In this document: one piece after another, positions 1 to 64,000 of the stretch
How positions within the stretch are numbered: position 1 is the stretch's first letter
Layout: the number at the start of each line of letters is the position of its first letter
Virus record (IMG/VR): IMGVR_UViG_3300005326_000040
Location: 224,001 to 288,000 of that record
Direction: 5' to 3' (one strand)
Length of the DNA: 64,000 nt
Origin: a virus
Lineage: Duplodnaviria > Caudoviricetes
Notes under the pieces: model-generated
Seen by the model: the letters and a program-made list of their open reading frames with translations, nothing else
Databases searched by the model: none
Told to the model about the DNA's origin: nothing
Translations under genes and position numbers: made by a program

Positions 1-17
1 AAATTAATGAAATTCCG

Positions 18-500
18 ATGCAAGCAGTTATATTCCAGGAATTTTCTAAGAACATGCTGAATTTGCTGCCTTTGCAGTTGGAGCATAAGAATCAAAAGAT
101 AAAGATTGAAGAGCCTACAGATGAACACTTACATCTGTTCTCTGGTATCGCTGCATTCAATTCTACAGTAGAACCTTCCTTGATTGTTAAAAAGCCTACG
201 GTTCTATTGAAGAATAGGGATAGCGCTAAACTGGCAACCAATGTTCATGAAAAAGTAGCCTTTTCTTTCATGGGGCACATTATCTTTGTAATGAACGAAG
301 CTTTGGAAGATATTACAGAGAACGTAGATTCATATTCTTTTTCGAATCTACGGCTGAAACAAAACTCTCAGTCGCTTGTAGGTCAAAAAATCTTCGTGAT
401 GTATTATACGATACCTGCACATTATTCAATGCAATCGATGGCTCATTTGCGTCGAATTGCGAAGAGAATATATCAGAGTTGTCTAGCAAGAAAGTTGTAG
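18..500 (+). CDS. hypothetical protein
   Basis: 160-aa ORF in the dominant strand; no recognisable motif. Confidence 0.6.
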   Translation: MQAVIFQEFSKNMLNLLPLQLEHKNQKIKIEEPTDEHLHLFSGIAAFNSTVEPSLIVKKPTVLLKNRDSAKLATNVHEKVAFSFMGHIIFVMNEALEDITENVDSYSFSNLRLKQNSQSLVGQKIFVMYYTIPAHYSMQSMAHLRRIAKRIYQSCLARKL

Positions 501-506
501 GATAAA

Positions 507-1142
507 ATGTTTGTGATATTCAAATTTATAGCCTTTGTGTTGCTTGGTTTGTTTCTTTACGGAATAATCGGTAACGTTTTATCTCGTTGTTATCGCATGG
601 CTGTGCTCCAGCTAGTTAATGAAAAGCGCAATCTTTTTACTTATTTGTTTTATCCAGTCAAATCTTTTAGAAGTATGACGAGTCAGGAGCAAATTAGAGC
701 GGCTGTTATGGCTTCTACGGTTCGGGATCATTCAGGTGAACTTCCAAATCGTCCTGTAGATTTTCTTTCAGAATTTCAATTTGTAAGTGTTGATGAGGTT
801 GTTTCCAATAGCACACAAAAAGATTCTAGTTTAAGAATTGGAATAGACACAGCCAGCGTAGAGCAAATGTGGCATGAACATAAAATGGTAATGTCTTTTT
901 TGTGGCCGCTTAGAGTAGTGCTTATCACTCTTCCTCAACATATTGCTTTTGTGACTTCTTCCCCATTCGTTATCGTTTATAAGCTTTTCAAAGGTACAGA
1001 CACTATTGTTTCTTTCATCTTTAAGCTGCCGCATACGCTTTTGTATATCCCAGCATTTTTTAAGCACATATTTGCTAAACGAATTAAAGATAAGGAAGAT
1101 GAAACAAATCACCCATACAGGCGGCACATCTTTAGAAAATAA
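507..1142 (+). CDS. membrane protein, paralog of 7739..8338
   Basis: N-terminal TM, second hydrophobic segment, shared GNVLxR..Y and KRN.FT motifs and C-terminal HPYR. Confidence 0.75.
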   Translation: MFVIFKFIAFVLLGLFLYGIIGNVLSRCYRMAVLQLVNEKRNLFTYLFYPVKSFRSMTSQEQIRAAVMASTVRDHSGELPNRPVDFLSEFQFVSVDEVVSNSTQKDSSLRIGIDTASVEQMWHEHKMVMSFLWPLRVVLITLPQHIAFVTSSPFVIVYKLFKGTDTIVSFIFKLPHTLLYIPAFFKHIFAKRIKDKEDETNHPYRRHIFRK

Positions 1143-1163
1143 TCAATATTAACCCATCAAAGT

Positions 1164-1706
1164 ATGGGCGAAGTTATTAATCTAGATGAGAAACGCCAGC
1201 AAAAAATCAAATCACCAGAAGTAGAGATTACTGGCAAACCAGCTGTAGATGCTGCAATTCGATTGGTAAAGAAACATCAACCGAACATTTTTGTAGGCGT
1301 TGAAAAGGTTGTTGTTGAAACAGCCCCAGATGGAAATAAACTGGGCTACGTTACGAACAAAGATGACCAGTCCAAAATGGTTCATATTGTTCTTCCAACT
1401 AACGTTGAAGAAGCTAAGAAGAAGCTGGGGAAGACCAACGTCTCTCAGCCTATCTTAGATGAGGCAGCAAGCATCGTAATTGCCAATACAATCGCTCATG
1501 AGGTTGGTCACGTACTCGATGACCTAAAAAGCGGAGAAGCTCCGGCAGAGGCTAAGGAAAGAGAATTCGCGCCCCATTTCGAGCAAGAGTGGAAGGCGTT
1601 TTTAGATAAAAAGAATGTTCAAGATGATTTGCAAAAAGCAGCCAGTTTAGATTATATCTTAGGAATCTATAACAGCTGTAAGTTATTTCGTGATTTCGTC
1701 GGGTAA
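1164..1706 (+). CDS. putative HExxH metallopeptidase-like protein
   Basis: IAHEVGH followed by E.PAE. Confidence 0.55.
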   Translation: MGEVINLDEKRQQKIKSPEVEITGKPAVDAAIRLVKKHQPNIFVGVEKVVVETAPDGNKLGYVTNKDDQSKMVHIVLPTNVEEAKKKLGKTNVSQPILDEAASIVIANTIAHEVGHVLDDLKSGEAPAEAKEREFAPHFEQEWKAFLDKKNVQDDLQKAASLDYILGIYNSCKLFRDFVG

Positions 1707-1883
1707 ATATCCTTCTGATATGATTTTGAAGAATCCTTGTTTGTTTGCTTCGACACTCAGCATGTTTTTAGTTTTATAGATACATCTGACTTTGGCTCCG
1801 GTTGGCGGGGCAGAAGCAAATTTTTCCATCGTTTCCTTATTTTCAAATTTTACGAAATATACTTTAGATTTTTCTTCGGTCAT
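1683..1883 (-). CDS. hypothetical protein
   Basis: 66-aa ORF coupled to 1880..2326 by a 4-nt overlap. Confidence 0.55.
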   Translation of the reverse strand: MTEEKSKVYFVKFENKETMEKFASAPPTGAKVRCIYKTKNMLSVEANKQGFFKIISEGYLPDEITK

Positions 1884-2326
1884 TGGTTTGCTCCGTCCGT
1901 GATATTCACTAATTGCTCTAGAACATCTTGTAGGTCTTGCTGTTGTTTTTCTGAGAATTCAATTTCTTTTGGTTCCTCTTCGGGACCGTCATCGGATGAA
2001 TCGGCTTCATCCTTTTGAGTTAATAGCGAGTAAATGGCATTTTCTATGTATTTGCGCTTTAGCTCAGAGACAGAAGGAAGCTTGATATCTACTTGAGCTT
2101 CTTTGATAATTGTGGTGATTTCAGTTTCATAGTCATACTGGTCACCTTCTTTTACTCTTCTTTTCATAAGCTCATACATTGCGAATTTAGCTTCGGCTTT
2201 TAAGGCTCCCAAGATTCTTGATGTTGCTACAATACCGGCGAGAGTTTCAGAACTTCGCTGGGAAATTTCTTCCATTTGCTGATCGGTCAAATCAAATTTT
2301 AACATTTTTCCTTGTTTGCTTTTCAT
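1880..2326 (-). CDS. hypothetical protein
   Basis: 148-aa ORF with acidic C-terminus. Confidence 0.7.
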   Translation of the reverse strand: MKSKQGKMLKFDLTDQQMEEISQRSSETLAGIVATSRILGALKAEAKFAMYELMKRRVKEGDQYDYETEITTIIKEAQVDIKLPSVSELKRKYIENAIYSLLTQKDEADSSDDGPEEEPKEIEFSEKQQQDLQDVLEQLVNITDGANQ

Positions 2327-2471
2327 TTCTGGCTTGGATAATTAGATGATAATTGATTGCCAGTGGAGCTTTTTTGCATTTTTCTCCATTGATGTTAGGA
2401 CAATCATCAGGGCAAAATTTTGGGGCTTCATGGAGAAGAACACACCCAGCACAATAGAGATTGGAAATCAT
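2292..2471 (-). CDS. small Cys-rich protein (59 aa, absent from ORF track)
   Basis: Manual translation MISNLYCAGCVLLHEAPKFCPDDCPNINGEKCKK...; ATG 5 nt after a GATATATAAT motif. Confidence 0.5.
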   Translation of the reverse strand: MISNLYCAGCVLLHEAPKFCPDDCPNINGEKCKKAPLAINYHLIIQARNEKQTRKNVKI

Positions 2472-2509
2472 ATTGGATTATATATCTGGATCGAAAAGGA
2501 GCCTGTTAG

Positions 2510-2971
2510 ATGAGAACTTTTAAAGGAAATTTAATTCATATTGCAACTGGAAATAAGGTCTGGGGCGTTGCTCTAGAGAAAAATAGAGTGCCTAAAATTA
2601 TTCCCGATTCTGAAGTTGATCAAGAGATACGTTGGGCGGCTGTAAATTTTAATGACGAGCCAGATCCGACGTTTACAATTTGTCCTGTGACGTTGACGTG
2701 GGATGAACCCAAAGATGATTCTCAGGTTTGTTTTTGTCCATGCCATACTCCTGGCGAGGAAATGATGCATTGCCAACCTTGTTGTGGTGGGCAATGTATG
2801 AAGTGTGGTCGTCATATTAAAGATGAGTTTTGGGATGAGCATAACAAGACGTGTGAAGATTATTCAAATGCCAAAGTGATTTATGAAGATTGGGTTAAGC
2901 GGGGCGAAAAGATTAAGGAGCTTGAAGGAAAGGTGAATTTTCAAGCCGCCGTATTGAAGGCGAAGAAATAA
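2510..2971 (+). CDS. hypothetical Cys/His-rich protein
   Basis: CFCPCH, HCQPCC, CMKC clusters; AAGGAG RBS upstream. Confidence 0.7.
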   Translation: MRTFKGNLIHIATGNKVWGVALEKNRVPKIIPDSEVDQEIRWAAVNFNDEPDPTFTICPVTLTWDEPKDDSQVCFCPCHTPGEEMMHCQPCCGGQCMKCGRHIKDEFWDEHNKTCEDYSNAKVIYEDWVKRGEKIKELEGKVNFQAAVLKAKK

Positions 2972-2994
2972 AGAAAATTAATCGCGAGGATATT

Positions 2995-3273
2995 ATGAGT
3001 GATGATAATGTGACTTGGGCTTGTTTGGTAATTGGTGCGGTTTTGTTTTGGGTTTGCTGGGCGATATGGGTGTATTCTACACAGCCAAGATTGGTTAAAA
3101 TTCATGAATCTAAACGAAAACGTAGCGTTCATCCTATTGAAGATTTCGCGTGTTCGTGTGGGTCAAAAGATTTTCTAGCAGGGCCTTGTGGTGGCATGTG
3201 CCAAAATATCAAATGTAAAGATTGCCGAAAGACGTATAACGTAACACCATTTGATGTTGTTCCTTTGGACTAG
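2995..3273 (+). CDS. membrane-anchored zinc-ribbon protein
   Basis: N-terminal TM; CSCGS...CKDC; GAGG RBS. Confidence 0.65.
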   Translation: MSDDNVTWACLVIGAVLFWVCWAIWVYSTQPRLVKIHESKRKRSVHPIEDFACSCGSKDFLAGPCGGMCQNIKCKDCRKTYNVTPFDVVPLD

Positions 3274-3284
3274 GTTGTAAAGAA

Positions 3285-3725
3285 ATGAAGAAAATTAGTT
3301 GCGGTATATTGGCTTGGCGTAAAAAAGGAAATGATATTCAATTCTTTTTGGTGCATCCAGGTGGTTCATCTTGGGCGAATAAAGACCTAGGATGTTGGGG
3401 AATGCCAAGAGGAGAAAGGATTGAGGGGGAATCTGCTGTTGAAACTGCTCTTCGAGAATTTAAGGAAGAAACAGGAGCAGATGTTTGTGGAGAGCTATCG
3501 TATTTAGGTCGAGTTAAACAGAACAAATATAAGGATGTAAACTGTTTTTCAGTCGAATTAGATTTGGGGGATGATTTTATCCTTCGCTCAAATGAGATTA
3601 CTGTTAATGGTGAAACTTTTCCTGAGGTTGACAAGGGAATATATTTTTGCTATGCTGTGGCAAAGAAAAAGATTTCTCCTGCACAACTTGTTTTCTTAGA
3701 TGAAATTATGCGAAGGCATTCTTGA
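3285..3725 (+). CDS. NUDIX hydrolase
   Basis: Nudix box GERIEGESAVETALREFKEETG. Confidence 0.9.
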   Translation: MKKISCGILAWRKKGNDIQFFLVHPGGSSWANKDLGCWGMPRGERIEGESAVETALREFKEETGADVCGELSYLGRVKQNKYKDVNCFSVELDLGDDFILRSNEITVNGETFPEVDKGIYFCYAVAKKKISPAQLVFLDEIMRRHS

Positions 3726-3753
3726 GGCATAATACAATCGAAAGCAAAAGGCG

Positions 3754-4032
3754 ATGAGTGAGGGGTCTAGGTGTAGAAGGCAGGAAAAGCGAGCCGCCAA
3801 ATTTAACAGAGGTCTTGTAGCGGCTAAAGATTTAGAAGCCGTAATGGGAATGACTTGTGAAGATGCTGAGAAATATGCGTCAGAAAATAATCTGACGATT
3901 AACATAAGGTCTTGCGATGGTTGTCGGCAACCTCTTCATTTGAATCGAATCGGCCCAAATATCTTAAGTATTGATATTGAAAATGGTTTTGTGGTTCAAG
4001 TAACTTCTAATAGAAGAATGGTTATTGAATAA
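3754..4032 (+). CDS. hypothetical protein, possible I78/I13 inhibitor-like fold
   Basis: GMT.EDA...A..NNL.I...ILSIDIENG.V pattern. Confidence 0.5.
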   Translation: MSEGSRCRRQEKRAAKFNRGLVAAKDLEAVMGMTCEDAEKYASENNLTINIRSCDGCRQPLHLNRIGPNILSIDIENGFVVQVTSNRRMVIE

Positions 4033-4337
4033 TGTTACAAGCAAAACTTACACAAGAGCAATTAGAAAAATTACTTGTTTGGCCTGAACGATTTATTCCG
4101 CACGGAATTTATTGTTACAGAACCATTTGTGAGGATTCAACTAACAATCTTATTCACATTGAATTGTGCCCCTTCTGGGATAAGGACGACGCCAAACCCG
4201 AAGGATGCAATGGGTATTGTCATTACTTAAAGCAAGGCGACTGGGAGACACCAGGAGGTTTGCTTTGGGACCAGTGTAAAGAATGTGGTCTCAATGACGT
4301 GGTATTTGTAGGAGAAGAAGATGGAAAAGAAGATTAA
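4032..4337 (+). CDS. Cys-rich hypothetical phage protein
   Basis: CPFW, GYCHYL, LLWDQCKECG. Confidence 0.65.
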   Translation: MLQAKLTQEQLEKLLVWPERFIPHGIYCYRTICEDSTNNLIHIELCPFWDKDDAKPEGCNGYCHYLKQGDWETPGGLLWDQCKECGLNDVVFVGEEDGKED

Positions 4338-4782
4338 GCCAATTGTGTTTCCAAGATATGATGAAGACATCATTACACAAAAGCGCACTTTAGTTCACTT
4401 TGAATCTATTAACGGGTTTATTGCTGCTGATTATATTCACCCCGGAGATGAACTCCAGGAAGTTAGTCAGCAAGCAGTTGGTGACACTGTAGTTCTTTGT
4501 CGGAAGGTCTTAGACAAATCTGGGCTGGGGGCAAAAATTGTTTCTGTAACTCAAGTTAAACTCAGTGAGTTATCAGAAGAAGACTGTGGTAAATTGAATT
4601 GTTCTAAGGAAGAATATTTGGAGCGTTGGAATAAACTTCATCCATGTGCTTTCGTAGGGAATTCCGATGAAAAACTTATTTGGAGAGTAGAATTTGAATA
4701 TACTGGTTCTACGATAATTCTGTTTGAAGTTGCGCGCAAAGAAGCTGCGCATAAAGAAAATCCTTCTAACGTTCTCAACTAG
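4321..4782 (+). CDS. ASCH/PUA-like domain protein
   Basis: I.PGD.L, VSVTQVKLSELSEED, WRVEFEY pattern typical of ASCH. Confidence 0.6.
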   Translation: MEKKIKPIVFPRYDEDIITQKRTLVHFESINGFIAADYIHPGDELQEVSQQAVGDTVVLCRKVLDKSGLGAKIVSVTQVKLSELSEEDCGKLNCSKEEYLERWNKLHPCAFVGNSDEKLIWRVEFEYTGSTIILFEVARKEAAHKENPSNVLN

Positions 4783-4791
4783 GAAAATATA

Positions 4792-5016
4792 ATGGATAAA
4801 GAATGCACTCATGGCGTAACTTTTGATTCTGAAGAAGCTAAGAAGCTGCTTGAGGGTTGGAACCCAAAGACTAGCGAAGAATGGCTTATGGGAAATCCTA
4901 TGACGGCAGAGGTTCGAAAACGTTGGCCTCGACTCAATGGTGAATGTCCTAAAGGTTGCGGTTACAAAGGAATCTTTTACGTCAGCATGGAACATTATGT
5001 GGCAGGGGATTGGTAA
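4792..5016 (+). CDS. hypothetical protein
   Basis: 74-aa ORF with AGGA RBS; CPKGCG. Confidence 0.6.
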   Translation: MDKECTHGVTFDSEEAKKLLEGWNPKTSEEWLMGNPMTAEVRKRWPRLNGECPKGCGYKGIFYVSMEHYVAGDW

Positions 5017-5047
5017 TGGCGAAAGCTAAGTAGAAAGATATAACCAA

Positions 5048-5587
5048 ATGAAGTACAGAAAAAAGCCGGTAGTAATTGATGCTGTTCAACTTAATTGGAA
5101 GAATTGGAATGCCGTTTGTGAATTGCTTGGAGATCTTGTCAGCGATAAGAACCCAGGAAAATATGGTTTAGCCAGCGATACATGCGGGGAGCAAGAACCA
5201 TATATCAACTTGGAAATCTCCACAATGGAAGGAATTATGTTGGCCCTCCACGGAGATTATATCATCAAGGGTGTGAGTAATGAGTTTTATCCGTGTAAGC
5301 CGGATATTTTCAAGATGACTTATGAGGCTGTTTCGGAGACTTCGGCTGATTGGGTTGCTGAGCCAGTAACAAAACCTATTGCTCTAAGGCAGGCAACAGA
5401 CGATGACATTACACAGATTATGGGAAAGACATTACAGCTTGTAGATGAATATTGTAATGCAAACGGTTTGGTTCTAAGAGTTGGAACTGTTAATGGAAAA
5501 ATAAAATTAATGACAGATGATATTAGGTTTAATAGGATTACGGTTGACCTCGTTGGCGGGGTGGTTCAAAACGCAAAACTTGGATAA
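5048..5587 (+). CDS. common phage protein (KYRKKPVVI..GDYII..FYPCKPDIF) fused to C-terminal I78-like domain
   Basis: Recognisable conserved phage motif plus TDDIRFNRITVDLVGGVVQNAKLG tail. Confidence 0.7.
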   Translation: MKYRKKPVVIDAVQLNWKNWNAVCELLGDLVSDKNPGKYGLASDTCGEQEPYINLEISTMEGIMLALHGDYIIKGVSNEFYPCKPDIFKMTYEAVSETSADWVAEPVTKPIALRQATDDDITQIMGKTLQLVDEYCNANGLVLRVGTVNGKIKLMTDDIRFNRITVDLVGGVVQNAKLG

Positions 5588-5596
5588 GTAACTATT

Positions 5597-5728
5597 ATGA
5601 AGAAAACAAAACGAAGACGCCTGAAGCTTCCGTCGTCTGAAGTTCTGTATATGATGGCGATAGCACGCGCGGAGATTTTGAAAGAGATTCGGGACCGCGA
5701 GAAAGCTGACACGAGAATTGCTTTATGA
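5597..5728 (+). CDS. small basic protein (43 aa)
   Basis: Manual translation MKKTKRRRLKLPSSEVLY...; ATGA overlap with next gene. Confidence 0.5.
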   Translation: MKKTKRRRLKLPSSEVLYMMAIARAEILKEIRDREKADTRIAL

Positions 5729-6114
5729 AAAATCCGCCCCATTATTCTAGTATGGTTTTGGATACCGACCCAAATTTTAGAAAATGTCTCCGCTGGATAA
5801 ATACTTATTCTGGCGGGAAGACATTTGGATCTTGTTCTGGACACCCAGAAAATACATACGAAAAAACAAAAGATAAACTCTTCCCACTTCTAAATGTTAG
5901 GTTTCCAAAGAAAGATGGGTTGGACAATATTAATGCCTTGGCTTCAATTTTTGTAAGCAAAGGTTTCTTACGAGCGTATATTGTGGATGAGGAACATAGA
6001 TTTCTTGCTAAGAAATTTCCAGGAAGTATTGGGCTGACACTTCATCTTAAGTATGAAGTGAAAGACAACTGGGATAAAGTGCTGGCTGTGTTGGAAGAAA
6101 TTGTTGCGGATTAG
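5725..6114 (+). CDS. hypothetical protein
   Basis: 129-aa ORF with TFGSCSGH motif. Confidence 0.65.
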   Translation: MKNPPHYSSMVLDTDPNFRKCLRWINTYSGGKTFGSCSGHPENTYEKTKDKLFPLLNVRFPKKDGLDNINALASIFVSKGFLRAYIVDEEHRFLAKKFPGSIGLTLHLKYEVKDNWDKVLAVLEEIVAD

Positions 6115-6116
6115 TT

Positions 6117-6797
6117 TCAGCTAATTACTCGGCACGAATCTTTTACAGTTTGCGCAATAGCATCCCATTGCGATTCTTCCGTGATATCAAAATCGAAAGG
6201 AATTCGACAAATGCGAGCTGCATGAGCCCAAGGAAGAAGAGCTTGCTCAGCTTCTCGTAACAATTCTACATAGCCTGTTCGTAGATCTTTTAGGTATTCA
6301 AGCGGAACACTAGACTCCGCATTCCTGTTGCGTTTTTTCATGCGATTGAAAGCGGTTTCAGGCTGGACATCGAGGTAGATTAGTAGCGTTGGTGGAAGAA
6401 GACTTCGACACATTATGTTGTAACATATTTCATATGTCTCCCAATCTAATTGTTCAATGTGGCCCGCATCTCGAAGCATTTTAGCAAAAACTCTGTCACC
6501 AGGCAGCGACCGATCAATGACGGCGCCTGAGAAGCCACCTACTCCAGTAGCCTCATATGACGCAAGCTGTTGCATGGAATAACGCTGGTGAAGTAAAAAG
6601 ATTTGCATTGGGAACGCCCATTTTTTGGGGTCCTTATAGAATTTTTCTAGATAAGGATTCTCAATTCCTTCTCCGTTTCCAACAGGCTCCTCTAATAGTC
6701 GTAAATTCAGTCTTGAAGCTATTTTTTTGCTAAACGTGCTTTTCCCGCAGGCTATGATTCCTTCGACAACAATTAGTGGCTTGAAAATGTTTGGCAT
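6117..6797 (-). CDS. deoxynucleoside kinase (dNK/dGK family)
   Basis: EGIIACGKST P-loop, DRS motif, IYLDV, R.KKRNR lid; start reassigned to MPNIF. Confidence 0.9.
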   Translation of the reverse strand: MPNIFKPLIVVEGIIACGKSTFSKKIASRLNLRLLEEPVGNGEGIENPYLEKFYKDPKKWAFPMQIFLLHQRYSMQQLASYEATGVGGFSGAVIDRSLPGDRVFAKMLRDAGHIEQLDWETYEICYNIMCRSLLPPTLLIYLDVQPETAFNRMKKRNRNAESSVPLEYLKDLRTGYVELLREAEQALLPWAHAARICRIPFDFDITEESQWDAIAQTVKDSCRVIS

Positions 6798-6920
6798 ATT
6801 TTGATACCTTTTGTTGGGGTGTGTTTGGATATATAACGCTCTGAAACATACGCGACGAATAAAAACTACTAATACTGATGTATTTTTGCACAACCACAAC
6901 AAGTGGAGTATATAGGACAA

Positions 6921-7024
6921 GATGCTTAGCGTAAGCACAGCAACAGATGGACGCAGATTGGAGGGACAAATTAGTTCCTCTAGGCGTCTCCTTGCCCTTG
7001 AATTATCGTATTAAAGCTTCACCA
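6921..7024 (+). ncRNA. candidate structured ncRNA ending in ACCA
   Basis: GATGCTT/AAGCTTC terminal helix + ACCA; internal GACGC/GCGTC and GAGGGAC/GTTCCTC stems; starts 6 nt after a TATATA motif. Confidence 0.4.
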
Positions 7025-7036
7025 AATTTCGATTTA

Positions 7037-7119
7037 GGTGGAGTGTGTGAGTGGTTAAAACAGCTTGACTGTAAATCAGGTCCCTTCGGGGTTCGTCGGT
7101 TCAAATCCGGCCTCCACCA
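7037..7119 (+). tRNA. tRNA-Tyr(GTA)
   Basis: GGTGGAG/CTCCACC acceptor, CTTGA-CT-GTA-AA-TCAGG anticodon arm, long variable arm, TTCAAAT T-loop; CCA not encoded. Confidence 0.95.
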
Positions 7120-7135
7120 CAAAGGAAAATTTTAT

Positions 7136-7277
7136 AGGTCGTTGGTCGAGTGGTCGAAGACGCCTCACGGTGAGTGGGGAGTGGCACGGTTTCCGGAAGC
7201 CGAACAGAAACAGTCTGGATGTTCGCGCGAACAAAAAGATTGTTGCCACCTCATTGGTTCAAATCCAGTACGGCCTA
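7136..7277 (+). ncRNA. tRNA-like RNA with giant (73-nt) branched variable arm
   Basis: All four tRNA arms pair; anticodon loop CGGTGAG lacks U33. Confidence 0.75.
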
Positions 7278-7288
7278 CTATTAAATTA

Positions 7289-7365
7289 GGGACGGTAGCT
7301 CAGTTGGTTAGAGCGTTTGCCTGATAAGCAAAAGGTCGGCAGTCCGATTCTGCCTCGTCCCACCA
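7289..7365 (+). tRNA. tRNA-Ile(GAT)
   Basis: GGGACGG/TCGTCCC acceptor, TTTGC-CT-GAT-AA-GCAAA, CCA encoded; T-loop TCCGATT. Confidence 0.9.
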
Positions 7366-7382
7366 TAAGAAAGTAAAACAAT

Positions 7383-7739
7383 ATGTCATGTGGAAGATTT
7401 AGCGGCCCTACCGCAATGCATTGTGAAGATTGTGATTATTATGGGTCGGATAAATGTCCAGCCCACGTTTCTTTATTAGAGGAATTGAAAAAGAGTAGGG
7501 ATGATAAAAAGAAGAAATGTCCTGGAAAGTGTTATTGCGGGAAAGATTGTATTGTAAATCACGAAAAGGTAGCAGAGCGATGTCACTGTGACGGCATTCA
7601 TAATATGTGTCGTGGAACATGTGAAAAGCATAATAAAGCATGTGTGTGCATCGCTAGACATAAAGGGAATTGTGACTGTCTTCAGTGCTTTTTGGGCGAC
7701 GGAGCGGTTGATCATTTGAAGAAGTTAGGTAAGTTCTAA
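7383..7739 (+). CDS. very Cys-rich protein
   Basis: 17 Cys in 118 aa. Confidence 0.65.
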   Translation: MSCGRFSGPTAMHCEDCDYYGSDKCPAHVSLLEELKKSRDDKKKKCPGKCYCGKDCIVNHEKVAERCHCDGIHNMCRGTCEKHNKACVCIARHKGNCDCLQCFLGDGAVDHLKKLGKF

Positions 7740-8338
7740 TGATGATACTTACATATGTTGGCTACACGCTTCTTGGTTTGGTAGTCTTTGTTCTTTACAG
7801 TATTCTTGGAAATGTTCTTGCTAGAGCTTATTTGAAAGCCGCCTTAGATTTGGCGGGCGTAAAGAGAAATGTATTTACATTTGTTTGTTATCCTATAATT
7901 ACTCTTTTTGAATCTGATAATGCAATTTATGAACGCATAAAATTTGCAAATTCAGAAAGTGCGTTTTTTATTTCTAAAGCTAAGTTGCCTGAAAAGATAA
8001 GCCATATTGGTAATGACCCAATAAAAGTTGAAGACGCAAACAATAAATATCGTGGATTCATGACGTTTCTTTGGCCTGTTGTGGTGGTACAAAGTTTACT
8101 AGGGATTACTGTGATAACTGCTGGCGCACCTGTAGTTGGTGTAATTGCTGGCGTTGTTTATGGCTTAATCTATTTGTTCAAAGGCGTAGAAAAGATTGTG
8201 TGGTTTACGGGCAGGATACCAGAAATTCTTCCATATACTCCGGCTTATATTAAAAGTCTTTTTGCGCACAAGATTGTAGATAAAGAAAAACAAAACGAGC
8301 ATCCATACAGGTGTAGTAAGATACTAGGAAAGCAATAA
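7739..8338 (+). CDS. membrane protein, paralog of 507..1142
   Basis: Shared N-terminal, central and HPYR motifs. Confidence 0.75.
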   Translation: MMILTYVGYTLLGLVVFVLYSILGNVLARAYLKAALDLAGVKRNVFTFVCYPIITLFESDNAIYERIKFANSESAFFISKAKLPEKISHIGNDPIKVEDANNKYRGFMTFLWPVVVVQSLLGITVITAGAPVVGVIAGVVYGLIYLFKGVEKIVWFTGRIPEILPYTPAYIKSLFAHKIVDKEKQNEHPYRCSKILGKQ

Positions 8339-8343
8339 AATTA

Positions 8344-9144
8344 ATGAAGCCAGTAATTCTTTTTAGAGCGGGGTTAGCTGAAGAAGACGAGAAGATTGCT
8401 GCCAGGACATATTTCAAAGTTGTTAATCAAAGAGCGCAAATTAAACCGGGTGAGCTTGTTATCCCTAGGTATTCTGCTCTTCCATTTTTTCATGAGCTTG
8501 TCGTTGATGTAGACTACCTTGGAGGAAAGGTTATCAACAACGTCAGACAACATAATTTCATTGCCGACCTAGAAAATTGGTATGCTGTTCTTAGTGATGT
8601 AACGCCGAAGACTTGGTTTAGGTTTGAAGATATTCCTCCTGAAGAGGATGGGATGCCCTTTGTTCTTAAGGGAGCCACAAACTCTAAAAAGCACCAGTGG
8701 CTTACTCATATGTTTGCTCCTAACAGAACAGAGGCTGCAAAAATCTACTGGGAATTATCGCATGACGGGTTGATTTGTGATCAGAATGTTTATATCCGTA
8801 AGTTTGTAAAACTGAAGAAATTGCTGGATGGCATCAATGGAATGCCTGTCACAAACGAATGGCGAACGTTTGTGATGCATGGACATGTTTTAGCCTCAGG
8901 ATATTACTGGTCAAATTATTGGGATGATTTAGAAGAAAAGCCGCAAATGGATGAGGCTGCATACGCTCTTATCCAAAAAGTTATTGACAGGGTTGGGTAT
9001 GGTTCAAATTTCTATGTCATTGATATCGGTCAACTAGAAGATGGTTCATGGATTCTTATAGAGCTAAACGACGGAATGATGAGCGGATTATCAATGGTTG
9101 ACCCGGTTGAGTTATATAGAAATATGGCTGTTCTTTTAGCCTAG
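8344..9144 (+). CDS. ATP-grasp domain protein (R2K/DUF4343-like)
   Basis: PFVLK, EWRTFV, VIDIG..EDG.W.LIELNDG..SGL. Confidence 0.75.
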   Translation: MKPVILFRAGLAEEDEKIAARTYFKVVNQRAQIKPGELVIPRYSALPFFHELVVDVDYLGGKVINNVRQHNFIADLENWYAVLSDVTPKTWFRFEDIPPEEDGMPFVLKGATNSKKHQWLTHMFAPNRTEAAKIYWELSHDGLICDQNVYIRKFVKLKKLLDGINGMPVTNEWRTFVMHGHVLASGYYWSNYWDDLEEKPQMDEAAYALIQKVIDRVGYGSNFYVIDIGQLEDGSWILIELNDGMMSGLSMVDPVELYRNMAVLLA

Positions 9145-9154
9145 AAAGGGAAAC

Positions 9155-9478
9155 ATGTTAGTTACAATTGAACCGACAGATGAACGATATATTCAGGCGC
9201 CCGAGGGGCTGCGAGAATTTGTAGAGTACATGAATGAGTTACTTACCATTGACCGCTCTGCAATCAGTAGGCTTTTTGCTTATCGAGTAGGCTGTGTTCC
9301 TGAATTAGAGATGCATGGGAATGTGCAAGTGGCGACAGACGAAAGAGGAAAACTTACGGTGGCGCCCATTGGCATTATTGGTGGTTTTTTTAATGAGGGC
9401 ATTTATCGATTTGGTGTCAACATAGAAGATGATGACACGATTGTGTCCTTTATTATTGTTGCTGATATAGTTTCTTAA
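9155..9478 (+). CDS. hypothetical protein
   Basis: 107-aa ORF with RBS. Confidence 0.6.
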   Translation: MLVTIEPTDERYIQAPEGLREFVEYMNELLTIDRSAISRLFAYRVGCVPELEMHGNVQVATDERGKLTVAPIGIIGGFFNEGIYRFGVNIEDDDTIVSFIIVADIVS

Positions 9479-9489
9479 AGAAATATATC

Positions 9490-9603
9490 GTGGAAATATT
9501 TGATCATTATCCTCTTTTGATCAGTTTTGTTTTGGCTGCGTCTTTGATTTTTGTGGCGTTATGGCTGGACCTTCGGGAGTTAAAGAAAAACAAAAATGAA
9601 TAA
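9490..9603 (+). CDS. small single-TM protein (37 aa)
   Basis: Manual translation (GTG) EIFDHYPLLISFVLAASLIFVALWLDLRELKKNKNE; overlaps next start. Confidence 0.45.
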   Translation: MEIFDHYPLLISFVLAASLIFVALWLDLRELKKNKNE

Positions 9604-9994
9604 ACTTTTAAACTCGTTATTGCTTAAGATTTATGCATTTGACGAGAGTCAGGAAGAGCTTTCAACTGAAGATAATAAGCTTTTTTTGACGGTTGTTGGG
9701 TCGTTTTTTCGTTCTCGATTTCGCTCTCGCAAACTTGAAGCAAAATGTTTTGAAAGAACTTTGTTCTTAGGCGCAGGAGATCATTCCATTGAAATGGTTT
9801 TAGATTTATATTCGAAAGTGTATGAAGCTATTTCCATAATGGGCGGGCTACAGCAACCAGAACATCCTGAATCAGCAGAGGCTGCGATTGCATGCGCTAA
9901 GCAACAGTTACGAGAAGAAAAACGTTTGCGCCAAATTGTGGGGGATATTGTGTCTGCATTTGGATATGACCCAACCACCCTGGAGGAAAAATGA
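9596..9994 (+). CDS. hypothetical protein
   Basis: 132-aa ORF in operon. Confidence 0.6.
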   Translation: MNKLLNSLLLKIYAFDESQEELSTEDNKLFLTVVGSFFRSRFRSRKLEAKCFERTLFLGAGDHSIEMVLDLYSKVYEAISIMGGLQQPEHPESAEAAIACAKQQLREEKRLRQIVGDIVSAFGYDPTTLEEK

Positions 9995-10290
9995 CTCCAG
10001 AAAAGATGAAAGAAGTAGTTAGGGCGTCAGCCACTTTAATTCATAAACTGTATGATCAATATGCGAAACCGCTCGATTCAGTGTGTTTAAGCGAAATGGG
10101 CTTTATGTTTGACTTATATCATCCAGAAGATGTCATGGGACATTTGCTTTGGATGTGTAACGAGATTGAAACAAAATTAGCCGACACTGATATGAGCAAA
10201 GCTGATAGGTGGCTTGGTTTTATTCAAGGCGTTTTGTGGAGCACAAGTTGCGCCACAATTGATGAGATGCGAGAAATGAATCGCGCGTAA
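9991..10290 (+). CDS. hypothetical phage protein
   Basis: KADRWLGFIQGVLW motif; GGAGG RBS. Confidence 0.65.
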   Translation: MTPEKMKEVVRASATLIHKLYDQYAKPLDSVCLSEMGFMFDLYHPEDVMGHLLWMCNEIETKLADTDMSKADRWLGFIQGVLWSTSCATIDEMREMNRA

Positions 10291-10307
10291 AAGTTTGGAG
10301 TTTCAGA

Positions 10308-11033
10308 ATGTTCAAGCTTCCCCTTGATATTTCGGTAAGGAAAAATACTGATGGCTCCTGGGTGGGCAAGAAAGCCTTTTTTAGCTACTGTATTAGGCTA
10401 AACAAAACGCCGTCATATAAGGAGCTTGGTAGTTTCGAGTTTTCTATTCCGTCTCAGTTTAATCACATTTATCTCTCTCAAGGTGATGAACATCTAACTT
10501 TTGCTGTTGCATCATTTCTGGCGGCTGTATGGATAAGTATACCTCCAATCATACCTAAAATGGCTGATAAGACTATTTTTTCATTAGCCGCACATGATGG
10601 TAATATTTGGTGGAAGTTTTTCACCGATCGAAATGGTTGGAGTAGTAAAACTCCAAAGTGGAAGAATGGTTACTTTCAGGTCGATGATTTTATTCTAGGC
10701 AAAAGTGAATGTTCTCATGTCTTGATTTCTGAAAAGGAAGTCGAAATACCTATGCCTGAAAAAGCTTACAAGGCTAAGGTAAAGTTAGAAGATTGGACAT
10801 GGAAACGTCCCAGGTGGTTTGCTCAAACGATACGGAAAACTGATATTGAGATGTTAGATGGAGAACAAATTCCTATTCCTGGGAAGGGAGATAATTCCTG
10901 GGATTGTGGAGATGATGCAATTTTTTCTCTTTTGACGCCCGCAAAGACAATTGAAGAAGGCATTGGGTTATTTGTTGCTGATGTCTTGAAAACAAGAATG
11001 AAGAGAATGGGTTCACATAGGTGGGAGAAATGA
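10308..11033 (+). CDS. hypothetical phage protein
   Basis: 241-aa Trp-rich ORF; GGAG RBS. Confidence 0.7.
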   Translation: MFKLPLDISVRKNTDGSWVGKKAFFSYCIRLNKTPSYKELGSFEFSIPSQFNHIYLSQGDEHLTFAVASFLAAVWISIPPIIPKMADKTIFSLAAHDGNIWWKFFTDRNGWSSKTPKWKNGYFQVDDFILGKSECSHVLISEKEVEIPMPEKAYKAKVKLEDWTWKRPRWFAQTIRKTDIEMLDGEQIPIPGKGDNSWDCGDDAIFSLLTPAKTIEEGIGLFVADVLKTRMKRMGSHRWEK

Positions 11034-11293
11034 TGTTTTTGAAACGTTGGTTGCGTATTTTGCGGGGCGAGAAGAGAGTTCCTTTAGATGAGCAAATTTG
11101 GTTATGCAAACGTGCCATGAGACGTACTGAAAAAGAAATTGAAGAAATGGATGATTATGCTTATCATAATGACGAGTGTTGTTCGGAATGTGCGTTTGGA
11201 CTAGGATACATTGAAACTGTTTATAAAGTAGAGCGCCAGCGAGCGTGGATCGAAGTTTTAGAAGAACGTAAAAGAAAACGACAGAAAAAGTAG
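11021..11293 (+). CDS. hypothetical protein
   Basis: 90-aa ORF in operon. Confidence 0.55.
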   Translation: MGEMMFLKRWLRILRGEKRVPLDEQIWLCKRAMRRTEKEIEEMDDYAYHNDECCSECAFGLGYIETVYKVERQRAWIEVLEERKRKRQKK

Positions 11294-11430
11294 ATTTCTA
11301 CTAATACTAGGTTATATACTAACAATGATGAAAAGGAGTAATTGGAGGTGCCCACGTCTGGTTCAACAGCTTAGCTGTTGCGACGTGTACCGCCATATTT
11401 CCTTTACCCGTTCCGTTGTCTAAGGTACAC

Positions 11431-11502
11431 GGACGGGTAGCTGAGATGGATTAGCGCGATTTTGAAACAATCGAGACGCCAGATCGTTACTGGCCCTGTC
11501 CA
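11431..11502 (+). tRNA. tRNA-Phe(GAA), atypical T-loop
   Basis: GGACGGG/CCTGTCC acceptor, CGATT-TT-GAA-AC-AATCG, T-arm GCCAG-ATCGTTA-CTGGC. Confidence 0.8.
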
Positions 11503-12191
11503 CTGGTTGGCGGATATTTTCGAAGTCGTTTTCTAATCGCATTGTCAGAAACCCCTAGTTCTTTGGAAACCTGAAGATAGTTTGAGTTATCAACCATACT
11601 TTGTAATGTATTGCTGTCTGGCCACATTATCTTGGTATGTTTGTTTCTATTTAGTTTGTCTTTGCATTTCTTGCACCGGTAAGATTTCCTGGATATCTTG
11701 CAACCACAATCGGTACATCGTTTTGGCCTTGTTGTATATTGTCCACGACAGTATGTTGTTGTCTGAGAATGGCAATTGGGGCACAACAATCTCAAATTAC
11801 TAAGTTGATTGTTGGTTGTGTTTCCATCTTTGTGATCTAAATGAAGTGTTAACTTCTTGTTTTGCCATTGATTGATTCCACACTCAGAGCACTTGTCTTC
11901 TAGAACTTGTTCTTTGATGAGTCTGTTTTTGAGATGTGCGGTTGATGCATAAGTGCTGTTTTCAACTAATATTTCATTCAATGGTAACTTTTTCTTGAAA
12001 TTACCTGCATTGTTGTCTGGCATCCTGAGATGAGATACATCAATATTCAAGCGTCTAACATGTTTATCAATTGATTTGTAATTACCGGAATTGACACTAG
12101 AATACCCAAGCTTCCTTATAATTTCTGCTTTGGTGGTGCTTGTTTCAACAGCTCTGATAAGGTCTTTGTCTGTCCATGTACGATAACTCAT
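11487..12191 (-). CDS. HNH homing endonuclease
   Basis: CSECG...LHLDHKDGNTTNNQLSNLRLLCPNCHSQT, extra Zn finger, C-terminal HTH; GGAGG RBS before MSYRT. Confidence 0.9.
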   Translation of the reverse strand: MSYRTWTDKDLIRAVETSTTKAEIIRKLGYSSVNSGNYKSIDKHVRRLNIDVSHLRMPDNNAGNFKKKLPLNEILVENSTYASTAHLKNRLIKEQVLEDKCSECGINQWQNKKLTLHLDHKDGNTTNNQLSNLRLLCPNCHSQTTTYCRGQYTTRPKRCTDCGCKISRKSYRCKKCKDKLNRNKHTKIMWPDSNTLQSMVDNSNYLQVSKELGVSDNAIRKRLRKYPPTSGQGQ

Positions 12192-12294
12192 TTGAACCTC
12201 CAACACCAATGTGTCATCATTGATAGAGTGGTTCGAGTTGATATATAATCGGAGTGTAGATGCTCACCTTGAGCACTCTTGTAAGGAGCTTTTC

Positions 12295-12480
12295 ATGAAC
12301 GAAAAAGTAAGATTCAATGAATCATGCCGAAGACTGTATGCTCATCAAGAACAACATAAGGAAGATAATTTTGATGTTGCTGTGTTTCTAATGCAATCAG
12401 TTTTGAAGACATTAGACGACGAATCAATCAAGAAAATAAGTGATGATATTGATCGTTGGTTGAAGAAATATTCAAAGTAA
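12295..12480 (+). CDS. hypothetical protein
   Basis: AAGGAG RBS before ATG at 12295. Confidence 0.55.
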   Translation: MNEKVRFNESCRRLYAHQEQHKEDNFDVAVFLMQSVLKTLDDESIKKISDDIDRWLKKYSK

Positions 12481-12493
12481 GTTGACTTAAAAT

Positions 12494-12571
12494 GGTGGTG
12501 GTAGCCAAGAGGTCTAAGGCGCTGGATTGTGGCTCCAGTTATCGCGGGTTCAAATCCCGTCCATCACCCCA
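12494..12571 (+). tRNA. tRNA-His(GTG)
   Basis: G-1:C73 pair, GTGGTGG/CCATCAC, CTGGA-TT-GTG-GC-TCCAG, CCA encoded. Confidence 0.95.
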
Positions 12572-12572
12572 T

Positions 12573-12645
12573 CTCCAATAGGTGTAACGGATTGCACGCT
12601 TGGCTACGGACTAAGAAGTTACAGGTTCGATTCCTGTATTGGAGG
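12573..12645 (+). tRNA. tRNA-Arg(ACG)
   Basis: CTCCAAT/ATTGGAG, CTTGG-CT-ACG-GA-CTAAG, TTCGATT T-loop; CCA not encoded. Confidence 0.9.
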
Positions 12646-13425
12646 CTAGGTTGGAGAAAAGTTTCTTGTTCTAGTGACTCGTGTCATTCCAGGAGGAGCA
12701 TCATTTGCAAACCAAGTGGATGTGTTTTCTTGGTGCCATAGAAGCGCTGGGTCAACATTTATCAATTCAATTTCTGTTTCTCGGCAAGCTCGAAGCATAG
12801 CATAATCTGGAGGAACTTGTTTTCTTTGTTCTGCATTCAAGCCAGCCGTCATAGCTTTAAGTTTATGAGAAATTTTCACAGCCACATTGGAATGCATGAT
12901 ATGGCCCTGTGCTCCCATACCATCTGTAAAAGACGGCTTTGGAGAATGTAGGCTATATTTGTCAATTTGGATGCCAGCAGGAGTATAACAAAGAGGAAAA
13001 TATTCTTGTAGAAAGCAATCGTGCATACTAAGAACGATTTGTTTATTTAAAGCGGTTTCAGCTGCAACCAGTAGTCCATAGGCTTTTTTCAGCCAATCTC
13101 GTGTAAACAGAATATCATCCTCTAGTTCTACAACAATATCGCCATTAGCTGCTCCCCAATCTAATACGCGCGACATATTGTTGGTGCCAAGGTATTTGAT
13201 TCCGTTAAAGTCATCAAACGAATCAAGTTCTTCTTGGCTGCGCGCTATCAAACCAACTTGTGGAATAATGTTAGCTGATAAAGCGTCAGCAAAAACGGTT
13301 ATGTTTTCAGGAATTACAGTGTCATCGGAAGCAATAGCGGATATCAAAGTAGCCGGAAGAGGGTCGGGATTTCTTGGATAAGTGATAATACCAACTGATA
13401 TTTTGCGATCTGGAGGGATAAACAT
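12646..13425 (-). CDS. putative GT-A fold glycosyltransferase
   Basis: VGIITYPR N-terminal strand, ELEDD DxD-like motif, PDY.M, WHQ..ST tail. Confidence 0.6.
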   Translation of the reverse strand: MFIPPDRKISVGIITYPRNPDPLPATLISAIASDDTVIPENITVFADALSANIIPQVGLIARSQEELDSFDDFNGIKYLGTNNMSRVLDWGAANGDIVVELEDDILFTRDWLKKAYGLLVAAETALNKQIVLSMHDCFLQEYFPLCYTPAGIQIDKYSLHSPKPSFTDGMGAQGHIMHSNVAVKISHKLKAMTAGLNAEQRKQVPPDYAMLRACRETEIELINVDPALLWHQENTSTWFANDAPPGMTRVTRTRNFSPT

Positions 13426-13484
13426 GATGAAGTATATATCGTAAACCGTCTGGATAATGGCTATCTATTTTTTATCATCAATAT

Positions 13485-15056
13485 ATGTCTAAGCCAAAAG
13501 GTATATTTACCTCTAAATATTCTCAATATAAATATGGTGCCGGTCAAAGTGTTGATGAGTTTATAGTTCAAAATATAGCTGAGTTGACACAACTGTATGA
13601 TAAGGGTTTCAATGATGGTTGGACAGTGTATGTTCGTTCATTGCGAGCCTCTTTTAAGCTGACATTTGCAAGTGCGCGTTCAGAAGATAACATTTCTGTT
13701 GTTCGAGCCAGGAGTGGTCGAGGGCAGTGGTTGCGAGATTTAAGTACAATTGATTTTGTGTGGAAAAATCAAACAACATGGTTTATCGACCCAGTTAATG
13801 GCTCTGATGAAGCAACGGGCATTGACCAAACCAATGCATTAAAAACATGTATGGAATGGTTTAGACGTACGGGTGGAGTCATTGATAATATTACAATGAC
13901 GGTAACTATTATGAGTAATGTATCGGCACCCGATTCGTTTCCAAGTCGCATCATAGCTCAAAACGGTGGTAATCTTAGAGTGGCTGGGCTTAAAACAGTT
14001 GTTGAAACAGGGCAATTATTGAGTTATACTGCGCCTGATTATGGTAATAACACGTTAGGTCAGATTGCTAAAGCTTCTGGAGATTGGGTTGAGCAAGAAG
14101 GCAGACTTATTTATATTACAGAAAAAAATGCTTGGGCTAGAATTGTAAAAGACTTAGGAAACGGCTTGGCTAGTGTAACAAAGTTTGTTGCAACAACTAA
14201 TGAAAATTCAGCATTTGCGAATGTACGTTCAGGTCAAACGCCTCAAGCTGGAAACACATATACTGTTTATACACTTCCGCTTTTGCCAATGATAAATGGG
14301 CTTGAAGTTTTTGGAGATCAACGACGGCCTAGTTTAATAAACGAAGGTTTTATTGTTTTTAAGGATCTTAGACTGACGATTGAGGCTGAAAATGGAAATT
14401 GGGGATATTTGAAAATAAACAATCATTCTCAATTTTATGTAATTTTTACTAAAGTAGATTTTCCTTATTGCCAACTTCACGGGTCTTTATATTTGATGTT
14501 TTGCCATTCTGGATATAATTCTGAAAGTCAGTATATGTGGTGTTTTGGGGATACTACAGGCACTTTGGCATTAATGTATCATTTGCATACTAAAGGGTTT
14601 TTATCTTTGATTTCTGTGCCTTATTCGTCATTTATTTCTTTAAGAGATGTTGTGGTGGATTCTGGGTATGTCTCAGTTTCTGGTGGTGGAGCATCTGTCT
14701 CAGAAGGTCTTGGCGTGTTTAACAGTTCTAACCCAGTGCGTATTTCTCGTGATAGCAAATTAACCATATATGGAAAGTTTTATGGCTCTGGTAACACTGG
14801 GATTTGTGTTCAAATTGAGGGCTCATTAATTACGCCGTCTACTTTTTCTGATATTACAATTACAAATGTAGCTGGAACAGATCAGTTGCGAGTTGGTGGG
14901 AGCGTTAATTTACTACCAGACATTACTGCTTCTGCTGGGGCAGTATTGCCAGCGGTGGCACCCTGTACTACCTGGGCACAGCTAGGTGCTTCGCCTTTTA
15001 GTGGTAAGGCGTTCAATTATGGTAATGGCGCATACATTGGGCCTGCAAGTCTCTAA
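13485..15056 (+). CDS. tailspike/beta-helix-like structural protein
   Basis: N-terminal D..VVRA..G.W.R module, WFIDPVNGSD..TG motif, Gly/Ser/Val-rich beta repeats. Confidence 0.55.
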   Translation: MSKPKGIFTSKYSQYKYGAGQSVDEFIVQNIAELTQLYDKGFNDGWTVYVRSLRASFKLTFASARSEDNISVVRARSGRGQWLRDLSTIDFVWKNQTTWFIDPVNGSDEATGIDQTNALKTCMEWFRRTGGVIDNITMTVTIMSNVSAPDSFPSRIIAQNGGNLRVAGLKTVVETGQLLSYTAPDYGNNTLGQIAKASGDWVEQEGRLIYITEKNAWARIVKDLGNGLASVTKFVATTNENSAFANVRSGQTPQAGNTYTVYTLPLLPMINGLEVFGDQRRPSLINEGFIVFKDLRLTIEAENGNWGYLKINNHSQFYVIFTKVDFPYCQLHGSLYLMFCHSGYNSESQYMWCFGDTTGTLALMYHLHTKGFLSLISVPYSSFISLRDVVVDSGYVSVSGGGASVSEGLGVFNSSNPVRISRDSKLTIYGKFYGSGNTGICVQIEGSLITPSTFSDITITNVAGTDQLRVGGSVNLLPDITASAGAVLPAVAPCTTWAQLGASPFSGKAFNYGNGAYIGPASL

Positions 15057-15100
15057 GAATCCTTTTCTATTTTCATTTCTCTTACTTGTAAGGAGTTGAA

Positions 15101-15418
15101 ATGGAAAACCTAACATCTGATACATTCGATAAAACAATTGCAGAAAATTCAATGCTTATTTTAGACTTTTGGGCTCCGTGGTGTGGCCCATGCAGAGCTT
15201 TTGGCCCTGTGTTTGAAAAGTCTTCCAAAGCTCATTCTGATATTTATTTTGCGAAAGTAAACGTTGATGAACAGCCCGAAATAGCTTCTAAATTTGGGGT
15301 TCGTTCAATTCCAACAATTGTTGCGATTAAAAACCAAACAGTAGTCTTCAATCAAGCCGGGATGTTACGGGAAGGTGATTTGGATAAATTGGTCGAGGAG
15401 TTGAAAAAGCTAATATAA
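15101..15418 (+). CDS. trxA: thioredoxin
   Basis: DFWAPWCGPC, SIPT. Confidence 0.95.
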   Translation: MENLTSDTFDKTIAENSMLILDFWAPWCGPCRAFGPVFEKSSKAHSDIYFAKVNVDEQPEIASKFGVRSIPTIVAIKNQTVVFNQAGMLREGDLDKLVEELKKLI

Positions 15419-15478
15419 TTGAATTTAATTGACGTGTTGTTTTTTTGACAACAGTTTCATTCATTGGTACGAAAAGGC

Positions 15479-15637
15479 ATGAAGCTTATAGCATTTGTGA
15501 AAAAAGCCTTGGTCTGGTCGATTGGTGTTGGCGTTTATTTAATGATGTCAGTGGGCGCATTATGTTTATATTTCTGGGTGATTGAAAATTATCTGGAATG
15601 TAAGTTTATGAAGAAGCTTTGTGATGTTATTTGTTAG
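15479..15637 (+). CDS. small membrane protein (52 aa)
   Basis: Manual translation MKLIAFVKKALVWSIGVGVYLMMSVGALCFIFW... Confidence 0.45.
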   Translation: MKLIAFVKKALVWSIGVGVYLMMSVGALCLYFWVIENYLECKFMKKLCDVIC

Positions 15638-15690
15638 TTGTCGAGCATAGTTTCCTCCGTTGATAAGTATATGTCAATGGAGGCTTCTAA

Positions 15691-15894
15691 ATGAAGATTG
15701 ACAACACAAACGCAAAAGTAACGATTACGACCAAGGGAATTACAATTTCAGCGGACAAGACTACCATTTCTGCTACCGGAGGCATTACTATTACCGATGT
15801 CGGCGAAATTACTCTCAAGCGGACACGTAAGGGTTTTATTGTTGAAATCGCTTCGGAGTCAGTAGATTTCGAAAAGAATATTAATATTGCGTAA
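15691..15894 (+). CDS. hypothetical beta-rich protein
   Basis: GGAGG RBS; Thr/Ile repeats. Confidence 0.6.
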   Translation: MKIDNTNAKVTITTKGITISADKTTISATGGITITDVGEITLKRTRKGFIVEIASESVDFEKNINIA

Positions 15895-15905
15895 GGAATA
15901 TTTTA

Positions 15906-16187
15906 ATGAACGAAAATGTTATTGAAGCGTCTTCTGAAGGCAGTGAAGAGAAAGTTCAAAAGACCTCGAAAAAGAATAAGGTAAAGAAGGCTGCAAAGAA
16001 AGTAAAGCCCCTTCGAAAACCTAAAGCAAAGGTCTTGTGGCGATCTTATTCTAATAAGAAGAATCGCCGAGGAAAGACTAAAGAGCAGTTGGACAAGAAG
16101 AAAATTACGCTCAGCGAGGCAGTAGTTATTAATCCGCGTCCTATGTCGTATGAAGAAAAAGTCGAGCTAGCTAAATCTATGGTTTAA
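15906..16187 (+). CDS. Lys-rich hypothetical protein
   Basis: AAGGA RBS; highly basic. Confidence 0.6.
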   Translation: MNENVIEASSEGSEEKVQKTSKKNKVKKAAKKVKPLRKPKAKVLWRSYSNKKNRRGKTKEQLDKKKITLSEAVVINPRPMSYEEKVELAKSMV

Positions 16188-16411
16188 CCTAGAGTTTAGT
16201 CTTTTTGATCCTTTATCCCCGCCAAGCTAGACTCATGTGAATGAGTCAATACATTTGGAATGTAAAGTGGTTAGCCCTTTACATTAATCTTTTTCTACCT
16301 AAAGACAAAAACATTTACAAATCGTCTCTTTACGTCAATTTGGGGCGATTAAGATTGCATATTGAATTGGAACCGAAAAATCCTTGGAAACGTCGAATAG
16401 ACAGGTGAAAA

Positions 16412-16747
16412 ATGCTTTCTAGAAAAGCTTATATCCGGCAGGTTTTTCGAGATGCTGTTTTCGAACGAGCCAATTATAAATGTGAAATACCTGGTTGTAA
16501 TGTTGTTTCCAATCAAGAAGACGCTTGTGATGATTTAGACGTTCATCACATTACGAATCGCAAACTCTTTAAGTTTGGTGGATATGTAAAAGAAAATGGT
16601 ATCGCTGTCTGCCCAGCCTGCCATTTCAAAGCAGAACAATTTTGGGCGACAGGAACAGCCTCTTCTGGTTATCATCCTGATGACTTGTATGAGGTCATAG
16701 CTTCTTCTTTAGAGGAAGCGCTCAAGGCTGATAAGGATAATTATTGA
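16412..16747 (+). CDS. small HNH endonuclease
   Basis: VFERANYKCE..C, DVHHI, NGIAVCPACH. Confidence 0.85.
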   Translation: MLSRKAYIRQVFRDAVFERANYKCEIPGCNVVSNQEDACDDLDVHHITNRKLFKFGGYVKENGIAVCPACHFKAEQFWATGTASSGYHPDDLYEVIASSLEEALKADKDNY

Positions 16748-16750
16748 GCG

Positions 16751-17773
16751 ATGAAAAATATTGAAATTAGGCGCGACACTTTGGCATCAAAGCTCGATGA
16801 TTTTGAGATTTTCCGATGGAATAATTATCGGGAACAGCAGGTTCCTAATGGAAGCAAATTTAAGATAAATCAAGAGCCTTATCTTGATATTGTTTTGACG
16901 GACAAATGCAATCGTCATTGTCAGTTTTGTATTGCCGACCTTCTTGATAAGAGGGATGATTGTAATGTTTCTGTTTTTAAAGACCAGATATCTTGGGCAG
17001 TAGAAAACTTTGGAGTGCGTGAAGTTTTGCTTGTTGGCGGCGAGCCTACAATTGCGCCAGCTTTGTTTCCAATTTTGGAACATCTTAAATCTGTCTCGCA
17101 AATTAAGAAAGTCTGTCTCACAACCAATGGTGACCGTCTACTTTCAAGAGACGGGACGATAACAGATTTTGCTACTAAATTGTGTTCGTCTGGCGTAACT
17201 AACATTAATTTGTCTTTGATGTCATTACACAAAGACATTCAACAGAAAATCGGTGGGTCAGCGAACGCTTTTCATTTAGCTGGCTTACCAGCGCTTCATG
17301 CTCTTTGCGTGAAAAATGGTGTTTCTTTAAGAATTAACAGTAATGTGTTTAGAGGCAATCACGATACGCTTGCTTCCATTGTTGAATTTTATAGGACGGT
17401 ATCGCCGTATGTTCATAGCGTAAAGTTTTCTCCGCTTCTTCGTGTAGATAACTATTCTGTAGTTAATAAAGTGATCGATTTTGTCGTTCAAAATATTCTT
17501 ACCAACGAAGAATATGAAAGTCTTTTCAAGTCTGTAGAAGAATATTTTTCGGATTATCCTGTTGTGCGAAATCCTTTAACTTTTGGTTTTGTCGAATATA
17601 GCATGATAATAAGGGAAACGCCAATCATTTTGAATTACAATCATCGAGGTCAAATGGCAGCAAAGGCTGCGCTTGGTTTGGTTAACAATCTGAAGTTGTT
17701 GACCAATGGAAATCTTTCTTTGTCTTGGAATAAGGATGACGATTCTAAAGTCGTTCGATTTCCTGTTAAATAA
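16751..17773 (+). CDS. radical SAM protein
   Basis: CNRHCQFC (CxxxCxxC), GGEPT, TTNG. Confidence 0.9.
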   Translation: MKNIEIRRDTLASKLDDFEIFRWNNYREQQVPNGSKFKINQEPYLDIVLTDKCNRHCQFCIADLLDKRDDCNVSVFKDQISWAVENFGVREVLLVGGEPTIAPALFPILEHLKSVSQIKKVCLTTNGDRLLSRDGTITDFATKLCSSGVTNINLSLMSLHKDIQQKIGGSANAFHLAGLPALHALCVKNGVSLRINSNVFRGNHDTLASIVEFYRTVSPYVHSVKFSPLLRVDNYSVVNKVIDFVVQNILTNEEYESLFKSVEEYFSDYPVVRNPLTFGFVEYSMIIRETPIILNYNHRGQMAAKAALGLVNNLKLLTNGNLSLSWNKDDDSKVVRFPVK

Positions 17774-17784
17774 GTAGGCATAAA

Positions 17785-18294
17785 ATGCACCCACAATGTT
17801 TTAATCTGTTTAGACCAATAGGCGCGATTGTACCGGCAAATTCTTTGGTATTGGACGTAGGCTCTTATGACGTTAATGGAACTCTAAAACCTCTGTTTTC
17901 TCACTGTAAATATACAGGATGTGACATTGGAGCCGGGCCAAATGTAGATGTGGTTCAAACTCTACCTCATGTTCTTCCTTTTACTGATGAGTCTTTTGAT
18001 GTGGTTATTTCTGCTAATTGTCTAGAGCATTGTAAGCGCCCATGGGAACTTATTCTTGAAATGGACCGGGTGCTAAAACCTTCTGGGATAATTGCTGTTT
18101 CGCTTCCGTGGGTCGGTATAGGATATCACCCCTATCCTATCGACTGTTACCGTATTACGCCGGATGCAATGTCCGAGTTGTTTGGTCCATGGATGGAAGA
18201 CAACGGCCGTTTCAGTTATGAGATGCATGTTAATGCTTTTGGAGAGTTGGACACATTTTTTTGGGGAAACAAGAAGCCGCGAACAAGTATTTAG
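17785..18294 (+). CDS. class I SAM-dependent methyltransferase
   Basis: VLDVGS, LPF.DESFDVVIS, LEH, RVLKPSG. Confidence 0.9.
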   Translation: MHPQCFNLFRPIGAIVPANSLVLDVGSYDVNGTLKPLFSHCKYTGCDIGAGPNVDVVQTLPHVLPFTDESFDVVISANCLEHCKRPWELILEMDRVLKPSGIIAVSLPWVGIGYHPYPIDCYRITPDAMSELFGPWMEDNGRFSYEMHVNAFGELDTFFWGNKKPRTSI

Positions 18295-18341
18295 TCGGGC
18301 AATGTTGATTAGAAATAGAGTTATAAGTTGGAGCAATTGTC

Positions 18342-18953
18342 ATGGATGATAAAAATGATTCTCGCGGCGAACCTGAGTTTTGTGGAGCTTTTCCTATTCG
18401 TCAAGAGATTCTGGTTCTTCCAGCAGATGAACCTAAGAAAGAACTTGGTTGGTTTTGTCATGAAATTATCGCCGGATCGCCAGAAGCTGATGCACAAAAC
18501 GCTCGTTTGAATAAAGACGTTTACTTGGCAACCGATCAGGCGGATAAGTATAGAACAAGTCATGTTGCTCATTATAAGCGCCCTGATGAGTTTTGCTGGA
18601 CGGTAATTCCTGTTCTTCAATTTCTTTGGGGTAAGCCTTGGAACAATATGGCGTTGAATTTTATGCCTAGTCTGCGCCCAGGTGGGATTAGAGTTGTTGG
18701 AGGTAAGGCTGGCAACTGTATTACTTGTGATTGTTCCACATGGCGAGTAACGGTTTATCTCGAAGATGATGACCGTACTATTAGAAGAATTGAACAAGAA
18801 GTAGATGGTGGGTGTTTAGGTGTTCGTTATGGTGCGGATTTGAGTGATTATATGAATGGTCGCGAACCTTATCCTGGGAGCGTTGGAGCTATTATAAACC
18901 CTAGGGGAGTTATAGCTGGTAGGAAATCAAAGAAGGATTCTGAAAATGAGTAA
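18342..18953 (+). CDS. hypothetical protein with I13/I78 inhibitor-like segment
   Basis: LWGKPW...IRVV...ITCDCSTWRVTVYL pattern. Confidence 0.5.
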   Translation: MDDKNDSRGEPEFCGAFPIRQEILVLPADEPKKELGWFCHEIIAGSPEADAQNARLNKDVYLATDQADKYRTSHVAHYKRPDEFCWTVIPVLQFLWGKPWNNMALNFMPSLRPGGIRVVGGKAGNCITCDCSTWRVTVYLEDDDRTIRRIEQEVDGGCLGVRYGADLSDYMNGREPYPGSVGAIINPRGVIAGRKSKKDSENE

Positions 18954-19605
18954 GATTAGAATTTATGCTTTGGAAGTGAAAAAGTGGGATAATGACGCTA
19001 AAAATTCTAAATTTGAAAGGAAAGCTTTAAGTACGAAGCCATTTACATTAGACAATCAATCGGTTATTAGTGAAATTTCTTATCTTGACAAAATGAAGTC
19101 CGGATATGTAATTCAAAATGCCGCATATGAATTTACGCAGGAAGATTTTGCTGTCGCGATGTTATCTTTTGATCGGCCCGCTGCTAACTATTATCTTTTG
19201 CTTTCTGATAACTGCGTGAGTGTTCAGGCTTTAGCTGAAACTGAAGCGGCTCAAAAAAAATTAATTGAGGCAAAGCTAATTATAAATTGGATGGTTAGGG
19301 ATCCAAAACGAAGAATGATGACCAAACATTCGCAGGAATATTCTTGGGCTCAGGGGTTACCGTCAACTACTGTTAAGATTGGGCGTGACCCAAAGTCAGA
19401 TATTCTTGTTGAAACCGCAGCTAGGATGCAGGGTGTAATTGAGATTAATGAGCAAGGTATTTTTTACATTGATTTAGGCGCCGAACCAAGAAGCAAAATT
19501 AATCAACAATTTGTTTCTAAATTAGAATTGTTTGATTTTCTAGAGTATAACTTGGAAATTAATGGCTCTTACTTCAATCTTATTGTAAAGACAAAGCGTC
19601 AATGA
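18946..19605 (+). CDS. protein with C-terminal FHA-like domain
   Basis: VKIGRDPKSDILV, FYIDLG, SKIN. Confidence 0.5.
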   Translation: MSKIRIYALEVKKWDNDAKNSKFERKALSTKPFTLDNQSVISEISYLDKMKSGYVIQNAAYEFTQEDFAVAMLSFDRPAANYYLLLSDNCVSVQALAETEAAQKKLIEAKLIINWMVRDPKRRMMTKHSQEYSWAQGLPSTTVKIGRDPKSDILVETAARMQGVIEINEQGIFYIDLGAEPRSKINQQFVSKLELFDFLEYNLEINGSYFNLIVKTKRQ

Positions 19606-19799
19606 AAATTGAAAAGATATCTACAACAGTTACAGAAAACTTACGATGTACTTGTATGCAATTGTTTGATGCTGATAAAATTAAGGAACTTAGGATTGGA
19701 GACAAGCTTGAGTTTGAATGCAGCTTGTGTTTGAAAAGAGTAGAGATTGTAGTAGACTTGGTTCCTTTGTATACTGTTACTGTTACATCTAAGCACTAA
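19602..19799 (+). CDS. small zinc-ribbon protein
   Basis: CTC...CSLC. Confidence 0.55.
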   Translation: MKIEKISTTVTENLRCTCMQLFDADKIKELRIGDKLEFECSLCLKRVEIVVDLVPLYTVTVTSKH

Positions 19800-19800
19800 G

Positions 19801-20241
19801 ATGACTACCGACGCTTATCGAACACCAGGGGCTGTTGGGCTCCCTTATCGGGAGCCTGCTTCTGACCAAAAACCTTTAAAGGAAGTTGGCCGGGCAGTCA
19901 TTACAATTGTTGATGGTTCCGGGGCTGAATATGTTCATGATATTACAGCGCAATGGATACCTGCTTTTGAATATGAAGTTGTTAATATGTCCGTCGCTTC
20001 AAAAAAACAAAAAACTAAACCTATTATTCAAGACATCAGACAAATTGTAAAAAAGTGGGTAAAGCAATCATATGATGAGGGTTTCTTTTTTGTGGGGTCG
20101 TCGATTGTGCATGTTGTGTTACGTGAGAATATTAAGAACATTGAAGTAAAATTTACCACAGTTATGGTTGAACCAAATGTAAATCCGGCGGAAGTTGGTT
20201 TGAATAAAATTGGATTTACAAATATCAGGGCGGTGTTTTGA
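19801..20241 (+). CDS. hypothetical protein
   Basis: 146-aa ORF in operon. Confidence 0.6.
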   Translation: MTTDAYRTPGAVGLPYREPASDQKPLKEVGRAVITIVDGSGAEYVHDITAQWIPAFEYEVVNMSVASKKQKTKPIIQDIRQIVKKWVKQSYDEGFFFVGSSIVHVVLRENIKNIEVKFTTVMVEPNVNPAEVGLNKIGFTNIRAVF

Positions 20242-20242
20242 T

Positions 20243-20590
20243 ATGTTTACGTTATTTGTGTTGCCTCAGGACTTGGAATATCGCAGAGATTCTTTTGGTA
20301 GGAACGTGATGAATGTTCAGGAAATGTTTTTAACAGTTCTTAGAACGCTTCCTCCCGTTGATGAGAACGTGCGTTTTAGTATCAGATTTTATCAGCAAGA
20401 CGGCTCTGAATGGGGTCTTGATGATGATTATACTTTTGATTGTTTGCCCGCAATAGAGTGGAAACGAGGGGACATGATCAATCTTGCTATTTCTAAAGCA
20501 TATTGGGACGCCCTTAAAAAAGGAAAATCTATTGGACGAGCAAACCTATCTAGGATAGATATTCTTCTACAGAACAAAGTTGTATCTTAA
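20243..20590 (+). CDS. hypothetical protein
   Basis: In-frame ATG immediately after upstream stop. Confidence 0.6.
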   Translation: MFTLFVLPQDLEYRRDSFGRNVMNVQEMFLTVLRTLPPVDENVRFSIRFYQQDGSEWGLDDDYTFDCLPAIEWKRGDMINLAISKAYWDALKKGKSIGRANLSRIDILLQNKVVS

Positions 20591-20598
20591 GGATAAAT

Positions 20599-21231
20599 AT
20601 GGAAAACTTTAGTTGGTTACCGACAGACCCAAACGTGATGGAAACTGTTATTTCTAATATGGGTTGGTTGGAGGGTTCTGGGCAAGTTGTGTATTTTATG
20701 AATTATCTTTTGGTTGCGGATTTCATTGTTACACCAGAAACCATAGCTCCTTTTGGAATTGAATTAATGAACAAAATTATGGAGCTTGAAAAAGAACTTC
20801 ACCAAGAAAAATGCGATGACATTGAATTTGGTATTGTTGATGGCAAAGTAAGAGGTTGGAAAGTTGTTTTTGATTCATATTGGCCCCAAAATTGTGGGCG
20901 TGAATATGGTAAAGTAAATTTGTGTCGAAGCATACATGTTGGTGATTTTGCTGGAATAGCAGAAGGAGATGAAGCTGTATATATAAGAATCGATTCCGTC
21001 GCGGAAGATCAGACGCTTACGGCTACAGTCGTGAAGCTTGGTAATTTTTTCAGTATAGATAGAATTCCTGGGGCGCCATATTCTTCTCAAGGATTTGTTT
21101 CGAATGAAACTTTAGTTCTAAAAAGAAATCCTTCGACAGGAGATTGGACGATAGAGAGCCCTAAAAATCGACCATGGCATACTCTAAGAATTACTTCTGG
21201 TGGCGCTTTGAAGTTTGAACATTATCGTTAG
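20599..21231 (+). CDS. hypothetical protein
   Basis: 210-aa ORF, AAGGA RBS. Confidence 0.65.
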   Translation: MENFSWLPTDPNVMETVISNMGWLEGSGQVVYFMNYLLVADFIVTPETIAPFGIELMNKIMELEKELHQEKCDDIEFGIVDGKVRGWKVVFDSYWPQNCGREYGKVNLCRSIHVGDFAGIAEGDEAVYIRIDSVAEDQTLTATVVKLGNFFSIDRIPGAPYSSQGFVSNETLVLKRNPSTGDWTIESPKNRPWHTLRITSGGALKFEHYR

Positions 21232-21241
21232 GAGATTTAAT

Positions 21242-21628
21242 ATGAAAGAGATTTCGAAGTTTTTAGTTGATCAGTTGATTTCGGTGTATGAATCTGGTGA
21301 AAATTATCAAGACAAGGAAAATCAGCCAAGCGCACCAACTTTCAGAACAAGAATGGTAGAGGGTAAGATTCTTGTTGATCGGTGGAATTTGATTTCTACT
21401 GATATAATTGTTAATAGCGATTGGAAAGATTTTGTTATTGAGCAATGCAGGAAACTTGACCCAGGAGCATGTTTAGATGACTCTTGCATGATGTGGGGTA
21501 TGGACGTTTATTTTAGCGATAATTTGCCAAAAGATATGTGTATTATGTTATCATTAGACGGCATAGGCAGTTTGAGTGAATTGGATGGTCGAAGAATTGC
21601 TATTGTTTCGTTAGAGGGGCTTCGATGA
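21242..21628 (+). CDS. hypothetical protein
   Basis: AGGAG RBS before ATG 21242. Confidence 0.6.
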   Translation: MKEISKFLVDQLISVYESGENYQDKENQPSAPTFRTRMVEGKILVDRWNLISTDIIVNSDWKDFVIEQCRKLDPGACLDDSCMMWGMDVYFSDNLPKDMCIMLSLDGIGSLSELDGRRIAIVSLEGLR

Positions 21629-21822
21629 AAGATAAAGTTATTAGTTGGGAAGTGTGGGAAGAGATTGAGTTAATTTTACCGAATGCTGCAAAGTGTGATT
21701 TTTGTGGCGTGTTAGGTTATTATGCTTGGGCTCCTAAAGGTAGCTTATTCGTTTGTTCAAGGTGTAAGCCGCATTTGCCAGAGTTTGAATTGACATCTAA
21801 CACGGATGGTTATACTTCGTGA
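21625..21822 (+). CDS. small zinc-finger protein
   Basis: CDFC...CSRC. Confidence 0.55.
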   Translation: MKDKVISWEVWEEIELILPNAAKCDFCGVLGYYAWAPKGSLFVCSRCKPHLPEFELTSNTDGYTS

Positions 21823-21980
21823 ATGAATCTAAAGAAATCATCAACTCTTTTGTACAAGACGCCAAATGTGCCAAAGGAGAATTTCAAGACATTGTTGGTA
21901 AACATGGCGTTCCAATGACTATTGTTGTTGTAGGTTTTGTTTTCGTTGTTGGTTTTTGTATTCTAGCCGCTTCATTCTAA
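21819..21980 (+). CDS. small C-terminal-TM protein (53 aa)
   Basis: Manual translation; GTGA overlap with upstream stop. Confidence 0.45.
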   Translation: MNESKEIINSFVQDAKCAKGEFQDIVGKHGVPMTIVVVGFVFVVGFCILAASF

Positions 21981-22028
21981 TAAAATCCAAATAGGTTGGT
22001 AATATTTATGTATTTCCAGTGGTGATCT

Positions 22029-22565
22029 ATGGATGTTAAAAACCTTTTAATTACAGCAGACTTATTTCGGAAATATGCTCAAGAAGCCCCTCAAGAGGGT
22101 GGAGATTTAACCGCTCAAGTTCAACAGGCTATGAAAAAAGCCTTGAATGATTGGATTATTGGTGCTCAACATATTTCGAAACCTGGAGTTCCAATATCTG
22201 TACAATTTTCCTTGAGATTGAGGTTCAGCGTAGCGCCAAGAAATGAAACAGAAGCTGTTACTCCTGCCGTTATAGAGATGACCTCTCGTCCTGTTTATTA
22301 TCGGTCAGAAAAAGATGCAAGTGGAAAAGTCTCTATGGTGCGGAAAGAGCTTACTCAATTGACACCAGAGGAACAGACGGCAGTAAAATCATTCATGGCG
22401 AAAGTTGCTAACTGGCAGAATGAAGCTTCTGTTCTTGGTAATATGTCTCCGGAAACTATTAAACAATTGTTTTCTATGCTTTTTAGGTCAAAGCAAACTG
22501 GAGCCTATTCTTATCCGGAAAATGGCTCATCGCCGCCTGTAACTCTTGAACTATTTGAAAGATAA
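22029..22565 (+). CDS. hypothetical protein
   Basis: 178-aa ORF. Confidence 0.65.
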   Translation: MDVKNLLITADLFRKYAQEAPQEGGDLTAQVQQAMKKALNDWIIGAQHISKPGVPISVQFSLRLRFSVAPRNETEAVTPAVIEMTSRPVYYRSEKDASGKVSMVRKELTQLTPEEQTAVKSFMAKVANWQNEASVLGNMSPETIKQLFSMLFRSKQTGAYSYPENGSSPPVTLELFER

Positions 22566-22566
22566 A

Positions 22567-23229
22567 ATGGACTGGAAACAGATTCGAGCTATTATTCTTG
22601 ACCACAATTTATTTATTGCAACAGTAATTGGAATTTTTGTTCTTGCTGTTGGTTTACTGATTTACGGACAATTTTTTGTTAAGGACCCAAAGGTACAAGA
22701 AATTGTAGTTTATCAGATTGAAAAAAAGCCTGTTCAATTTCCGTTAGAGCTAAATGTATCAGATGACTTCACCAAAGAACAGGTTGGGGTTCTTTCTGAA
22801 AGTTGTAGGCTTTGGGAAACAGCTACACATGGACAAGCAAAGTTCAAAATCATAAGTGATTGGCAGCCGCCAGAAGCTTTTACAGAATCTGCCTATCTGA
22901 CCTATCCTAAAAATACTGTATGGAAGAAATCCAGCACAAATCCTAATGTTGTAGGGTTAGCCTTAAAACATGGTTTTGCTGACGGAATTCAAAAAGGTAA
23001 TTTTCTTATTGTTCTGGATGACTATAACAATATCGAAAATTCAAAACTAAAAGTTGTTTTTGCTCATGAGTTAGGTCATATGATGGGTTTTGAACATCTG
23101 AAACCTCAATATCCTGGGTTGATGGATATTGGCGGCAATGACGGGCAAATCACTAAGTATGACATGATTCAATTTTGTCATCTGTATAATTGCGATAGCA
23201 ATTCGATGCTTCTTTCTAAGCCTGATTGA
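22567..23229 (+). CDS. membrane-anchored metzincin (matrixin-like) metalloprotease
   Basis: HELGHMMGFEH (HExxHxxGxxH) + Met-turn GLM; N-terminal TM. Confidence 0.8.
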   Translation: MDWKQIRAIILDHNLFIATVIGIFVLAVGLLIYGQFFVKDPKVQEIVVYQIEKKPVQFPLELNVSDDFTKEQVGVLSESCRLWETATHGQAKFKIISDWQPPEAFTESAYLTYPKNTVWKKSSTNPNVVGLALKHGFADGIQKGNFLIVLDDYNNIENSKLKVVFAHELGHMMGFEHLKPQYPGLMDIGGNDGQITKYDMIQFCHLYNCDSNSMLLSKPD

Positions 23230-23281
23230 ACTTCCGTATAATTTGTCGAGCATGCGCTGGTGTTAGGAATAATGTCAGTTC

Positions 23282-23518
23282 ATGGGCGCTCACTCTACTT
23301 TGAACATTTCGCGCAAAGCAGCAGTAAAAACAATTCAAGAACAATTGAACAGAGCTTCCAATGAAGACTTGGGAAATGTTCTTTTTGATTTGTTGGGCGA
23401 CATAAGACTCTATAATTATCGAGTTTTAGATGTAGAAAACGTCAGCGATTCTGATATAGACCTAGCTGATGATTTGCTTGAATCTTGGATTGAACCTAAT
23501 TTTGAAGAAGGACTATAA
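23282..23518 (+). CDS. hypothetical protein
   Basis: 78-aa ORF. Confidence 0.55.
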   Translation: MGAHSTLNISRKAAVKTIQEQLNRASNEDLGNVLFDLLGDIRLYNYRVLDVENVSDSDIDLADDLLESWIEPNFEEGL

Positions 23519-23519
23519 A

Positions 23520-23849
23520 ATGGATGATAACAAGCACGGTGATTTTCTTCTTGAGGCTCAGAATCTTTCTAAAGAAAGAGAAGAAAAGCTAATAGAAATT
23601 AGGGAAGCTATTAAAACAGAAATTAGAAAAGCTGCATCTACTGAAGGCAGACGATATCAGCGTACTCTTTCATCTTTTTGCTCGTATGTTTTGCATCTGG
23701 ATCTAGATAAATCAACAGTGGCAGAATTTCTGCCATATTTAGCTTATCTTTCTAATGCTTTAGTGGTGGAAGGGTTTAAAGTTACTTTTTATCCTGCCGG
23801 AAGTAAATTTGATGATGTAGGAAATATTTGGATAAGTATTGAGTGGTAA
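23520..23849 (+). CDS. hypothetical protein
   Basis: GAAGGA RBS before ATG 23520. Confidence 0.6.
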   Translation: MDDNKHGDFLLEAQNLSKEREEKLIEIREAIKTEIRKAASTEGRRYQRTLSSFCSYVLHLDLDKSTVAEFLPYLAYLSNALVVEGFKVTFYPAGSKFDDVGNIWISIEW

Positions 23850-23856
23850 GATTTTT

Positions 23857-23886
23857 TTGACAATCTAGGCATACACTGATATATAG
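23857..23886 (+). promoter_or_regulatory. sigma70-like promoter for Y-RNA/TROVE operon
   Basis: TTGACA (23857-62), 17-nt spacer, TG-a-TATATA. Confidence 0.65.
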
Positions 23887-23912
23887 ACTGGGCAGACTGA
23901 AAACGAATGTAT

Positions 23913-23977
23913 TCGGGTAGTGACGTTTCGGCTACTTCATTGATAACGAAAACCAACCGGAACAATTTTTCTCCCGA
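23913..23977 (+). ncRNA. short Y-RNA-like unit 1
   Basis: GGGTAGTGA...GTTTCGG/CCGGAAC stem...GGCTACTTC...TTTCTCCCGA. Confidence 0.75.
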
Positions 23978-24006
23978 TTTTTCTTCGTAAAGATTTAAAC
24001 GATTGT

Positions 24007-24135
24007 GGGCAGTGATCGTATCGGTTACTTCTTGATTAGGAAAAGTGGTTCGAATCCACCTACCAATTGGTGATCATATCAAAGATTGGCGCGGAGCCCT
24101 ACTGGCGAAGGGCATCTCCGATACACCTTTCTCCC
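24007..24135 (+). ncRNA. YrlA-like Y RNA with permuted tRNA module
   Basis: Same terminal motifs; T-arm GTGG-TTCGAAT-CCAC, loop-closed acceptor-like stem, D-arm GCCCT-ACTGGCGA-AGGGC. Confidence 0.85.
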
Positions 24136-24154
24136 CTTTTGTTTTTTAAGGGTT

Positions 24155-24224
24155 TAGGGAAGTGAGATTTTGGTTACTTCAATACAAACCATTGGCAAAA
24201 CCACCAGAATCAATTTTCTCCCTA
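24155..24224 (+). ncRNA. short Y-RNA-like unit 3
   Basis: TAGGGAAGTGA...GATTTTGG/CCAGAATC stem...GGTTACTTC...TTTCTCCCTA. Confidence 0.75.
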
Positions 24225-24247
24225 TTTTTCTCCTATAAAGGAAGTGA

Positions 24248-25858
24248 GTGAAAGTCATGAGTAAGTTTTTTCATAACAAGGCTGTTTCTCGTACGGATAG
24301 CGAATCTCACGTTAATTTCATGGGCGGAAAGTCATTTGATATTTCCAACCCAATTGTGAAGCTGCGTATTATGGCTTCTTCTTCTTTCTTTGGCGAGCCG
24401 ATGTATTACAATGACGCCAAGGAAAATAGTAAGGCGGCAAACAGTTATATTGACAGCGTAAATCGCAGCTATCTTATCGAAATACTTGGCAATGCTATTC
24501 CTCCTACTGTTGGAAAAACTCCGGCAGAACTTATGGAAGAAGCGATTGATAATGCTTTAAGCTATTCTGTAGAAGGTACTTTGCGAGAGGCTGTTCGCCT
24601 TCGTAATGAAGAAAACATGCGAACAACGCCACAAGTAATTCTTGTGCGTGCTGCTCATCACAAGTCGGCCAAGGGGACCGGTCTTGTAAACCTTTATTCT
24701 AAGGATATTATCAAGCGTGCAGATGAACCGTCTGTTGGGCTTGCATATCATGTATATCGCTATGGTAAGGCTTGTCCTATTCCGAACAGTCTAAAGAAGG
24801 CTTGGAGAAATTCTCTCCAGGGATTCAATGATTATTCTCTTGCGAAGTATCGTATGGAGAATAAGGAAGTTAAGACTGTTGACGTTGTTAATTTGGTCCA
24901 TCCCAAGTCTTTTAACATTGACAAATTAATGAAGGATCAGCTTCGTAATACTGAAAACACTTGGGAAGCTATTATTTCAGCGGAAGGTTCCAATAAGGAA
25001 AGTTGGACAAAGGCTCTGGATGTAATGGGGCACATGGCCCTCTTAAGGAATTTGCGCAACCTAATTGAAAAAGGCGTTGAGCATGATCTATACTTAGGTC
25101 AGCTTGTAGAAGGCGCACCAACAGGAAAGCAGTTCCCGTTCCGATATTATAGCGCTTACAATGTCATCAAGCAGCTTGCAGGCTCCAATGGTAGAGTTCT
25201 TGATGCTCTTGAAGAATGTATGGAGCTTTCTATTGGTAATATGCCGAAGTTTGACGGTCGATTGATGTCTCTTTGTGATAATTCAGGTTCTGCACAAAGC
25301 GCTACAACCTCGTCCGTAGGGACAATGCGGATATCACAGATTGCTAACCTTTCAGCAGTGATTGCGGGCAAGTGTGCAACTGAAGGTCACATTGGGGTTT
25401 TTGGTGATTCTTTACAGACGTTTGAGATTCGCAAGAAGTCTTCAATTTTCGAGCAGACCGAAAAGGCAGATAATATCGGCCATACAATTGGGCAGGGCAC
25501 TGAAAACGGTATTTGGTTGTTTTGGGATAAAGCCATCAAAGAGAAGCAGCACTGGGACCATGTTTTTATCTTCTCGGATATGCAGGCGGGGCACGGTGGA
25601 CTGTATGGCTTGAATCATAGGCATTATCAGGATTATCGCTGGCATGGCACGAACATGATTGATGTGCCGAAGTTGATTAATACGTATCGCAAGCAGGTTA
25701 ATCCTAATGTAATGGTTTATTGCACGCAAGTTGCGGGTTACAGCGATACGATTATGCCTGAGTTTTACGATAAGACTTTTATACTTTCCGGATGGTCGGA
25801 ATCCTTGTTTAGATTCGCCTCAGAAATGTCAAAAATCTTTGTTCCTCAAAAACAATAG
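24248..25858 (+). CDS. rsr: Ro60/TROVE-domain RNA-binding protein
   Basis: NFMGG, FFGEPMYY, MALLRNLRN, FPFRYYSAY, vWA MIDAS DNSGS; 536 aa. Confidence 0.92.
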   Translation: MKVMSKFFHNKAVSRTDSESHVNFMGGKSFDISNPIVKLRIMASSSFFGEPMYYNDAKENSKAANSYIDSVNRSYLIEILGNAIPPTVGKTPAELMEEAIDNALSYSVEGTLREAVRLRNEENMRTTPQVILVRAAHHKSAKGTGLVNLYSKDIIKRADEPSVGLAYHVYRYGKACPIPNSLKKAWRNSLQGFNDYSLAKYRMENKEVKTVDVVNLVHPKSFNIDKLMKDQLRNTENTWEAIISAEGSNKESWTKALDVMGHMALLRNLRNLIEKGVEHDLYLGQLVEGAPTGKQFPFRYYSAYNVIKQLAGSNGRVLDALEECMELSIGNMPKFDGRLMSLCDNSGSAQSATTSSVGTMRISQIANLSAVIAGKCATEGHIGVFGDSLQTFEIRKKSSIFEQTEKADNIGHTIGQGTENGIWLFWDKAIKEKQHWDHVFIFSDMQAGHGGLYGLNHRHYQDYRWHGTNMIDVPKLINTYRKQVNPNVMVYCTQVAGYSDTIMPEFYDKTFILSGWSESLFRFASEMSKIFVPQKQ

Positions 25859-25887
25859 ATCAAACTTCCAATAAAAGAAAACACTTG

Positions 25888-25928
25888 AAACCTCCTGCTT
25901 TTTGTTCTTAAAACAGGAGGTTTTCTTC
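25888..25928 (+). terminator. intrinsic terminator after TROVE
   Basis: AAACCTCCTG/CAGGAGGTTT stem followed by T-rich tract. Confidence 0.7.
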
Positions 25929-26014
25929 GTCTTTTAGGCTGCAAAAAAGTTTGTCGAAAGTGTATAAGTTGTTGATTTTGTTTAGTTTTTTGAATGGCGG
26001 ATCATAAAACTTTT

Positions 26015-26051
26015 TTGACAAAAACGCGCATAGCATGGTATATACTATACT
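26015..26051 (+). promoter_or_regulatory. sigma70-like promoter
   Basis: TTGACA (26015-20) then GGTATATACTATACT. Confidence 0.6.
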
Positions 26052-26169
26052 AACAACAACATGAGATGCAAGTCATCTCAGATATGTAGCTAAAATCACC
26101 ATAAAACGCCCCGACTTACCCGGTTAAAATTGACCAAAAATGGGGATTAACAAAGAAGGAGATATTCAA

Positions 26170-27243
26170 ATGGCTCGTAAAACAACAAGTACCACACCCG
26201 CTGTAATCGCTGCTCCAGTAGAATCCACTAAGATCGTTCGTGCTCGCGCTACTCGTTCTCGTTCAGATGTGGCTGATGCCTATTCTGAGATCGTTGACGT
26301 TCAGTCTTCGCAGGAACCTCAGGATCCTAAGATGGTAGAAATCATTCGAATGAATGAAGAGCGTGTCCGGAAGAACACCGCAGGCTTATCTGTAGATAAG
26401 GTGCTTTCGACAGTTTCAGCTACTAAGCTGGAGATGTCTCGTGCTTTGGATTCTGTTATTGAAGTAATGCAGACTAAGCTAGCTGAGCTTCAGGATGTTG
26501 CAGAAGCTGTCAATATTCATCGTTCAGAACTTGAGCGTCTTCATAAGATTGATATTGCAGCAACGTCTCTTGATCAGCTAATTGCAGAAAACACTCGCAG
26601 TCAAGCTGAATTTGAAGCTATGACGGCTGAGAAGAAGGCCGCTTGGGCTCGCGAAGATAGTGAACACGCTCGTTTTATCAAAGAGCGTAACGAAGATTTA
26701 GAGAAGCTGCGTAGACGAGAGCAGGCTGATTACGATTATAACATGTCTTTCAAACGAAAGGCAGCAGAAGACGACCTTCGGAACGCGCTCAATACGATGG
26801 ACAAGACAGCTAAAGAGCGCATCGCAGAACTTGAGAAGGATTTCAACCTTCGGAATGAGAATCTCAAGGCTCGTGAGCAGGAATTCAATGATCTTAAGGC
26901 TCAAGTTGCTGCTTTCCCGGAGGTTTTGAGGAAAGAACTCAGCGCAGCAAACGCTATTGTTACAAATACGCTGAGTAAGGCTCATCAGCAAGAAATGGCT
27001 CTTGTTCGTAAGGACATTGAGACAAATGACCGCATTTTCAAGAACGAAAATGCTGCGCTTACTGGTATGATTGCTAAACAAGCAGAGCAAATTGTTGCTC
27101 TTCAGTCTCAGCTTGAGCGCGAAAAGGAAAAGAGCCAGAGTGTTGTTCTCAAAGCACTGGATGGCGCTTCGGCTCAGATGGCTCTCCGCGAGGTTCAGAA
27201 TTTTGCAAGTTCCTCAAGAGAGACTTCTCCTAAGAAAGGCTAG
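26170..27243 (+). CDS. long coiled-coil protein
   Basis: GAAGGAG RBS; heptad-rich E/K/A/R composition. Confidence 0.8.
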   Translation: MARKTTSTTPAVIAAPVESTKIVRARATRSRSDVADAYSEIVDVQSSQEPQDPKMVEIIRMNEERVRKNTAGLSVDKVLSTVSATKLEMSRALDSVIEVMQTKLAELQDVAEAVNIHRSELERLHKIDIAATSLDQLIAENTRSQAEFEAMTAEKKAAWAREDSEHARFIKERNEDLEKLRRREQADYDYNMSFKRKAAEDDLRNALNTMDKTAKERIAELEKDFNLRNENLKAREQEFNDLKAQVAAFPEVLRKELSAANAIVTNTLSKAHQQEMALVRKDIETNDRIFKNENAALTGMIAKQAEQIVALQSQLEREKEKSQSVVLKALDGASAQMALREVQNFASSSRETSPKKG

Positions 27244-27354
27244 GAATAGCTCTAACATCCAATCTGCCCAGATTTAGTTAGAGTTTCCATTTCAATGGTC
27301 GGAAATTGTCTTTGAGTGACTTTCCGGCCATTGATCTATCTGGAGGTAAGGAAA

Positions 27355-27756
27355 ATGACGAAAAAAATGAAGAGCGAAGGTGTTGATCATAGGCATCCAG
27401 CTGATTATATTGTGTTTTTTAGACAATCAGACGCCAAAAGATGTAGAAATGAATGTGATTGGGTTCTTGAAAACACAGAAACAACAGAGATTGTTGCCCA
27501 CGGTAGCCTAGAGGAAATGATGGAGCTATCTAAAACATATCCAAACTCTCGTCGGGCGACATGGGCGGAAGATACATTAAGATATAAGAGCGGGATATTT
27601 TATCAAGATTATTTTATGGAGTCAGTTTTTAGTAGTATCGATGATAAGATTAAGTATGCTGATGGTTGGGATGGTAGCATACGTGAAGCTGAAGCAAAAG
27701 ATAACTGGGATTATTTCACCAAACTCAACGCGGAGCCAAAAGACGATGGCGACTGA
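27355..27756 (+). CDS. hypothetical protein
   Basis: GGAGG/AAGGA RBS before ATG 27355. Confidence 0.6.
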   Translation: MTKKMKSEGVDHRHPADYIVFFRQSDAKRCRNECDWVLENTETTEIVAHGSLEEMMELSKTYPNSRRATWAEDTLRYKSGIFYQDYFMESVFSSIDDKIKYADGWDGSIREAEAKDNWDYFTKLNAEPKDDGD

Positions 27757-28273
27757 AACAGAATTCAAGTTCACGGTTAATAAAGACCTTCTTCCGTCTT
27801 TATCAGATGCTTTATTTCGTCCGATAAATATCAAACAATTTTACCTTTCAGTTGGGGATTCATATTCTCCAGAAGTTCGAGTAAGGATTGAAGATGGCGT
27901 AAATTATCATCATGCGGAAATGACCATTAAAAGTGCCGTAGCCGACTATGTTAGGAAAGAAGTTTCTATACCAATAGAACCGGAAAAAGTTGAAGATCTT
28001 TTAGAAATGAAGGTTGGGCATATTATTGAAAAAACACGGTATCTTTTTACAATGACTGGCGCTCATTCTCCTCAGCTTGCCGGTAAGACTTTATGGGAAA
28101 TCGATATATATAAAGGCGCAAACGAAGGATTAATAATAGCTGAGTTTGAGATTCCTAGGAACTTCGAGACAGCGTATAGTTTTACGCCTCCAGCATGGGT
28201 TCTTGAAGATGTAACTAGAATGCCTAAATATAAGAATTCTCATCTAGCTTTGACGCCTTTTGTTCGGTGGTAA
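27746..28273 (+). CDS. CYTH-domain protein
   Basis: ETEFKF (ExExK), RVR, IEKTRY, WEID, AEFE. Confidence 0.9.
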   Translation: MATETEFKFTVNKDLLPSLSDALFRPINIKQFYLSVGDSYSPEVRVRIEDGVNYHHAEMTIKSAVADYVRKEVSIPIEPEKVEDLLEMKVGHIIEKTRYLFTMTGAHSPQLAGKTLWEIDIYKGANEGLIIAEFEIPRNFETAYSFTPPAWVLEDVTRMPKYKNSHLALTPFVRW

Positions 28274-28274
28274 A

Positions 28275-28772
28275 ATGGATAAAATCATAAAAAATTTGTA
28301 TTTAGGCAATATCAAAGATGGACAAAACTGTCTTCTTGAAGGCGGATATGCTGTATTGAGTGTTGGAGAAGAGTTTAACGAATTTGGCGGGGAGGATGGC
28401 GTTGTCAGAATTCCATTGAGGAATCCAACCGATTGCGATTGGAAGAATATTCCAATGTGGGATAAGACTGGTGACGAGATTTTGAATTGGTTGGAGGTTG
28501 GGATGAAGTTTATTTCATCTCATATCAAAGAGAAACCAGTAATTGTTCATTGTATGGCAGGCAAGTCTCGTTCAGTGTCGTTTATTTGGGCCTATTTGAT
28601 GAGTTGTGGTTGTGAACCAGTATACGCATATCGAATAATAAAGAAAGCCCGCCCTATTGCTGAACCACATTTTGGGTTTTTGAAGAGCATTTTAGGTTGG
28701 TTTGGATTTGACAAAGTACAAACTGACGACATAATAGAAAACATCAAAGAAATTAATAAGAATGGTGGCTGA
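28275..28772 (+). CDS. dual-specificity phosphatase
   Basis: VHCMAGKSRS P-loop, LYLG, R....P..GF. Confidence 0.9.
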   Translation: MDKIIKNLYLGNIKDGQNCLLEGGYAVLSVGEEFNEFGGEDGVVRIPLRNPTDCDWKNIPMWDKTGDEILNWLEVGMKFISSHIKEKPVIVHCMAGKSRSVSFIWAYLMSCGCEPVYAYRIIKKARPIAEPHFGFLKSILGWFGFDKVQTDDIIENIKEINKNGG

Positions 28773-28800
28773 AGCGGCGAGATTCTAAAGCAAAGAAGAA

Positions 28801-29223
28801 ATGATTAAAGAAATAGAGTTTCCTCTTCCAACAATTCGTGAGAAACCAATCTATTGGGGACAGAAGATACGTGTTCGTTTGAAGCAAACAGAGTGGCAAA
28901 AAAAGAATCGTTTGCTTTCTCTGTATGATTTTGTTGGCTTCAGCTTAGATCAATCTTTTGTTTCCGAATTTGCTGAGCTTGCTGGGGTTGACGAAAATTT
29001 TGCTCAAGAGTTTTTGATGGTGTTCTATGACGAGATAAAGAAATGTCTTATCACAGGGCACATTATACAGCTTGATAGGCTTGGTAAATTCTATCTTGGG
29101 CAGGGTAATATGGATGAAAAACAAAAAGTACACGATTGTATCAACCCAAGGAACGTAAAACCAAGATTTTCAGCCATGGAATCTCTACGGAGAAAATTAA
29201 GAGACCTCTACAAAAGTAGCTAG
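28801..29223 (+). CDS. HU/IHF-like DNA-binding protein with N-terminal extension
   Basis: A...GVD....EFL..F..EIK..L..G..IQL..LGKF...NP...KPRF. Confidence 0.7.
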   Translation: MIKEIEFPLPTIREKPIYWGQKIRVRLKQTEWQKKNRLLSLYDFVGFSLDQSFVSEFAELAGVDENFAQEFLMVFYDEIKKCLITGHIIQLDRLGKFYLGQGNMDEKQKVHDCINPRNVKPRFSAMESLRRKLRDLYKSS

Positions 29224-29244
29224 TAAATTCTCGTCGAGCTTTCC

Positions 29245-31341
29245 TTGGCTGCGAAGCATAATAAAGCAGCCATGATCACTAAAGCAAAAAAATCATCTGA
29301 AACATCTGTCAAGAATTCTAAAAAGTTTGCGCCTGAAGTGGCAACATCAGGGCAAAATATCCTTATTATTGTAGAAAGTCCCAATAAGATTAAGACGATT
29401 GTTTCCTATTTACCAAAGGACAATCGTTATAGGGTATTGCCTTCTGTGGGACATATTGCCGATTTAGCTAAAACAGGCGCTTACAATCTAGGGTTAGACC
29501 TTAACGACAAATATAAGCCATCGTTTGTTCTTTCTACAGACCGGACAGAGGTTATTAGAGCGATTCTGGAGGCGGCAAAGTTAGCCGATAAGATTCTAAT
29601 TGCCACAGACCCTGACAGAGAGGGAGAGCATATTGGTTTTAGTGTCGTTGAAAAGGTAAGATGTTTTGGAAAACCAATTAAGCGTATTGAAATTCATAAG
29701 ATTACCAAGCAGGGAATTGCTGATGCTCTCGCTATGGAGCGGGATATTGATGAAGACTTAGTAGAGTCAGCTGTAGCTAGAAGGGTCTTGGATAGAGTGG
29801 TTGGTTTTCTAGCTAGTCCGTTGATTATTAAGCGTCTTGGAAAAGGTCTTTCAGCAGGGCGGGTTCAATCTGTTGCTCTTCGGATGGTTGTGGAGAAAGA
29901 ACGAGAGATTGAAGCTTTTAAACCTGAAGAATATTGGAACATTCAAGCTTCTTTGGTTAAATTCGCCGATGATATTGTGTTTGCTGCCAAGTATCATTCT
30001 GATAAAACTGTCTCTAATGAAAAGGATGCAACAGCAATCAAAAAGGAATTGGAAGAGTCGTCGTTTACCGTTGCAAAGATAGATGCAAAAGAGGCAAAAA
30101 AGAATCCGCCAACACCGATTACAACGTCTAAGCTTCATCAATTGTCGTCCGCTAGGTTTGGTTTTAGTGGGCAACGAACGATGAAGGCTGCGCAAAGACT
30201 GTATGAGAGCGGTCGAATCACTTATATACGTACAGACTCTATTCGTCAGGCAGCAGAAGCCGTTCAGGAGATTAGAAAGTGGCTTGGTTCGAACAAGCCT
30301 GCTAGTCTTCCTTCTAGCCCGATACTATATAAGAACAAATCCGGCTCGGCACAAGACGCGCATGAAGCTATTCGACCCACTGACATTAGCGATATTCCAA
30401 TTAGAAGCTGTGTGACGGATGAAGACAAGCTCTATAAATTGATTTGGGAAGTTACTGTTGCGTCTCAGATGACACCAGCCATTTATGATACAACTACGGT
30501 GTCTATAAAAACCAACAAGAAGCGAGAATTAAGAGCAACCGGGAGCGTTTTGAGGGACCCAGGATGGCTTACAGTAACCCAATACGCTGATCTTGAAAAA
30601 GAAGAAGAGAAAGATTCTAAATTACCAGCAATGGTGGTTGGTGACGTGTTGAATTTGGTGCCGCCTAGGGTGACAGCAGAGCAGAAATTTACAAAGCCGC
30701 CCAAGAGATATACTGAAGGTTCTTTGGTAAAGGAACTGGAGAAAAAAGGAATAGGGCGACCTTCAACTTACGCCGACATTACAAACAAAATTACGTCAAG
30801 AGAATACATTTCAAAGACGGGCAATTCGTTTGTAGCTACAGAAACAGGGAAAAAGATTGTAGATTTTCTTATTAAGTACTTTGATTTTATGCAGTATGAT
30901 TATACTTCAGGGATGGAAGAAAAACTTGACAAAATTGCTAAGGGTGAATTCAGTTATGAAGCAATGATGGAAGAGTTTTACCCACTATTCAAGAGAACTG
31001 TAGACAAAGCTTACGACGAAACTATGGTGGATAGTGGAACAGACGTTAAATGCCCGAAGTGTGGTCGTAGAATGGAAAAGAAAAAAGGTGCATTTGGTGA
31101 ATTCTTGGGGTGTTCAGGTTATCCCGAATGCAAGGGCATTATGAATTTTGAAATGGTAAATGGTGAGATGAAAGTTAAGGAGCGAGGCGTAGAAGGTCTG
31201 GTGTCGGATGCACCAGAAGATATGCTTTGTCCTGACTGCGGCGGCAAGATGCTTCAGAAGGTTGGTCGTTTTGGTAAATTCTATTCGTGTGCAAAGTATC
31301 CAAAATGTAAAGGGACGAAGGCACTTTGGAGCAGAAGTTGA
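29245..31341 (+). CDS. topA: DNA topoisomerase IA
   Basis: IVESP.K, ATDPDREGE, ITYIRTDS, GIGRPSTY, two C-terminal Zn ribbons; start may be ATG 29272. Confidence 0.97.
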   Translation: MAAKHNKAAMITKAKKSSETSVKNSKKFAPEVATSGQNILIIVESPNKIKTIVSYLPKDNRYRVLPSVGHIADLAKTGAYNLGLDLNDKYKPSFVLSTDRTEVIRAILEAAKLADKILIATDPDREGEHIGFSVVEKVRCFGKPIKRIEIHKITKQGIADALAMERDIDEDLVESAVARRVLDRVVGFLASPLIIKRLGKGLSAGRVQSVALRMVVEKEREIEAFKPEEYWNIQASLVKFADDIVFAAKYHSDKTVSNEKDATAIKKELEESSFTVAKIDAKEAKKNPPTPITTSKLHQLSSARFGFSGQRTMKAAQRLYESGRITYIRTDSIRQAAEAVQEIRKWLGSNKPASLPSSPILYKNKSGSAQDAHEAIRPTDISDIPIRSCVTDEDKLYKLIWEVTVASQMTPAIYDTTTVSIKTNKKRELRATGSVLRDPGWLTVTQYADLEKEEEKDSKLPAMVVGDVLNLVPPRVTAEQKFTKPPKRYTEGSLVKELEKKGIGRPSTYADITNKITSREYISKTGNSFVATETGKKIVDFLIKYFDFMQYDYTSGMEEKLDKIAKGEFSYEAMMEEFYPLFKRTVDKAYDETMVDSGTDVKCPKCGRRMEKKKGAFGEFLGCSGYPECKGIMNFEMVNGEMKVKERGVEGLVSDAPEDMLCPDCGGKMLQKVGRFGKFYSCAKYPKCKGTKALWSRS

Positions 31342-31393
31342 GTAAAATTTAGTGTAGCTTGATATATACTCCCATACGAAGGAGATTTTTCGT

Positions 31394-31711
31394 ATGGTAA
31401 GTTTTAAAAAGACAGCTGGTCCCGGTAGCGATGATTATTTGTCAGAGTTTCGTCCTATTGAAGTGGAGGTTATCAACGATCGAGTAGATATTGCCGTAAT
31501 GCGTTTTCGGACTCTTGTGACGCGAGAACGTATTATGTCTGACCTCAAGGAGGCTCAAGCTTATGAGAAGCCGTCTATGAGACGCCGACGTAAGCAGCGA
31601 GAGTCGTTACAGAGACAGCGAAAGCTTGAAAGAAGTCAGCAGTTTCGAAACCTAGAAGAGAGTAATGGCAAACGAAGACAAAAAGAAGAGCAAAAAGAAG
31701 CAAGATCCTGA
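31394..31711 (+). CDS. rpsU: ribosomal protein bS21-like
   Basis: VEV.ND.VD.A..RF......IM..LKE...YEKPS.RRRRK. Confidence 0.85.
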   Translation: MVSFKKTAGPGSDDYLSEFRPIEVEVINDRVDIAVMRFRTLVTRERIMSDLKEAQAYEKPSMRRRRKQRESLQRQRKLERSQQFRNLEESNGKRRQKEEQKEARS

Positions 31712-32168
31712 AGATCAGACCCCTGAATGGCTTCGTGGAGCATCCGAATTCGCAATTGATTTTGCGCATCCAGATGCTCCCGATACTCTTCCACAACCAG
31801 ACAATGACAAAGTTGAACTAGAAACGATGCAGATGTTTGACTATGTGGAGGGGAATAATATCGTCGGAGTAATTGATCGAAGGAAATTTCTTGCTCAATC
31901 CAGACGAGGCGACGGAAATAGAAAACCTATTGAGGTTCAAGCTCAAGAGGTAGAAGAAGATGTTGATTCTAAACCAGAGCCAACAATAGAGGTAGGTAGT
32001 TATGTGCTTTTTTATGATGGTTCAATTATCAAAGCCGGGACTCTAGAAGAAATAAGTCTAGCCGTTCTAGATTTGGTTTCTGAACACGAAGATTTGGACA
32101 ATGATGATGTCCTTATTCTTCAGCGAAAGCCGTTAGAAGAGATAGTAAACTATCTTACTCGCCGTTGA
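31665..32168 (+). CDS. acidic hypothetical protein
   Basis: 167-aa ORF. Confidence 0.65.
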   Translation: MANEDKKKSKKKQDPEDQTPEWLRGASEFAIDFAHPDAPDTLPQPDNDKVELETMQMFDYVEGNNIVGVIDRRKFLAQSRRGDGNRKPIEVQAQEVEEDVDSKPEPTIEVGSYVLFYDGSIIKAGTLEEISLAVLDLVSEHEDLDNDDVLILQRKPLEEIVNYLTRR

Positions 32169-32170
32169 AG

Positions 32171-33109
32171 TTATCCACCAAACGGATTTCCAAACATAAC
32201 AGACAGTCTGTTGGCGTCTAGATGGCATTCGGTGCCAATCGGAATGACAGCGCTGACTTCGTTGTGGCTGAAATTCAACCCATAAATGCAAGGCGGGCCA
32301 TTTTGAAGATATTCTACGATAACGTCTTCAATTGCGGGGTCACTTTCGTCGTCCGGCCGCTGGGAGAAGCTTCCGATTACAATTCCGCCTAATTTATCTA
32401 GAATACCAGCTAGTCGTAAGTGTTCTAGATACATTGCGATTTTTAGAGCGCCTTCTCTTACATCTTCAATAAATAAAATGGCGCCATCTACAGTTGGCAT
32501 GAATGGGGTTCCAATTAGATTGCAGAATGTGGTGATGTTTCCACCTATAGCTGGTCCATTGGCAATCCCTTTAGATACGGATTGTGGAAAATTTTTGTTT
32601 CGCATAAATGGTTTTGCGCCCCAAAACTCATTCAAACATAAAAGCTCAATAGCATCTTGAAGTGCTGGTCTATTTTTAGAGTCATCATCATACGTTTCAA
32701 CAGTTGGACCATTGAACGAAATCATATTTGAGCGAGCAAGAATTGCATTATTCAAAGCTGTTATGTCGCTAAACCCCATAATAGGCTTACGCTTTTCGGC
32801 GATTAAGTCGTAAGGTAGATGAGGAAGAATCTGCGCTGTTCCAAAACCACCTGTAGCACAGATAATCGCGTCAATGTTGTCGTCTTCAATTGCCCAGATG
32901 AATTCCTTAATTCTATCTTCCAAAGAGGCAGAATACATGCCTTTTTTCTTTAGGAAAAATACATTGTCTCCTAAAATAGGGGTCATATTGCATTCGCTAA
33001 TGGTTTTTAAACCTTTATGTAGATACTCTTGATTAAAACTAGAAGCAGGAGCAATCACCGCAATCTTTGAGCCTTCCGTCAAAGGCTTAGGGCACAGATA
33101 GTTTATCAT
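32171..33109 (-). CDS. S66 peptidase (LD-carboxypeptidase/MccF family)
   Basis: IAVIAPAS, GG.G..QIL, GFSDIT, GGN, LFIED, FSH. Confidence 0.92.
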   Translation of the reverse strand: MINYLCPKPLTEGSKIAVIAPASSFNQEYLHKGLKTISECNMTPILGDNVFFLKKKGMYSASLEDRIKEFIWAIEDDNIDAIICATGGFGTAQILPHLPYDLIAEKRKPIMGFSDITALNNAILARSNMISFNGPTVETYDDDSKNRPALQDAIELLCLNEFWGAKPFMRNKNFPQSVSKGIANGPAIGGNITTFCNLIGTPFMPTVDGAILFIEDVREGALKIAMYLEHLRLAGILDKLGGIVIGSFSQRPDDESDPAIEDVIVEYLQNGPPCIYGLNFSHNEVSAVIPIGTECHLDANRLSVMFGNPFGG

Positions 33110-33123
33110 GTTTTTATGATGAT

Positions 33124-33915
33124 TTATTGCTTGGATTTCATTGCTTTGACGACAAGCTCATGAAGAGAAGACTTTATCGTTTCTACGTTGGTGTTGTCAC
33201 AACCAATATTTTCAATATTTTTGACAATTTGGTCAACATCTATTGTGGGACTAAAGGCATAAGTAAATGCGTTTTCCATTCGAGTATTGTTGTTTGCCAT
33301 TTTTTTATTTGTTTCTTCCTCAGTCTTCTTGATGAAGTACTTTTCAAACAACCTGAGAAGTGTTAGCCCCTCCTCTGTGCAATCGTTGTTGTAGTTTTTT
33401 ACTATAGTTTTCAACTCGTGAAATTTCAATATTAATTCCTTGAATTTCTGATCAGGGTCATAGTATTCATCTAGCATAGTTGAAATTTCTTCGCTAAGAT
33501 CAAGAATTTGCGGGTTGTTTTTGATTGTTTCTTTTACTTCTTTTCGAACAAGAAACATTTTTTCAACCTCAGCTAATCGCGCATAAGTCATTTTGCCGCT
33601 TAAAAGACTGTGCGTTTTGATTTGTGTAATCTCTTCTGGTGTTAAGTCTTCAAAAAACTCATATTTTTTTGGTGGATTATCTTGAGTAAGAACAGTGTGT
33701 TTTGATTTTATCTTGTTGTCGGCTTTGTAGCCTGTAAATAAATCGCTAGCGCGTTGGAAATCTTCTAAGATTGGTTCAAAAGACGCGCCATTGCGGGCTC
33801 TAGCACAAGCGCAAGCGACAGAAACAATGCAATTTCTTTCAGTTTCAGTTAGTTGCGGTGAGAAAAAATATTCAGTTCCATCGCGTAGTGTGACATGTTC
33901 GGGTTTCTTTTCCAT
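33124..33915 (-). CDS. hypothetical protein
   Basis: GGAGG RBS before MEKKP. Confidence 0.7.
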   Translation of the reverse strand: MEKKPEHVTLRDGTEYFFSPQLTETERNCIVSVACACARARNGASFEPILEDFQRASDLFTGYKADNKIKSKHTVLTQDNPPKKYEFFEDLTPEEITQIKTHSLLSGKMTYARLAEVEKMFLVRKEVKETIKNNPQILDLSEEISTMLDEYYDPDQKFKELILKFHELKTIVKNYNNDCTEEGLTLLRLFEKYFIKKTEEETNKKMANNNTRMENAFTYAFSPTIDVDQIVKNIENIGCDNTNVETIKSSLHELVVKAMKSKQ

Positions 33916-33972
33916 AATTCCTCCAGTGATATTTGGATATATATCTTTAACAGCAATTAATATAAGGAACAC

Positions 33973-34233
33973 ATGATGATTCAAGGAACGTCAATGTATG
34001 CTTGTCCCATGGATACTGATTTGGGCAAAGAAAAACAAGGCGAATACATAATACCAAAGATAGAACCATTTTACCCGCTTTTTCCTCCAGGCCCCGAAGA
34101 TGCTAAGGCTAAAATGGAGTTTTTGAATAAATTATGTGATGAATTTGAGTTGATGAGAATGCTTTCTAATCTTGATGAAAGTGTTCAAAGAAGAATTTTG
34201 GCTTGGCTGCAAGCATTATTGCAGGGGAAATAA
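33973..34233 (+). CDS. hypothetical protein
   Basis: AAGGA RBS. Confidence 0.6.
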   Translation: MMIQGTSMYACPMDTDLGKEKQGEYIIPKIEPFYPLFPPGPEDAKAKMEFLNKLCDEFELMRMLSNLDESVQRRILAWLQALLQGK

Positions 34234-34991
34234 TGGAAGAAAAAATCAAAGCTAGTGAGTTGCTAGCTAAAATCTATGAAGAATTAATCGAAATGAAAAC
34301 TCAACTAAGGGAAGTGAAAGAGCTTTCTAAGTTGATGACATATCAGTATAATTTGCTTCTAAAAAAGGTAAATGATATGGGCTCTGTGGTTTCAGCACAG
34401 CCGACACAGAAGGCTTCTGTCATAGCAACGGCGATGGAAACTATGCCTCAAATGGATAAACAAACAAAGCCAGCTATGCCAAAGAGAGCAAGACTTGGAG
34501 ATGTTCCTGAAGGAGAACGGCCTGTTCCTGAGCCTAAAGAAATCAAGACGGTTGTGAATATTGATTATAAGACTCCTCCGCCTAATGCTGTTAAACCTCA
34601 GAAATATGACTTTGATGTTCAAAAAGAAACGTCTTCTCCTTCTGAGGCGCCAGCTGCACAACAAACAAATCTAAATTCTCAAGTGCCTGTTACTCAGGTT
34701 GTGTATACTAAAGAAGGAAAGCCAGTTTCTCTTGCTTCAGTTGAAATAACGGACCCTTCAGGCAAGGTGGTCAACAAGAGTAGAACGAACAACGTAGGTA
34801 GATGGCAAGTTCTTTTGGCTCCTGGTGATTATACGGTTCATGTTTTGAGACGGTATATTAAGGGCCAAGAAGAGGGGGAAGTGGTTGAATATAATCAACC
34901 CATTCGAGTTGTGCCTTCTGAAAAGAAATTAGAGATTCAGGCGCCGGAAGAATATCGAAACAAAGTTCAGTCGTCAGCTTTCAAAAAATAA
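34233..34991 (+). CDS. coiled-coil/linker protein with C-terminal carboxypeptidase-regulatory (prealbumin)-like domain
   Basis: GKPV..A.VEI......TNN.GRW...L.PGDYTV. Confidence 0.65.
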   Translation: MEEKIKASELLAKIYEELIEMKTQLREVKELSKLMTYQYNLLLKKVNDMGSVVSAQPTQKASVIATAMETMPQMDKQTKPAMPKRARLGDVPEGERPVPEPKEIKTVVNIDYKTPPPNAVKPQKYDFDVQKETSSPSEAPAAQQTNLNSQVPVTQVVYTKEGKPVSLASVEITDPSGKVVNKSRTNNVGRWQVLLAPGDYTVHVLRRYIKGQEEGEVVEYNQPIRVVPSEKKLEIQAPEEYRNKVQSSAFKK

Positions 34992-34996
34992 ATCAT

Positions 34997-35365
34997 CTAT
35001 GTTAATTTCGGTTTCGGCTTCTTTTTATTGGTAATAGGCTTTATTTCATCAATATTGAGTTTGGGAAAGCGTTGCCTTACCTTTTCAAATACTTTATCTT
35101 TAATTGATTTTAGAATAGAACTTAGTTCTTCTCCTTCGCCTTCTATCCACCAAGCGGGCTTTTCATCAAGACTTTTTACTTGTCCTATAGTGCGTTTGGC
35201 AGCATGTTCATCAAAAATAGGGAAATGGTAATGCTTCCCTCGAACTTTTTCGTCATCGGGAGCAAAGCAATAGTCTTTTGGGTTGATGGTTTTTTGTTCA
35301 GCCTTTTGCGCCGCAGCTTCTTTGTAAAATTCTGACAAAATAGAAATAGCATTTTTGATGGTCAT
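34997..35365 (-). CDS. hypothetical protein
   Basis: 122-aa ORF divergent from 35402. Confidence 0.65.
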   Translation of the reverse strand: MTIKNAISILSEFYKEAAAQKAEQKTINPKDYCFAPDDEKVRGKHYHFPIFDEHAAKRTIGQVKSLDEKPAWWIEGEGEELSSILKSIKDKVFEKVRQRFPKLNIDEIKPITNKKKPKPKLT

Positions 35366-35401
35366 GACGCCTCTGATATATATCGAAATAATAGGTGTAA
35401 T

Positions 35402-35821
35402 ATGTTTAGAAGGTCAGATTTAGCAGCAAAAGATAGAGAAGAGGTTTCTATTCAGAAGAAGGCAAGCATCAATGTTGTAGACGATCCCTATTTGAATGAA
35501 ACGGGATATGGATACAAGTCTATGACAGTAGAAGCGGCTTTAGAGAGAGCTAGAGAGCAGGCATATACGTTTGGCTATCGCGATGATGATATTGGGGATG
35601 GAGATTTTGAATCCCAGGATATGATCAAGCAGATGGCTGATGTTATTTCTAAAGTTTTATGGGGTTACGATAGTGCTAAAGTAGAAATGGCTAATGAAAG
35701 TATGCTTCGGCGCGCAGAAGAATTTCGTTATCAAGGTGTTCAGTCAGGCTCTTTGGCTCCTAAGAAGATAGCGAAGCGGGGACTTTTGAAGGAAGAGCCG
35801 AGGATTATTCGAAAACGTTAG
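35402..35821 (+). CDS. hypothetical protein
   Basis: 139-aa ORF. Confidence 0.65.
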   Translation: MFRRSDLAAKDREEVSIQKKASINVVDDPYLNETGYGYKSMTVEAALERAREQAYTFGYRDDDIGDGDFESQDMIKQMADVISKVLWGYDSAKVEMANESMLRRAEEFRYQGVQSGSLAPKKIAKRGLLKEEPRIIRKR

Positions 35822-36483
35822 GCTTTTTTATTCTTAGCAAATTTTTCAAAACCAAAAACGCTAATTGCGTCAATAGCGGCGAACAATTCCTTTTCTGGTT
35901 TAAGTTGTTCGTCTGAAGGTTCGCTTGTTTCTTCAAGGATTTTAGAGCTATCTTCAGCGGTTGGTTCTTGTAAGTCTTCTAGTCTTTTATCTTCTTCTTC
36001 CTCTGTATCGGTTTCTTTCGCCAACTCAATAAAGTTTCTTATTCGGTCATGATAAGCGCGAATGGTGTTTGCGATTTCCGAATTTGGATCGATGTTTTCG
36101 ACTTTTGCTTTTATTACTTTTGTTTCTTCTTTGTTTCCGGCGTGAGAAAATGTATGAGCATATATTCTAACAGTGTTGCCGAGTATAGAGACGCCAGGAA
36201 TCATATTGGAATGATATATTCCTTCTTTTTGCCCCGTGAGAATGCTTTGAAGGTGTTGTGCTTCTTTGAGAAGACTGAGAAAAGTATTGGTTATGTTAGA
36301 TAGATTCTTTTCATCTATTTGAATTTCTTCTTTACCTGTAGCCCAAAACACAATAATTTTTCCGCTTTTCTTCATATGAATAGCGGGAATTATGTCGTTG
36401 GGAAGCTTTAAGGCGTCCTGCAATGAAACTGTTGCGGTTTTCTTCAAAGAAGCTAAAAGGCTTACTGCTTTACCAATACTCAT
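35818..36483 (-). CDS. hypothetical protein
   Basis: 221-aa ORF with acidic C-terminus. Confidence 0.65.
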   Translation of the reverse strand: MSIGKAVSLLASLKKTATVSLQDALKLPNDIIPAIHMKKSGKIIVFWATGKEEIQIDEKNLSNITNTFLSLLKEAQHLQSILTGQKEGIYHSNMIPGVSILGNTVRIYAHTFSHAGNKEETKVIKAKVENIDPNSEIANTIRAYHDRIRNFIELAKETDTEEEEDKRLEDLQEPTAEDSSKILEETSEPSDEQLKPEKELFAAIDAISVFGFEKFAKNKKA

Positions 36484-36543
36484 GGGAATAATTCGAAAAT
36501 ATTGGCTGTCGGGCAGATGGAAAGACTCTTATAATGGTCAGCT

Positions 36544-36978
36544 ATGACAACTATCAAATTTCTTTTAGCACATTCCGAAGCAAAGCTCCCACAATATCAG
36601 GACGTAGGTTGTTCTGGAATGGACGTAAGATCGGTCGAAGATTTGGTTTTGGAGCCTGGAGGAATTGAAATTGTAAAGACTGGACTGAAGCCTGTTATTC
36701 CTGTTGGTCTTGAAATTCAAGTGCGTTCTCGTTCAGGAATGGCGGCGAAACATGGAGTTGCCGTTTTGAATTCTCCAGGAACTATTGATGCCTCCTACAG
36801 AGGAGAAATTGGTGTAATTCTGATTAATCATGGACCAGCACCTTATACTATTAGGGTTGGAGATAGAATTGCGCAGTTAGTTGTAGCTAAGGTGGAAATG
36901 GTTCAAGTAGAAGCAACCGATTCATTGCCTGAAACAACTCGCGGTGAAGGTGGTTTTGGCAGCACAGGAACGAAGTAA
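36544..36978 (+). CDS. dut: trimeric dUTPase
   Basis: GMD, RSRSG, PGTIDASYRGEI, DRIAQL, RGEGGFGSTG. Confidence 0.97.
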   Translation: MTTIKFLLAHSEAKLPQYQDVGCSGMDVRSVEDLVLEPGGIEIVKTGLKPVIPVGLEIQVRSRSGMAAKHGVAVLNSPGTIDASYRGEIGVILINHGPAPYTIRVGDRIAQLVVAKVEMVQVEATDSLPETTRGEGGFGSTGTK

Positions 36979-36979
36979 T

Positions 36980-37975
36980 ATGACGACGAAATCAAAAATT
37001 CTTACTGGTATTTCTGTTACTTTTCTTATTTTGATTTTGATGTATATTATCAAGCTTCAATATGATGCTTTAGAACGGCAGAGACAAATCGAGCAAACTA
37101 TTATCAAATTTCAACAGCTTGAAGGCGGAATTGCTCGAATTGAAAGTCGCTTGGTAAAAGATAAAAGCGATCTTGAGTCTAGGTTACAAGACCTCGGCAT
37201 TAACGTCAAGGTAATTCAAGATGACTTGGATGCTTATGGCGCAAAACTAGAAAGCGTTTCAGTTGTTGTGGGTAGAACCGAAGGGTATATTCAAACAGCA
37301 ATTCCTAGTGACTGGCAGGAGCCATCAGAGGATCCTAAGGTTCCAGAGCAAAAAGATGAGACTTGTACCAGCAAGTATGGGTATTGTACTCATGCACAAG
37401 GACTCAATTTATATGAACAAGGGTTGGATGGCTCCAAGATTCCTTTTGGTGGCGTAAAGTTTAATGCAGCCGTCCAAAACCCTTGGGACATATCTGTGTT
37501 TCCGCGCAAATATTATTCTGTCATGACCATGGGCAAGGATAAATCAGGAAAAGTTATTGCTCATTCTCAAATGATGATCGAAGATAAAGATGGTAAGAAA
37601 TATAAGATTGGCGTGGATGAATCTTCATTTATCGAGACGGTTGCTGAAACGTCTCGAATGTATTGGTGGAACCCAAGGATTACCGCTGGATATAGTTTGG
37701 GTGTAGATTCGGACGTAAATATTGCTTCTAGTGTTGGTGCGCAATTTTTTGCATCCGCATATGCCTCTAATCGTTCCAGACCCAAATGGATGTTTATTGG
37801 GTTAGGCGCCGGTTATGATATCTCTTCGAGAAAACCAATTTTGACATTTTCTCCTTTCATGTATAATGTGTTTCCGTACAGCCAACTTGTGCAGAATCTT
37901 TATGTTGGACCGACGGTGGCTCTTTCTACTGCTGGTGCTGTAAGTGGAAATGCAACTGTTTCCGTATTATTCTGA
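36980..37975 (+). CDS. TM-anchored coiled-coil protein with beta-rich C-terminus
   Basis: N-terminal TM, heptads, amphipathic beta strands ending in Phe. Confidence 0.7.
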   Translation: MTTKSKILTGISVTFLILILMYIIKLQYDALERQRQIEQTIIKFQQLEGGIARIESRLVKDKSDLESRLQDLGINVKVIQDDLDAYGAKLESVSVVVGRTEGYIQTAIPSDWQEPSEDPKVPEQKDETCTSKYGYCTHAQGLNLYEQGLDGSKIPFGGVKFNAAVQNPWDISVFPRKYYSVMTMGKDKSGKVIAHSQMMIEDKDGKKYKIGVDESSFIETVAETSRMYWWNPRITAGYSLGVDSDVNIASSVGAQFFASAYASNRSRPKWMFIGLGAGYDISSRKPILTFSPFMYNVFPYSQLVQNLYVGPTVALSTAGAVSGNATVSVLF

Positions 37976-37988
37976 TTGTAGGTGAAAA

Positions 37989-38285
37989 ATGAATTACGTT
38001 TTATTTTTTTCTGGTGTAAGTTTGGGGATGCTTTTAGGGATATACATATTTTGGATGTTTACTGAGAGAAAGATAGAAGAAAAGAAAGAGCCGAATGCTA
38101 AAGTTCGAAAAATTTTGCGGCAGCTTGACGCTATTTATAGTAAAATATGGGAAGTGGATGACACGGTAAGAAGCGCGTCAAAAACATTATCCTCTGAGGA
38201 GTATAACTATATCTCCACGCGCGTAAGTTTTGTTAGAAGAGCTATTTTAGATAGTATAGACCAAATTGAAAAGAGAGAAAAATGA
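37989..38285 (+). CDS. membrane-anchored protein (tandem paralog 1)
   Basis: TM + KEPN..VRK.LR.LD...SK. Confidence 0.65.
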   Translation: MNYVLFFSGVSLGMLLGIYIFWMFTERKIEEKKEPNAKVRKILRQLDAIYSKIWEVDDTVRSASKTLSSEEYNYISTRVSFVRRAILDSIDQIEKREK

Positions 38286-38596
38286 TTATTGCAATTTTTT
38301 GTATTGGGTGTATTGTTGGCGTATTTGCCACAATTATGATGTCAATATTTATTGAAGCCCGAAAAAAAGCAATACAAAAAGAGCCCAACCCATATGTTCG
38401 CAAGGCTTTGCGAGAATTAGATTCTTCTTTGAGCAAAGTGAATGCAGCTTACAACGTCATATTAAATTGTAGTTTTGGAGCAAAGTATTATCAGCGCAAT
38501 GATATGCTTGAACAATTGGATTCCTGTTACAAAAATATTCAGGATACAATCAAGCAAATTGAAGAGAGGGAAAACGAGGAAAAGAATGACGCTTGA
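38282..38596 (+). CDS. membrane-anchored protein (tandem paralog 2)
   Basis: TM + KEPN..VRK.LR.LD...SK. Confidence 0.65.
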   Translation: MIIAIFCIGCIVGVFATIMMSIFIEARKKAIQKEPNPYVRKALRELDSSLSKVNAAYNVILNCSFGAKYYQRNDMLEQLDSCYKNIQDTIKQIEERENEEKNDA

Positions 38597-38813
38597 TGGT
38601 ATGCCTTGTTGTCGGTCTAATACTTTGGTATATCTTATGGAGGGCACCATGCGGCAACTTGAACTAGAGTTAACAATCGAGGACGTTCCGCAAGTAGAGG
38701 AGAAGAAAGATGACGAAGTCAACAGAGGATGTTGTGTACTTAACGTTTGTGACTCTAATGACAATTTCATTGTGGACATCCTTGTTACACATGATATTAA
38801 CTTAAAAGATTAA
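38586..38813 (+). CDS. hypothetical protein
   Basis: Start uncertain (38586 or 38649). Confidence 0.45.
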   Translation: MTLDGMPCCRSNTLVYLMEGTMRQLELELTIEDVPQVEEKKDDEVNRGCCVLNVCDSNDNFIVDILVTHDINLKD

Positions 38814-38814
38814 G

Positions 38815-39039
38815 ATGATTTGCGCCGAATGTAACAAGTTAGCGAAAAATTCAAAACCGCATATTTGTAAGCGGTGTTCTCGTATGGTTTCTTTTAAAGA
38901 ACAACAAATTTGTGAAGTCTGTTCTGTTACAACTCAAAGCTGTTGTGTATGTGGTCGCAATATGGTTACAAAAGGAAGTGAAGACCCTAACCATCCATTT
39001 TTTAGTTCGTCGGGTCGATGTAAGTCCTGTGGTAATTAA
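38815..39039 (+). CDS. Cys-rich zinc-binding protein
   Basis: Five CxxC-type pairs. Confidence 0.65.
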   Translation: MICAECNKLAKNSKPHICKRCSRMVSFKEQQICEVCSVTTQSCCVCGRNMVTKGSEDPNHPFFSSSGRCKSCGN

Positions 39040-39056
39040 GAATTGTCGTAGGAGAA

Positions 39057-39605
39057 TTGACTATGGACAGCTGGATAGATAAATTAGCTAAGTGGTTTTT
39101 TCCTGATGTGCCAATGCGTTGGGCTTATGTAATTGTTAATGACGATGTAATGCATTGTCTTTTAACCAAGAGAGTTCCTGAAAATCGAGGGTATTACATT
39201 ACAGACGAAGACTTATGGTATTGTGACGAACTTAGACGTTGCGTTGGTAAAAATGAAAAGTTTTTTGAAACACAATCCGAAGCAATAGAAGTTCTGATAC
39301 AACAACTTGAATCAAAAATAAATCGCGCTCAACAGTTTATTTTGGAAAAAACTGATTATGTTGAGTTTTTGAAGCGCAGACTAAAGCTTGCAAAAGCAAA
39401 TGAAGCCTTAGAATTGCTTGAGAAGAAAACTGGTGAAGAGGTAGCAGAGCGGTTAGGTAAGTATCTTATACTAGAGAACGCTGTTAAGCAACTTAGGCTT
39501 ATTAACTCTTCTCAAGAAACTCATGAGGAGGATTCGATTCTTGAAGAAATGGATATTCTGTGGAATGAGATGACTGAAGAAGAAAGAGCTAAAGCAAATA
39601 GATGA
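39057..39605 (+). CDS. hypothetical protein
   Basis: AGGAG RBS. Confidence 0.6.
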   Translation: MTMDSWIDKLAKWFFPDVPMRWAYVIVNDDVMHCLLTKRVPENRGYYITDEDLWYCDELRRCVGKNEKFFETQSEAIEVLIQQLESKINRAQQFILEKTDYVEFLKRRLKLAKANEALELLEKKTGEEVAERLGKYLILENAVKQLRLINSSQETHEEDSILEEMDILWNEMTEEERAKANR

Positions 39606-40129
39606 TTATTACAGATACATCTTTTCTTCAAGATATTTGCGATCCAATTTCCTCATCAGAGGAAGAGCGCGATATTATTTCTAAACTTGAGCAAGAACTT
39701 GAAATTTCTAATAAGGCCGGATCTTTTGGGATAGGTTTGGCTGCGCCTCAAATTGGAATTAAAAAACGAGCGGCTATTGTTCGAATTGGCCCAGCGGCAA
39801 CAATCAATCTTATCAACTCTGTAATTGTAGATAAGAATGGCTCGGCGTTTTCACAAGAATCATGCTTATCTCTTCCTACAAAATCTGTTGTCGTGCAGAG
39901 AAGTTCTGATATCTTAATTGAAAACAACAGCTTCGGTATCAAGCAAAAATTTGCGGCATATGGGCTCGCTGCCATCTGTATTCAGCATGAAATGGACCAT
40001 TGGGATGGAATTTTGATTGTTGATAGGGCAATAGAAAAGCATACAGAGAGCGTTAGCGCCACGCCTAACTTACCTTGTCCATGTGGGAGTGGTAAAAAGG
40101 CAAGAAAATGTTGCAAAAAGGTGAAATAA
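39602..40129 (+). CDS. def: peptide deformylase with C-terminal SEC-C motif
   Basis: GIGLAAPQIG, ESCLS, QHEMDHWDG; CPCGSGKKARKCC. Confidence 0.92.
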   Translation: MIITDTSFLQDICDPISSSEEERDIISKLEQELEISNKAGSFGIGLAAPQIGIKKRAAIVRIGPAATINLINSVIVDKNGSAFSQESCLSLPTKSVVVQRSSDILIENNSFGIKQKFAAYGLAAICIQHEMDHWDGILIVDRAIEKHTESVSATPNLPCPCGSGKKARKCCKKVK

Positions 40130-40371
40130 TGTCAATGACCGTGAAGGAAATGTCGGAGTTTATCAAAATGCAAGAAACCGTGATGGGTTTATTGCTAAGA
40201 GTAAGTGCTCTTGAATTGATCTTAAAGGAAAAAGGCGTTCTTACGGACGAACTTTTTTCAGTTAAAATCAAAGAAATTGGTGAAACAGTCGTCACCAGAA
40301 CCAAAGAGATGATGGCTGCTAAAGAACTTGAAGCAAAGAATAATGAGCAGGTTGGAGCAACTAACATCTAA
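40129..40371 (+). CDS. hypothetical protein
   Basis: Coupled to def stop. Confidence 0.6.
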   Translation: MSMTVKEMSEFIKMQETVMGLLLRVSALELILKEKGVLTDELFSVKIKEIGETVVTRTKEMMAAKELEAKNNEQVGATNI

Positions 40372-40387
40372 AGAGTAACAGGATAAA

Positions 40388-40672
40388 ATGGAACAAGTAG
40401 AATTTGCAGGATTGGTTGTTTTGAAATTCTATTCGGATACGTGCGCTCCTTGTAAGCGTATTGTAACCATTATTAAAAAAATGCAGGAAGAATTTCAGTC
40501 AGTTAAGATATATAATGTCGATATTGAAGAAGATTATCAGCTAGCTAAAAGGTTTAGCGTCAAGTCTGTTCCTACTCTTGTTTTCTTGAATGGAGAAAAA
40601 GAACAAAGCAGAATTGACGGACTGGCAAATACTGAAACAATTCGAAAATCATTCAAGGCACTGGTAGGTTAA
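40388..40672 (+). CDS. thioredoxin-like protein
   Basis: FYSDTCAPC, SVPTL. Confidence 0.9.
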   Translation: MEQVEFAGLVVLKFYSDTCAPCKRIVTIIKKMQEEFQSVKIYNVDIEEDYQLAKRFSVKSVPTLVFLNGEKEQSRIDGLANTETIRKSFKALVG

Positions 40673-40686
40673 GGAGAAATTAGATT

Positions 40687-41286
40687 ATGACAACAAAGAA
40701 AGTTCCCGCGAAGAAGACTGTAAAAAAGACCGCAAAGAAGGCAACAACCCCTAAGAAGGCAGCTTCAAAGAAGCCTTCAGTAAAGAAGGCTACGAAACAG
40801 TCAGGCACAGACCTTAAGAAGGTGGCTAAGGTTGTCAAGGCTATAAAGGCGGCTACTGCACCAAAGAAGCCGCGCGTTAGCCCTCCTGTTGATGTTGAGC
40901 TTCTAGCGGATACAGGCGAAGTAAATTATGTAGCGCCAAAGAAGGCGACAGCAGAAGACTTGCTTAATCCAGACCAGCGGAAGTGGTGGGATGATATCAA
41001 GGGTCATCGTCTTGATCTTTTTGGTTTACCAGAGCAGTACATTGGGGCTTTTGCTTCGCCTCTTAACTTAGATTCGAAGGCTCTTTATTTGACAGTCAAA
41101 GCTCCAGCAGCTGTTCCTGCAATTGAAGAGTTTGTTGCGGGTTATACGATGGTAGATAGGCAGACTAGGGTACGTGTTCCAAAGTATACTATGAAGATGA
41201 GCAACAAGTATATTGTTATCAAGCCAGCCAAGGGAAGCATTCAGAAGGTTGGAAATAAGATGATGTTTGTTGCTGATGAGGATTGA
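40687..41286 (+). CDS. protein with histone H1-like Lys/Ala/Pro-rich N-terminus
   Basis: KKVPAKKTVKKTAKKATTPKKAASKK. Confidence 0.75.
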   Translation: MTTKKVPAKKTVKKTAKKATTPKKAASKKPSVKKATKQSGTDLKKVAKVVKAIKAATAPKKPRVSPPVDVELLADTGEVNYVAPKKATAEDLLNPDQRKWWDDIKGHRLDLFGLPEQYIGAFASPLNLDSKALYLTVKAPAAVPAIEEFVAGYTMVDRQTRVRVPKYTMKMSNKYIVIKPAKGSIQKVGNKMMFVADED

Positions 41287-41339
41287 ATTAAGCATTCTGT
41301 TAGAAACTTAACAGATTTGGAATAAACTCTTGAGATAAA

Positions 41340-41741
41340 ATGCAAGATGATGGGAGCCTGTTGTATCTTATACTTGGTTGCTGGGGACGAAACGATGAAG
41401 GATTTGTAAGCTGTCCTTCTGTCTCCAATCCCATCCTACATGTTCACAAAGACCTCCAAGATTATCAAGACATTTCTAGATACCTGAAATCAGTTGGTTT
41501 AGCTGATAAACGCGTTTTAGATTATAATGCGGTGCGCAATATTGTTTATACTATTCAAAGAGACTATCGAATGAAAGGACCGCAATCCTTTTGGACTGAA
41601 CGTCAATTTAGAATAATAGAAAACTTTACGCTTGTTCATAAACCATGTGGGATTTATCTTGCCTTAGACTTTATTCTTCCTGCCCAAGTGCCAAAACCGA
41701 AAGAAGAGCGCAGCGTAGTAATTATGCCTACGAAATTCTAA
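41340..41741 (+). CDS. hypothetical protein
   Basis: 133-aa ORF. Confidence 0.65.
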   Translation: MQDDGSLLYLILGCWGRNDEGFVSCPSVSNPILHVHKDLQDYQDISRYLKSVGLADKRVLDYNAVRNIVYTIQRDYRMKGPQSFWTERQFRIIENFTLVHKPCGIYLALDFILPAQVPKPKEERSVVIMPTKF

Positions 41742-41793
41742 AACTCTAAAGCAACCAATAATCTCGAATCAATATACATTAATTGGAGTTAAA

Positions 41794-44142
41794 ATGGGAT
41801 TCGAATCGTTGATAAATGTGTTTAAAGCTCTTAGAGGAGTAGGTAAAGGCGCTGACGTTGCAGTTGACGCAGCCAAAGGTGTTAAGCAAATTTCTCTTAC
41901 ACAAAAGGCTTTATCAGCTGGAGGCGATCTTTTTAAGGCTACCAACAAAATTAATTTCTTGGGCAAGACAGAAAAAGTTGAAACTGCCGCCAGAGCTATT
42001 GCTAAAAATACAGAAGAGCTTGCTGTAAAGCTGTCTTTGAATCGTCTTCCTGATTCAACCATTGTAAATTATACTAAGGGGCTTGGGTATTTCCAAGATG
42101 CTACAAATCTTTCAGTAAAAGCAGAACCAGCCGTATTGATGAGAGGTTATCTTGAAGGAGTGCAAGAGACTCCGGAGCTTCTTTCTAAGGCCAAAGAATT
42201 TGCTGCTGTTGGACGTGAATCAAATCTAAAAGTTTTGCATAGCATTGACCCGAAGCTTACGCCTGAGACGGCTGCGAAAATGTCTGACTTAGAAATCATG
42301 AAAGAGGTGTTTTCAAGTCTTCCTTCTGGTAGCCAAACTAGAATTCTAGAACAATTTGAATCAACCGTTTTGGTAGGTTCAAAACTAAAAAACGCAGAAA
42401 ATGCGGCTAATCTTGGAGCAAAAGTTCAAGGAAAACTAGCGGATTTAGGCAAAAGGCAAGGTAATTTTCTTACAGAACTTAAGAAAACCATTGATAAAAG
42501 TAACTTGGATGATGAAACTAGGAAGTTAATTGATGACGCCTTGAAAGGGTCAGAATCAAATAAGTTTTCAGTTGCTATTGGTTACTTAAAGAAAGACAAG
42601 TTCATTGCCGAAGAAATTACTAATCTTACATCTAAGGCAAAAGAAATTGAAAAGGGCATAGAAGAGTCTGAAGAGTTACTAAGGCGGCTTGGAAAAGATA
42701 GGTTAATCAATACTGTAAATTCAAAAACGTTTATCACAACAGTAAGGGATTTGCAGTATTTATCAACACCAAGTCTTTTTAAAGCAGTTACTACGACGCA
42801 AGGAATGGCAGGTTTGGCTGCTCTTGTGGCGGCTCCAGCTTTCGCAGCAATATATGGAACAACTGTATCAAAAGCAATTGATATCAAAGACACAGCGAAA
42901 GCTTGTAAAGACCAGATAGTAGACTTGAGAACAGATGATGATTCGGTTAAAGGTAAAACGTGGAATAGTACCGTTGATGACGTGACGGCTTCTTTGTCTG
43001 CGCTTGAGTCTGTTGACCTTGGAAAGTATCAGCACGCTTCGCTTTCTAATTTGAATGAACAACAAGCGAGTTTGCTATATGACGGTTTGTCTGATGTTGT
43101 GCAAAGAGTAGAAACTGTACGCACAGGTTTCGAGAAGCTATCTAAACCAGATTTCTATAGCGCATATACTCATCAAGGCCAATCTACCTCTCAGGCTGTA
43201 GGAGAGTTTGTTGATAAAAACAATCCTCTTTCATCTTTTACAGGAAATGTCACTGCCGCAAACAATTTAAAGCAACTTGGTTCAAAAGGTTTGCAAGAGG
43301 TTGGTTCTCTTTATCAAGAACTAGAACCTAGAGCTATGGAGCTTGCGGCTCGTAAAGAACCCGAAAAGATTGCTTCTGCCGATAAGATTACGGAAGATTA
43401 TATCAAATGTTTTGCCGCATTACAAGAGGCTTTCAATTATCGCGACATTGATAGCTTGACCGTGAAGCTTGGGACTAAGAAGACAATAACAAAACAAGCA
43501 GGCTTACCATTAGCTGCAATTGGTTCAACTTTATTAACCGTTCTCACAGTCTTGGATTTGGTAACAGAGGGCGTAAACTTGGTTATCAAGTCTTATGTAA
43601 GGCTATCTAGCGGATGGAATGATCTTTCCAAAATGATTGGGGATATTGTTTCTACTCTAGATGAATTTGCAAGTGCTGAAGCGAAAGACAACGACTCAAA
43701 AGCTTTTATTGACCTTACTAAAAAGGTTTCTATTAACCTGAAAAAACAGGCGGAAGTAGTGAAGAGCAATTTCCCCGTTGACTTACAAAAAACCTTTGAA
43801 ACAGGTGTGTCTGCTGAAGATGAGCAAAAAGTTAAACAAACGCTTCAGGAAATGGTATCAAGTCAAACAAAGTATCAAGCTATTAGTCAGGCTCTAGATT
43901 CTATAAACGAGTCTTTCAATGGGCTGCTTTCTAATGAATATTATCAAGAATTTGACAAAACCATAGAAAGTAAAACACATTCTGTGATGGAAGTGTTTGA
44001 TGAATTTTTTACGCTATTTTCTGGAGAAGGAACTATTTCTGATTTCGGGCGCATGAAATATAGAATTTCACGGGCTCAAGCTCAAATCAATGTTTTGAAA
44101 AAGGAAATCGAGAAGATTCATTCAACAACCGTCAAAAAATAA
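41794..44142 (+). CDS. large alpha-helical protein (possible virion/ejection protein)
   Basis: 782 aa, Ala/Lys-rich, two weakly hydrophobic Ala/Gly segments; GGAG RBS. Confidence 0.7.
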   Translation: MGFESLINVFKALRGVGKGADVAVDAAKGVKQISLTQKALSAGGDLFKATNKINFLGKTEKVETAARAIAKNTEELAVKLSLNRLPDSTIVNYTKGLGYFQDATNLSVKAEPAVLMRGYLEGVQETPELLSKAKEFAAVGRESNLKVLHSIDPKLTPETAAKMSDLEIMKEVFSSLPSGSQTRILEQFESTVLVGSKLKNAENAANLGAKVQGKLADLGKRQGNFLTELKKTIDKSNLDDETRKLIDDALKGSESNKFSVAIGYLKKDKFIAEEITNLTSKAKEIEKGIEESEELLRRLGKDRLINTVNSKTFITTVRDLQYLSTPSLFKAVTTTQGMAGLAALVAAPAFAAIYGTTVSKAIDIKDTAKACKDQIVDLRTDDDSVKGKTWNSTVDDVTASLSALESVDLGKYQHASLSNLNEQQASLLYDGLSDVVQRVETVRTGFEKLSKPDFYSAYTHQGQSTSQAVGEFVDKNNPLSSFTGNVTAANNLKQLGSKGLQEVGSLYQELEPRAMELAARKEPEKIASADKITEDYIKCFAALQEAFNYRDIDSLTVKLGTKKTITKQAGLPLAAIGSTLLTVLTVLDLVTEGVNLVIKSYVRLSSGWNDLSKMIGDIVSTLDEFASAEAKDNDSKAFIDLTKKVSINLKKQAEVVKSNFPVDLQKTFETGVSAEDEQKVKQTLQEMVSSQTKYQAISQALDSINESFNGLLSNEYYQEFDKTIESKTHSVMEVFDEFFTLFSGEGTISDFGRMKYRISRAQAQINVLKKEIEKIHSTTVKK

Positions 44143-44143
44143 C

Positions 44144-44737
44144 TTATCCCCCTTCGGTTCCAGTTAATCTTTGTTTCAGTAAGTATACATGTTCCTCGTG
44201 CTTACTGGCGATACTCATGATCATATCATCAACGCCAAGAGTTAGACTTCCGTCTTCTTTCAGAGCGTTGTACACTTCTTTTGCGAGGTCAAGGAAGGCT
44301 TCTTCCGCAATTAAGGAACGTTTGGCTAGGCCAGCGGCGCCGTTAGCTTCAATTTTGTTGATATCATCAACGAAAGCCATGGTAGCTTGGCAATGGGACG
44401 CTAACGAAATAAAAGAAAGACCGTAGACTCCAATTGTTTTTTCTGCAACAGTATCGATATGTTCTGTTACAGCAGAATATAGTCTATCGTAGAGTAGATG
44501 GTCGCCATAATATGTGTTGCTTTTTGTAGTCCAATGGGCAACTTGATGAATAATAGCTAGTCCTCTTAGAACAGAAGCCATAGTGGCTAATCGTGCGCCT
44601 GCATCATCCTTGTTTTGAGGCTCTTGTCTATCTTCGGTGTTTACGTCATTATCTTCGTCTTCATCTTTTATTTCATCTAATTCTTCTGAGTCAATTTTTT
44701 TTTCGAATTCTTGGGCGAGTTTATAAAGTCTATCCAT
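44144..44737 (-). CDS. Dps/ferritin-like protein
   Basis: HQVAHW..K...Y.DH.LYD.LY....EHID..AE, EE..L..K.E...Y.L. Confidence 0.8.
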   Translation of the reverse strand: MDRLYKLAQEFEKKIDSEELDEIKDEDEDNDVNTEDRQEPQNKDDAGARLATMASVLRGLAIIHQVAHWTTKSNTYYGDHLLYDRLYSAVTEHIDTVAEKTIGVYGLSFISLASHCQATMAFVDDINKIEANGAAGLAKRSLIAEEAFLDLAKEVYNALKEDGSLTLGVDDMIMSIASKHEEHVYLLKQRLTGTEGG

Positions 44738-44821
44738 AATTTCTCCTGTCCTTGAATATAGTACAAATTATTGGTTGTCTAGCGATACAACGAATATCGC
44801 GCTATATAATAAGGTGAACCT

Positions 44822-45427
44822 ATGATTAAGACTTGTGTATCTAAAAGTTTGTTTATGCGCCTTGCTGCTTCAGCAGAAGAGGCTGATATTCGTGGCGATT
44901 CTGAAACTGCTCAGGAATATACTGATCTCGTAGAAGATCTTGTTGAAAACAAAGCGGTTTTGGATGATAAGGAATTTGTAAATGAAAAGATGCCTGACTT
45001 GCAGAAGCAGGTTTCGCACCTTGTAAGAAAAGCTTTTATGGCAATTTTTAGCAATTATGGTGTTTTTCCTGATCCTCGCGAAGAAAAAGAATTAGTGAAA
45101 GCAATTACTGGCGAAATATTTGAAATGACGGATTCCTATTATAATCCAGATCATTTCGAAAAAACACCTGGGCAACAGGAAAATAGCGGCGAAGTGTCCT
45201 TAGATGGTGATGATATTGATTTTGCTATTCCTGAAGAGTCTGGGGGACACCATGCGGTTGTAACACTAGATGACGACGGCAAAGAGGACGACGGCGAAGA
45301 GGGCGAAATCGTTATAGAAGGCGACGATGAACCTAAGTCCGGCAAAGGTTCAAATCAATTTATCGACGATGAAAAAGAAGATAATGATGAAGAAACCAAC
45401 GCGGTTAAAAATAGACTAGGAAAATAA
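44822..45427 (+). CDS. acidic hypothetical protein
   Basis: 201-aa ORF, D/E-rich tail. Confidence 0.7.
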   Translation: MIKTCVSKSLFMRLAASAEEADIRGDSETAQEYTDLVEDLVENKAVLDDKEFVNEKMPDLQKQVSHLVRKAFMAIFSNYGVFPDPREEKELVKAITGEIFEMTDSYYNPDHFEKTPGQQENSGEVSLDGDDIDFAIPEESGGHHAVVTLDDDGKEDDGEEGEIVIEGDDEPKSGKGSNQFIDDEKEDNDEETNAVKNRLGK

Positions 45428-45433
45428 GGAAAA

Positions 45434-45964
45434 ATGGTAAGTTCACTGAAAGCTCTTATGGACAGCCGAAAGGCTGCTTCAGCACCCCAAGCATCACAAC
45501 AACAAACTCGAACTCATGGTTTTGACGATGATTCGGAGTACGTTTCCAAAAAAGGCGTTCGTCTTGATAATACTAAATCAAATGTGCCAAAGGCGCCACC
45601 TAAGTCCGAAGATTTTCGGAACAAGGTGAACGAAATTATCAATGAAGAGAATGAAGAAAAGCGTGTTGGATTTGAATTAACTAAAAAATATCTTGACACG
45701 CTTAGAAATAAAAGTTTGGACCAAACAAAAACTCAAGAGCAAAGAGATCAAGAAATTTCTGCTGTGAAGGATTTGATTGATTTTGCGCGTCTTATCAATA
45801 GCAGCCCGCGTCATGAAGAGGACGACCTTGGTACAATTGCTGTTTTGATTACTTTGGCAAAAGCTTTATTGGTTCAACGTGATCGAATAAACGAACTCGA
45901 TTTTATGTGTTCCAACCTTAAGAAAGAAATTGTTCGTTTAAACGCCGAACGCACTCAAAAATAA
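45434..45964 (+). CDS. hypothetical protein
   Basis: AAGGA RBS. Confidence 0.7.
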   Translation: MVSSLKALMDSRKAASAPQASQQQTRTHGFDDDSEYVSKKGVRLDNTKSNVPKAPPKSEDFRNKVNEIINEENEEKRVGFELTKKYLDTLRNKSLDQTKTQEQRDQEISAVKDLIDFARLINSSPRHEEDDLGTIAVLITLAKALLVQRDRINELDFMCSNLKKEIVRLNAERTQK

Positions 45965-46016
45965 TCATACTATTTCGTCGAGTTGACGCTTGGGTTACTG
46001 ATATTATTCCTCAGTA

Positions 46017-46655
46017 ATGAGCACTACAGTTTTAGATTTGATCGATACTTCTGCTCCTACTTTTGGCGAAGAGGAGTGGGATTCTGAATTTGCTATTGAT
46101 TCCTCTACCCTAATAAGACAAGCAAACGATTCATTTAGTTTATTGGAGTACTTGGAAAGTCATTACTCTTTGGAATTTTTAGGTTCAGTTACCGGCTGGA
46201 CCAGAAAAATGCAGTGCCCTTTTCACAAACACGGAAATGAACGAACTCCATCTTTTTTCATCAATGAGAAAAGTAACAGGTATTTATGTCACGCTTGTGG
46301 TGCTACGGGTGGCCTGGTTCAGTTCATTTCGTTTAAGTTTAACAGGCCAGAATCTGATGTCGCAACGCATCTTTTGAAGCTTTCAAAGCAGGGGCTAAAT
46401 GCTGTTGCTATTATTGAAAGCCAAAAAAAGATTGATCAGAAAAAGAAAGTTGTCGGTCTGCTGCTGGAGTTGTCGGATATTTTCAGAGAATTTATTCATG
46501 CTCACGCGGATGACGACATAGCAATACGTCATGTCAACAAGATTATGGAAGGTTTTGATACGGCTTACTTGTTGAACCCTGAGGGCGTGGAAAAGAATAT
46601 AACTGAGGTTGTTGGCAACCTAAGAACGCTATTATCTAATTATGATAGGAAGTAA
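46017..46655 (+). CDS. CHC2 zinc-finger (DnaG-type ZBD) protein
   Basis: CPFH...ERTPSF....N.Y.CHACG..G. Confidence 0.85.
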   Translation: MSTTVLDLIDTSAPTFGEEEWDSEFAIDSSTLIRQANDSFSLLEYLESHYSLEFLGSVTGWTRKMQCPFHKHGNERTPSFFINEKSNRYLCHACGATGGLVQFISFKFNRPESDVATHLLKLSKQGLNAVAIIESQKKIDQKKKVVGLLLELSDIFREFIHAHADDDIAIRHVNKIMEGFDTAYLLNPEGVEKNITEVVGNLRTLLSNYDRK

Positions 46656-46657
46656 GA

Positions 46658-47890
46658 ATGAAGCTGATTATAGTACCAGACATTCATATAGGGAAACAAA
46701 CATCTATTGGCAAAGATGCAATAGGGGTTGGATTGAATTCAAGAGTTCAAGACCAAGCGGACTTGCTTGATTTTGTGTATTCTAAGATTCTTGAAATTAA
46801 ACCGTTGTCGGTTATACTTTTAGGTGATATCTGGGAGGATGTTAATCCTCGTTCTTCTTATGTTCGTGTAGTTTTTGCGTGGATTAAGAAGATTGTCGAT
46901 TTGAATATTTCGGTACACATTATTATGGGGAACCATGATTTTGTGCGCAGCGGGCATGAGCGAGTTTCTATGTTGGATTCGTTTGATGCTTTACAAATGG
47001 AACGAGTTCACATTCATCGTAATATTGAACCGATTTATTTCAACGAACAATGTGCTGCTGTTGCAGTTCCGTTTTGTGACCGTAAACAATTAATGCTTCC
47101 AACCATTCATGAAGCGCAGGGTCATGTTATAAAAAATGTTATCGCAACAAGATTGGAAATTTTCAAAAGACTAGAAAGTGTCAAAAACACAGAAAACTTA
47201 AAGGTTATCATGTTGGGACATTTAGCTTTAGAAGGAAGCTTTTATGTCGGCGATGAAGTTGATGATGAGTCGAATGAAATTTTCGTTCCTCTAGAAGCTT
47301 TTGCTGGGTATGATTGCGCTATTATGGGACATGTGCATAACCAGCAGGAGTTATATCGAGACGGACGAACTGTCTTTGGACATTTGGGAAGTTTAGACAA
47401 AACATCTTTTAGTGAAAAAGATAAGTTTATCGCTGTCTATGACCCTGACGTTGGATTAGATTATATTAAGCTTCCATGTAGAGAGTTGATTGATATTGAC
47501 ATTGATGTTCCTTCTGAAGAAAAAGATGCGACATCTTATGTTTCGCAGCAAATTGAAAAAAACAAAGACGCTTTTGAAAACTCTATTGTTCGAATAAAAG
47601 TAAAGTTAAATTCTCATGACGCAGAAAATGTTGATAAAGACAAAATCATTGCTAATTTGAACAAAAATGGAGTGTTTCATGTCCCGTCTTTTTGTGAGAC
47701 GAGAAGTTTAGACAGAGTTTTAGTTAAAAATGCAGAAGTAGACGAGTCCGTAAATCCGATTCAAGGCTTCAAAATTTTTCTCAAGACTATTGATGCCGAG
47801 CCTGAATTCAAGGACGAGTGTTTTGAGCTTGGTAATACGGTTATCAAAACGTGTTTTGCAAACTTAGCAAATAAAGGAAATACTAAATGA
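46658..47890 (+). CDS. sbcD: SbcD/Mre11/gp47-like nuclease
   Basis: DIH, GD, GNHD, GH, GHVH phosphoesterase motifs. Confidence 0.9.
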   Translation: MKLIIVPDIHIGKQTSIGKDAIGVGLNSRVQDQADLLDFVYSKILEIKPLSVILLGDIWEDVNPRSSYVRVVFAWIKKIVDLNISVHIIMGNHDFVRSGHERVSMLDSFDALQMERVHIHRNIEPIYFNEQCAAVAVPFCDRKQLMLPTIHEAQGHVIKNVIATRLEIFKRLESVKNTENLKVIMLGHLALEGSFYVGDEVDDESNEIFVPLEAFAGYDCAIMGHVHNQQELYRDGRTVFGHLGSLDKTSFSEKDKFIAVYDPDVGLDYIKLPCRELIDIDIDVPSEEKDATSYVSQQIEKNKDAFENSIVRIKVKLNSHDAENVDKDKIIANLNKNGVFHVPSFCETRSLDRVLVKNAEVDESVNPIQGFKIFLKTIDAEPEFKDECFELGNTVIKTCFANLANKGNTK

Positions 47891-50049
47891 TTCCGGGTAA
47901 GCTAACTTTAAAAAACTTCAAAGCTCACAAAGAATCAGTCGTTGACTTTAGTAAGCTTGGTACGGCGATTCTAATTGTAGGAATTGAAGATAGTTCATCT
48001 GATGTAAGCAATGCTGTTGGAAAGTCTACTCTTTTTAGCGCTATTGAATATGTATTGTTTAACATTAACTCTACCGGAGAAATTGCTCGGGTTATTAGAG
48101 ACGGGGCTGCTAAATGTGAGGTAGAATATGAATTTAGCATGTCGGACGGTTCACATTACTTGATTAATAGGTACCGAACCAAGACGACAAATGGCGTTAC
48201 GCTAAAGGAAAGAAACAAAGACGGAGAATGGAAAGATATTTCCGGAAGGACGCCATCAGCTACAGACAAAGAGATTACAAAGATTATCAAAATCAATAGC
48301 AAGACATTTCAGAACACGTCCTATTTTATGCAGGATGATGTTGAAAATCTTGCGAAGGCTCGTCCGGAAGAGCGAAAAAAGATTATCAGTTCCATGTTGG
48401 AGCTAGGTATTTGGAAAAAGTTTAAAGAAGCATTGGATGAGGAGCGGAAACCTTTTGACAAAGAGTTGGCAATTGTCAAAGCCAAGATTGGTGATCTTGG
48501 AACTAGTCCACAAATTGAGTTGACAAACCTGGAAAATGGGCTGGAAGCTATTAGAGACTCTATTGCTCAAAGTAATATCAAATTAGAAGATGCAAAACCA
48601 AAGTTGAGCAGCAAAAAAGAATTGCTGGGGCAACTAAAGAATCTTGCAACAGATCACGCTCAGATTGACCAAAAATATAACGACGCGATTTTGTTCAAGA
48701 AAGAAACAGAGGACAATGCGAAATACATTGAATCCTCTTTGAAAGACTCCAAAGTGGAGTTGGATCGTTATGAAACCAAGGTGAAAAAAAATGATGAAGC
48801 GGTCAAAACCCGGCTTGAGAAGCTAAAGCAATTAATTGAAGAAGCTCCTCTTGCGCCGAATATGAAAAAATATGAAAGCGTAAACAATAATTTAGCTTCC
48901 CTTAACGTTGCGTTAAAGGAAGAAAGAGCCACGCTTAAAGCTCTTCTTATGGAATTGCCAGAAGACGCTATGTGTCCGGCGTGTTCAACTGTGTTGGATG
49001 AGCAACATAGGCAAGAACTAAAGGATTCTAAGCAAGTTCGCGCAAAGAAGGTTCGTGCTGAGATTGAAGAACTTCAAAAAAAGATCACTATGTGCGAGGA
49101 GGATATCGCATATTTTGAATCTCAAATTGAAGCGAGCAACGCACATAATAAACAAAAGACTCAGATTTCCGGAGAAATCACAGTTTACAATGAAGATATC
49201 CGTGTTTGTGCAATCTCAATAGAGAGGCTAAAAGAAAGAATTACTTCTTTAGAGGACAAATATACAAAAACGCAAAGTTCTATTCAAAAGGCCGCGAAGA
49301 TGTACGAAGACGCTAAACGTCTGAAAGTAGCTTCGATGAGCCAGGATAGCAATGATAAAGAAATAGAACTGGTTTCTAAGGAAATCGCAGAGCTTGATAA
49401 GATTGTCAATACACATAGTAGATTCATTAATGAAAACATGTCGGAAATCGGTTCTTATCAAGAACGAATTGAACAAAAGAAAAAAGATGTAAAGAAGAAG
49501 CTTGAGCTTGACGCTAAAGAAAAAGAGCTAACTAAAAAGCTAAAAGTCTATGACACGGTTGGTTTTGCCTTTTCAAGCAAAGGCATTCCGTTTATGATTA
49601 TCAGTTCCGTTTTGGATTCTATTCAAGAAGAAACCAATAAGGTTCTCAGTATCCTTCGGAAAAATATGCAGGTTCAGTTCATTATTGACAAAGAGACGGA
49701 TGGTGAGATAAAAGATACGTTAGATATGAAGTTTTTTGCTAACAACAAAGAATGGTCTTATGATGAGCTTTCAGGTGGACAAAAAGCTTCTGTGGCTTTG
49801 GCTTTGAAGTTCGCGATGGCTGTTGTTAGCAGAAGACGATGCGGAGCAGATATAAAGCTTCTTATGTTGGATGAAGTAGACCAGCCACTAGATGCTGCAA
49901 GTACCGAATCTTTTTATCAGATTATTCGAGAATGGTCTAAGGATATGACTATTATGGTTATTACCCATAGAGAACAATTGAAGACTAAGTTTCCAAATTT
50001 TATTTTGGTTGAAAAGAAGAATGATACAACTTCGGCAATGGTGGTATGA
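47887..50049 (+). CDS. sbcC: SbcC/Rad50/gp46-like ATPase
   Basis: NAVGKST, CPAC zinc hook, LSGGQ, LDEVD, ITH. Confidence 0.93.
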   Translation: MIPGKLTLKNFKAHKESVVDFSKLGTAILIVGIEDSSSDVSNAVGKSTLFSAIEYVLFNINSTGEIARVIRDGAAKCEVEYEFSMSDGSHYLINRYRTKTTNGVTLKERNKDGEWKDISGRTPSATDKEITKIIKINSKTFQNTSYFMQDDVENLAKARPEERKKIISSMLELGIWKKFKEALDEERKPFDKELAIVKAKIGDLGTSPQIELTNLENGLEAIRDSIAQSNIKLEDAKPKLSSKKELLGQLKNLATDHAQIDQKYNDAILFKKETEDNAKYIESSLKDSKVELDRYETKVKKNDEAVKTRLEKLKQLIEEAPLAPNMKKYESVNNNLASLNVALKEERATLKALLMELPEDAMCPACSTVLDEQHRQELKDSKQVRAKKVRAEIEELQKKITMCEEDIAYFESQIEASNAHNKQKTQISGEITVYNEDIRVCAISIERLKERITSLEDKYTKTQSSIQKAAKMYEDAKRLKVASMSQDSNDKEIELVSKEIAELDKIVNTHSRFINENMSEIGSYQERIEQKKKDVKKKLELDAKEKELTKKLKVYDTVGFAFSSKGIPFMIISSVLDSIQEETNKVLSILRKNMQVQFIIDKETDGEIKDTLDMKFFANNKEWSYDELSGGQKASVALALKFAMAVVSRRRCGADIKLLMLDEVDQPLDAASTESFYQIIREWSKDMTIMVITHREQLKTKFPNFILVEKKNDTTSAMVV

Positions 50050-50675
50050 TGGAAACTATTTATATTGGGATTAGTGGAAAAGCTAAGCATGGTAAAGATA
50101 CGTTTGCCCAGCATATTAGCATAGCATTTCGTTATGCTCCTGTTCACGCAATTCAAACCGCATTTGCTGATCCAATTAAGAAAATGGCGCAAATTCAATT
50201 TCCCCATTTGACGCGAGCGGATTTGTGGGGGCCGAGTGAAAATAGAGAAAAAATAATTCAAGGATATGTTAATCCTGAAACCGGAGAGCCTTTGAAAATC
50301 CGAGATGTTCTAAAGCATATTGGAACAACATGGGGTCGTGGAACTAATCCTAATTGCTGGATTGACGCAACTTTTGGTCACATAGATTCAACATTTTATG
50401 GCCCGCCAGTAGACTCTGGTTGTATTGCGGTAATTTCTGATTGTCGGTTTAGAAATGAATACGAAGCAATTAGAGCTAAAAAAAACAACATGATTTTCAG
50501 ATTGTGGCGGCCATCTGTTGAGAATGTTAGCTCGCATCCATCAGAAACCGAGCTTGATGATGAAAGTATTCCTTGGGATGCGCTCATCATAAATAATGAT
50601 GTTATGGACGATTTTCAAAAAGAAGCTACAAAGGCGGCTGCAAAAGTTTATGATCGATTTGGTCTTAAATTCTAG
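50046..50675 (+). CDS. deoxynucleoside monophosphate kinase
   Basis: GISGKAKHGKDT, FADPIK, ISDCRF.NE. Confidence 0.85.
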   Translation: MMETIYIGISGKAKHGKDTFAQHISIAFRYAPVHAIQTAFADPIKKMAQIQFPHLTRADLWGPSENREKIIQGYVNPETGEPLKIRDVLKHIGTTWGRGTNPNCWIDATFGHIDSTFYGPPVDSGCIAVISDCRFRNEYEAIRAKKNNMIFRLWRPSVENVSSHPSETELDDESIPWDALIINNDVMDDFQKEATKAAAKVYDRFGLKF

Positions 50676-50719
50676 CGCAGTAGTGGCGGCTAATAATTCC
50701 ATATCCTAACAAAGGAATT

Positions 50720-51688
50720 ATGGCTGTAATCACAATCTCTGTTACTCCGTCAGAACGTCAACTGGTAAGTGGCATACCTCAATTTGTTGCTATCGCGACA
50801 AATATTGCCGCAATTATTTTCTACACTTTGGATGGCACAGATCCTAGCGAGGCAAGTTCAGTTTATACAGATCAAATTGAAATGCCAAGGGATGTTTCTG
50901 CTATAACTCTTAAGGTTTATGCTACTAACGGAACGGATTCAAGTTCTGTCCTTGCTCTGACCTACAAAACAGTTTTAGATGGAATGCGGAAAGCTCAAGC
51001 TACGGTTTCTTTCTTAGAGAGCGAATATATGTATACCTCTCTCATCGGGGGAAGCTCGTATGCTCGAAAGGTTCAATACAGTCAAGAACATATGGGAATT
51101 TTGGACAAGTCAAATGTTCCCAATACAGTTCAAGATGGGTATGGACCTTATGGAGAGTTTCCGGTTCAGTCTTACGACCAACCTATTTCTTCTTCGTCAG
51201 CGAGATATTCTGAAACCGACAGGCAGGGAAATTATGGTAGAGGTATAGGGACTTTCAATAGAACTGAAGTGGTTTACTTGCCTCCCGACCCTGAGACTAC
51301 AAAGCTTTCTGCAAAAAGTTTTAATCCTAGAGCTATGGTTTTGTTTGCTGATAGTCGGGAACCAACAGATACCGTTCACCTTTTTAGACCGCTTTATTAT
51401 GATGCGCGTCGCGTAGGCGATTATTATGAAACGTATGAGACAGACGGTAATAGATTAACTACCGGCACTTTTTTGAAACAATATTTTAATCCGCGCGATA
51501 ATACGATCACATATTATTTTAGAGACAGTCGAACGAATCGTTGGATAATTTCTGTCGAGTCAGCGTCAATACAGCCTACAAATGAACAAGCGAGCCATTT
51601 ATTCAATGTAGCTCCTGCGGCTTCAGAACAAGGCGCAGGATATATTTATCGTTGGATATTCTTTAAAGGCGGCGCCCATTTGACATAA
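50720..51688 (+). CDS. protein with N-terminal Fn3/chitobiase C-terminal-like domain
   Basis: IFYTLDGTDP...S.VYT..I.M....TLKV.A. Confidence 0.65.
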   Translation: MAVITISVTPSERQLVSGIPQFVAIATNIAAIIFYTLDGTDPSEASSVYTDQIEMPRDVSAITLKVYATNGTDSSSVLALTYKTVLDGMRKAQATVSFLESEYMYTSLIGGSSYARKVQYSQEHMGILDKSNVPNTVQDGYGPYGEFPVQSYDQPISSSSARYSETDRQGNYGRGIGTFNRTEVVYLPPDPETTKLSAKSFNPRAMVLFADSREPTDTVHLFRPLYYDARRVGDYYETYETDGNRLTTGTFLKQYFNPRDNTITYYFRDSRTNRWIISVESASIQPTNEQASHLFNVAPAASEQGAGYIYRWIFFKGGAHLT

Positions 51689-51719
51689 TTCGCTTTTTCA
51701 AGAAAGAAAGCTGGAAAAT

Positions 51720-52529
51720 ATGAGCGAAGTTAGCGGAAAAGTTTCCTTGCCGGTGCTTTCCTATTCAAAGGTTAGCAGTTATAAACGCTGTCCTAAATGC
51801 TACAAATTAGGATATATAGATAAGCTGCCTAAAGTTGAAAAGCCATATACTGTTTTAGGTAATTTTTGTCATAGTGTTTTGGAAGCGTTCCACAAACATT
51901 GGATGCAAACACCTGTAGACAAAGATAAATTCAAAACAGTAATGCGTGATTCTTTTGCTTTGCAGCGAGAAAAATACAAGGAACGGATTCAAAAAGAACA
52001 AGTGGATGATGCTTATGGTATGATGAAGACATATCTAGAGCATATCAGCGACCCAAAGACTATTTTCCCAAATATCGTATCTTTAGAACAAAAGATTTGG
52101 GAAACAGTTAATGATGAGTTTATTTTCCTTGGTTATATCGATAGAGTACAGTTTGACAAAGAAGACAATGTGTTTCATATTGTTGACTACAAAACAACTC
52201 AAAAGAAGCAGTACTTGAAGGATGATACGCAAATTAAATTGTACGGCCATTTTATTGCCCTGAATAATCCTGAAATTGAAAACATTAGAGTTTCCTACAT
52301 TTTACTTAAACATAAAATGCAGTATATGACGAAAGAGTATAACGTTAGTGCTTTGGCAGAAGCTAAGGATCATTTTGTCGAGCAGTGGCATGAACTGAAG
52401 AATGATCAGTTGTTCAGAGCGAACGCAGGTTTTGGCAGTTGTACAATTTGTGATTACGTTGATATATGTCAAGAAGGACGAGACTTAATTCATCGTAAGA
52501 AGTCATATTTCGGCGAAACGGACTGGTGA
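51720..52529 (+). CDS. PD-(D/E)XK exonuclease (AddB/Cas4-like)
   Basis: SYS....CP, G..CH, G.IDR, DYKT, Q..LY, C..C.Y..IC. Confidence 0.85.
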   Translation: MSEVSGKVSLPVLSYSKVSSYKRCPKCYKLGYIDKLPKVEKPYTVLGNFCHSVLEAFHKHWMQTPVDKDKFKTVMRDSFALQREKYKERIQKEQVDDAYGMMKTYLEHISDPKTIFPNIVSLEQKIWETVNDEFIFLGYIDRVQFDKEDNVFHIVDYKTTQKKQYLKDDTQIKLYGHFIALNNPEIENIRVSYILLKHKMQYMTKEYNVSALAEAKDHFVEQWHELKNDQLFRANAGFGSCTICDYVDICQEGRDLIHRKKSYFGETDW

Positions 52530-53830
52530 AAGGAACAAAGATGACAATTATTCAGAAAGAAAATATCGAAACATGTCGCGATCGTATCATTTTTTCTTTT
52601 GATAAAGAGAAGGTTACAGCTACGGTAGATGACATTGTTGAGACTATTAAAAAGAATCAGACTCCCATTAAGGGTTTTCGCAAGGGACGCGCGCCGGATA
52701 GTGCTATCAAAACAACTGCTCGGAAGTATATTATCGAGGAAGTAAAACGTCGTCTTATTTCTGAGGCGTTTCAGGATATTATTTTTGAAACGAAGATTAA
52801 GCCTTTTGGTAGCCCCGACATTAAAGAAGTTGATGTTTCCATGACCAACTTTAAGTTGGATATGGAAGTGCCGTATTTCCCAACGTTTGAGCTTAATCAG
52901 CACAAAGGTTTTAATTTGACTGAGCCTACAGGGCTACCTACTATTGAAGAGCTAACAGAAAGAACAAAGTCTGATCTTCAGACCGAGCAGCCTAATCTTC
53001 GCCCGTATAATCAAGATGATTTTGCGATGGATGGAGATACCGTCTTTGTAAATTACAACGGCACTATTAACGGCAAGAGTTTCGAGAATTCTAATGCTAC
53101 TAACGTCATGATTCAAATGAATGGTGGTATGTTTGTAAGAGAATTTGAAGTTAACATTATGGGCATGCATGTAGGCGAAAAACGCGAGTTTGATATCGCT
53201 TTTACGTCAGATCATAATGTTGATAAGAAGCTCGTAGGCAAGACGGTGCATTTTGATGTCGAGCTTGCTAATGGCGTGAAGAAAGAAGTGGCAGAGATTG
53301 ATGATGCGTTTGCTCAAAAGATTGGTTTAGAGAATTTGGAAGCTCTAAATCAAAAGATTGCTGAGCGGGTTAATGCACATTTAGCGCAGCTTCGAAGTAC
53401 ACAGCTGCAAAATCAGGCGATTGATTTGATGATTGCTTCAAATCCAATTGACATTCCTGATTGGATGAGCCTAAGTGCTGCTGAGAATCTTGCGCGTTCT
53501 CGCACCTTGAATTGGAATGAATGCACCCCTGAGTTGCGACAGGGTCTTATTGCTGAGGCAGCAAAAGCTCTGAAGACATCAATGATTCTAAATGAGATTC
53601 GCGGCAAGGAAGTGGAAACAGCTTTATCTCACGATGAAATTGAAAATGTTATTAAGACCAATTTGCGTCAGCTGCCTCCTGAACTACAAACTCAGTTTTT
53701 AAGTCAGAATGGAATGATGTCTAGATTGTATGCCGAGATTCAGGACACCCAAGTTTTGGATTGGGTTGTTAAGAATTCAACTGTCGGTTCGACAACTGAA
53801 GAAACAAAAGAAGAAAACAAGGGAGAATAA
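52526..53830 (+). CDS. tig: trigger factor
   Basis: GFRKGRAP signature, FKBP domain (GD.V.VNY.G..NGK.F), C-terminal helical domain; 434 aa. Confidence 0.92.
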   Translation: MKGTKMTIIQKENIETCRDRIIFSFDKEKVTATVDDIVETIKKNQTPIKGFRKGRAPDSAIKTTARKYIIEEVKRRLISEAFQDIIFETKIKPFGSPDIKEVDVSMTNFKLDMEVPYFPTFELNQHKGFNLTEPTGLPTIEELTERTKSDLQTEQPNLRPYNQDDFAMDGDTVFVNYNGTINGKSFENSNATNVMIQMNGGMFVREFEVNIMGMHVGEKREFDIAFTSDHNVDKKLVGKTVHFDVELANGVKKEVAEIDDAFAQKIGLENLEALNQKIAERVNAHLAQLRSTQLQNQAIDLMIASNPIDIPDWMSLSAAENLARSRTLNWNECTPELRQGLIAEAAKALKTSMILNEIRGKEVETALSHDEIENVIKTNLRQLPPELQTQFLSQNGMMSRLYAEIQDTQVLDWVVKNSTVGSTTEETKEENKGE

Positions 53831-53833
53831 GTT

Positions 53834-54175
53834 ATGCCTCGTGTAAAGAAAGAAAAAGCTGGTGCCGGTGAGTTCCCCGCAAAGTTTGCCAAGGTTCTTG
53901 GTGAAGAGTGGATGAGTGCAACTGATTCTCTGGACACAGAGGAGTTGAAGAAGATTGTTGTTGACGCTGCGAATATGATCGAAGAGCAGGAAAAGCAGCG
54001 CGACGCTGATATGGAACTCAAGCAGCAGAAGGAAAAGCTCAAGGAGATGTCTGGGCTTTATAAGGAAGACCTTTTCTATCAAAAGGCCCGTATCAAGTAC
54101 TCTCTTAAGGTTCTTGAGTCCCGAGGGATCAAGGTTGCCCCTGCAAAGGAAGCGGCAATTAAAACGGGCGGATGA
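53834..54175 (+). CDS. coiled-coil hypothetical protein
   Basis: 113-aa ORF. Confidence 0.7.
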   Translation: MPRVKKEKAGAGEFPAKFAKVLGEEWMSATDSLDTEELKKIVVDAANMIEEQEKQRDADMELKQQKEKLKEMSGLYKEDLFYQKARIKYSLKVLESRGIKVAPAKEAAIKTGG

Positions 54176-54474
54176 TAAAGAAAAGTGTAATCAAGCAGGT
54201 TGGAAACTGTAATTGCTCCGGAGGGAAAGCAAGAATTTCAATTGCTTTCCCTTCTGGGGTGACCCGCGAGTTTATCGAAAAATGTAAAAGCGCGGGGTTT
54301 GAAGACGAGCCGGAATACACAAAAGCCGGAATGCTCTACCTCAAAAAAGGCCCTGTTGTTGTTTCAGGGGCGATATGCCTTCGAAACGCCAATATAGTTT
54401 GCCTTAAAAAAGATTCACAAAATTGTGAAGCCGAGATTGATAAAGTTATCTCGGAACTAGAGCGGTTGTGTTAA
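54172..54474 (+). CDS. hypothetical protein
   Basis: ATGA overlap. Confidence 0.6.
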   Translation: MIKKSVIKQVGNCNCSGGKARISIAFPSGVTREFIEKCKSAGFEDEPEYTKAGMLYLKKGPVVVSGAICLRNANIVCLKKDSQNCEAEIDKVISELERLC

Positions 54475-54540
54475 CTGTTGTCAATTTTGACTTCAGTTAC
54501 CTAAGCTTGTATGGTTATTGCCTAAGGAAAGGTTAACTTC

Positions 54541-54861
54541 ATGGATTATAGAATATTTGATGAAGATAATGAGCATTGCGGTTATGCCGCAGGGCATGGC
54601 GGGAAATCGCCGTGTAAAGCATGTAAAGGAGCCATCTGCATTCACTGGATGCAAAATTTATCTGCCGTAAAACTTAATAGTTATCCCGGCGGCGATAAAA
54701 TGAAACATTATACGGATTTAACTGTTAGGTTTGATTTGAAAATGTTTCAGGATTTGAAAACAGAAATTCTTAATTTCGATGTTCGAAAGTCAGTAATAGA
54801 CGGCAAGGCAACGTATAAATCAATCATGCGAGAAAATTTTCTACCAAAAGAAGGCAAATAA
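54541..54861 (+). CDS. hypothetical protein
   Basis: HCG..AGH....C..C motif. Confidence 0.6.
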   Translation: MDYRIFDEDNEHCGYAAGHGGKSPCKACKGAICIHWMQNLSAVKLNSYPGGDKMKHYTDLTVRFDLKMFQDLKTEILNFDVRKSVIDGKATYKSIMRENFLPKEGK

Positions 54862-55341
54862 ATGTTTACATTTACTGTTACGGTTGGACAATTACTAGCA
54901 CACGCTGTGGGCGATTATGGATTGCAGTCAGATTGGATGGCAGCAGATAAAACATCCAAATGGCAACCTGCTTTAGCTCACGCATTTACTTATACTTTGC
55001 CATTTTTATTCCTTACGAGATGTTGGTGGGCGCTTCTTCTTATTATGGGTTCGCATTATGTAATTGATCGTTATCGTTTAATTCGATATTACATCTGGCT
55101 GAAGAATTTTATTTCTCCCAAGGTAGTTCCTAAGGAAGTTTTGAAATTTAATCCTGACGGGTCTCTTGCGAGTTCAAGTATAACCTATGTTAGGTATTAT
55201 TCGTGGGAGCAATGTTCCAAAACAGGAATGTATACTGGGAAGCCTGATTGGCTGGCTGTTTGGTTGATGATTATCACAGACAATCTTGCACACATTCTTT
55301 GTAATGGGCTGATCCTTTCGGTAGCTCAGTTTGTAGCCTAA
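54862..55341 (+). CDS. DUF3307-like membrane protein
   Basis: LAH..GDY.LQSDWMA..K, SHY.ID, DN..H. Confidence 0.75.
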   Translation: MFTFTVTVGQLLAHAVGDYGLQSDWMAADKTSKWQPALAHAFTYTLPFLFLTRCWWALLLIMGSHYVIDRYRLIRYYIWLKNFISPKVVPKEVLKFNPDGSLASSSITYVRYYSWEQCSKTGMYTGKPDWLAVWLMIITDNLAHILCNGLILSVAQFVA

Positions 55342-55350
55342 GGTGTCTTC

Positions 55351-58300
55351 ATGACAGAGTACGTTTCTCTTCACAACTATACATATTTCTCTATCATGCG
55401 GTCCATTAATAAGCCTTCGGCTTTGATGGACGCTGCCGCCGCTTTGGGGATGAAAGCCATCGCGGTGACTGATTATGGTACACTGTCTGGTTTGTGGGAT
55501 TCGTACAAAGCAGCAAAGAAAACGAAGTTGATTTGCGGCTGTCAAATTAATTTTACCGATACTCGCGATCCAGTTGTAAGGTTTCTTTGTAACGAAGATC
55601 CAAAGCCGCAAATTCAACCAAGGACGATGATTCTAATTGCAAAGAACGCAATTGGATACAAGCACCTTCTTGAAATCAATTTTGAGGCAGAAAAGTGCAA
55701 GTTAGAAAAGAACTCAAAGATTGATAAGGTTGCGCTAATTGACTGGGACGTTCTTCAAGAAAAGCATGAAGGATTGATTTGTCTCACGTCAAATGCTGGC
55801 GGAATTGTCGGGCGCCATCTTTCAGACGGCGAGCATGAAAAGGCAATCAAGGAAGCCAAACGATTCAAAGAATTGTTTGGAGACGATTTTGCTTTTGAGC
55901 TACAGCCAAACAATATGATGATGGATGGCGCAGAGCAGTTTGCTGTCAATCAAAATCTACGGCGTCTTGGCGCAGAACTAGGGATTCGATGCGTTGCCGC
56001 GAGCAATGCCTATTACGTCAACAAAGAAGAAGCTGAATGCTATGATTTCTTGGTGGCGATAAAGAATCATCGCTCTTATAATGACCGTTCGCGGCCTAAA
56101 ATTAATCGACCAAACTTTTATCTACATTCAGCGGAAGATATCGTTAAGTTCTTTTCTAGGAATTATGGAAGCAAATTTGCAGAAGAACTATGCGACAATA
56201 CAGTTTATTACGCTGACAAGTGTGAAAAGCCTGAGTGGATTAAGCCTCAGCATGTAACGGGTGACAAAGCCCTGTTGCCTGATTTTCCCGTACATGATCA
56301 GCCGGACTTGGCAGAATTTGGGAAATGGAAAGAGGACAATAAGGAAATTGTAGAACAAGTCAAAGCTGACGACAAACTCTATATGAGATACTGGTGTGAA
56401 GCCAATTGGAACAGCCACACACCTAAAGAGAAAAACCAAGTTTACTGGGACCGTTATCAGAAAGAAGAACTGCCAGTATATGAACAGCTAGGCTTCAGTT
56501 CATATATGTTAATCACTGCTGATTTTCTTCAGTGGGGGCGCAAGCAAAACATACGTATTGGTCCAGGGCGAGGTTCTGTTGGTTGTAGCTTGGTTGCTTA
56601 TGATTTAGATATCCATCGTGCTGACCCGATTAAATACGGGCTTCCTTTTGCTCGCTTCTTAAACTTGGATAAGAAAGATTATCCAGACATTGATAATGAT
56701 ATTGAACCAAATGGTCGAGAGCGAATTATTAACTACGTTCGGCGTAAGTATGGGAATGAACGGGTAGTACACGTTTCAAACTTTGTTACATTTACTCCAA
56801 AGAACGCGATTACAGACGTAATTACCTCTTTGGAAATTGGCGGCTCCAGACAGTCAGCTTTCAAGATTGCAAAAAATCTAACGGAAACAATTTCAAACGA
56901 AGCAAAATCTATTGCGTCGGCTGAAGAGTCGTCTCCTTTCCTCAAAGACTTTTTAGAGAAATATCCACAAGCTAAGAAGTTCGCAGAGGTATTGATTGGT
57001 TTGCCGCGAAGCTATTCTACACATGCCGCAGGAGTTGTAGTTAGCAAGTATAACCTCTTAGGGCTAGTTCCATTACGAATTGACGAACATGGAACTATTG
57101 CTCTCGAATATGAAAAAACCAGAACCGAAGAGAACGGTTTGGTTAAGATTGACTTCTTAGGGTTGGAAACGCTTGATATAATCAATAAAGTCCATGAGAT
57201 TATCCAGACAAATGGTGGCGAACCACCTTTAGACCCTCCCGATTTTGATAAGTACGATAAAAAGATTTTTGATATGATTTCGGAGGGTGACACGTTCGGT
57301 GTTTTTCAGTTTGGTAGTAGCGGTGGAACCATCGATATCTGCAAAAAGGTTCAGCCTATGAACCTTCTTGACCTTGCTGCTATTAACGCTTTGACGCGAC
57401 CGGGCGTTTCGCATGACGTTCGTAAGTCTTATATTGCTCGTCGGTTTGGAGAAGAACCAGCAGAGTTTCCTCACCCGTCTTTTGAACTAGCATTAAAGGA
57501 AACGCTTGGGCTTCCTATCTTTGAAGAGTGCTTTTTGTTCTTGGCTCACTATTTTTGTGGCTGGGACCTTGGCCGTAGCGATAAGATGAGAAAGATTTCA
57601 AAACTAAAAGCAAAAGGAAAACATCTTCTCAAAGAAATTAGGGAAGGCTTTATTCAAGGCGCCATGGAACATTCTGGCGTGACAGAAGAATTTGTTACAG
57701 AGATTTGGGACGAATGGGTCGTGCCTCTATCTGGATATGCGTTCAATAAGTCTCACGCTATTGAGTATTCAATGGTGGGCTTTCAGACGGCTTATTTGAA
57801 AGCCTATTACCCAGCCGAATTTATGACGGCAAACTTGATTTCTGAAATCAAGAGCAATGCTCCTCAAGCAAAAGATAACGCACTTAGATTCCGGCATATG
57901 TTGCGTAAGCATGGCGTAAAGATTTTGCCTCCGGACGTTAATCTTTCTGGGCCGACATATAAACTTGCTTCTCAATCCAAATTGATTACAGGCTTTTCCG
58001 CTCTTCATGGAGTACAGCAACCAGCAGCAGAAGACATTGCTAATAAACGCCCGTTCTCTTCGTTCACTGACTTCATAACTCGCGTAGATTCAACTCTGGT
58101 TCGTTCTCCTGTAGTTGAAGCGATGGCGGCTTGTGGGGCGTTAGATTGTTTTGGGTTGACCCGCAAATCGATGTTTTTATATGCCGCCGACTTGAAACTG
58201 AAGATGAAGAACTGGGCGAAACGAAAGACAACCCAGGGTAAGCCTTTTGAATACACTCTTCCTAATGAGGAGTGGACAAAGGGACAATTGCGAGCTTTGG

Positions 58301-58872
58301 AGACGCATTATCTTGGCGAAGCTCTTTCTGGGACCAAAAAGGATTCTTATCCCGTTCTTTTTGTTGATAAAGGAGTCTCTCATATCAGAGATATGAAAGA
58401 TATGCCGGATAAGTATCGGGTTGTTGTGGAACTGGAAGTGAAGGATTTGTTTGTCTTTAGGGTTAAGAAGAAGGAAAGCAAAATATTCAACGAGGAAGTT
58501 TGTAAGATTACTGGCGAGGATATTCTTGAAGACCAAATTGGTGTGGTTGTTTTTCCTGAGCAGTTTGCTGTGTTGCAGATGAAGTACGCTGAAACGTTCG
58601 GCGAAAATGCAAAGCTTGATAAAAACTTTGGGCTTCGTTTGTCGGGTACGATTAGCCGGTACAATGGCGAGTTGTCACTAACTGTGTCTGAGATTTATGC
58701 CTTAATGAAGCCTGTTGCCATGCCTGTAGATATGAAAAACCTTAAGAAGGAACGCAAGAAGATTGAAATCTATTCAGGTATGTCAAAGAAGAAACTGGCG
58801 GAAAAGACATCAGAAGACATTACAGAAGACTTGTTAGATATGATTGTTATGGATAAAGATTATGAATTTTGA
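55351..58872 (+). CDS. dnaE: DNA polymerase III alpha subunit
   Basis: PHP domain, GPGRGS, PDIDND, STHAAG, KIDFLGL, YAFNKSHA. Confidence 0.97.
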   Translation: MTEYVSLHNYTYFSIMRSINKPSALMDAAAALGMKAIAVTDYGTLSGLWDSYKAAKKTKLICGCQINFTDTRDPVVRFLCNEDPKPQIQPRTMILIAKNAIGYKHLLEINFEAEKCKLEKNSKIDKVALIDWDVLQEKHEGLICLTSNAGGIVGRHLSDGEHEKAIKEAKRFKELFGDDFAFELQPNNMMMDGAEQFAVNQNLRRLGAELGIRCVAASNAYYVNKEEAECYDFLVAIKNHRSYNDRSRPKINRPNFYLHSAEDIVKFFSRNYGSKFAEELCDNTVYYADKCEKPEWIKPQHVTGDKALLPDFPVHDQPDLAEFGKWKEDNKEIVEQVKADDKLYMRYWCEANWNSHTPKEKNQVYWDRYQKEELPVYEQLGFSSYMLITADFLQWGRKQNIRIGPGRGSVGCSLVAYDLDIHRADPIKYGLPFARFLNLDKKDYPDIDNDIEPNGRERIINYVRRKYGNERVVHVSNFVTFTPKNAITDVITSLEIGGSRQSAFKIAKNLTETISNEAKSIASAEESSPFLKDFLEKYPQAKKFAEVLIGLPRSYSTHAAGVVVSKYNLLGLVPLRIDEHGTIALEYEKTRTEENGLVKIDFLGLETLDIINKVHEIIQTNGGEPPLDPPDFDKYDKKIFDMISEGDTFGVFQFGSSGGTIDICKKVQPMNLLDLAAINALTRPGVSHDVRKSYIARRFGEEPAEFPHPSFELALKETLGLPIFEECFLFLAHYFCGWDLGRSDKMRKISKLKAKGKHLLKEIREGFIQGAMEHSGVTEEFVTEIWDEWVVPLSGYAFNKSHAIEYSMVGFQTAYLKAYYPAEFMTANLISEIKSNAPQAKDNALRFRHMLRKHGVKILPPDVNLSGPTYKLASQSKLITGFSALHGVQQPAAEDIANKRPFSSFTDFITRVDSTLVRSPVVEAMAACGALDCFGLTRKSMFLYAADLKLKMKNWAKRKTTQGKPFEYTLPNEEWTKGQLRALETHYLGEALSGTKKDSYPVLFVDKGVSHIRDMKDMPDKYRVVVELEVKDLFVFRVKKKESKIFNEEVCKITGEDILEDQIGVVVFPEQFAVLQMKYAETFGENAKLDKNFGLRLSGTISRYNGELSLTVSEIYALMKPVAMPVDMKNLKKERKKIEIYSGMSKKKLAEKTSEDITEDLLDMIVMDKDYEF

Positions 58873-58917
58873 TGATATATATAGTTATCGGTAATTACTA
58901 TTTCTTATAAAGGTTCC

Positions 58918-59619
58918 ATGAAATGTCAAAGTTGTCAATGTGAAGTCCCGCCTGCGTTTGTTCACGCTATTCAAACGAATGTCTGCCCTGGCTGCGCAAA
59001 TCCAATTATGGATGAGCAGATGGTCGAGCTTATGAGAGGCTTGGCCGATGCTATGTCTCAAATGGAATACAATCCCCAAGGGATCGCTGGCTGGTTAATG
59101 GATAACTATCGGCTTGAAAAGGTTGGTCCTGGGGAGCCTACAGGGTTCCATCAAGTAAAGAAACATGTAACAGTTGGTGTCGCTGGCGCGACTGGCACAA
59201 GTTATACCGATGAAAAAACTGAGCGATTGAATAAGTTTTTTGAGAATGCTGGTGCGCCAAAGAATGTTGTTGGTATGACTAAGAAAGATCTTGTAGCTCA
59301 GAATGAGGCTGCGGCAACAGCACAAGGGCAAAGCGACGTTGAGGATGAGATGCAAGAAGAGGATATTCTTGCTATTAAACGCGCTGCACTGTTAGAAAAG
59401 CAAGGGGCGTCCGAGGAAGTGTCGTCCGCAATGGGTCTTGGTTCCATGGCCGTAGTTCCTGGTGCTCCTGACCCATATGCTCAACCTCCTGTTAATGACC
59501 TTATGTCGCCCCATCTTCGTGCTCTTCGGGAGCAGCAGCAACAGAAGATTGAGGAAAGTCGCAATGCTGTGTTGTCTGGTGTTCGTGTAAATAAGAACGG
59601 GTTTACTAGAGCAGGCTAA
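58918..59619 (+). CDS. hypothetical protein with N-terminal zinc ribbon
   Basis: CQSC...CPGC. Confidence 0.7.
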   Translation: MKCQSCQCEVPPAFVHAIQTNVCPGCANPIMDEQMVELMRGLADAMSQMEYNPQGIAGWLMDNYRLEKVGPGEPTGFHQVKKHVTVGVAGATGTSYTDEKTERLNKFFENAGAPKNVVGMTKKDLVAQNEAAATAQGQSDVEDEMQEEDILAIKRAALLEKQGASEEVSSAMGLGSMAVVPGAPDPYAQPPVNDLMSPHLRALREQQQQKIEESRNAVLSGVRVNKNGFTRAG

Positions 59620-59620
59620 A

Positions 59621-59974
59621 ATGTTTAGAATTGTTGACAATAAGAACGTCGAAATGACAGACGATGAGTTTGGTGAATTTGAAAAGATTTGCCGAGCACA
59701 TGACCAGCCAACATTTAAAGGTGAAGAGCTTTTTAGAGACCGATTTTACACCGATGACAATGGTAAGATTGTTTGTCTCAAAGCTCTTGGAAACCGTATG
59801 GTTAGTTTTGAAGTTGTTTTCTTTTTGATGAACTTAATGCAGAATCAACATTTGCGCGCAATGTATGCTGAGATTGATGTGTTGGTTACTAAAGTTGAAG
59901 ATAAATTGCTTCAAGTAGATGAAAAGTTAAAAGATATGTCTGTTTATATGGACAGCCATTTCCCAAAAACCTAA
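59621..59974 (+). CDS. hypothetical protein
   Basis: 117-aa ORF. Confidence 0.65.
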   Translation: MFRIVDNKNVEMTDDEFGEFEKICRAHDQPTFKGEELFRDRFYTDDNGKIVCLKALGNRMVSFEVVFFLMNLMQNQHLRAMYAEIDVLVTKVEDKLLQVDEKLKDMSVYMDSHFPKT

Positions 59975-59998
59975 TTCGCTTGTCGAGCAGCTTCATCT

Positions 59999-60574
59999 TT
60001 GAAAATAAAGATTAGCATGAGCAAAACAGACGGTCAAAGCATGATTGACGTGTTGATGAATATTGGAATTGACACGTTAGATGGAGATAAGCTTCGTGTT
60101 GACGAGGCGGAGTTTCAGAAAATTTCAAATGAATTTCCTGATGACGGTCTGGTAGATATTGCTCAATATGAACGCATGGCCGGACTAGCTATGAGGGGCA
60201 TCGCGATTTGTGACTATTGGGTTCCTATTCTCATGGTAATTATTGGGGAGCTTGAGTCAAAAAGAGATATTGCTAAGGCTAAAGCTTATGTTGACGCCGA
60301 AGAGCCTAAGTATGGAAAGCTTACGGCTGATGTTAGAAAGCAAATGTCTGAAGCAAATGAAGAATATAATCGCGTACGGATTTTGACGGAACGTATCCGG
60401 GCTATTAAAGTAATGTTTGAAAAGAAGTCACATTCCTTTACTAAGTTTCACGTTTTCATGAAGGACCAGCAAAAGCTTTACAGTTATAAGGGCGGGCGTG
60501 AAATTAGTGGAGATACATTGAAGTTTTCAAGTGAAAAGCCCGATAAAAAGACCAATGGCGAAGAAAATTGGTAG
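59999..60574 (+). CDS. helical protein, possibly UvsY-like recombination mediator
   Basis: Helical KAKAYVDAE...YN....L pattern and position near SSB/RecA; inference. Confidence 0.45.
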   Translation: MKIKISMSKTDGQSMIDVLMNIGIDTLDGDKLRVDEAEFQKISNEFPDDGLVDIAQYERMAGLAMRGIAICDYWVPILMVIIGELESKRDIAKAKAYVDAEEPKYGKLTADVRKQMSEANEEYNRVRILTERIRAIKVMFEKKSHSFTKFHVFMKDQQKLYSYKGGREISGDTLKFSSEKPDKKTNGEENW

Positions 60575-60589
60575 GAAGAGAATAAGAAT

Positions 60590-60928
60590 ATGCCAACACC
60601 TAAGAAACCGGAAGAGAAGAGACAAGCAGAGGAAGAAAGCTTTAATAAGCCGGTACCTCAGAATATTGAGAGAATTAAGTATGACCCGATCTTTGAGATT
60701 ACTGTCGAGCAAGGTACAGGATCTCAAATAAGAGAGGTTATATATATTGGGAGGTTGTTTCCTTTCGTCGTAGGCCCGGTGCAAAACACAAATTTTGTTA
60801 CTATCAAGGGTTATATGCCGAGAGGTAAAGCCACCTTGCAGAATCCTAGGGAAGTGTTGGAGACAACACAATTGGTAGAAGATACATTTTCATATAACTT
60901 AATTAAAAAGATTCGCAAAATTGCCTAA
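60590..60928 (+). CDS. hypothetical protein
   Basis: 112-aa ORF. Confidence 0.65.
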   Translation: MPTPKKPEEKRQAEEESFNKPVPQNIERIKYDPIFEITVEQGTGSQIREVIYIGRLFPFVVGPVQNTNFVTIKGYMPRGKATLQNPREVLETTQLVEDTFSYNLIKKIRKIA

Positions 60929-60966
60929 CGGCAGAAATAGAATCATACAACAAGGAGAAATCAAAA

Positions 60967-61698
60967 ATGGTACAATACGGCGAAACAGAGTGGGATGATA
61001 AAGGTAAGAGTGAGTTTATTAGGCTAAAGGACGGCACGAACAAGATTCGGCTTTTTACTAAGCCGTTCAAGTTCGGAACGCATCGCGTTCATTTTCCGGA
61101 TGACCCTACGACCAAGAATGGCGGTGGTCGTATCGTCCGTTGCGCAGTCAATGACTGTTCTCTTTGCGCTCTTGCAAAGGACGCAGAGGCTCGTCGCCCA
61201 AAGTGGGCTGCTAATCTTGAAGTAGATAAGCAGAAGTCACGTTGGTATGTCGGCGCAATTAGTCGGGACGAACAGAAGGCGGGCATTCTGGAGATTGGCT
61301 CCCTTATCCGCAATAAGGTGAAGGAATTTGCGGGAGACGAGAATTGGGGTAACCCAGCCAGATACGATCTAACTGTAAAGAAGGATCCAGTAGCTGGTAA
61401 GGAAAGCCCAATGCTTTACTACGCTATTACTCCTAATCCGGCTACTCTCGGTCAGCTTTCTGATAGCGATCAGGAGCTAATTGAAAAGTTCAATGTTGCT
61501 GCGCTAGTCAAGCGTTGCGAGCCAGTGTCGAATGAAGACGTTGAGCGAGCAGTGTTGAAGTATCGCAATGACGTTGATGAGCAGCTAAAGAAGGCCAGGG
61601 GCAAGACAGCCGAGAGGGCCGAAAAGGTTGAGGACAAAGACGAGGCAGATGAGGATCAGCCCAATCTAGTCTTCAAGAAGCCAATCAAAGAGACCTGA
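60967..61698 (+). CDS. gp32-like single-stranded DNA-binding protein
   Basis: F.RLKDG.N.IR, C...CSLC, ILEIG, YDL.V.K, acidic tail. Confidence 0.75.
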   Translation: MVQYGETEWDDKGKSEFIRLKDGTNKIRLFTKPFKFGTHRVHFPDDPTTKNGGGRIVRCAVNDCSLCALAKDAEARRPKWAANLEVDKQKSRWYVGAISRDEQKAGILEIGSLIRNKVKEFAGDENWGNPARYDLTVKKDPVAGKESPMLYYAITPNPATLGQLSDSDQELIEKFNVAALVKRCEPVSNEDVERAVLKYRNDVDEQLKKARGKTAERAEKVEDKDEADEDQPNLVFKKPIKET

Positions 61699-61731
61699 GC
61701 AGAATCGTTAGTATAAATCCCTAGGAAAAAG

Positions 61732-61771
61732 AAAGCCCGACTCATGTTATATATAATGAGTCGGGTTTTTT
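61732..61771 (+). terminator. long palindrome/terminator after SSB with TATATA in its centre
   Basis: AAAGCCCGACTCAT-G-TTATATATAA-TGAGTCGGGTTTTTT. Confidence 0.7.
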
Positions 61772-61786
61772 CTATCTAAAGGGCTA

Positions 61787-62497
61787 ATGGCTAAAACAAA
61801 AACAGCAGTTACAAAACAAAAAAAAGAAAAGGTTGTTGAAACAAAACCTATTCTAAATCCAGATGCACTTAATATTGTGGTTGGTTGGGATGTATCAAGT
61901 ACAACCATTGGTTGGGGAGCCTTATATTTTCTGGGAAATAAAATTCATCAAGTAGAGTATGGCTATTATAAACCCGAGGAAAAAGACAATAAACTGCTGA
62001 GTTTAGTGTTAGTAAAGCAACATGTGGCTGACATTTTAGAAAACGCATTCCATAAAAACATAAAAGGTCAATACGGCTTAGTTACAATGTATTCTGGAGT
62101 AGAAGACTTTTTACTTCATATGGAAGCAAAATCAAGCGCAAACACCATTACTATGCTTTCTGTTTATAATCGAACTGTTTGTATGTCGGTTTTTGATTTT
62201 CTAGCTGCTGCAAATGAAGAATGCGTTGCTTTCAAAGATAATATTCCAAGGTTGCTTCCAGTAGCAACTATTCGAAGTATTCTTAGGAAGCTGTCGGGCC
62301 AGGAAGAGCGCGTGGATAAAGAGCATGTACCAGATGTAGTTGAGGAAATTATCAATTCTAAATGGTATGATTCTTCATCTGCTTGGACTTTTAGACGGCT
62401 CACCAAACGTACAGGCAAAATGCAAGACGAATGTTTTGATATGGCCGATGGGTTAGCCGTTGCTGTAGCTACTGCCAATAAGCTTGGCCTTTTGTAG
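61787..62497 (+). CDS. RuvC-like Holliday junction resolvase
   Basis: VGWDVSSTTIGWG, GVEDF, MADGLAVA. Confidence 0.75.
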   Translation: MAKTKTAVTKQKKEKVVETKPILNPDALNIVVGWDVSSTTIGWGALYFLGNKIHQVEYGYYKPEEKDNKLLSLVLVKQHVADILENAFHKNIKGQYGLVTMYSGVEDFLLHMEAKSSANTITMLSVYNRTVCMSVFDFLAAANEECVAFKDNIPRLLPVATIRSILRKLSGQEERVDKEHVPDVVEEIINSKWYDSSSAWTFRRLTKRTGKMQDECFDMADGLAVAVATANKLGLL

Positions 62498-62506
62498 GTT
62501 GGTTAA

Positions 62507-63538
62507 ATGAATCTTGAGGAAGCTCATCGTCTACTAGGAACGACTGATTCTGCCACGCCAGATGATATTCGTAAAGCCTTTCGTAAAAAGGCGGCAGAAG
62601 CTCATCCTGATAAGAATCCAGGTGATGCGACCGCTGAGGCGAGATTCAAAGAAATTAACGAAGCATACCAGATTCTTTCGGGTACACAGCAGCCATCTCA
62701 TCCACAATATCATGATGTCTCGTCTGCTTATCAAAACATGCAGGTGAACTTCGAAGATTTCTTTGGTCCATTTACGGAGTTCATAAACCCGCAAGCTCAA
62801 AGAAAACAGGTGCCTTATAAGAAAAGTCATGTGCAAAAATCGGTACAGCTTTCTTTTGAAGAGTCTATTCTTGGCGCCGAAAGAGAATTCAAGTACGTAC
62901 GAAAAGTTTTTTGTAAGAAGTGTAAAGCTGAAGGGATGAATCCTGGTTCAGTTAAAAAATGTACTCAATGTAACGGCAGTGGAATGATTCAAAAGCAAAA
63001 TAAGCAGGGTGGCTTTTTTCATTTTACAGCAACAACTTGTTCTGCTTGTAATGGCCGTGGAAAAGTTGGAGAGGCTTGTCCAGATTGCCAGGGACAAGGT
63101 TTCATTAAAGAAAACAAAACTGCAAAGGTAAAGATTCCTCCAGTAGGGTCTCAGACTGATGTTGTTTTGCGTTTCCCTAAAGAGGGACATGTTTATCCAG
63201 ATGTTATTTCAGATGTTTTTATTTCAATAACGCCTACAGCATCAAAAGACAACATGGTTATTGAAGGAACTAATGTCATAATGAAACTTCCTGTACCATT
63301 GAATATTTTGTTATTTGGAGGCGAGCGACAAGTCCCAATTGTCGGGCAAACCGAATTGCGGACTATTAAAATAAATGAATCATCCAAAGTTGGCGACAAT
63401 ATAGTCTTAAACGAATGCGGAGTAAGGAGTTTTCAATCCTCTTCGCCCGGAAAATTGGTTATACAACTGGATATTGAATATCCAAAAAAACTAACACCAG
63501 AACTAAAAGAACAACTAACAAAAGCATACGAGGATTAA
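62507..63538 (+). CDS. dnaJ: DnaJ co-chaperone
   Basis: HPD J-domain, four CxxCxGxG-type repeats, C-terminal domain. Confidence 0.95.
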   Translation: MNLEEAHRLLGTTDSATPDDIRKAFRKKAAEAHPDKNPGDATAEARFKEINEAYQILSGTQQPSHPQYHDVSSAYQNMQVNFEDFFGPFTEFINPQAQRKQVPYKKSHVQKSVQLSFEESILGAEREFKYVRKVFCKKCKAEGMNPGSVKKCTQCNGSGMIQKQNKQGGFFHFTATTCSACNGRGKVGEACPDCQGQGFIKENKTAKVKIPPVGSQTDVVLRFPKEGHVYPDVISDVFISITPTASKDNMVIEGTNVIMKLPVPLNILLFGGERQVPIVGQTELRTIKINESSKVGDNIVLNECGVRSFQSSSPGKLVIQLDIEYPKKLTPELKEQLTKAYED

Positions 63539-64000
63539 ATGGGTAGACCAAAAGGTAAGTCAAATAGAAAAAATGATTTAGAGCCTATCAACACACAGAC
63601 TGCTGCGCCAGCGCCTTCTGTATCCAGTTCGGCTGGATTGGATGCGCTATTTGCTATTGAAAAGCAGTTTGCAGATAGCATCAATACATTCAAGCCTAAA
63701 AAAACACATGTAAATGTCATTAGTACCGGGTCACCAGCGTTAGATGATATCTGTGTAGTAGGAGGTTATCCAAGAGGTAGGATTGTTCACTTGTTTGGTC
63801 CTTTCGGTGGTGGCAAAACTTTTATGTGCATGATTGCTGCCAAGAGCGCTCTTGAACAGGATCCAGACAATGTCGTGATTTGGTTTGACGCTGAAAATAC
63901 ATTTGACTACGATTGGGCTCACAATCTTGGTATTTGGGATCCCAAGCTGTATAATGAAGAAACTGGGGTCGATAGAAATCGACTTGTAGTTATTCCAATC
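63539..64000 (+). CDS. recA: RecA/UvsX recombinase (5' part, truncated by window end)
   Basis: Manual translation: ISTGSPALDD...GGYPRGRIVHLFGPFGGGKT...WFDAEN. Confidence 0.9.
   Translation, partial: MGRPKGKSNRKNDLEPINTQTAAPAPSVSSSAGLDALFAIEKQFADSINTFKPKKTHVNVISTGSPALDDICVVGGYPRGRIVHLFGPFGGGKTFMCMIAAKSALEQDPDNVVIWFDAENTFDYDWAHNLGIWDPKLYNEETGVDRNRLVVIPI

Follow-up and report, generated by a model that had tools for sequence, protein, structure and literature searches.

A tRNA-shaped RNA gene with a branched 73-nt variable arm in a huge phage, probably a non-decoding derivative of a class-II tRNA

Background

Does an RNA gene that has the shape of a tRNA, a variable arm of 73 nt and a G at position 33 still decode, or has it been put to another use? 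This question is raised by a 142-nt tRNA-shaped RNA gene in a viral genome, which is called X here and occupies positions 7136–7277 on the plus strand of the window. The window is the whole 64,000-nt stretch of DNA that was analyzed, corresponding to bases 224001–288000 of a 338-kb viral record with an estimated completeness of 97%. Since T4, phage tRNA clusters have been known to contain tRNA-like stable RNAs without an explained function.

Results

Genome and neighbours of X

The only public run with this DNA is a groundwater metagenome (DNA library), and its reads contain no variants. The genome encodes a DnaE-type polymerase, topoisomerase I, trigger factor and DnaJ, which indicates that it belongs to a huge phage, and the polymerase shares no more than about 31% identity with that of any GenBank phage.

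X is located between the genes of tRNA-Tyr(GUA) and tRNA-Ile(GAU), and both spacers are A/U-rich (Table 1). The adjacent tRNA-Tyr is also the tRNA most similar to X in its own genome. The operon adjoins a deoxynucleoside kinase (dNK) gene, and a structured leader RNA is located directly upstream of tRNA-Tyr; leader and tRNA-Tyr are 74–81% identical in three related contigs (L080, L092 and L093), so the leader, an "ACCA-ended RNA", is conserved. Neither a sigma-70 promoter nor an intrinsic terminator was detected on the plus strand near X. Two ORFs across X (6947–7324, plus strand; 7076–7249, minus strand) were taken as spurious because they run through real tRNA genes.

Elsewhere the genome encodes a nucleotidyltransferase of the CCA-adding/poly(A)-polymerase family (PolyA_pol/CCA-type; genome positions 296282–296665) and two proteins with an Rnl2-type RNA_ligase domain (PF09414; 198734–199303 and 151730–152269). 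Searches of the phage genome gave no RtcB, no tRNA splicing endonuclease (PF01974) and no class-IIa synthetase core. A separate canonical tRNA-His exists as reported in an earlier note on this DNA, which had placed its start one base too early, at 12494.

Two further ARAGORN calls in the window were compared with Rfam. The "tRNA-Asn(att)" at 49924–50011 is probably a false positive, because it is located within an SbcC-like ORF (47887–50049) and is not called by Rfam. The tRNA-Phe(gaa) at 11431–11503 is also missing from the Rfam gathering-threshold list.

Table 1 Positions of X, its parts, its neighbours and its relatives or analogues (window positions unless a contig is named)
Feature	Position	Strand	Remarks
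Acceptor stem	7136–7142 / 7270–7276	+	7 pairs including one G-U; all 7 form in 3 of 3 copies
Class-II type D-arm	7145–7161	+	GTC 7145–7147, GAC 7159–7161; 3-bp stem, 11-nt loop GAGUGGUCGAA
Anticodon-like arm	7163–7179	+	CCTCA 7163–7167, loop CGGTGAG 7168–7174, TGGGG 7175–7179; 5-bp stem
Variable region	7180–7252	+	73 nt, three-way junction
Variable-arm closing stem	GTGGCA 7181–7186 / TGCCAC 7244–7249	+	6 uninterrupted pairs
Variable-arm hairpin 1	7187–7202	+	CGGTTT-CCGG-AAGCCG; 6-bp stem, CCGG loop
A-rich junction linker	7203–7209	+	from sequence; unpaired when the arm is folded alone
Variable-arm hairpin 2	7210–7243	+	outer 7-bp stem ACAGTCT/AGATTGT, GGAU/AAAA internal loop
T-arm	7253–7269	+	ATTGG-TTCAAAT-CCAGT; canonical loop TTCAAAT
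dNK gene	6117–6938	-	adjoins the tRNA operon
Structured leader RNA	6904–7030		directly upstream of tRNA-Tyr; folding z -2.29
tRNA-Tyr(GUA)	7037–7120	+	15 nt upstream of X; ARAGORN; Rfam tRNA 54.9 bits
tRNA-Ile(GAU)	7289–7365	+	11 nt downstream of X; ARAGORN and Rfam
Canonical tRNA-His	12495–12571		G-1 and C73; ARAGORN, Rfam
L080 copy 1	L080:2229–2366	-	138 nt; 9 nt before tRNA-Ile(GAU)
L080 tRNA-Ile(GAU) after copy 1	L080:2146–2219
L080 copy 2	L080:2878–2982	-	105 nt; 5 nt before a tRNA match
Ile-like tRNA after copy 2	L080:2804–2872	-	Rfam 42.8 bits; loop CTGATAA; no ARAGORN call
Family B copies	L009:5111–5248, L011:9567–9701, L014:737–875, L022:2604–2739, L034:2617–2755, L042:77–214		viral and metagenome contigs

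Structure and fold of X

All helices that had been proposed for X in the earlier note were found in place, and RNAfold agrees with them. The unconstrained minimum free energy (MFE) structure is the cloverleaf. Its energy of -51.6 kcal/mol was reached by 1 of 200 shuffles (z -2.47), and its eight helices contain zero mismatches in this phage. By inspection the tRNA core is complete (U8, A14, G15:C48, G18G19, A21 and G26:A44), and so is that of the T-arm (T54-T55-C56, A58 and G53:C61). The loop between the two strands of the D stem reads GAGTGGTCGAA. A73 is base 7277, with which T7135 is able to pair, and CCA is not encoded. With its 3-bp D stem, extended D loop and base-paired variable arm, X belongs to the class-II tRNAs by shape. 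Of the properties of a canonical elongator tRNA, it has the core nucleotides and the cloverleaf, but neither the RF00005 score nor an open U33 loop.

Class-II tRNAs have variable arms of roughly 13–21 nt. The arm of X starts directly after position 44 and reaches about four times the usual length. Folded alone, it has a minimum of -25.7 kcal/mol, which 1 of 200 shuffles reached (z -3.09), and 36% of the ensemble is in the MFE structure. Hairpin 2 contains an inner hairpin, GUUC-GCGC-GAAC, at 7221–7232, and perfect palindromes of 14 and 8 nt exist within the insert.

In the anticodon-like arm, position 33 is G, and a C32:G38 pair (probability 0.86) can close the loop to a GGUGA pentaloop. The earlier note correctly observed that CCTCA occurs twice (7163 and 7249). 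Its suggestion that TGGGG could switch partners is unsupported: the second CCTCA is not conserved in the homologues, and the alternative pairing is 1.7 kcal/mol worse, with a probability of about 7%.

Homologues of X and their conservation

The dNK of the X phage has many relatives (60–80% identity), most of them in non-syntenic contexts. Through dNK we reached L080, a 256-kb NCBI contig (GCA_902725465.1) from a related phage. Its gene order matches that of the X phage (dNK, leader RNA and tRNA-Tyr, with an R2K ATP-grasp gene farther along), and it contains two X homologues. An Ile(GAU)-type tRNA gene follows all three copies at a distance of 5–11 nt; the one after copy 2, read from its sequence, seems to lack the 5' strand of the anticodon stem. 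The identity of X between the two phages is about 79–81%, compared with 74% for the adjacent leader and tRNA-Tyr. Logan contigs of the L080 phage all end inside the X element, because the element is repeated.

A covariance model (R1) was built from the X alignment. It scores X at 163.5 bits and the L080 copies at 150.5 and 107.5 bits, while the top ordinary tRNA, a tRNA-Tyr, is at 53.8 bits. A candidate second copy in the X genome itself (81949–82102) was rejected, since it reaches only 15 bits with R1, under the ordinary tRNAs. The stretch around it (81949–82105; L100:1501–1654), downstream of tRNA-Leu(UAA), is a degenerate tRNA-like sequence with a Ser-type D-loop sequence, the stem of which is not paired; about 110 nt after the D-loop there is a perfect T arm, then TAGGCCCG-CCA, and no 5' acceptor strand matches.

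Other searches returned no homologue. Using megablast and blastn against GenBank phages, X gave T-loop matches only. Protein-seeded locus searches in IMG/VR (with dNK, a 199-aa neighbour and Pol III alpha) found no X homologue, and the 199-aa neighbour had no relative among 5.8 billion proteins. Exact 17- to 24-mers of X and the Tyr...Ile bracketing pattern, both searched in IMG/VR, gave chance coding matches or none. A D-loop...T-loop pattern with a gap of 80–110 nt, scanned over viral, metagenome and genome collections (IMG/VR, JGI metagenomes, GTDB), matched only analogues and tandem tRNA fragments. In L092, a closer relative by dNK (79% identity), leader RNA and tRNA-Tyr are present and X is absent, which indicates that X is dispensable in some relatives.

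Conservation was scored on a three-sequence alignment (A4) of X and the two L080 copies, the latter being paralogues in one genome. In this alignment 95.8% of the proposed pair cells hold, compared with 33–48% when the 3' partners are slid by 1–3 columns, and the observed pairing and covariation values were reached by 3 of 500 shuffles; these statistics are thin, because there are only three sequences and two of them are paralogues of one genome. Double compensatory changes among the three copies affect five pairs: acceptor pair 1-72 (A-U to G-C), closing-stem pair 3 (G-C to A-U), two pairs in hairpin 1 and T-stem pair 49-65 (A-U to G-C). Besides these five, 12 pairs changed on one side only, all via a G-U step except one (U-A to U-G). 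Two other closing-stem pairs pass through G-U, and the anticodon-like stem is kept through one-sided changes. The D stem and hairpin 1 are paired in 100% of cells in the three copies. Five cells in A4 are unpaired, two of which are an alignment artefact from a bulged U in copy 2. Moreover, positions 2–26 of X (25 consecutive positions) and the CCGG loop of hairpin 1 are identical in 3 of 3 copies. The compensatory changes in the closing stem and hairpin 1, together with the invariant loop, indicate selection on the RNA as folded.

Other parts differ among the copies. The anticodon-like loop is CGGUGAG in X (7 nt), UGUU in copy 1 (4 nt) and UGUGAAUU in copy 2 (8 nt). Hairpin 2 is present in X and in copy 1, where its outer stem has two mismatches, and is cleanly absent from copy 2, in which the variable arm is a single long CCGG-capped hairpin. 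As for the 73-nt branched arm, its presence in relatives holds for the closing stem and hairpin 1, which are conserved, and fails for hairpin 2, which one homologue is missing. In copy 1, C61 is replaced by A and G53:C61 is broken.

Such differences could be expected if X were a decaying pseudo-tRNA, that is, a duplicated class-II tRNA with junk in its variable arm and no function. The variable and non-canonical anticodon loops, the lost C61 of copy 1, the missing hairpin 2 of copy 2 next to an apparently defective tRNA-Ile-like gene, the absence of X from L092 and the few relatives in the public collections searched are all in line with it. They are opposed by the five double compensatory changes and the 95.8% pairing (over three sequences), by 25 consecutive invariant positions amid flanks of 74–81% identity, by the invariant CCGG loop, and by the fold of X in this phage, which has no mismatch in eight helices and an arm far better folded than its shuffles. 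We regard decay as unlikely. What the damaged L080 copies and the lack of X in L092 do show is that the gene is not indispensable.

Detection by tRNA finders and the question of decoding

With default parameters ARAGORN called no tRNA at X, and its tmRNA mode (-m) reported no tmRNA there. The Rfam tRNA model (RF00005; threshold 29 bits) had no match at 7100–7300 even at E <= 10, and none at X in the gathering-threshold scan of the window. In a detection test, every segment of 10–99 nt was deleted from X in turn and the remainder was given to ARAGORN. Once the arm was shortened, a class-II "tRNA-His(gtg)" was called (519 of 787 calls), so the arm length alone prevents detection. None of these single deletions produced a canonical anticodon arm; the nearest was the "His" one with G33. 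A forced ARAGORN solution, "tRNA-Glu with 51-nt intron", was discarded: its anticodon stem is mismatched and it appears only at a lowered threshold.

The label raises the possibility that X is a working decoder, in which a class-II body with a GUG anticodon reads His codons, HisRS or an anticodon-ignoring synthetase charges it, and the enlarged arm is tolerated. Besides the ARAGORN label, GUG, A73 and U72 of X match the identity set of alpha-proteobacterial tRNA-His, which consists of GUG, A73 and U72 without G-1 (PMC3064791). E. coli tRNA-Tyr with a 98-nt aptamer placed in its variable loop (Spinach-tRNA-Tyr) is stable, is charged and is used by the ribosome (PMC5397188). In addition, L080 copy 2 passes the Rfam tRNA model with 39.3 bits. 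The anticodon-like arm itself argues for the opposite, since G33 replaces U33, which is near-universal in tRNAs, and the Watson-Crick pair C32:G38 closes the loop. The 4-nt (UGUU) and 8-nt loops of the homologues offer no usable GUG loop, a canonical tRNA-His (G-1:C73) is encoded elsewhere in the phage genome, and X gets no match from the Rfam tRNA model. Taken together, a decoding role is very unlikely.

Is the arm an excisable insert?

The earlier note had also proposed that X might be a tRNA carrying an unusual excisable insert. As an intron or small mobile element in the variable arm, such an insert would leave a mature tRNA of normal size. "Enigmatic" tRNA introns are on record in megaphages (PMC6784885), and two tRNA genes with inserts were found in the X genome. 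The first, a tRNA-Asn(GUU) at 27815–27946 (L003:1316–1447; ARAGORN -i; Rfam tRNA 42.6 bits), has its anticodon loop interrupted by 57 nt; a GT repeat makes the junction of this insert ambiguous, and the gene has no bulge-helix-bulge by inspection and no match to a ribozyme or intron family. At 161425–161802 a tRNA-Leu(CAA) contains a group I intron (L006:950–1205; Rfam Intron_gpI, 53.9 bits).

The existence of these two genes favours the proposal, as do the two Rnl2-type ligase domains of the phage, the perfect 14- and 8-nt palindromes and the behaviour of hairpin 2, which is present or absent among the homologues as a clean block of about 38 nt. However, no bulge-helix-bulge motif was seen in X by inspection, and the closing stem is uninterrupted. 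Rfam intron and ribozyme families gave only chance-level matches at X (sR16 and IRE, E 3.8–8), while the phage's own tRNA-Leu(CAA) intron, used as a positive control, does match Intron_gpI. Splicing endonuclease and RtcB are both missing from the phage, the closing stem and hairpin 1 are maintained by compensatory changes with an invariant loop, and the non-canonical G33 loop would remain after excision. A motif common to the X arm and the tRNA-Asn insert, GAACAGAA, was considered as a link between them and rejected, as 156 of 2000 shuffles reach the same, which is the chance level. An excisable insert is thus highly unlikely, and this part of the earlier note is not borne out.

Other oversized tRNA-shaped RNAs

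The pattern scans also detected oversized tRNA-shaped RNAs of other kinds. Family B is a conserved RNA of about 137 nt from rumen phages, tRNA-shaped and located near tRNA genes (Table 1). Where the anticodon arm would be, it has a GCAA-capped (GNRA) non-decoding hairpin, and before the T arm come two additional hairpins (about 60 nt). In its alignment 68% of the columns are invariant, while neighbouring proteins are 30–50% identical. Four family B copies score 35–40 bits with the Rfam tRNA model. Family B resembles X in its D-loop sequence, non-decoding hairpin, extra hairpins and tRNA-gene neighbourhood. However, it is not homologous (37–41 bits with R1, the level of ordinary tRNAs), and its extra hairpins are arranged otherwise.

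Apart from these, tRNA-Leu genes with inserts of about 45 nt in the anticodon loop were found. Class-II tRNA-like (Tyr-like) genes with a conserved insert of about 48 nt between D-arm and anticodon arm (after position 26) were also found, at L027:6668–6803, L020:1226–1361, and L071:2761–2893 and 3755–3891. They come from metagenome contigs and the cyanobacterium Prochloron, and the L027 gene keeps a Tyr(GUA) anticodon arm.

Comparison with known systems

In the published literature, we found no natural RNA of tRNA shape whose variable arm is branched and 73 nt long. Among named RNAs, the one that comes closest by analogy is phage T4 RNA C (species 1 RNA, rnaC). This 139-nt RNA is likewise the product of a stable-RNA gene of about 140 nt in a phage tRNA cluster, with an acceptor-like terminal stem, a canonical T arm and hairpins that fill the middle. 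Unlike X, it has neither a D-arm nor an anticodon-like arm, whereas the extra structure of X sits in the variable arm. Aligned with each other, T4 rnaC and X are identical in the T loop only, so that placing X with T4 RNA C and RNA D describes a kind of RNA and not a homology family. The function of T4 RNA C is still unknown in the literature (PMC9697503).

Class-II tRNAs (bacterial tRNA-Tyr, -Ser and -Leu) share with X the 3-bp D stem, the long GAGUGGUCGAA loop, G15:C48, G26:A44 and a stem-loop variable arm. They differ from it in that X has a branched 73-nt arm, G33, a closable C32:G38 and a loop length that varies among homologues. Engineered aptamer tRNAs also combine a class-II body with a large folded module at the tip of the variable arm, but they are synthetic and have a working anticodon, whereas X occurs in nature and has a sealed anticodon loop. 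In aptamer-tagged allo-tRNAs, aptamers at this tip can recruit proteins (PMC7590224). The stability, processing and charging of engineered variable-arm aptamer tRNAs indicate that a large module at this site is compatible with tRNA-like handling.

The tRNA-like domain of tmRNA and YrlA are, like X, tRNA-like modules with a non-decoding job. The alanine identity pair of tmRNA is G3:U70; pair 3-70 of X is G-C, and X has by inspection no tag reading frame and gave no match in Rfam. YrlA has closed ends, in contrast to the free acceptor ends of X. This bears on the reading of X as a Y-RNA-like or YrlA-like partner of a phage Ro60/TROVE protein. Cellular Ro/TROVE proteins do work with a tRNA-like RNA partner (PMC7824862). 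However, besides its free acceptor ends, X has by inspection no long basal helix of the Ro-binding type, and Rfam YrlA has no match to X in the window; the only YrlA match is sub-threshold (29 bits; cut-off 69) and extends across a tRNA junction in L080. We consider a Ro60 partner extremely unlikely.

Discussion

In summary, the tRNA body, the base of the arm and the CCGG hairpin are kept among the copies while the decoding loop is not, and for this reason X is read as a non-decoding RNA derived from a tRNA. It is probable that X is a conserved small RNA gene which arose from a class-II tRNA, no longer decodes and works off the ribosome via its variable arm. This reading is more likely than that of an ordinary His decoder, a decaying pseudogene or a tRNA with an excisable intron. 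The earlier note had suggested a functional RNA on a tRNA scaffold instead of an ordinary His decoder, and as far as the class of RNA goes this is supported: the homologues keep the cloverleaf, closing stem and hairpin 1, and the loop length varies.

From its position in the operon, X would be co-transcribed with tRNA-Tyr and tRNA-Ile. RNase P would be expected to cut at A7136, and U-1 is found in 3 of 3 copies. The transcript would then be trimmed after A73 and completed with CCA, because none is encoded, for which the phage's own CCA-adding-type nucleotidyltransferase is available. The product may fold into a stable L-shape with a sealed anticodon end, which would allow no codon pairing, so that X would act off the ribosome. 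The tRNA body may account for processing and stability, and perhaps for being recognized by an enzyme that binds tRNAs. The long variable arm, in which the CCGG-capped hairpin is invariant and the second hairpin optional, may be the functional part, contacted by a partner that is either protein or RNA.

Of the kinds of role that X might have, that of a tRNA mimic or adaptor is the most likely. Factors directed at tRNAs could be bound or titrated by it, for example a tRNA-targeting nuclease of the host, a synthetase or a protein of the phage. A more specific proposal, which we put forward tentatively as a possible but rather doubtful one, is that X is a natural "tagged tRNA": processed, CCA-tailed, perhaps aminoacylated, and kept off the ribosome by its sealed arm, with the invariant CCGG hairpin as the site that one specific protein, of phage or host, recognizes. 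X might then divert a tRNA-targeting defence nuclease as its decoy, or be a dedicated off-ribosome aminoacyl carrier or adaptor tied to the tRNA-Ile gene, which it always precedes.

Genes like X are overlooked by standard tRNA finders and Rfam. Among RNAs of this kind X is an unusually clean case, with a full cloverleaf, a visibly disabled decoding end and extra structure in one arm only. One hairpin of this arm combines an invariant loop with a co-varying stem, which makes the questions of its binder and its charging testable. X and the unrelated analogues found here suggest that a tRNA body plus an RNA module is a recurrent phage design, and such RNAs would be the natural counterpart of engineered aptamer-tagged tRNAs.

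What the first reader, a model, noticed from the sequence alone, without database searches (positions are those of the whole stretch)
23857..25928. Self-contained phage Ro60-Y RNA operon with three Y-RNA-like units (two short, one tRNA mimic)
Seen: between a TTGACA/TATATA promoter and the TROVE start are three units sharing 5' GGG(T/C/A)AGTGA, internal GG(C/T)TACTTC and 3' TTTCTCCC. The inner stems differ in sequence but keep pairing: GTTTCGG/CCGGAAC, GTATCGG/CCGATAC, GATTTTGG/CCAGAATC. That covariation is a signature of RNA structure. The middle unit (24007-24135) inserts a T-arm, a loop-closed acceptor-like stem and a D-arm, in that order; the two flanking units replace this module with short A/C-rich loops. 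A terminator follows TROVE. Known: bacterial Rsr genes are flanked by Y RNAs, and YrlA is a circularly permuted tRNA mimic. Inference: the phage builds several distinct Ro RNPs, perhaps as decoys for tRNA-targeting nucleases or to redirect PNPase/RNA decay. The short units may be an under-described Y RNA class with a GGGNAGTGA Ro-binding helix.
Basis: partly seen in the sequence, partly recalled or inferred. Interest (0 to 1): 0.9.

Follow-up and report, generated by a model that had tools for sequence, protein, structure and literature searches.

The report
Phage Ro60 gene with three Y-RNAs
A 338-kb phage carries one operon with three small structured RNAs and a Ro60-type ring protein; this protein-RNA partnership is already known in bacteria and phages, but these RNAs have a variant protein-binding "handle" that the Rfam YrlA model does not detect.

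Summary
Between a strong promoter (23857-23885) and a Ro60-fold TROVE gene (24257-25858) lie three RNA units: 23913-23977, 24005-24137 and 24155-24224. Each has a variable closing stem, G-N-AGUGA, an inner stem, GG(C/U)UACUUC, an apical module, the inner-stem return, UCUC and the closing-stem return.

A covariance model built from related units finds only these three sites in the 64-kb window. It finds 165 sites beside related TROVE genes in phages and bacteria, all on the gene's strand, with strong compensatory changes in both stems. In five whole bacterial genomes, all 12 hits lie at the TROVE locus.

The handle type follows the protein clade. AGUGA goes with close relatives, and the published CGAA-type handle (CGAAGCGG) goes with distant ones. 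Both keep UACUUC and UCUC. These are therefore YrlA/YrlB-type Y RNAs with a variant handle, not a new kind of system.

Unit 2 has a clear T arm, an irregular closed stem and a reduced D arm. Rfam YrlA does not detect it, so "tRNA mimic" is only partly supported.

Expression and protein binding are untested. The decoy and PNPase ideas remain speculation. This scan has met similar phage Ro60/Y-RNA arrays on other DNA.

The parts
23857..23885 (+). Sigma-70-type promoter: -35 TTGACA (23857-23862), 17-nt spacer, extended -10 TG-N-TATATA (23877-23885)
   Evidence: Read. The pattern occurs twice in the window against 0.05 expected. The second copy heads the next gene at 26015.
23913..23977 (+). Unit 1, short Y-like RNA. 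Closing stem UCGG+G / C+CCGA; handle G-U-AGUGA (23917-23923); inner stem GUUUCGG / CCGGAAC; CUACUUC; A-rich loop; UCUC.
   Evidence: R1 59.4 bits, E 6e-14, full model length; sequence.
24005..24137 (+). Unit 2, long Y-like RNA. Handle G-C-AGUGA (24009-24015); inner stem 24018-24024 / 24118-24124; UUACUUC 24025-24031; V-like stem; T arm 24045-24059 (GUGG-UUCGAAU-CCAC); irregular closed stem 24060-24093; reduced D-like arm 24096-24113 (GCCC / GGGC, loop with GG); UCUC 24130-24133.
   Evidence: R2 41.5 bits, E 2e-6, but only the handle and T arm align well. R1 19.6 bits. The proposed fold is -38.1 against an MFE of -39.0 kcal/mol, with D arm p 0.98, T arm 0.57 and inner stem 0.53. No Rfam YrlA hit.
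24155..24224 (+). Unit 3, short Y-like RNA. Closing stem UAGG+G / C+CCUA; handle G-A-AGUGA; inner stem GAUUUUGG / CCAGAAUC; UUACUUC; A/C-rich loop; UCUC.
   Evidence: R1 56.7 bits, E 3e-13.
24240..24247 (+). Fourth copy of GGAAGUGA, 9 nt before the TROVE start codon. It is the likely ribosome-binding site and a possible site for autoregulation.
   Evidence: Only 1 of 71 long + strand ORFs in the window has AGTGA in its 22 nt upstream, and it is this one. The same motif sits before the start codon in 9 distinct viral relatives and in L173.
24257..25858 (+). Ro60-type TROVE + vWA protein, 533 aa, with the MIDAS motif DNSGS
   Evidence: Pfam TROVE E 5.9e-11. PHROG 850, RNA-binding protein, E 1.9e-40. 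AF2 model pLDDT 80.7; the top 13 PDB fold matches are all Ro60. NCBIfam Rsr equivalog scores only 18.8 bits against a cut-off of 900.
25888..25923 (+). Long hairpin (stem AAACCUCCUG / CAGGAGGUUU) after the stop codon; the probable terminator of the operon
   Evidence: One search lists it on the - strand. On the + strand the tail is T-rich but interrupted.

Best explanation
The locus is one transcription unit that makes three Y-type noncoding RNAs and the Ro60-like ring protein that binds them.

Each RNA closes on itself through its 5' and 3' ends. Above a variable closing stem sits a conserved bulged 'handle': 5' G-N-AGUGA facing 3' UUCUC. Above that is a 7-9 bp stem, then a conserved single-stranded UACUUC, then a variable apical module. 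I infer that the handle is the docking site of the TROVE protein, as the conserved bulged helix is in animal and Deinococcus Y RNAs.

The apical modules differ. Units 1 and 3 carry a short A-rich loop. Unit 2 carries a V-like stem, a T arm, a closed stem and a reduced D arm. By analogy with Rsr/Y RNA/PNPase and with phage phiLo Ro60/Yrl/host PNPase, each RNA would tether or gate the ring protein for a different partner. The partners must come from the host, because the phage encodes neither PNPase nor RtcB.

Shown here: the sequence architecture, the stems, the exclusive linkage to TROVE genes, the Ro60 fold, and the fact that handle type follows protein clade. Inferred: discrete processed RNAs, protein binding, and the role of the apical modules.
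For: - Architecture: read directly.
- Family size: 165 R1 hits beside related TROVE genes, 68 viral and 97 bacterial, all on the gene's strand.
- Covariation on a structure-blind MAFFT alignment of 54 short units: 80% of cells paired against 56% when shuffled; score 0.60 against 0.16; 0 of 500 shuffles reach it. Each closing-stem pair shows GC, CG, UA and AU.
- Covariation on the model-fitted alignment: 90.7% paired, and all 8 inner-stem pairs show double changes.
- Specificity: in the window and in the whole phage genome, only this locus is hit. In five whole bacterial genomes of 2.5-13 Mb, 12 of 12 hits lie inside the TROVE locus.
- Handle tracks protein clade: AGUGA is found in 70 of 89 loci whose TROVE is at least 50% identical, and in 1 of 52 loci below 45%. 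In the latter group, A(A/G)G(C/U)GG, which includes the published CGAA handle, is found in 40 of 52.
- Protein fold: matches phiLo Ro60, Rsr, Xenopus and human Ro60 over its full length.
- Permuted form: in Sorangium the handle helix is closed by a loop while the tRNA-like acceptor end is open. This shows that AGUGA and UUCUC belong to one helix.
- Literature: Y RNAs upstream of Ro60 and processed from one precursor in M. smegmatis; at least two Y RNAs per species, one of them a tRNA mimic (PMC4201824). Phage phiLo Ro60 binds two upstream Yrl RNAs and host PNPase (PMC12135203).
Against: - No RNA data exist. The only public runs holding the sequence are DNA metagenomes, so discrete 65-130-nt RNAs are not shown.
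- No binding data exist.
- The single units do not fold better than shuffled sequence.
- AGUGA, UACUUC and UCUC are invariant, so covariation cannot show how they pair or whether they contact the protein.
- AGUGA could also pair with UUACU, in competition with the inner stem.
- Rfam YrlA does not reach its threshold on any unit of this clade.
- The protein is far from the Rsr equivalog, so its behaviour may differ from that of characterised Ro60 proteins.
Confidence: 0.8

Rival explanations
1. The three units are not free RNAs but cis-acting parts of the TROVE mRNA leader. They would be protein-binding sites or attenuators through which the TROVE protein controls its own synthesis.
For: - They lie between the promoter and the start codon.
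- Each is followed by a U-rich run.
- A fourth GGAAGUGA overlaps the ribosome-binding site, which is unusual for this phage and recurs in relatives.
Against: - In relatives, units also lie downstream of the gene (L004 4135-4290 and L028 6040-6253; L113 4122-4691).
- Some relatives have up to five units.
- In Sorangium one unit is a tRNA-shaped RNA with an encoded ACCA end. That fits a processed stable RNA.
- Published bacterial Y RNAs are cut from a common precursor (PMC4201824).
- The two readings are not exclusive.
Confidence: 0.1
2. Unit 2 is not a tRNA mimic. It is a Y RNA that carries only a T-arm-like hairpin plus unrelated hairpins, as reported for M. smegmatis YrlB.
For: - Rfam YrlA gives no hit at unit 2 even at E up to 10.
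- My model of canonical long units aligns only the handle and the T arm.
- The closed stem is broken by internal loops.
- G replaces U8, and the D stem is joined to the closed stem by six nucleotides instead of two.
- ARAGORN recognised only 2 of 26 long units as tRNA after I re-cut them into normal tRNA order, and unit 2 was not one of them.
Against: - The T / closed stem / D fold costs only 0.9 kcal/mol over the MFE, and the D hairpin has probability 0.98.
- The D loop keeps GG. The D stem GCCC / GGGC is a compensated version of the canonical GCUC / GAGC.
- The long unit of the closest relative keeps the same order with different stem sequences.
- Relatives have fully canonical modules in the same position.
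Confidence: 0.4
3. The units are decaying tRNA-derived repeats or recombination scars with no function of their own.
For: - The phage carries many tRNA genes.
- Unit 2 contains a T arm.
- TROVE genes in relatives often sit beside tRNA arrays.
Against: - The short units have no tRNA features.
- Both stems are maintained by compensatory changes across phyla.
- Three motifs are invariant across phages, Myxococcota, Chloroflexota and Deinococcus.
- Genome-wide hits are confined to TROVE loci.
Confidence: 0.02

Closest known systems
Bacterial and phage YrlA/YrlB Y RNAs with Rsr (Ro60): Salmonella Typhimurium, M. smegmatis, mycobacteriophages, Caulobacter phage CcrColossus, Bacillus phage G (Chen et al. 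2014, PMC4201824; Wang et al. 2018, 10.1101/312249; Rfam RF02553)
   Same: - Several small RNAs on the same strand, next to a Ro60-type gene.
- The 5' and 3' ends pair into a stem that holds a conserved 5' motif.
- A pyrimidine-U-A-pyrimidine motif follows the stem.
- One RNA has modules in V, T, closed-stem, D order, alongside short hairpin-type RNAs.
- The RNAs are upstream of the gene and probably cut from one precursor.
   Different: - The 5' motif is G-N-AGUGA, not GNCGAA(N)G. Only three of its positions match.
- UACUUC and 3' UCUC are conserved in all units, including those with no tRNA-like part.
- The Rfam YrlA model scores 26-41 bits on relatives' long units (threshold 69) and gives nothing on this phage.
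- The protein is not an Rsr equivalog (18.8 bits against 900).
- No rtcBA genes are present.
Thermus phage phiLo Ro60 with Yrl1 and Yrl2 (PMC12135203; PDB 9KOP, 9L5Y)
   Same: - A phage-encoded Ro60 with Y-like RNAs just upstream.
- It is the best sequence and fold match of the protein (E 1.2e-17; Foldseek E 1e-16, TM-score normalised to target length (TMt) 0.68).
- Neither phage encodes a PNPase: the paper reports none in phiLo, and one search finds none here.
   Different: - The phiLo RNAs were defined by a CGAA motif in a large internal bulge and have no reported tRNA-like module.
- Here there are three units with the AGUGA handle.
- The proteins are only about 20% identical.
Deinococcus radiodurans Rsr with Yrn1/Yrn2 and PNPase (the RYPER complex), as summarised in PMC4201824
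   Same: - A ring protein plus a Y RNA whose stem binds the protein and whose other end binds an effector.
- More than one Y RNA per genome.
- The fold match extends to Rsr (2NVO).
   Different: - The effector is unknown here.
- A Deinococcus species (L141) carries a 52% identical copy of this TROVE clade with an AGUGA-type unit. It is therefore a second lineage beside classical Rsr.

Membership tests
Y RNA / Ro60 ribonucleoprotein (general) | Partner protein has the Ro60 fold: a HEAT-repeat ring plus a vWA domain with MIDAS | tested here: met
   Pfam TROVE. The DNSGS motif is invariant in 30 homologues. The top 13 PDB matches of the AF2 model are all Ro60, aligned over 472-603 columns.
Y RNA / Ro60 ribonucleoprotein (general) | The RNA's 5' and 3' ends pair into a stem that carries a conserved bulged helix | tested here: met
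   The closing stem covaries: GC, CG, UA and AU all occur at each of four pairs. G5-C is invariant, N6 is unpaired, and A-U and G-C follow.
Y RNA / Ro60 ribonucleoprotein (general) | The RNA is bound and stabilised by the Ro60 protein | not testable with these tools
   Indirect evidence only: exclusive genomic linkage, and handle type that follows protein clade.
YrlA (Rfam RF02553; Chen et al. 2014) | Encoded within about 4 kb of the Ro60 gene on the same strand | tested here: met
   All three units lie 33-344 nt upstream on the + strand. All 165 family hits are on the gene's strand.
YrlA (Rfam RF02553; Chen et al. 2014) | GNCGAA(N0-1)G motif near the 5' end | tested here: not met
   The units read G-U-AGUGA, G-C-AGUGA and G-A-AGUGA. 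By position, CGAAGCGG corresponds to x-G-N-A-G-Y-G-R, and intermediate forms exist.
YrlA (Rfam RF02553; Chen et al. 2014) | Conserved YUAY after the stem, at the start of the V region | tested here: met
   CUAC, UUAC and UUAC in the three units. The motif is nearly invariant across the family.
YrlA (Rfam RF02553; Chen et al. 2014) | tRNA-like domain: T arm, closed acceptor-like stem, UA, D arm with GG, and tertiary-pair nucleotides | tested here: inconclusive
   For unit 2 the T arm is canonical and the D-like hairpin keeps GG. But GA replaces UA, the closed stem is irregular, and the model aligns only the T arm. Units 1 and 3 lack the domain.
YrlA (Rfam RF02553; Chen et al. 2014) | Scores above the Rfam gathering threshold (69 bits) | tested here: not met
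   No hit at the locus at gathering, at E up to 10 on the 500-nt region, or genome-wide. Relatives' long units score 26-41 bits.
YrlB / Yrn2-type short Y RNAs | A long hairpin with the Ro-binding motif and a small loop, with no tRNA-like domain | tested here: met
   Units 1 and 3 have two stacked stems and an apical region of 25 and 30 nt that starts with the conserved (C/U)UACUUC. The published loops are described as pyrimidine-rich. Here the loop is A-rich after the UACUUC motif.

The most novel reading that the evidence does not exclude
The AGUGA / UACUUC / UCUC handle marks a distinct Y-RNA lineage, absent from Rfam, that has co-evolved with its own Ro60 clade. The clade is about 55-65% identical across jumbo phages, Myxococcota, Chloroflexota and others.

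On one fixed handle the lineage displays interchangeable cargo: a bare A-rich loop, a hairpin, a T arm alone, a permuted tRNA, or, in Polyangia, a whole tRNA with an open CCA end. Phages would carry arrays of these as a set of adaptors that point one ring protein at several host RNA-handling enzymes.

A copy of the handle's 5' strand on the gene's own ribosome-binding site would let free protein repress its own translation.
Probability: 0.3. Interest if true: 0.65.

Novelty: new variant of a known kind. Interest (0 to 1): 0.45.

Why it matters
Ro60 and Y RNAs are studied for RNA quality control and lupus autoimmunity, yet how bacterial Ro60 recognises its RNAs is known only from a few species and one motif (CGAA).

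- This locus belongs to a large, strongly conserved clade in which the handle has changed together with the protein. That offers a natural experiment on recognition, and a covariance model that finds partners missed by Rfam.
- The minimal 65-nt units define the smallest conserved core: handle, stem and UACUUC. They are convenient for binding and structural work.
- For phage biology, this is another jumbo phage that brings a complete Ro60 particle but no nuclease or ligase, as phage phiLo does. That points to capture of host enzymes.

Tried and rejected
- Rfam at gathering on the whole window, and at E up to 10 on the locus: only tRNAs and noise.
- blastn of the locus against INPHARED phages: no match.
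- A single-protein scan of IMG/VR found nothing. The alignment-based scan worked.
- ARAGORN on long units that I re-cut into normal tRNA order: 2 of 26 were called tRNA and unit 2 was not. The test depends on where the stem is cut, so it decides little.
- An AGUGA:UUACU local hairpin as the main fold (it is the MFE of unit 2): rejected as the main state. It excludes the inner stem, which covaries strongly, and the variable N and the first U of UUACUUC change without compensation. A transient alternative is not excluded.
- A link to ubiquitin-like, E1 or JAMM genes, suggested by earlier notes of this scan: none found next to this gene or in four relatives' loci.
- RtcB and PNPase in the phage: absent.
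- Expression: no RNA run holds the sequence.
- The idea that GGAAGUGA before the start codon is just this phage's usual ribosome-binding site: not supported (1 of 71 ORFs). However, it is only one or two bases from the canonical GGAGGUGA that bacterial relatives use at the same position. It remains an open side observation.
Full report
**What is there**

The window is bases 224001-288000 of a 338-kb IMG/VR virus record judged 97% complete. It came from a groundwater metagenome.

At 23857-23885 there is a TTGACA, a 17-nt spacer and TG-N-TATATA. This pattern occurs only twice in the 64 kb against 0.05 expected. The second copy heads the next gene.

Three units follow, at 23913-23977, 24005-24137 and 24155-24224. 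After them comes GGAAGUGA at 24240-24247, then a 533-aa ORF from the ATG at 24257 to 25858, then a long hairpin at 25888-25923.

The ORF has these properties:
- It is TROVE by Pfam (E 5.9e-11) and PHROG 850.
- It carries the MIDAS motif DNSGS, which is invariant in homologues.
- Its AlphaFold model (pLDDT 80.7) matches only Ro60 structures at E <= 0.001. These are phiLo phage Ro60, Deinococcus Rsr, Xenopus Ro60 and human Ro60.
- By sequence it is far from classical Rsr. The NCBIfam equivalog scores 18.8 bits against a cut-off of 900, and phmmer against the PDB finds only the phiLo protein.

**The units**

All three units have the same plan:
1. about four variable nucleotides (5' closing-stem strand);
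2. an invariant G, one free nucleotide, then AGUGA;
3. a 7-9-nt stem strand ending in GG;
4. (C/U)UACUUC;
5. an apical module;
6. the returning inner-stem strand;
7. three to five linker nucleotides;
8. UCUC;
9. the complement of the first four nucleotides.

Taken singly, the units do not fold better than shuffles, so I turned to relatives.

**Comparative evidence**

The protein has thousands of homologues at 55-65% identity. I fetched 80 viral loci and 80 bacterial loci. The bacterial set is mostly Polyangia/Sorangium, with some Chloroflexota, Armatimonadota-type MAGs, a Nitrospiraceae MAG and a Deinococcus.

A plain motif scan showed two to five copies of G-N-AGTGA ... G-N-TACTTC next to the gene in most close relatives, never on the opposite strand. 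A simple finder recovered the same 3' architecture in 105 distinct units.

Covariation results:
- A MAFFT alignment of 54 short units was made without any structural information. It shows every closing-stem pair as GC, CG, UA and AU. Overall, 80% of cells pair against 56% in shuffles, and the covariation score is 0.60 against 0.16. Both measures are reached by 0 of 500 shuffles and collapse when the partner column is slid.
- On the model-fitted viral alignment, 90.7% of cells pair and all eight inner-stem pairs show double changes. That alignment leans towards the model.

Covariance model R1 gave these results:
- It finds only the three sites in the window and only this locus in the whole phage genome.
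- It finds 68 sites in the viral loci and 97 in the bacterial loci, all on the TROVE strand.
- In five whole bacterial genomes of 2.5-13 Mb, all 12 hits fall inside the TROVE locus. Only 150 first-look candidates per genome were scored.

**Relation to published Y RNAs**

Chen et al. 2014 (PMC4201824) define YrlA by four things. They are position beside Ro60, a 5' GNCGAA(N)G motif, a YUAY after the stem, and V, T, closed acceptor-like and D elements. They also describe short YrlB/Yrn2 RNAs and 22 phages with YrlA. The phiLo study (PMC12135203) found two CGAA-bearing Yrl RNAs upstream of a phage Ro60 and showed binding to the protein and to host PNPase.

Weaker R1 hits in loci with more distant TROVE genes show a graded series of handles: G-N-AGUGA, GAAGUGG, GAAGCGG, CCGAAGCGG. 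All keep GG(U/A)UACUUC and UUCUC. By position, CGAAGCGG equals x-G-N-A-G-Y-G-R. The AGUGA handle is therefore a variant of the published one, and UACUUC contains the published YUAY.

Handle type follows protein clade:

| TROVE identity to this protein | AGUGA-type handle | A(A/G)G(C/U)GG-type handle |
|---|---|---|
| at least 50% | 70 of 89 loci | 3 of 89 loci |
| below 45% | 1 of 52 loci | 40 of 52 loci |

This is the best indirect evidence here that the protein reads the handle.

Rfam's YrlA model (RF02553, threshold 69 bits) scores relatives' long units at 26-41 bits and does not see anything at this locus.

**Unit 2**

Long units of relatives carry textbook modules: a V stem, a T arm, a closed stem, UA, and a GCUC...GG...GAGC D arm. 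RNAalifold recovers all of them with compensatory changes.

Evidence that unit 2 has the same modules:
- It has a canonical T arm (GUGG-UUCGAAU-CCAC).
- It has a hairpin GCCC-loop with GG-GGGC at the D position.
- The Y/tRNA-like fold is within 0.9 kcal/mol of the MFE. Pairing probabilities are 0.98 for the D hairpin, 0.57 for the T arm and 0.53 for the inner stem.
- The closest relative (65% identical protein, syntenic neighbours) has four units. One is long, with the same T / closed stem / D order but different stem sequences and an equally reduced D arm.

Evidence against:
- The closed stem is interrupted.
- GA replaces UA.
- Six nucleotides, not two, precede the D stem.
- A model of 13 canonical long units (R2) matches unit 2 over its full length at 41.5 bits, but it aligns only the handle and the T arm.

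I therefore call unit 2 a divergent YrlA-type RNA whose full tRNA mimicry is unproven.

**How it probably works**

By analogy with characterised systems, the ring protein binds the bulged handle helix. The apical part then recruits or blocks other factors.

A permuted relative supports the assignment of AGUGA and UUCUC to one helix. In Sorangium cellulosum So ce56 the Rfam tRNA model (48 bits) spans a molecule with an open acceptor stem, an ACCA end, a D arm and a T arm. Its anticodon arm is replaced by UUCUC-stem-loop-stem-GCAGUGA...GUUACUUC. The handle is closed by a loop instead of by the RNA ends.

The invariant UACUUC sits unpaired at the top of the inner stem in the short units. It may contact the protein or a partner, but I cannot tell which.

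The phage encodes no RtcB and no RNase PH/PNPase. It does encode one CCA-adding/poly(A) polymerase family enzyme elsewhere. Any nuclease or ligase partner would have to be the host's.

**What is missing**

No RNA-seq run holds this sequence, so expression, processing and ends are unknown. Binding is untested. The supplementary YrlA tables of Chen et al. are not held, so I cannot exclude that some AGUGA-type RNAs were already listed there.

**Verdict**

- This is a Ro60/Y-RNA operon of a known kind. Its handle variant is not captured by Rfam, and I did not find it in the papers I could read.
- This scan has already reported similar phage Ro60/Y-RNA arrays on other DNA.

Noticed in passing
L105:2197-2334 (Sorangium cellulosum So ce56, NC_010162); similar in L083, L096, L101, L107, L114, L117, L121, L128, L131, L136, L140: A tRNA-shaped RNA with an open 7-bp acceptor stem, an encoded ACCA end, and canonical D and T arms. 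Its anticodon arm is replaced by a 75-nt insert that carries the Y-RNA handle in permuted order, closed by a loop. This is the circular permutation of YrlA. Rfam tRNA scores it at 48 bits with the insert. A short Y unit follows at 2343-2408. I did not find this form in the papers I could read.
   Followed up: partly
window 24240-24247; also L002, L009, L012, L017, L025, L029, L078, L173 just before the TROVE start: The 5' strand of the handle (GG-N-AGUGA) recurs 1-17 nt upstream of the TROVE start codon in several phages. In this window only 1 of 71 long ORFs has AGTGA in its ribosome-binding region. It may be an autoregulatory site, or just a near-canonical Shine-Dalgarno sequence, since bacterial relatives have GGAGGUG there.
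   Followed up: partly
window 27641-28273 and 28260-28772: Two genes downstream lie a CYTH (triphosphate tunnel) domain protein (E 2.5e-5) and a dual-specificity phosphatase (E 1.5e-16). Both are candidates for acting on RNA or nucleotide ends. No link to the Ro60 operon was tested.
   Followed up: no
window 7253-7319: The model of long Y units gave a weak hit (20 bits). It joins a T arm at 7253-7269 to the D arm of tRNA-Ile at 7289. The T arm belongs to an unusual tRNA-shaped RNA with a very long variable arm, which another first-stage note places at 7136-7277. ARAGORN does not call it.
   Followed up: no
L173:2400-2462 (closest relative phage): Between two Y units lies a piece that looks like the 3' half of a tRNA: a T arm GAUGG-UUCGAGU-CCAUC, then seven nucleotides, then GCCA. 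No 5' half is evident nearby.
   Followed up: no
L025, L041, L047, L089, L152, L157: In many phages and some bacteria, the TROVE gene and its Y units sit directly beside arrays of 5-12 tRNA genes.
   Followed up: no

Follow-up and report, generated by a model that had tools for sequence, protein, structure and literature searches.

A divergent trigger factor conserved in a clade of uncultured jumbo phages and predicted to dock on host ribosomes

Trigger factor (TF; Tig) is viewed as a cellular housekeeping protein, and in bacterial TF a signature loop constitutes the motif that docks on ribosomal protein uL23. Phages can carry host-type folding helpers for their own proteins, including the GroES-like gp31 of T4 and the GroEL of phage EL. 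Jumbo phages additionally possess DnaJ and Hsp20, which represent phage versions of host folding helpers (PMC7824862). All of these chaperones act downstream of the ribosome, GroEL with the use of ATP, whereas trigger factor works at the ribosome exit and is ATP-free. A trigger factor has been described on another class of very large mobile element, the 'Hodor' conjugative megaplasmids, where its proposed task is the chaperoning of giant proteins encoded by the element itself (bioRxiv 10.64898/2026.02.21.707213; PMC12934698). Unlike the phage protein considered here, the Hodor Tig belongs to a plasmid and is encoded beside sortase and SecYEG genes. The main texts of three studies of huge phages, Al-Shayeb 2020 (PMC7162821), Chen 2022 (PMC9723584) and Iyer 2021 (PMC7824862), leave trigger factor unmentioned, although around ten GenBank files in the supplement of the 2020 study auto-annotate it, and a virome study explicitly found no viral trigger factor analogue (PMC8407431). 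A literature search likewise retrieved no paper discussing phage Tigs of the clade described below, whose clade-wide conservation, monophyly and selection are previously undescribed.

The gene lies within a 64,000-nucleotide window (the whole stretch of DNA that was analysed) of a 338-kb IMG/VR virus record with a CheckV completeness of 97%. In common with the huge phages of the three studies above, the source is uncultured, exceeds 200 kb and is of groundwater/freshwater type; it shares with them the companion genes bS21, peptide deformylase (PDF), DnaJ and ClpP, and with those studies the idea of a phage that aids or diverts protein production by its host. The gene and the parts of its product are as follows:

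52541-53830, plus strand: phage trigger factor (Tig) coding sequence, P0002, 429 aa (ORF, Pfam, TIGR00115, AF2 model)
52541-52894, plus strand: N-terminal ribosome-binding domain, residues 1-118 (Trigger_N, residues 9-145 of P0001)
52673-52696, plus strand: TF signature loop GFRKGRAP, residues 45-52 (read in the sequence and aligned to E. coli GFRKGKVP, residues 43-50)
52988-53290, plus strand: FKBP-type PPIase 'head' domain, residues ~150-250 (FKBP_C 7e-13 and structural matches)
53291-53788, plus strand: C-terminal 'arms' domain, residues ~251-416 (Trigger_C 5e-10, modelled helices, alignment)

This protein is a genuine phage-encoded trigger factor, and its identity is established by several comparisons. 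The Pfam models Trigger_N (5e-21), FKBP_C (7e-13) and Trigger_C (5e-10) all match above their cut-offs, the FKBP_C match spanning residues 166-247, where the inserted PPIase domain separates the N domain from the C domain. The NCBIfam equivalog TIGR00115 scores 235.4 bits (cut-off 180.2) and is covered from position 4 to 409 of 410; related phage Tigs score 179-245 bits, on either side of that cut-off. An AlphaFold (AF2) model (pLDDT 96, pTM 0.86) has 1w26_A, 2vrh_A and 3gty_X as its top PDB matches, of which E. coli TF is the best, and Foldseek aligns it at full length, over ~428 columns, with the E. coli and Thermotoga maritima TFs (E 8e-23 to 3e-21). The modelled N-domain superposes on 1oms with a target TM of 0.77-0.78 and an rmsd of 2.8-2.9 Å, the PPIase domain matches both the TF PPIase domain (1l1p) and FKBP12, and the C-terminal domain forms a helical bundle (H266-411). 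The alignment with E. coli TF extends to residue 399, and a short acidic tail follows the arms domain. A first-pass annotation, which had proposed a full-length trigger factor with an intact GFRKGRAP signature, FKBP domain and C-domain, is therefore borne out by the Pfam, TIGR00115 and full-length fold matches and by the alignment to E. coli TF. In its N-FKBP-C domain order, length (~430 aa), GFRKG(K/R)xP loop and fold, the protein resembles bacterial TF (TIGR00115; E. coli 1w26/2vrh; T. maritima 3gty); it differs in being virus-encoded, in belonging to a separate clade and in its isomerase pocket, which is partly altered in this protein and shows widespread decay among relatives. BFVD, a library of viral protein structures, yielded no Tig-like fold at E <= 1e-3.

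The same annotation had the gene start overlapping the stop codon of the upstream nuclease gene, a claim that requires a GTG at 52526 and a 434-aa product (P0001). Homologues, when aligned, start where an ATG at 52541 lies; the database gene call (P0002, 429 aa) uses this codon as well, and a Shine-Dalgarno-like AAAGGA is located 5' of it. Because these three observations favour ATG 52541, Tig most likely begins 11 nt past the nuclease stop, with no overlap. A promoter and terminator consensus scan around Tig gave nothing informative.

Bacterial Tig is found beside clpP-clpX; the phage gene instead sits between a nuclease and a replicative polymerase gene, so that the proposal of a trigger factor embedded in a replication module stands, on Pfam and PHROG matches to both flanks. 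The conserved block comprises:

46658-50675, plus strand: SbcD-like phosphoesterase, SbcC-like ATPase and dNMP kinase (Pfam and PHROG; synteny in IMG/VR and Logan contigs)
50720-51688, plus strand: conserved 322-aa protein with an N-terminal CHB_HEX_C_1/Fn3_assoc domain (domain match; synteny)
51720-52529, plus strand: PD-(D/E)XK (Cas4/RecB-like) exonuclease directly upstream of Tig (PDDEXK_1 3e-28, phrog_69)
53834-54175, plus strand: conserved 113-aa protein adjoining the Tig 3' end (tblastn orthologues)
55351-58872, plus strand: DnaE-type DNA polymerase III alpha subunit, anchoring the block at its downstream end (PHP, DNA_pol3_alpha, finger, HHH_6; phrog_405 5e-228)

The order SbcD-SbcC-dNMP kinase-CHB_HEX protein-PD-(D/E)XK nuclease-Tig-DnaE was seen in more than 100 phage contigs, being shared by Logan contigs, by 32 of 34 IMG/VR loci and by three phage contigs binned into MAGs. 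In relatives the 322-aa protein consistently has the dNMP kinase before it and the nuclease after it, and orthologues of the 113-aa protein (31-50% identity by tblastn), which has no Pfam or PHROG match, directly follow Tig in many related loci. When loci were retrieved via the nuclease alone, 78 of 80 carried Tig directly after it; the Tig-less relatives L197 and L198 have genes of 258 aa and ~349 aa in its position, with no detectable Tig remnants. In one lineage (L042 = P0075) the nuclease and Tig are fused in frame as a 710-aa protein. GC content is uniform, and a terminase large subunit (phrog_675, 1.8e-59) and portal, recovered via PHROGs on large downstream ORFs (Pfam Terminase_6C found no match in the genome), lie on the same contig and strand ~22 kb downstream of Tig. 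Since this synteny extends across more than 100 phage contigs, a chimeric contig or bacterial DNA at this locus, raised in the first-pass annotation as grounds for rejecting the finding, is excluded. As a separate observation, Tig is surrounded by genes for replication and recombination instead of translation genes, which together with the nuclease fusion could hint at a client or role away from the ribosome.

Megablast of 15 kb around Tig found no match in 50,697 phage records, and tblastn of Tig against the same records returned 22 weak matches of below 30% identity, most of them short unannotated 'Bacteriophage sp.' fragments and probably bacterial DNA. No cultured relative beyond ~31% identity was found by tblastn with DnaE. 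In IMG/VR, a single-protein pattern scan for Tig produced no match, and only a profile scan recovered relatives. The statement in the first-pass annotation that trigger factor is not a common phage gene holds for catalogued phages and fails within the jumbo-phage clade, an uncultured group with genomes of 200-480 kb in which Tig is near-universal. One Tig-bearing relative, whose 428-kb genome is 100% complete, carries direct terminal repeats.

The phylogenetic comparison with bacterial Tig suggested at the outset places the phage Tigs in one clade apart from all sampled bacterial Tigs. In a FastTree phylogeny of 290 rows, 159 phage-type Tigs split from 131 others with a support of 99, and the subclade that contains the window's Tig numbers 13 rows of the phage set, with a support of 100. 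Under IQ-TREE with the C20 model the phage branch has an SH-aLRT of 99, unchanged after the addition of 16 Bacteroidota Tigs, and the window's Tig is again on the phage side. Identity between phage and bacterial Tigs is 19-27%; the window's protein shares 21-25% with bacterial or structurally solved TFs (~22% with E. coli TF). The phage clade joins the bacterial tree at an unsupported deep node and not beside Bacteroidota. As this node is both deep and unsupported, and the sample of bacterial Tigs in the trees is biased by the route of retrieval, no donor lineage can be named. Tig is under strong purifying selection, with dN/dS values of 0.04-0.19 (median 0.08), a range shared by SbcC, the nuclease and DnaE when the same pairs of phages are compared. 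As far as sequences can tell, phage Tig is an old monophyletic viral branch, a vertically inherited near-core gene and not a recent capture.

Conservation within the clade is unevenly distributed along the protein. Across the 159 phage-type Tigs the docking loop retains G in 158, F/Y in 144, R in 156, G in 152 and K/R in 150, an invariance equal to that in bacteria against an overall identity of ~30%; the last Pro of the motif is relaxed (75 of 159) and present in the window's Tig. The N-domain is the best-conserved domain. The isomerase pocket has fared differently: the E. coli residues F168/F177/F185/I195/F198/Y221/F233 read Y/F/V/V/F/H/F in the window's Tig, which keeps core aromatic residues with the Y221 and F185 positions altered, and the IPGF motif of E. 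coli TF reads VREF. Among phage Tigs generally, pocket residues are widely lost, the Y221 column being gapped in 55 of 159. With the pocket altered here and widely lost across the clade, phage Tig need not be a working prolyl isomerase.

Most likely, phage Tig acts as a chaperone for newly made phage proteins while docked on the ribosomes of the host. The reading we consider probable is that of a vertically inherited viral trigger factor for which ribosome docking and nascent-chain chaperoning can be inferred. Under this mechanism Tig would be produced together with the early/middle replication genes, and its conserved GFRxGK/R loop would dock it at uL23 on the host 50S subunit. There it may hold or fold phage polypeptides as they emerge, with no need of ATP (a holdase/foldase), supplementing or replacing host TF capacity. 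The phage DnaJ could in turn recruit host DnaK, with the phage PDF and ClpP processing and culling the products. Prolyl-isomerase catalysis would probably be secondary, as the FKBP pocket has decayed across phage Tigs. When the Tig N-domain was modelled together with E. coli uL23, without control runs, the complex scored 0.00, a value that weighs neither for nor against docking.

An alternative, which we consider unlikely, is that Tig acts chiefly off the ribosome, as a free cytoplasmic chaperone that, in the manner of T. maritima TF with ribosomal protein S7, holds and assembles large phage complexes (the replisome, recombination nucleases, or components of the head and tail), with ribosome docking playing a minor part. 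The fixed position of Tig within the replication/recombination block would fit this role, as would the 710-aa in-frame fusion to the PD-(D/E)XK nuclease, the presence of the S7-bound TF 3gty_X among the structural matches and the decay of the isomerase pocket. However, gene order in the early regions of phages is weak evidence of physical partners, and the fusion is a single case for which one stop-codon change could suffice, the two genes being ~10 nt apart. Moreover, the docking loop and N-domain are the most conserved parts of phage Tigs, which is hard to reconcile with docking being unimportant.

A second alternative concerns the other proteostasis genes of the phage, which lie at:

31394-31711, plus strand: ribosomal protein bS21 homologue with terminal extensions (PF01165, 43.9 bits at 31463-31621)
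39602-40129, plus strand: PDF with a C-terminal SEC-C-type Cys motif (PF01327, 96.9 bits)
62507-63538, plus strand: full-length DnaJ (Pfam DnaJ, DnaJ_CXXCXGXG, DnaJ_C)

The first-pass annotation had named these three genes alongside Tig and suggested that with them the phage may control how nascent chains are processed during translation. All are real ORFs with Pfam matches and they co-occur clade-wide; control of that kind would be conjectural. The PDF translation shows catalytic motifs and CPCGSGKKARKCC, a SEC-C-type zinc motif replacing its C-terminus, and the DnaJ ORF contains a J domain with HPD, a CXXCXGXG zinc centre and the C-terminal domain. In the related large records PDF is present in 16 of 18, bS21 in 17 of 18 and DnaJ in all 18, and each is found in all eight complete ones. 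ClpP is also encoded in this phage genome, in which DnaK, GroEL and IF3 were not found. This company admits a reading, decidedly unlikely in our estimate, in which phage Tig displaces host TF at uL23 and alters the fate of nascent chains, whether to favour phage products, to disturb host secretion or division, or to blunt a host defence that targets translation; Tig, bS21 and the SEC-C-tailed PDF would then give 'phage-customised' ribosomes. It draws on the presence of bS21, PDF and DnaJ beside Tig in genomes throughout the clade, on the zinc motif of the PDF and on the existing proposal of bS21-redirected ribosomes in phages (PMC9723584), and also on the low identity of phage to bacterial Tigs (only 19-27%), from which it follows that client or partner surfaces have diverged. 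Yet a competitor and a simple helper look alike in sequence, the four genes are spread across ~32 kb amid replication genes and form no single operon, and an intact, fully TF-like fold reads most simply as ordinary TF function. A fuller version is likewise given a low probability: a viral kit, with bS21 on the 30S subunit, Tig and the SEC-C-tailed PDF at the 50S exit, DnaJ drafting host DnaK, and ClpP, would make ribosomes phage-specialised, Tig displacing host TF and selectively guiding the folding and fate of phage nascent chains.

That the gene is an artefact or passenger, either misassembled bacterial DNA or a recently acquired host gene useless to the phage, is scarcely credible. Tig does belong to the core genes of bacteria, 9 of the 18 related large records bear the label 'provirus' in IMG/VR and the weak matches among GenBank phages resemble bacterial fragments. 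Yet the same flanking genes recur across more than 100 independent contigs, drawn from many samples, the nearest bacterial Tigs (19-27% identity) all lie across the 99-supported branch, selection is strongly purifying, the MAGs that contain Tig phage contigs also encode a separate Tig of their own, and the 100%-complete relative with terminal repeats carries the gene.

The preferred reading, a vertically inherited viral trigger factor that probably serves nascent phage proteins at the host ribosome, has implications for how far phages extend into host protein synthesis. A clade of giant phages has long retained its own Tig, under selection as strong as that on its DNA polymerase and with the docking loop intact. 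The reach of viruses into this process, known so far for initiation (bS21) and N-terminal processing (PDF), would thereby take in co-translational folding as well. As a very divergent natural trigger factor that is still expected to dock, phage Tig may also serve as a probe of the minimal requirements of a ribosome-docking chaperone, and it offers a testable system in which to ask whether viruses tune the handling of nascent chains.

The open reading frame that ends at position 53830 is intact and encodes a full-length trigger factor (Tig), as the first-pass annotation had proposed. All three trigger factor domains are matched in Pfam (Trigger_N, 5e-21; FKBP_C, 7e-13; Trigger_C, 5e-10), and the NCBIfam equivalog model TIGR00115 gives the protein 235.4 bits (cut-off 180.2 bits) over model positions 4-409 of 410. 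The GFRKGRAP signature, also reported at first pass, was located and aligns with G43-P50 (GFRKGKVP) of Escherichia coli trigger factor. An AlphaFold2 model built with a 136-row family alignment (mean pLDDT 96, pTM 0.86) has the full-length trigger factors 1w26_A (E 8e-23), 2vrh_A and 3gty_X as its top PDB matches, over ~428 columns, and the N-domain alone matches 1oms with a target TM of 0.77-0.78 and an rmsd of 2.8-2.9 Å. A search of BFVD, a library of viral protein structures, gave no match to the model at E <= 1e-3, and the PHROGs match, phrog_26774 (3.7e-33), is annotated as a family of unknown function.

Features of the Tig locus and its companions (window positions unless another record is named)
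31394-31711, + strand: bS21
39602-40129, + strand: peptide deformylase (PDF), three catalytic motifs kept
50720-51688, + strand: CHB_HEX_C_1/Fn3_assoc (chitobiase/hexosaminidase C-terminal) protein, 322 aa, inside the replication block
52526 (GTG) or 52541 (ATG) to 53830, + strand: Tig
52673-52696, + strand: GFRKGRAP motif
53834-54175, + strand: 113-aa protein of no known family, charged, probably helical, 3 nt after Tig
62507-63538, + strand: DnaJ
220055-220588 of the whole phage genome (G000:C1): ClpP, 227 bits, 3.4 kb before the window
4108-6240 of related contig L042, + strand: PD-(D/E)XK nuclease and Tig in a single frame, 710 aa

The earlier claim that the gene start overlaps the upstream nuclease stop is probably wrong, as it holds only if GTG 52526 is taken as the start. 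Because every aligned relative starts where ATG 52541 lies and the publicly called gene gives the 429-aa protein, the true start is most likely this ATG, 11 nt past the nuclease stop. The observation of a phage Tig is confirmed, with its start codon corrected.

The source is a 338,055-bp IMG/VR virus record of 97% CheckV completeness with 19 tRNA genes, of which the window covers bases 224001-288000, and GC content is even across the window (0.37-0.43). Upstream of Tig lie, in order, SbcD- and SbcC-like nucleases, a dNMP kinase, the CHB_HEX_C_1-domain protein and a PD-(D/E)XK exonuclease; three small unknown genes, DUF3307 and DnaE follow it. Further on, ~22 kb downstream on the same strand, are the genes for the terminase large subunit (phrog_675, 1.8e-59) and for a portal protein (phrog_16240, 7.6e-45). 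No close cultured phage emerged: megablast with 15 kb of surrounding sequence gave no match in 50,697 phage records, and DnaE is at most ~31% identical to any entry of the GenBank phage set. The CHB_HEX protein, an odd domain for this location, keeps its position in almost all related phages, and counterparts of the 113-aa protein (31-50% identical) stand right behind Tig in many related loci. Elsewhere on the genome, ARAGORN called a tRNA with anticodon TTA within a tRNA cluster (G000:C1:28046-28121, outside the window), a possible ochre suppressor, and a tRNA-like gene whose 'anticodon' has only two bases (G000:C1:87933-88004).

The closest Tig relatives among 5.8 billion protein clusters share only 34%, 29% and 27% identity with the window's Tig, compared with 22-25% for bacterial Tigs, and the contigs of these three relatives repeat the order CHB_HEX protein, nuclease, Tig, small gene, DnaE. 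A profile scan of IMG/VR recovered 34 Tig loci on contigs of up to 428 kb; tblastn with the window's neighbours as queries placed the full block (SbcD-SbcC-dNMP kinase-CHB_HEX-nuclease-Tig-DnaE-p233-p117) in 32 of them, the other two being bacterial-type Tigs without this context. Three further copies of the block emerged when 185,579 species genomes were scanned in the same way, on contigs assigned to MAGs of Bacteroidia, Chitinophagales and Thioploca; since each of these MAGs has its own, separate Tig besides, the contigs appear to be phage DNA swept into the bins. As a control against circularity, IMG/VR was searched with a nuclease profile only, and Tig was found downstream of the nuclease in 78 of the best 80 loci (Tig HMM, 241-568 bits). 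In the remaining two, unrelated genes of 258 aa and ~349 aa, neither detectably related to Tig, occupy the slot between nuclease and DnaE (L197:7740-9569 and L198:7739-9562). This recurrent synteny, together with a Tig-bearing relative of 428 kb that has direct terminal repeats and is rated 100% complete, excludes a chimeric or bacterial locus.

Nine of 18 related 200-480 kb records carry an IMG/VR 'provirus' label (G037, G039, G041-G043, G045, G046 and G049 are listed); the many genes of bacterial type (Tig, DnaE, ClpP, DnaJ) may have produced the label artefactually, or some of the records may be integrated. Several GenBank phage-collection matches (H1-H22, e.g. OR851629.1, 1589 bp; MT838126.1) are very short, unannotated fragments with bacterial-type Tig or DnaE, and look like bacterial DNA deposited as phage.

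Searching 1.84 billion representative proteins with the Tig profile gave 21,481 matches, the best 150 all scoring at least 198 bits. In a 290-row FastTree phylogeny, 159 phage-type rows, none of them bacterial, fall on one side of a single branch (support 99) and the 131 others on its other side. Smaller IQ-TREE trees (LG+C20) with 47 bacterial Tigs recover the same split (SH-aLRT 99), which persists when 16 Bacteroidota Tigs, themselves forming a clade, are added. The window's Tig belongs to a small, well-supported subclade, its closest members being the related protein P0064 (39%) and the Tig of IMG/VR contig L006 (35-36%). The node attaching the phage clade to the bacterial tree is unsupported, so no donor lineage can be named.

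The companion PDF, bS21 and DnaJ genes named at first pass are all real; DnaK, GroEL and IF3 were sought in the phage genome and none was found. Among 18 related records (200-481 kb), 16 have PDF, 17 have bS21 and all have DnaJ, and the eight records of 90% completeness or more have all three; the genes share the neighbourhood of the Tig block. The set, Tig included, is a conserved clade feature, scattered over ~32 kb among replication genes and not forming a single operon. Bacterial tig and clpP are adjacent genes, whereas those of the phage lie 56 kb apart. The PDF ends in LPCPCGSGKKARKCCKKVK, a SEC-C-type zinc motif, resembling the SecA tail, where a C-terminal helix would normally be.

Across 22 related phage Tig pairs with usable dS, dN/dS is 0.04-0.19 (median 0.08), compared with 0.01-0.19 for SbcC, nuclease and DnaE in the same pairs; Tig is therefore constrained as strongly as core replication genes. 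The N-domain is the best conserved, and its docking loop is near-invariant among the 159 phage-type Tigs (G 158, F/Y 144, R 156, G 152, K/R 150), as in the bacterial set, but the final proline is present in only 75. Conservation does not extend to the isomerase pocket: at the positions of E. coli F168, F177, F185, I195, F198, Y221 and F233 the window's Tig has Y, F, V, V, F, H and F, across the family Y221 is gapped in 55 of 159 rows and F185 is mostly Glu, and FKBP_C goes undetected in several relatives. Selection seems to act to keep the chaperone and docking functions.

The best-supported reading of these sequences is that the phage Tig would dock on host ribosomes through the conserved loop and shield or fold nascent phage proteins, adding to or replacing host trigger factor, and that the phage DnaJ may draft host DnaK. 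An off-ribosome role as an assembly chaperone is unlikely; hints of it come from where the gene lies and from the in-frame nuclease-Tig protein of L042 (identical to P0075; a phage contig binned into a Thioploca MAG), which is either a natural fusion or the product of a lost stop codon, the two genes normally lying ~10 nt apart. Also unlikely is a competitor that, with bS21 and the unusual PDF, reshapes events at the ribosome exit. The first-pass interpretation, possible phage control of the co-translational processing of nascent chains by Tig with PDF, bS21 and DnaJ, is partly supported, through the identity, phage origin and co-occurrence of the genes, its functional part being a proposal.

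Literature phrase searches returned no paper discussing a phage or viral trigger factor, the term is absent from the text of huge- and jumbo-phage papers (PMC7162821, PMC9723584, PMC7824862), and a virome study reported no trigger factor analogue in its viruses (PMC8407431). A 2026 preprint describes Tig on conjugative megaplasmids (bioRxiv 10.64898/2026.02.21.707213; PMC12934698). Among the first 200 GenBank files in the supplement of Al-Shayeb et al. 2020 (PMC7162821), 11 contain a product named 'trigger factor'; one, a lipoprotein-like 'putative trigger factor', was read as a different protein, and another has an N-terminus typical of the phage family. As far as was searched, phage Tig is thus present in databases and undescribed in print. 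The window's Tig adds a new virus-encoded protein to a known family; a specialist would find it moderately surprising, and it lends itself readily to testing.
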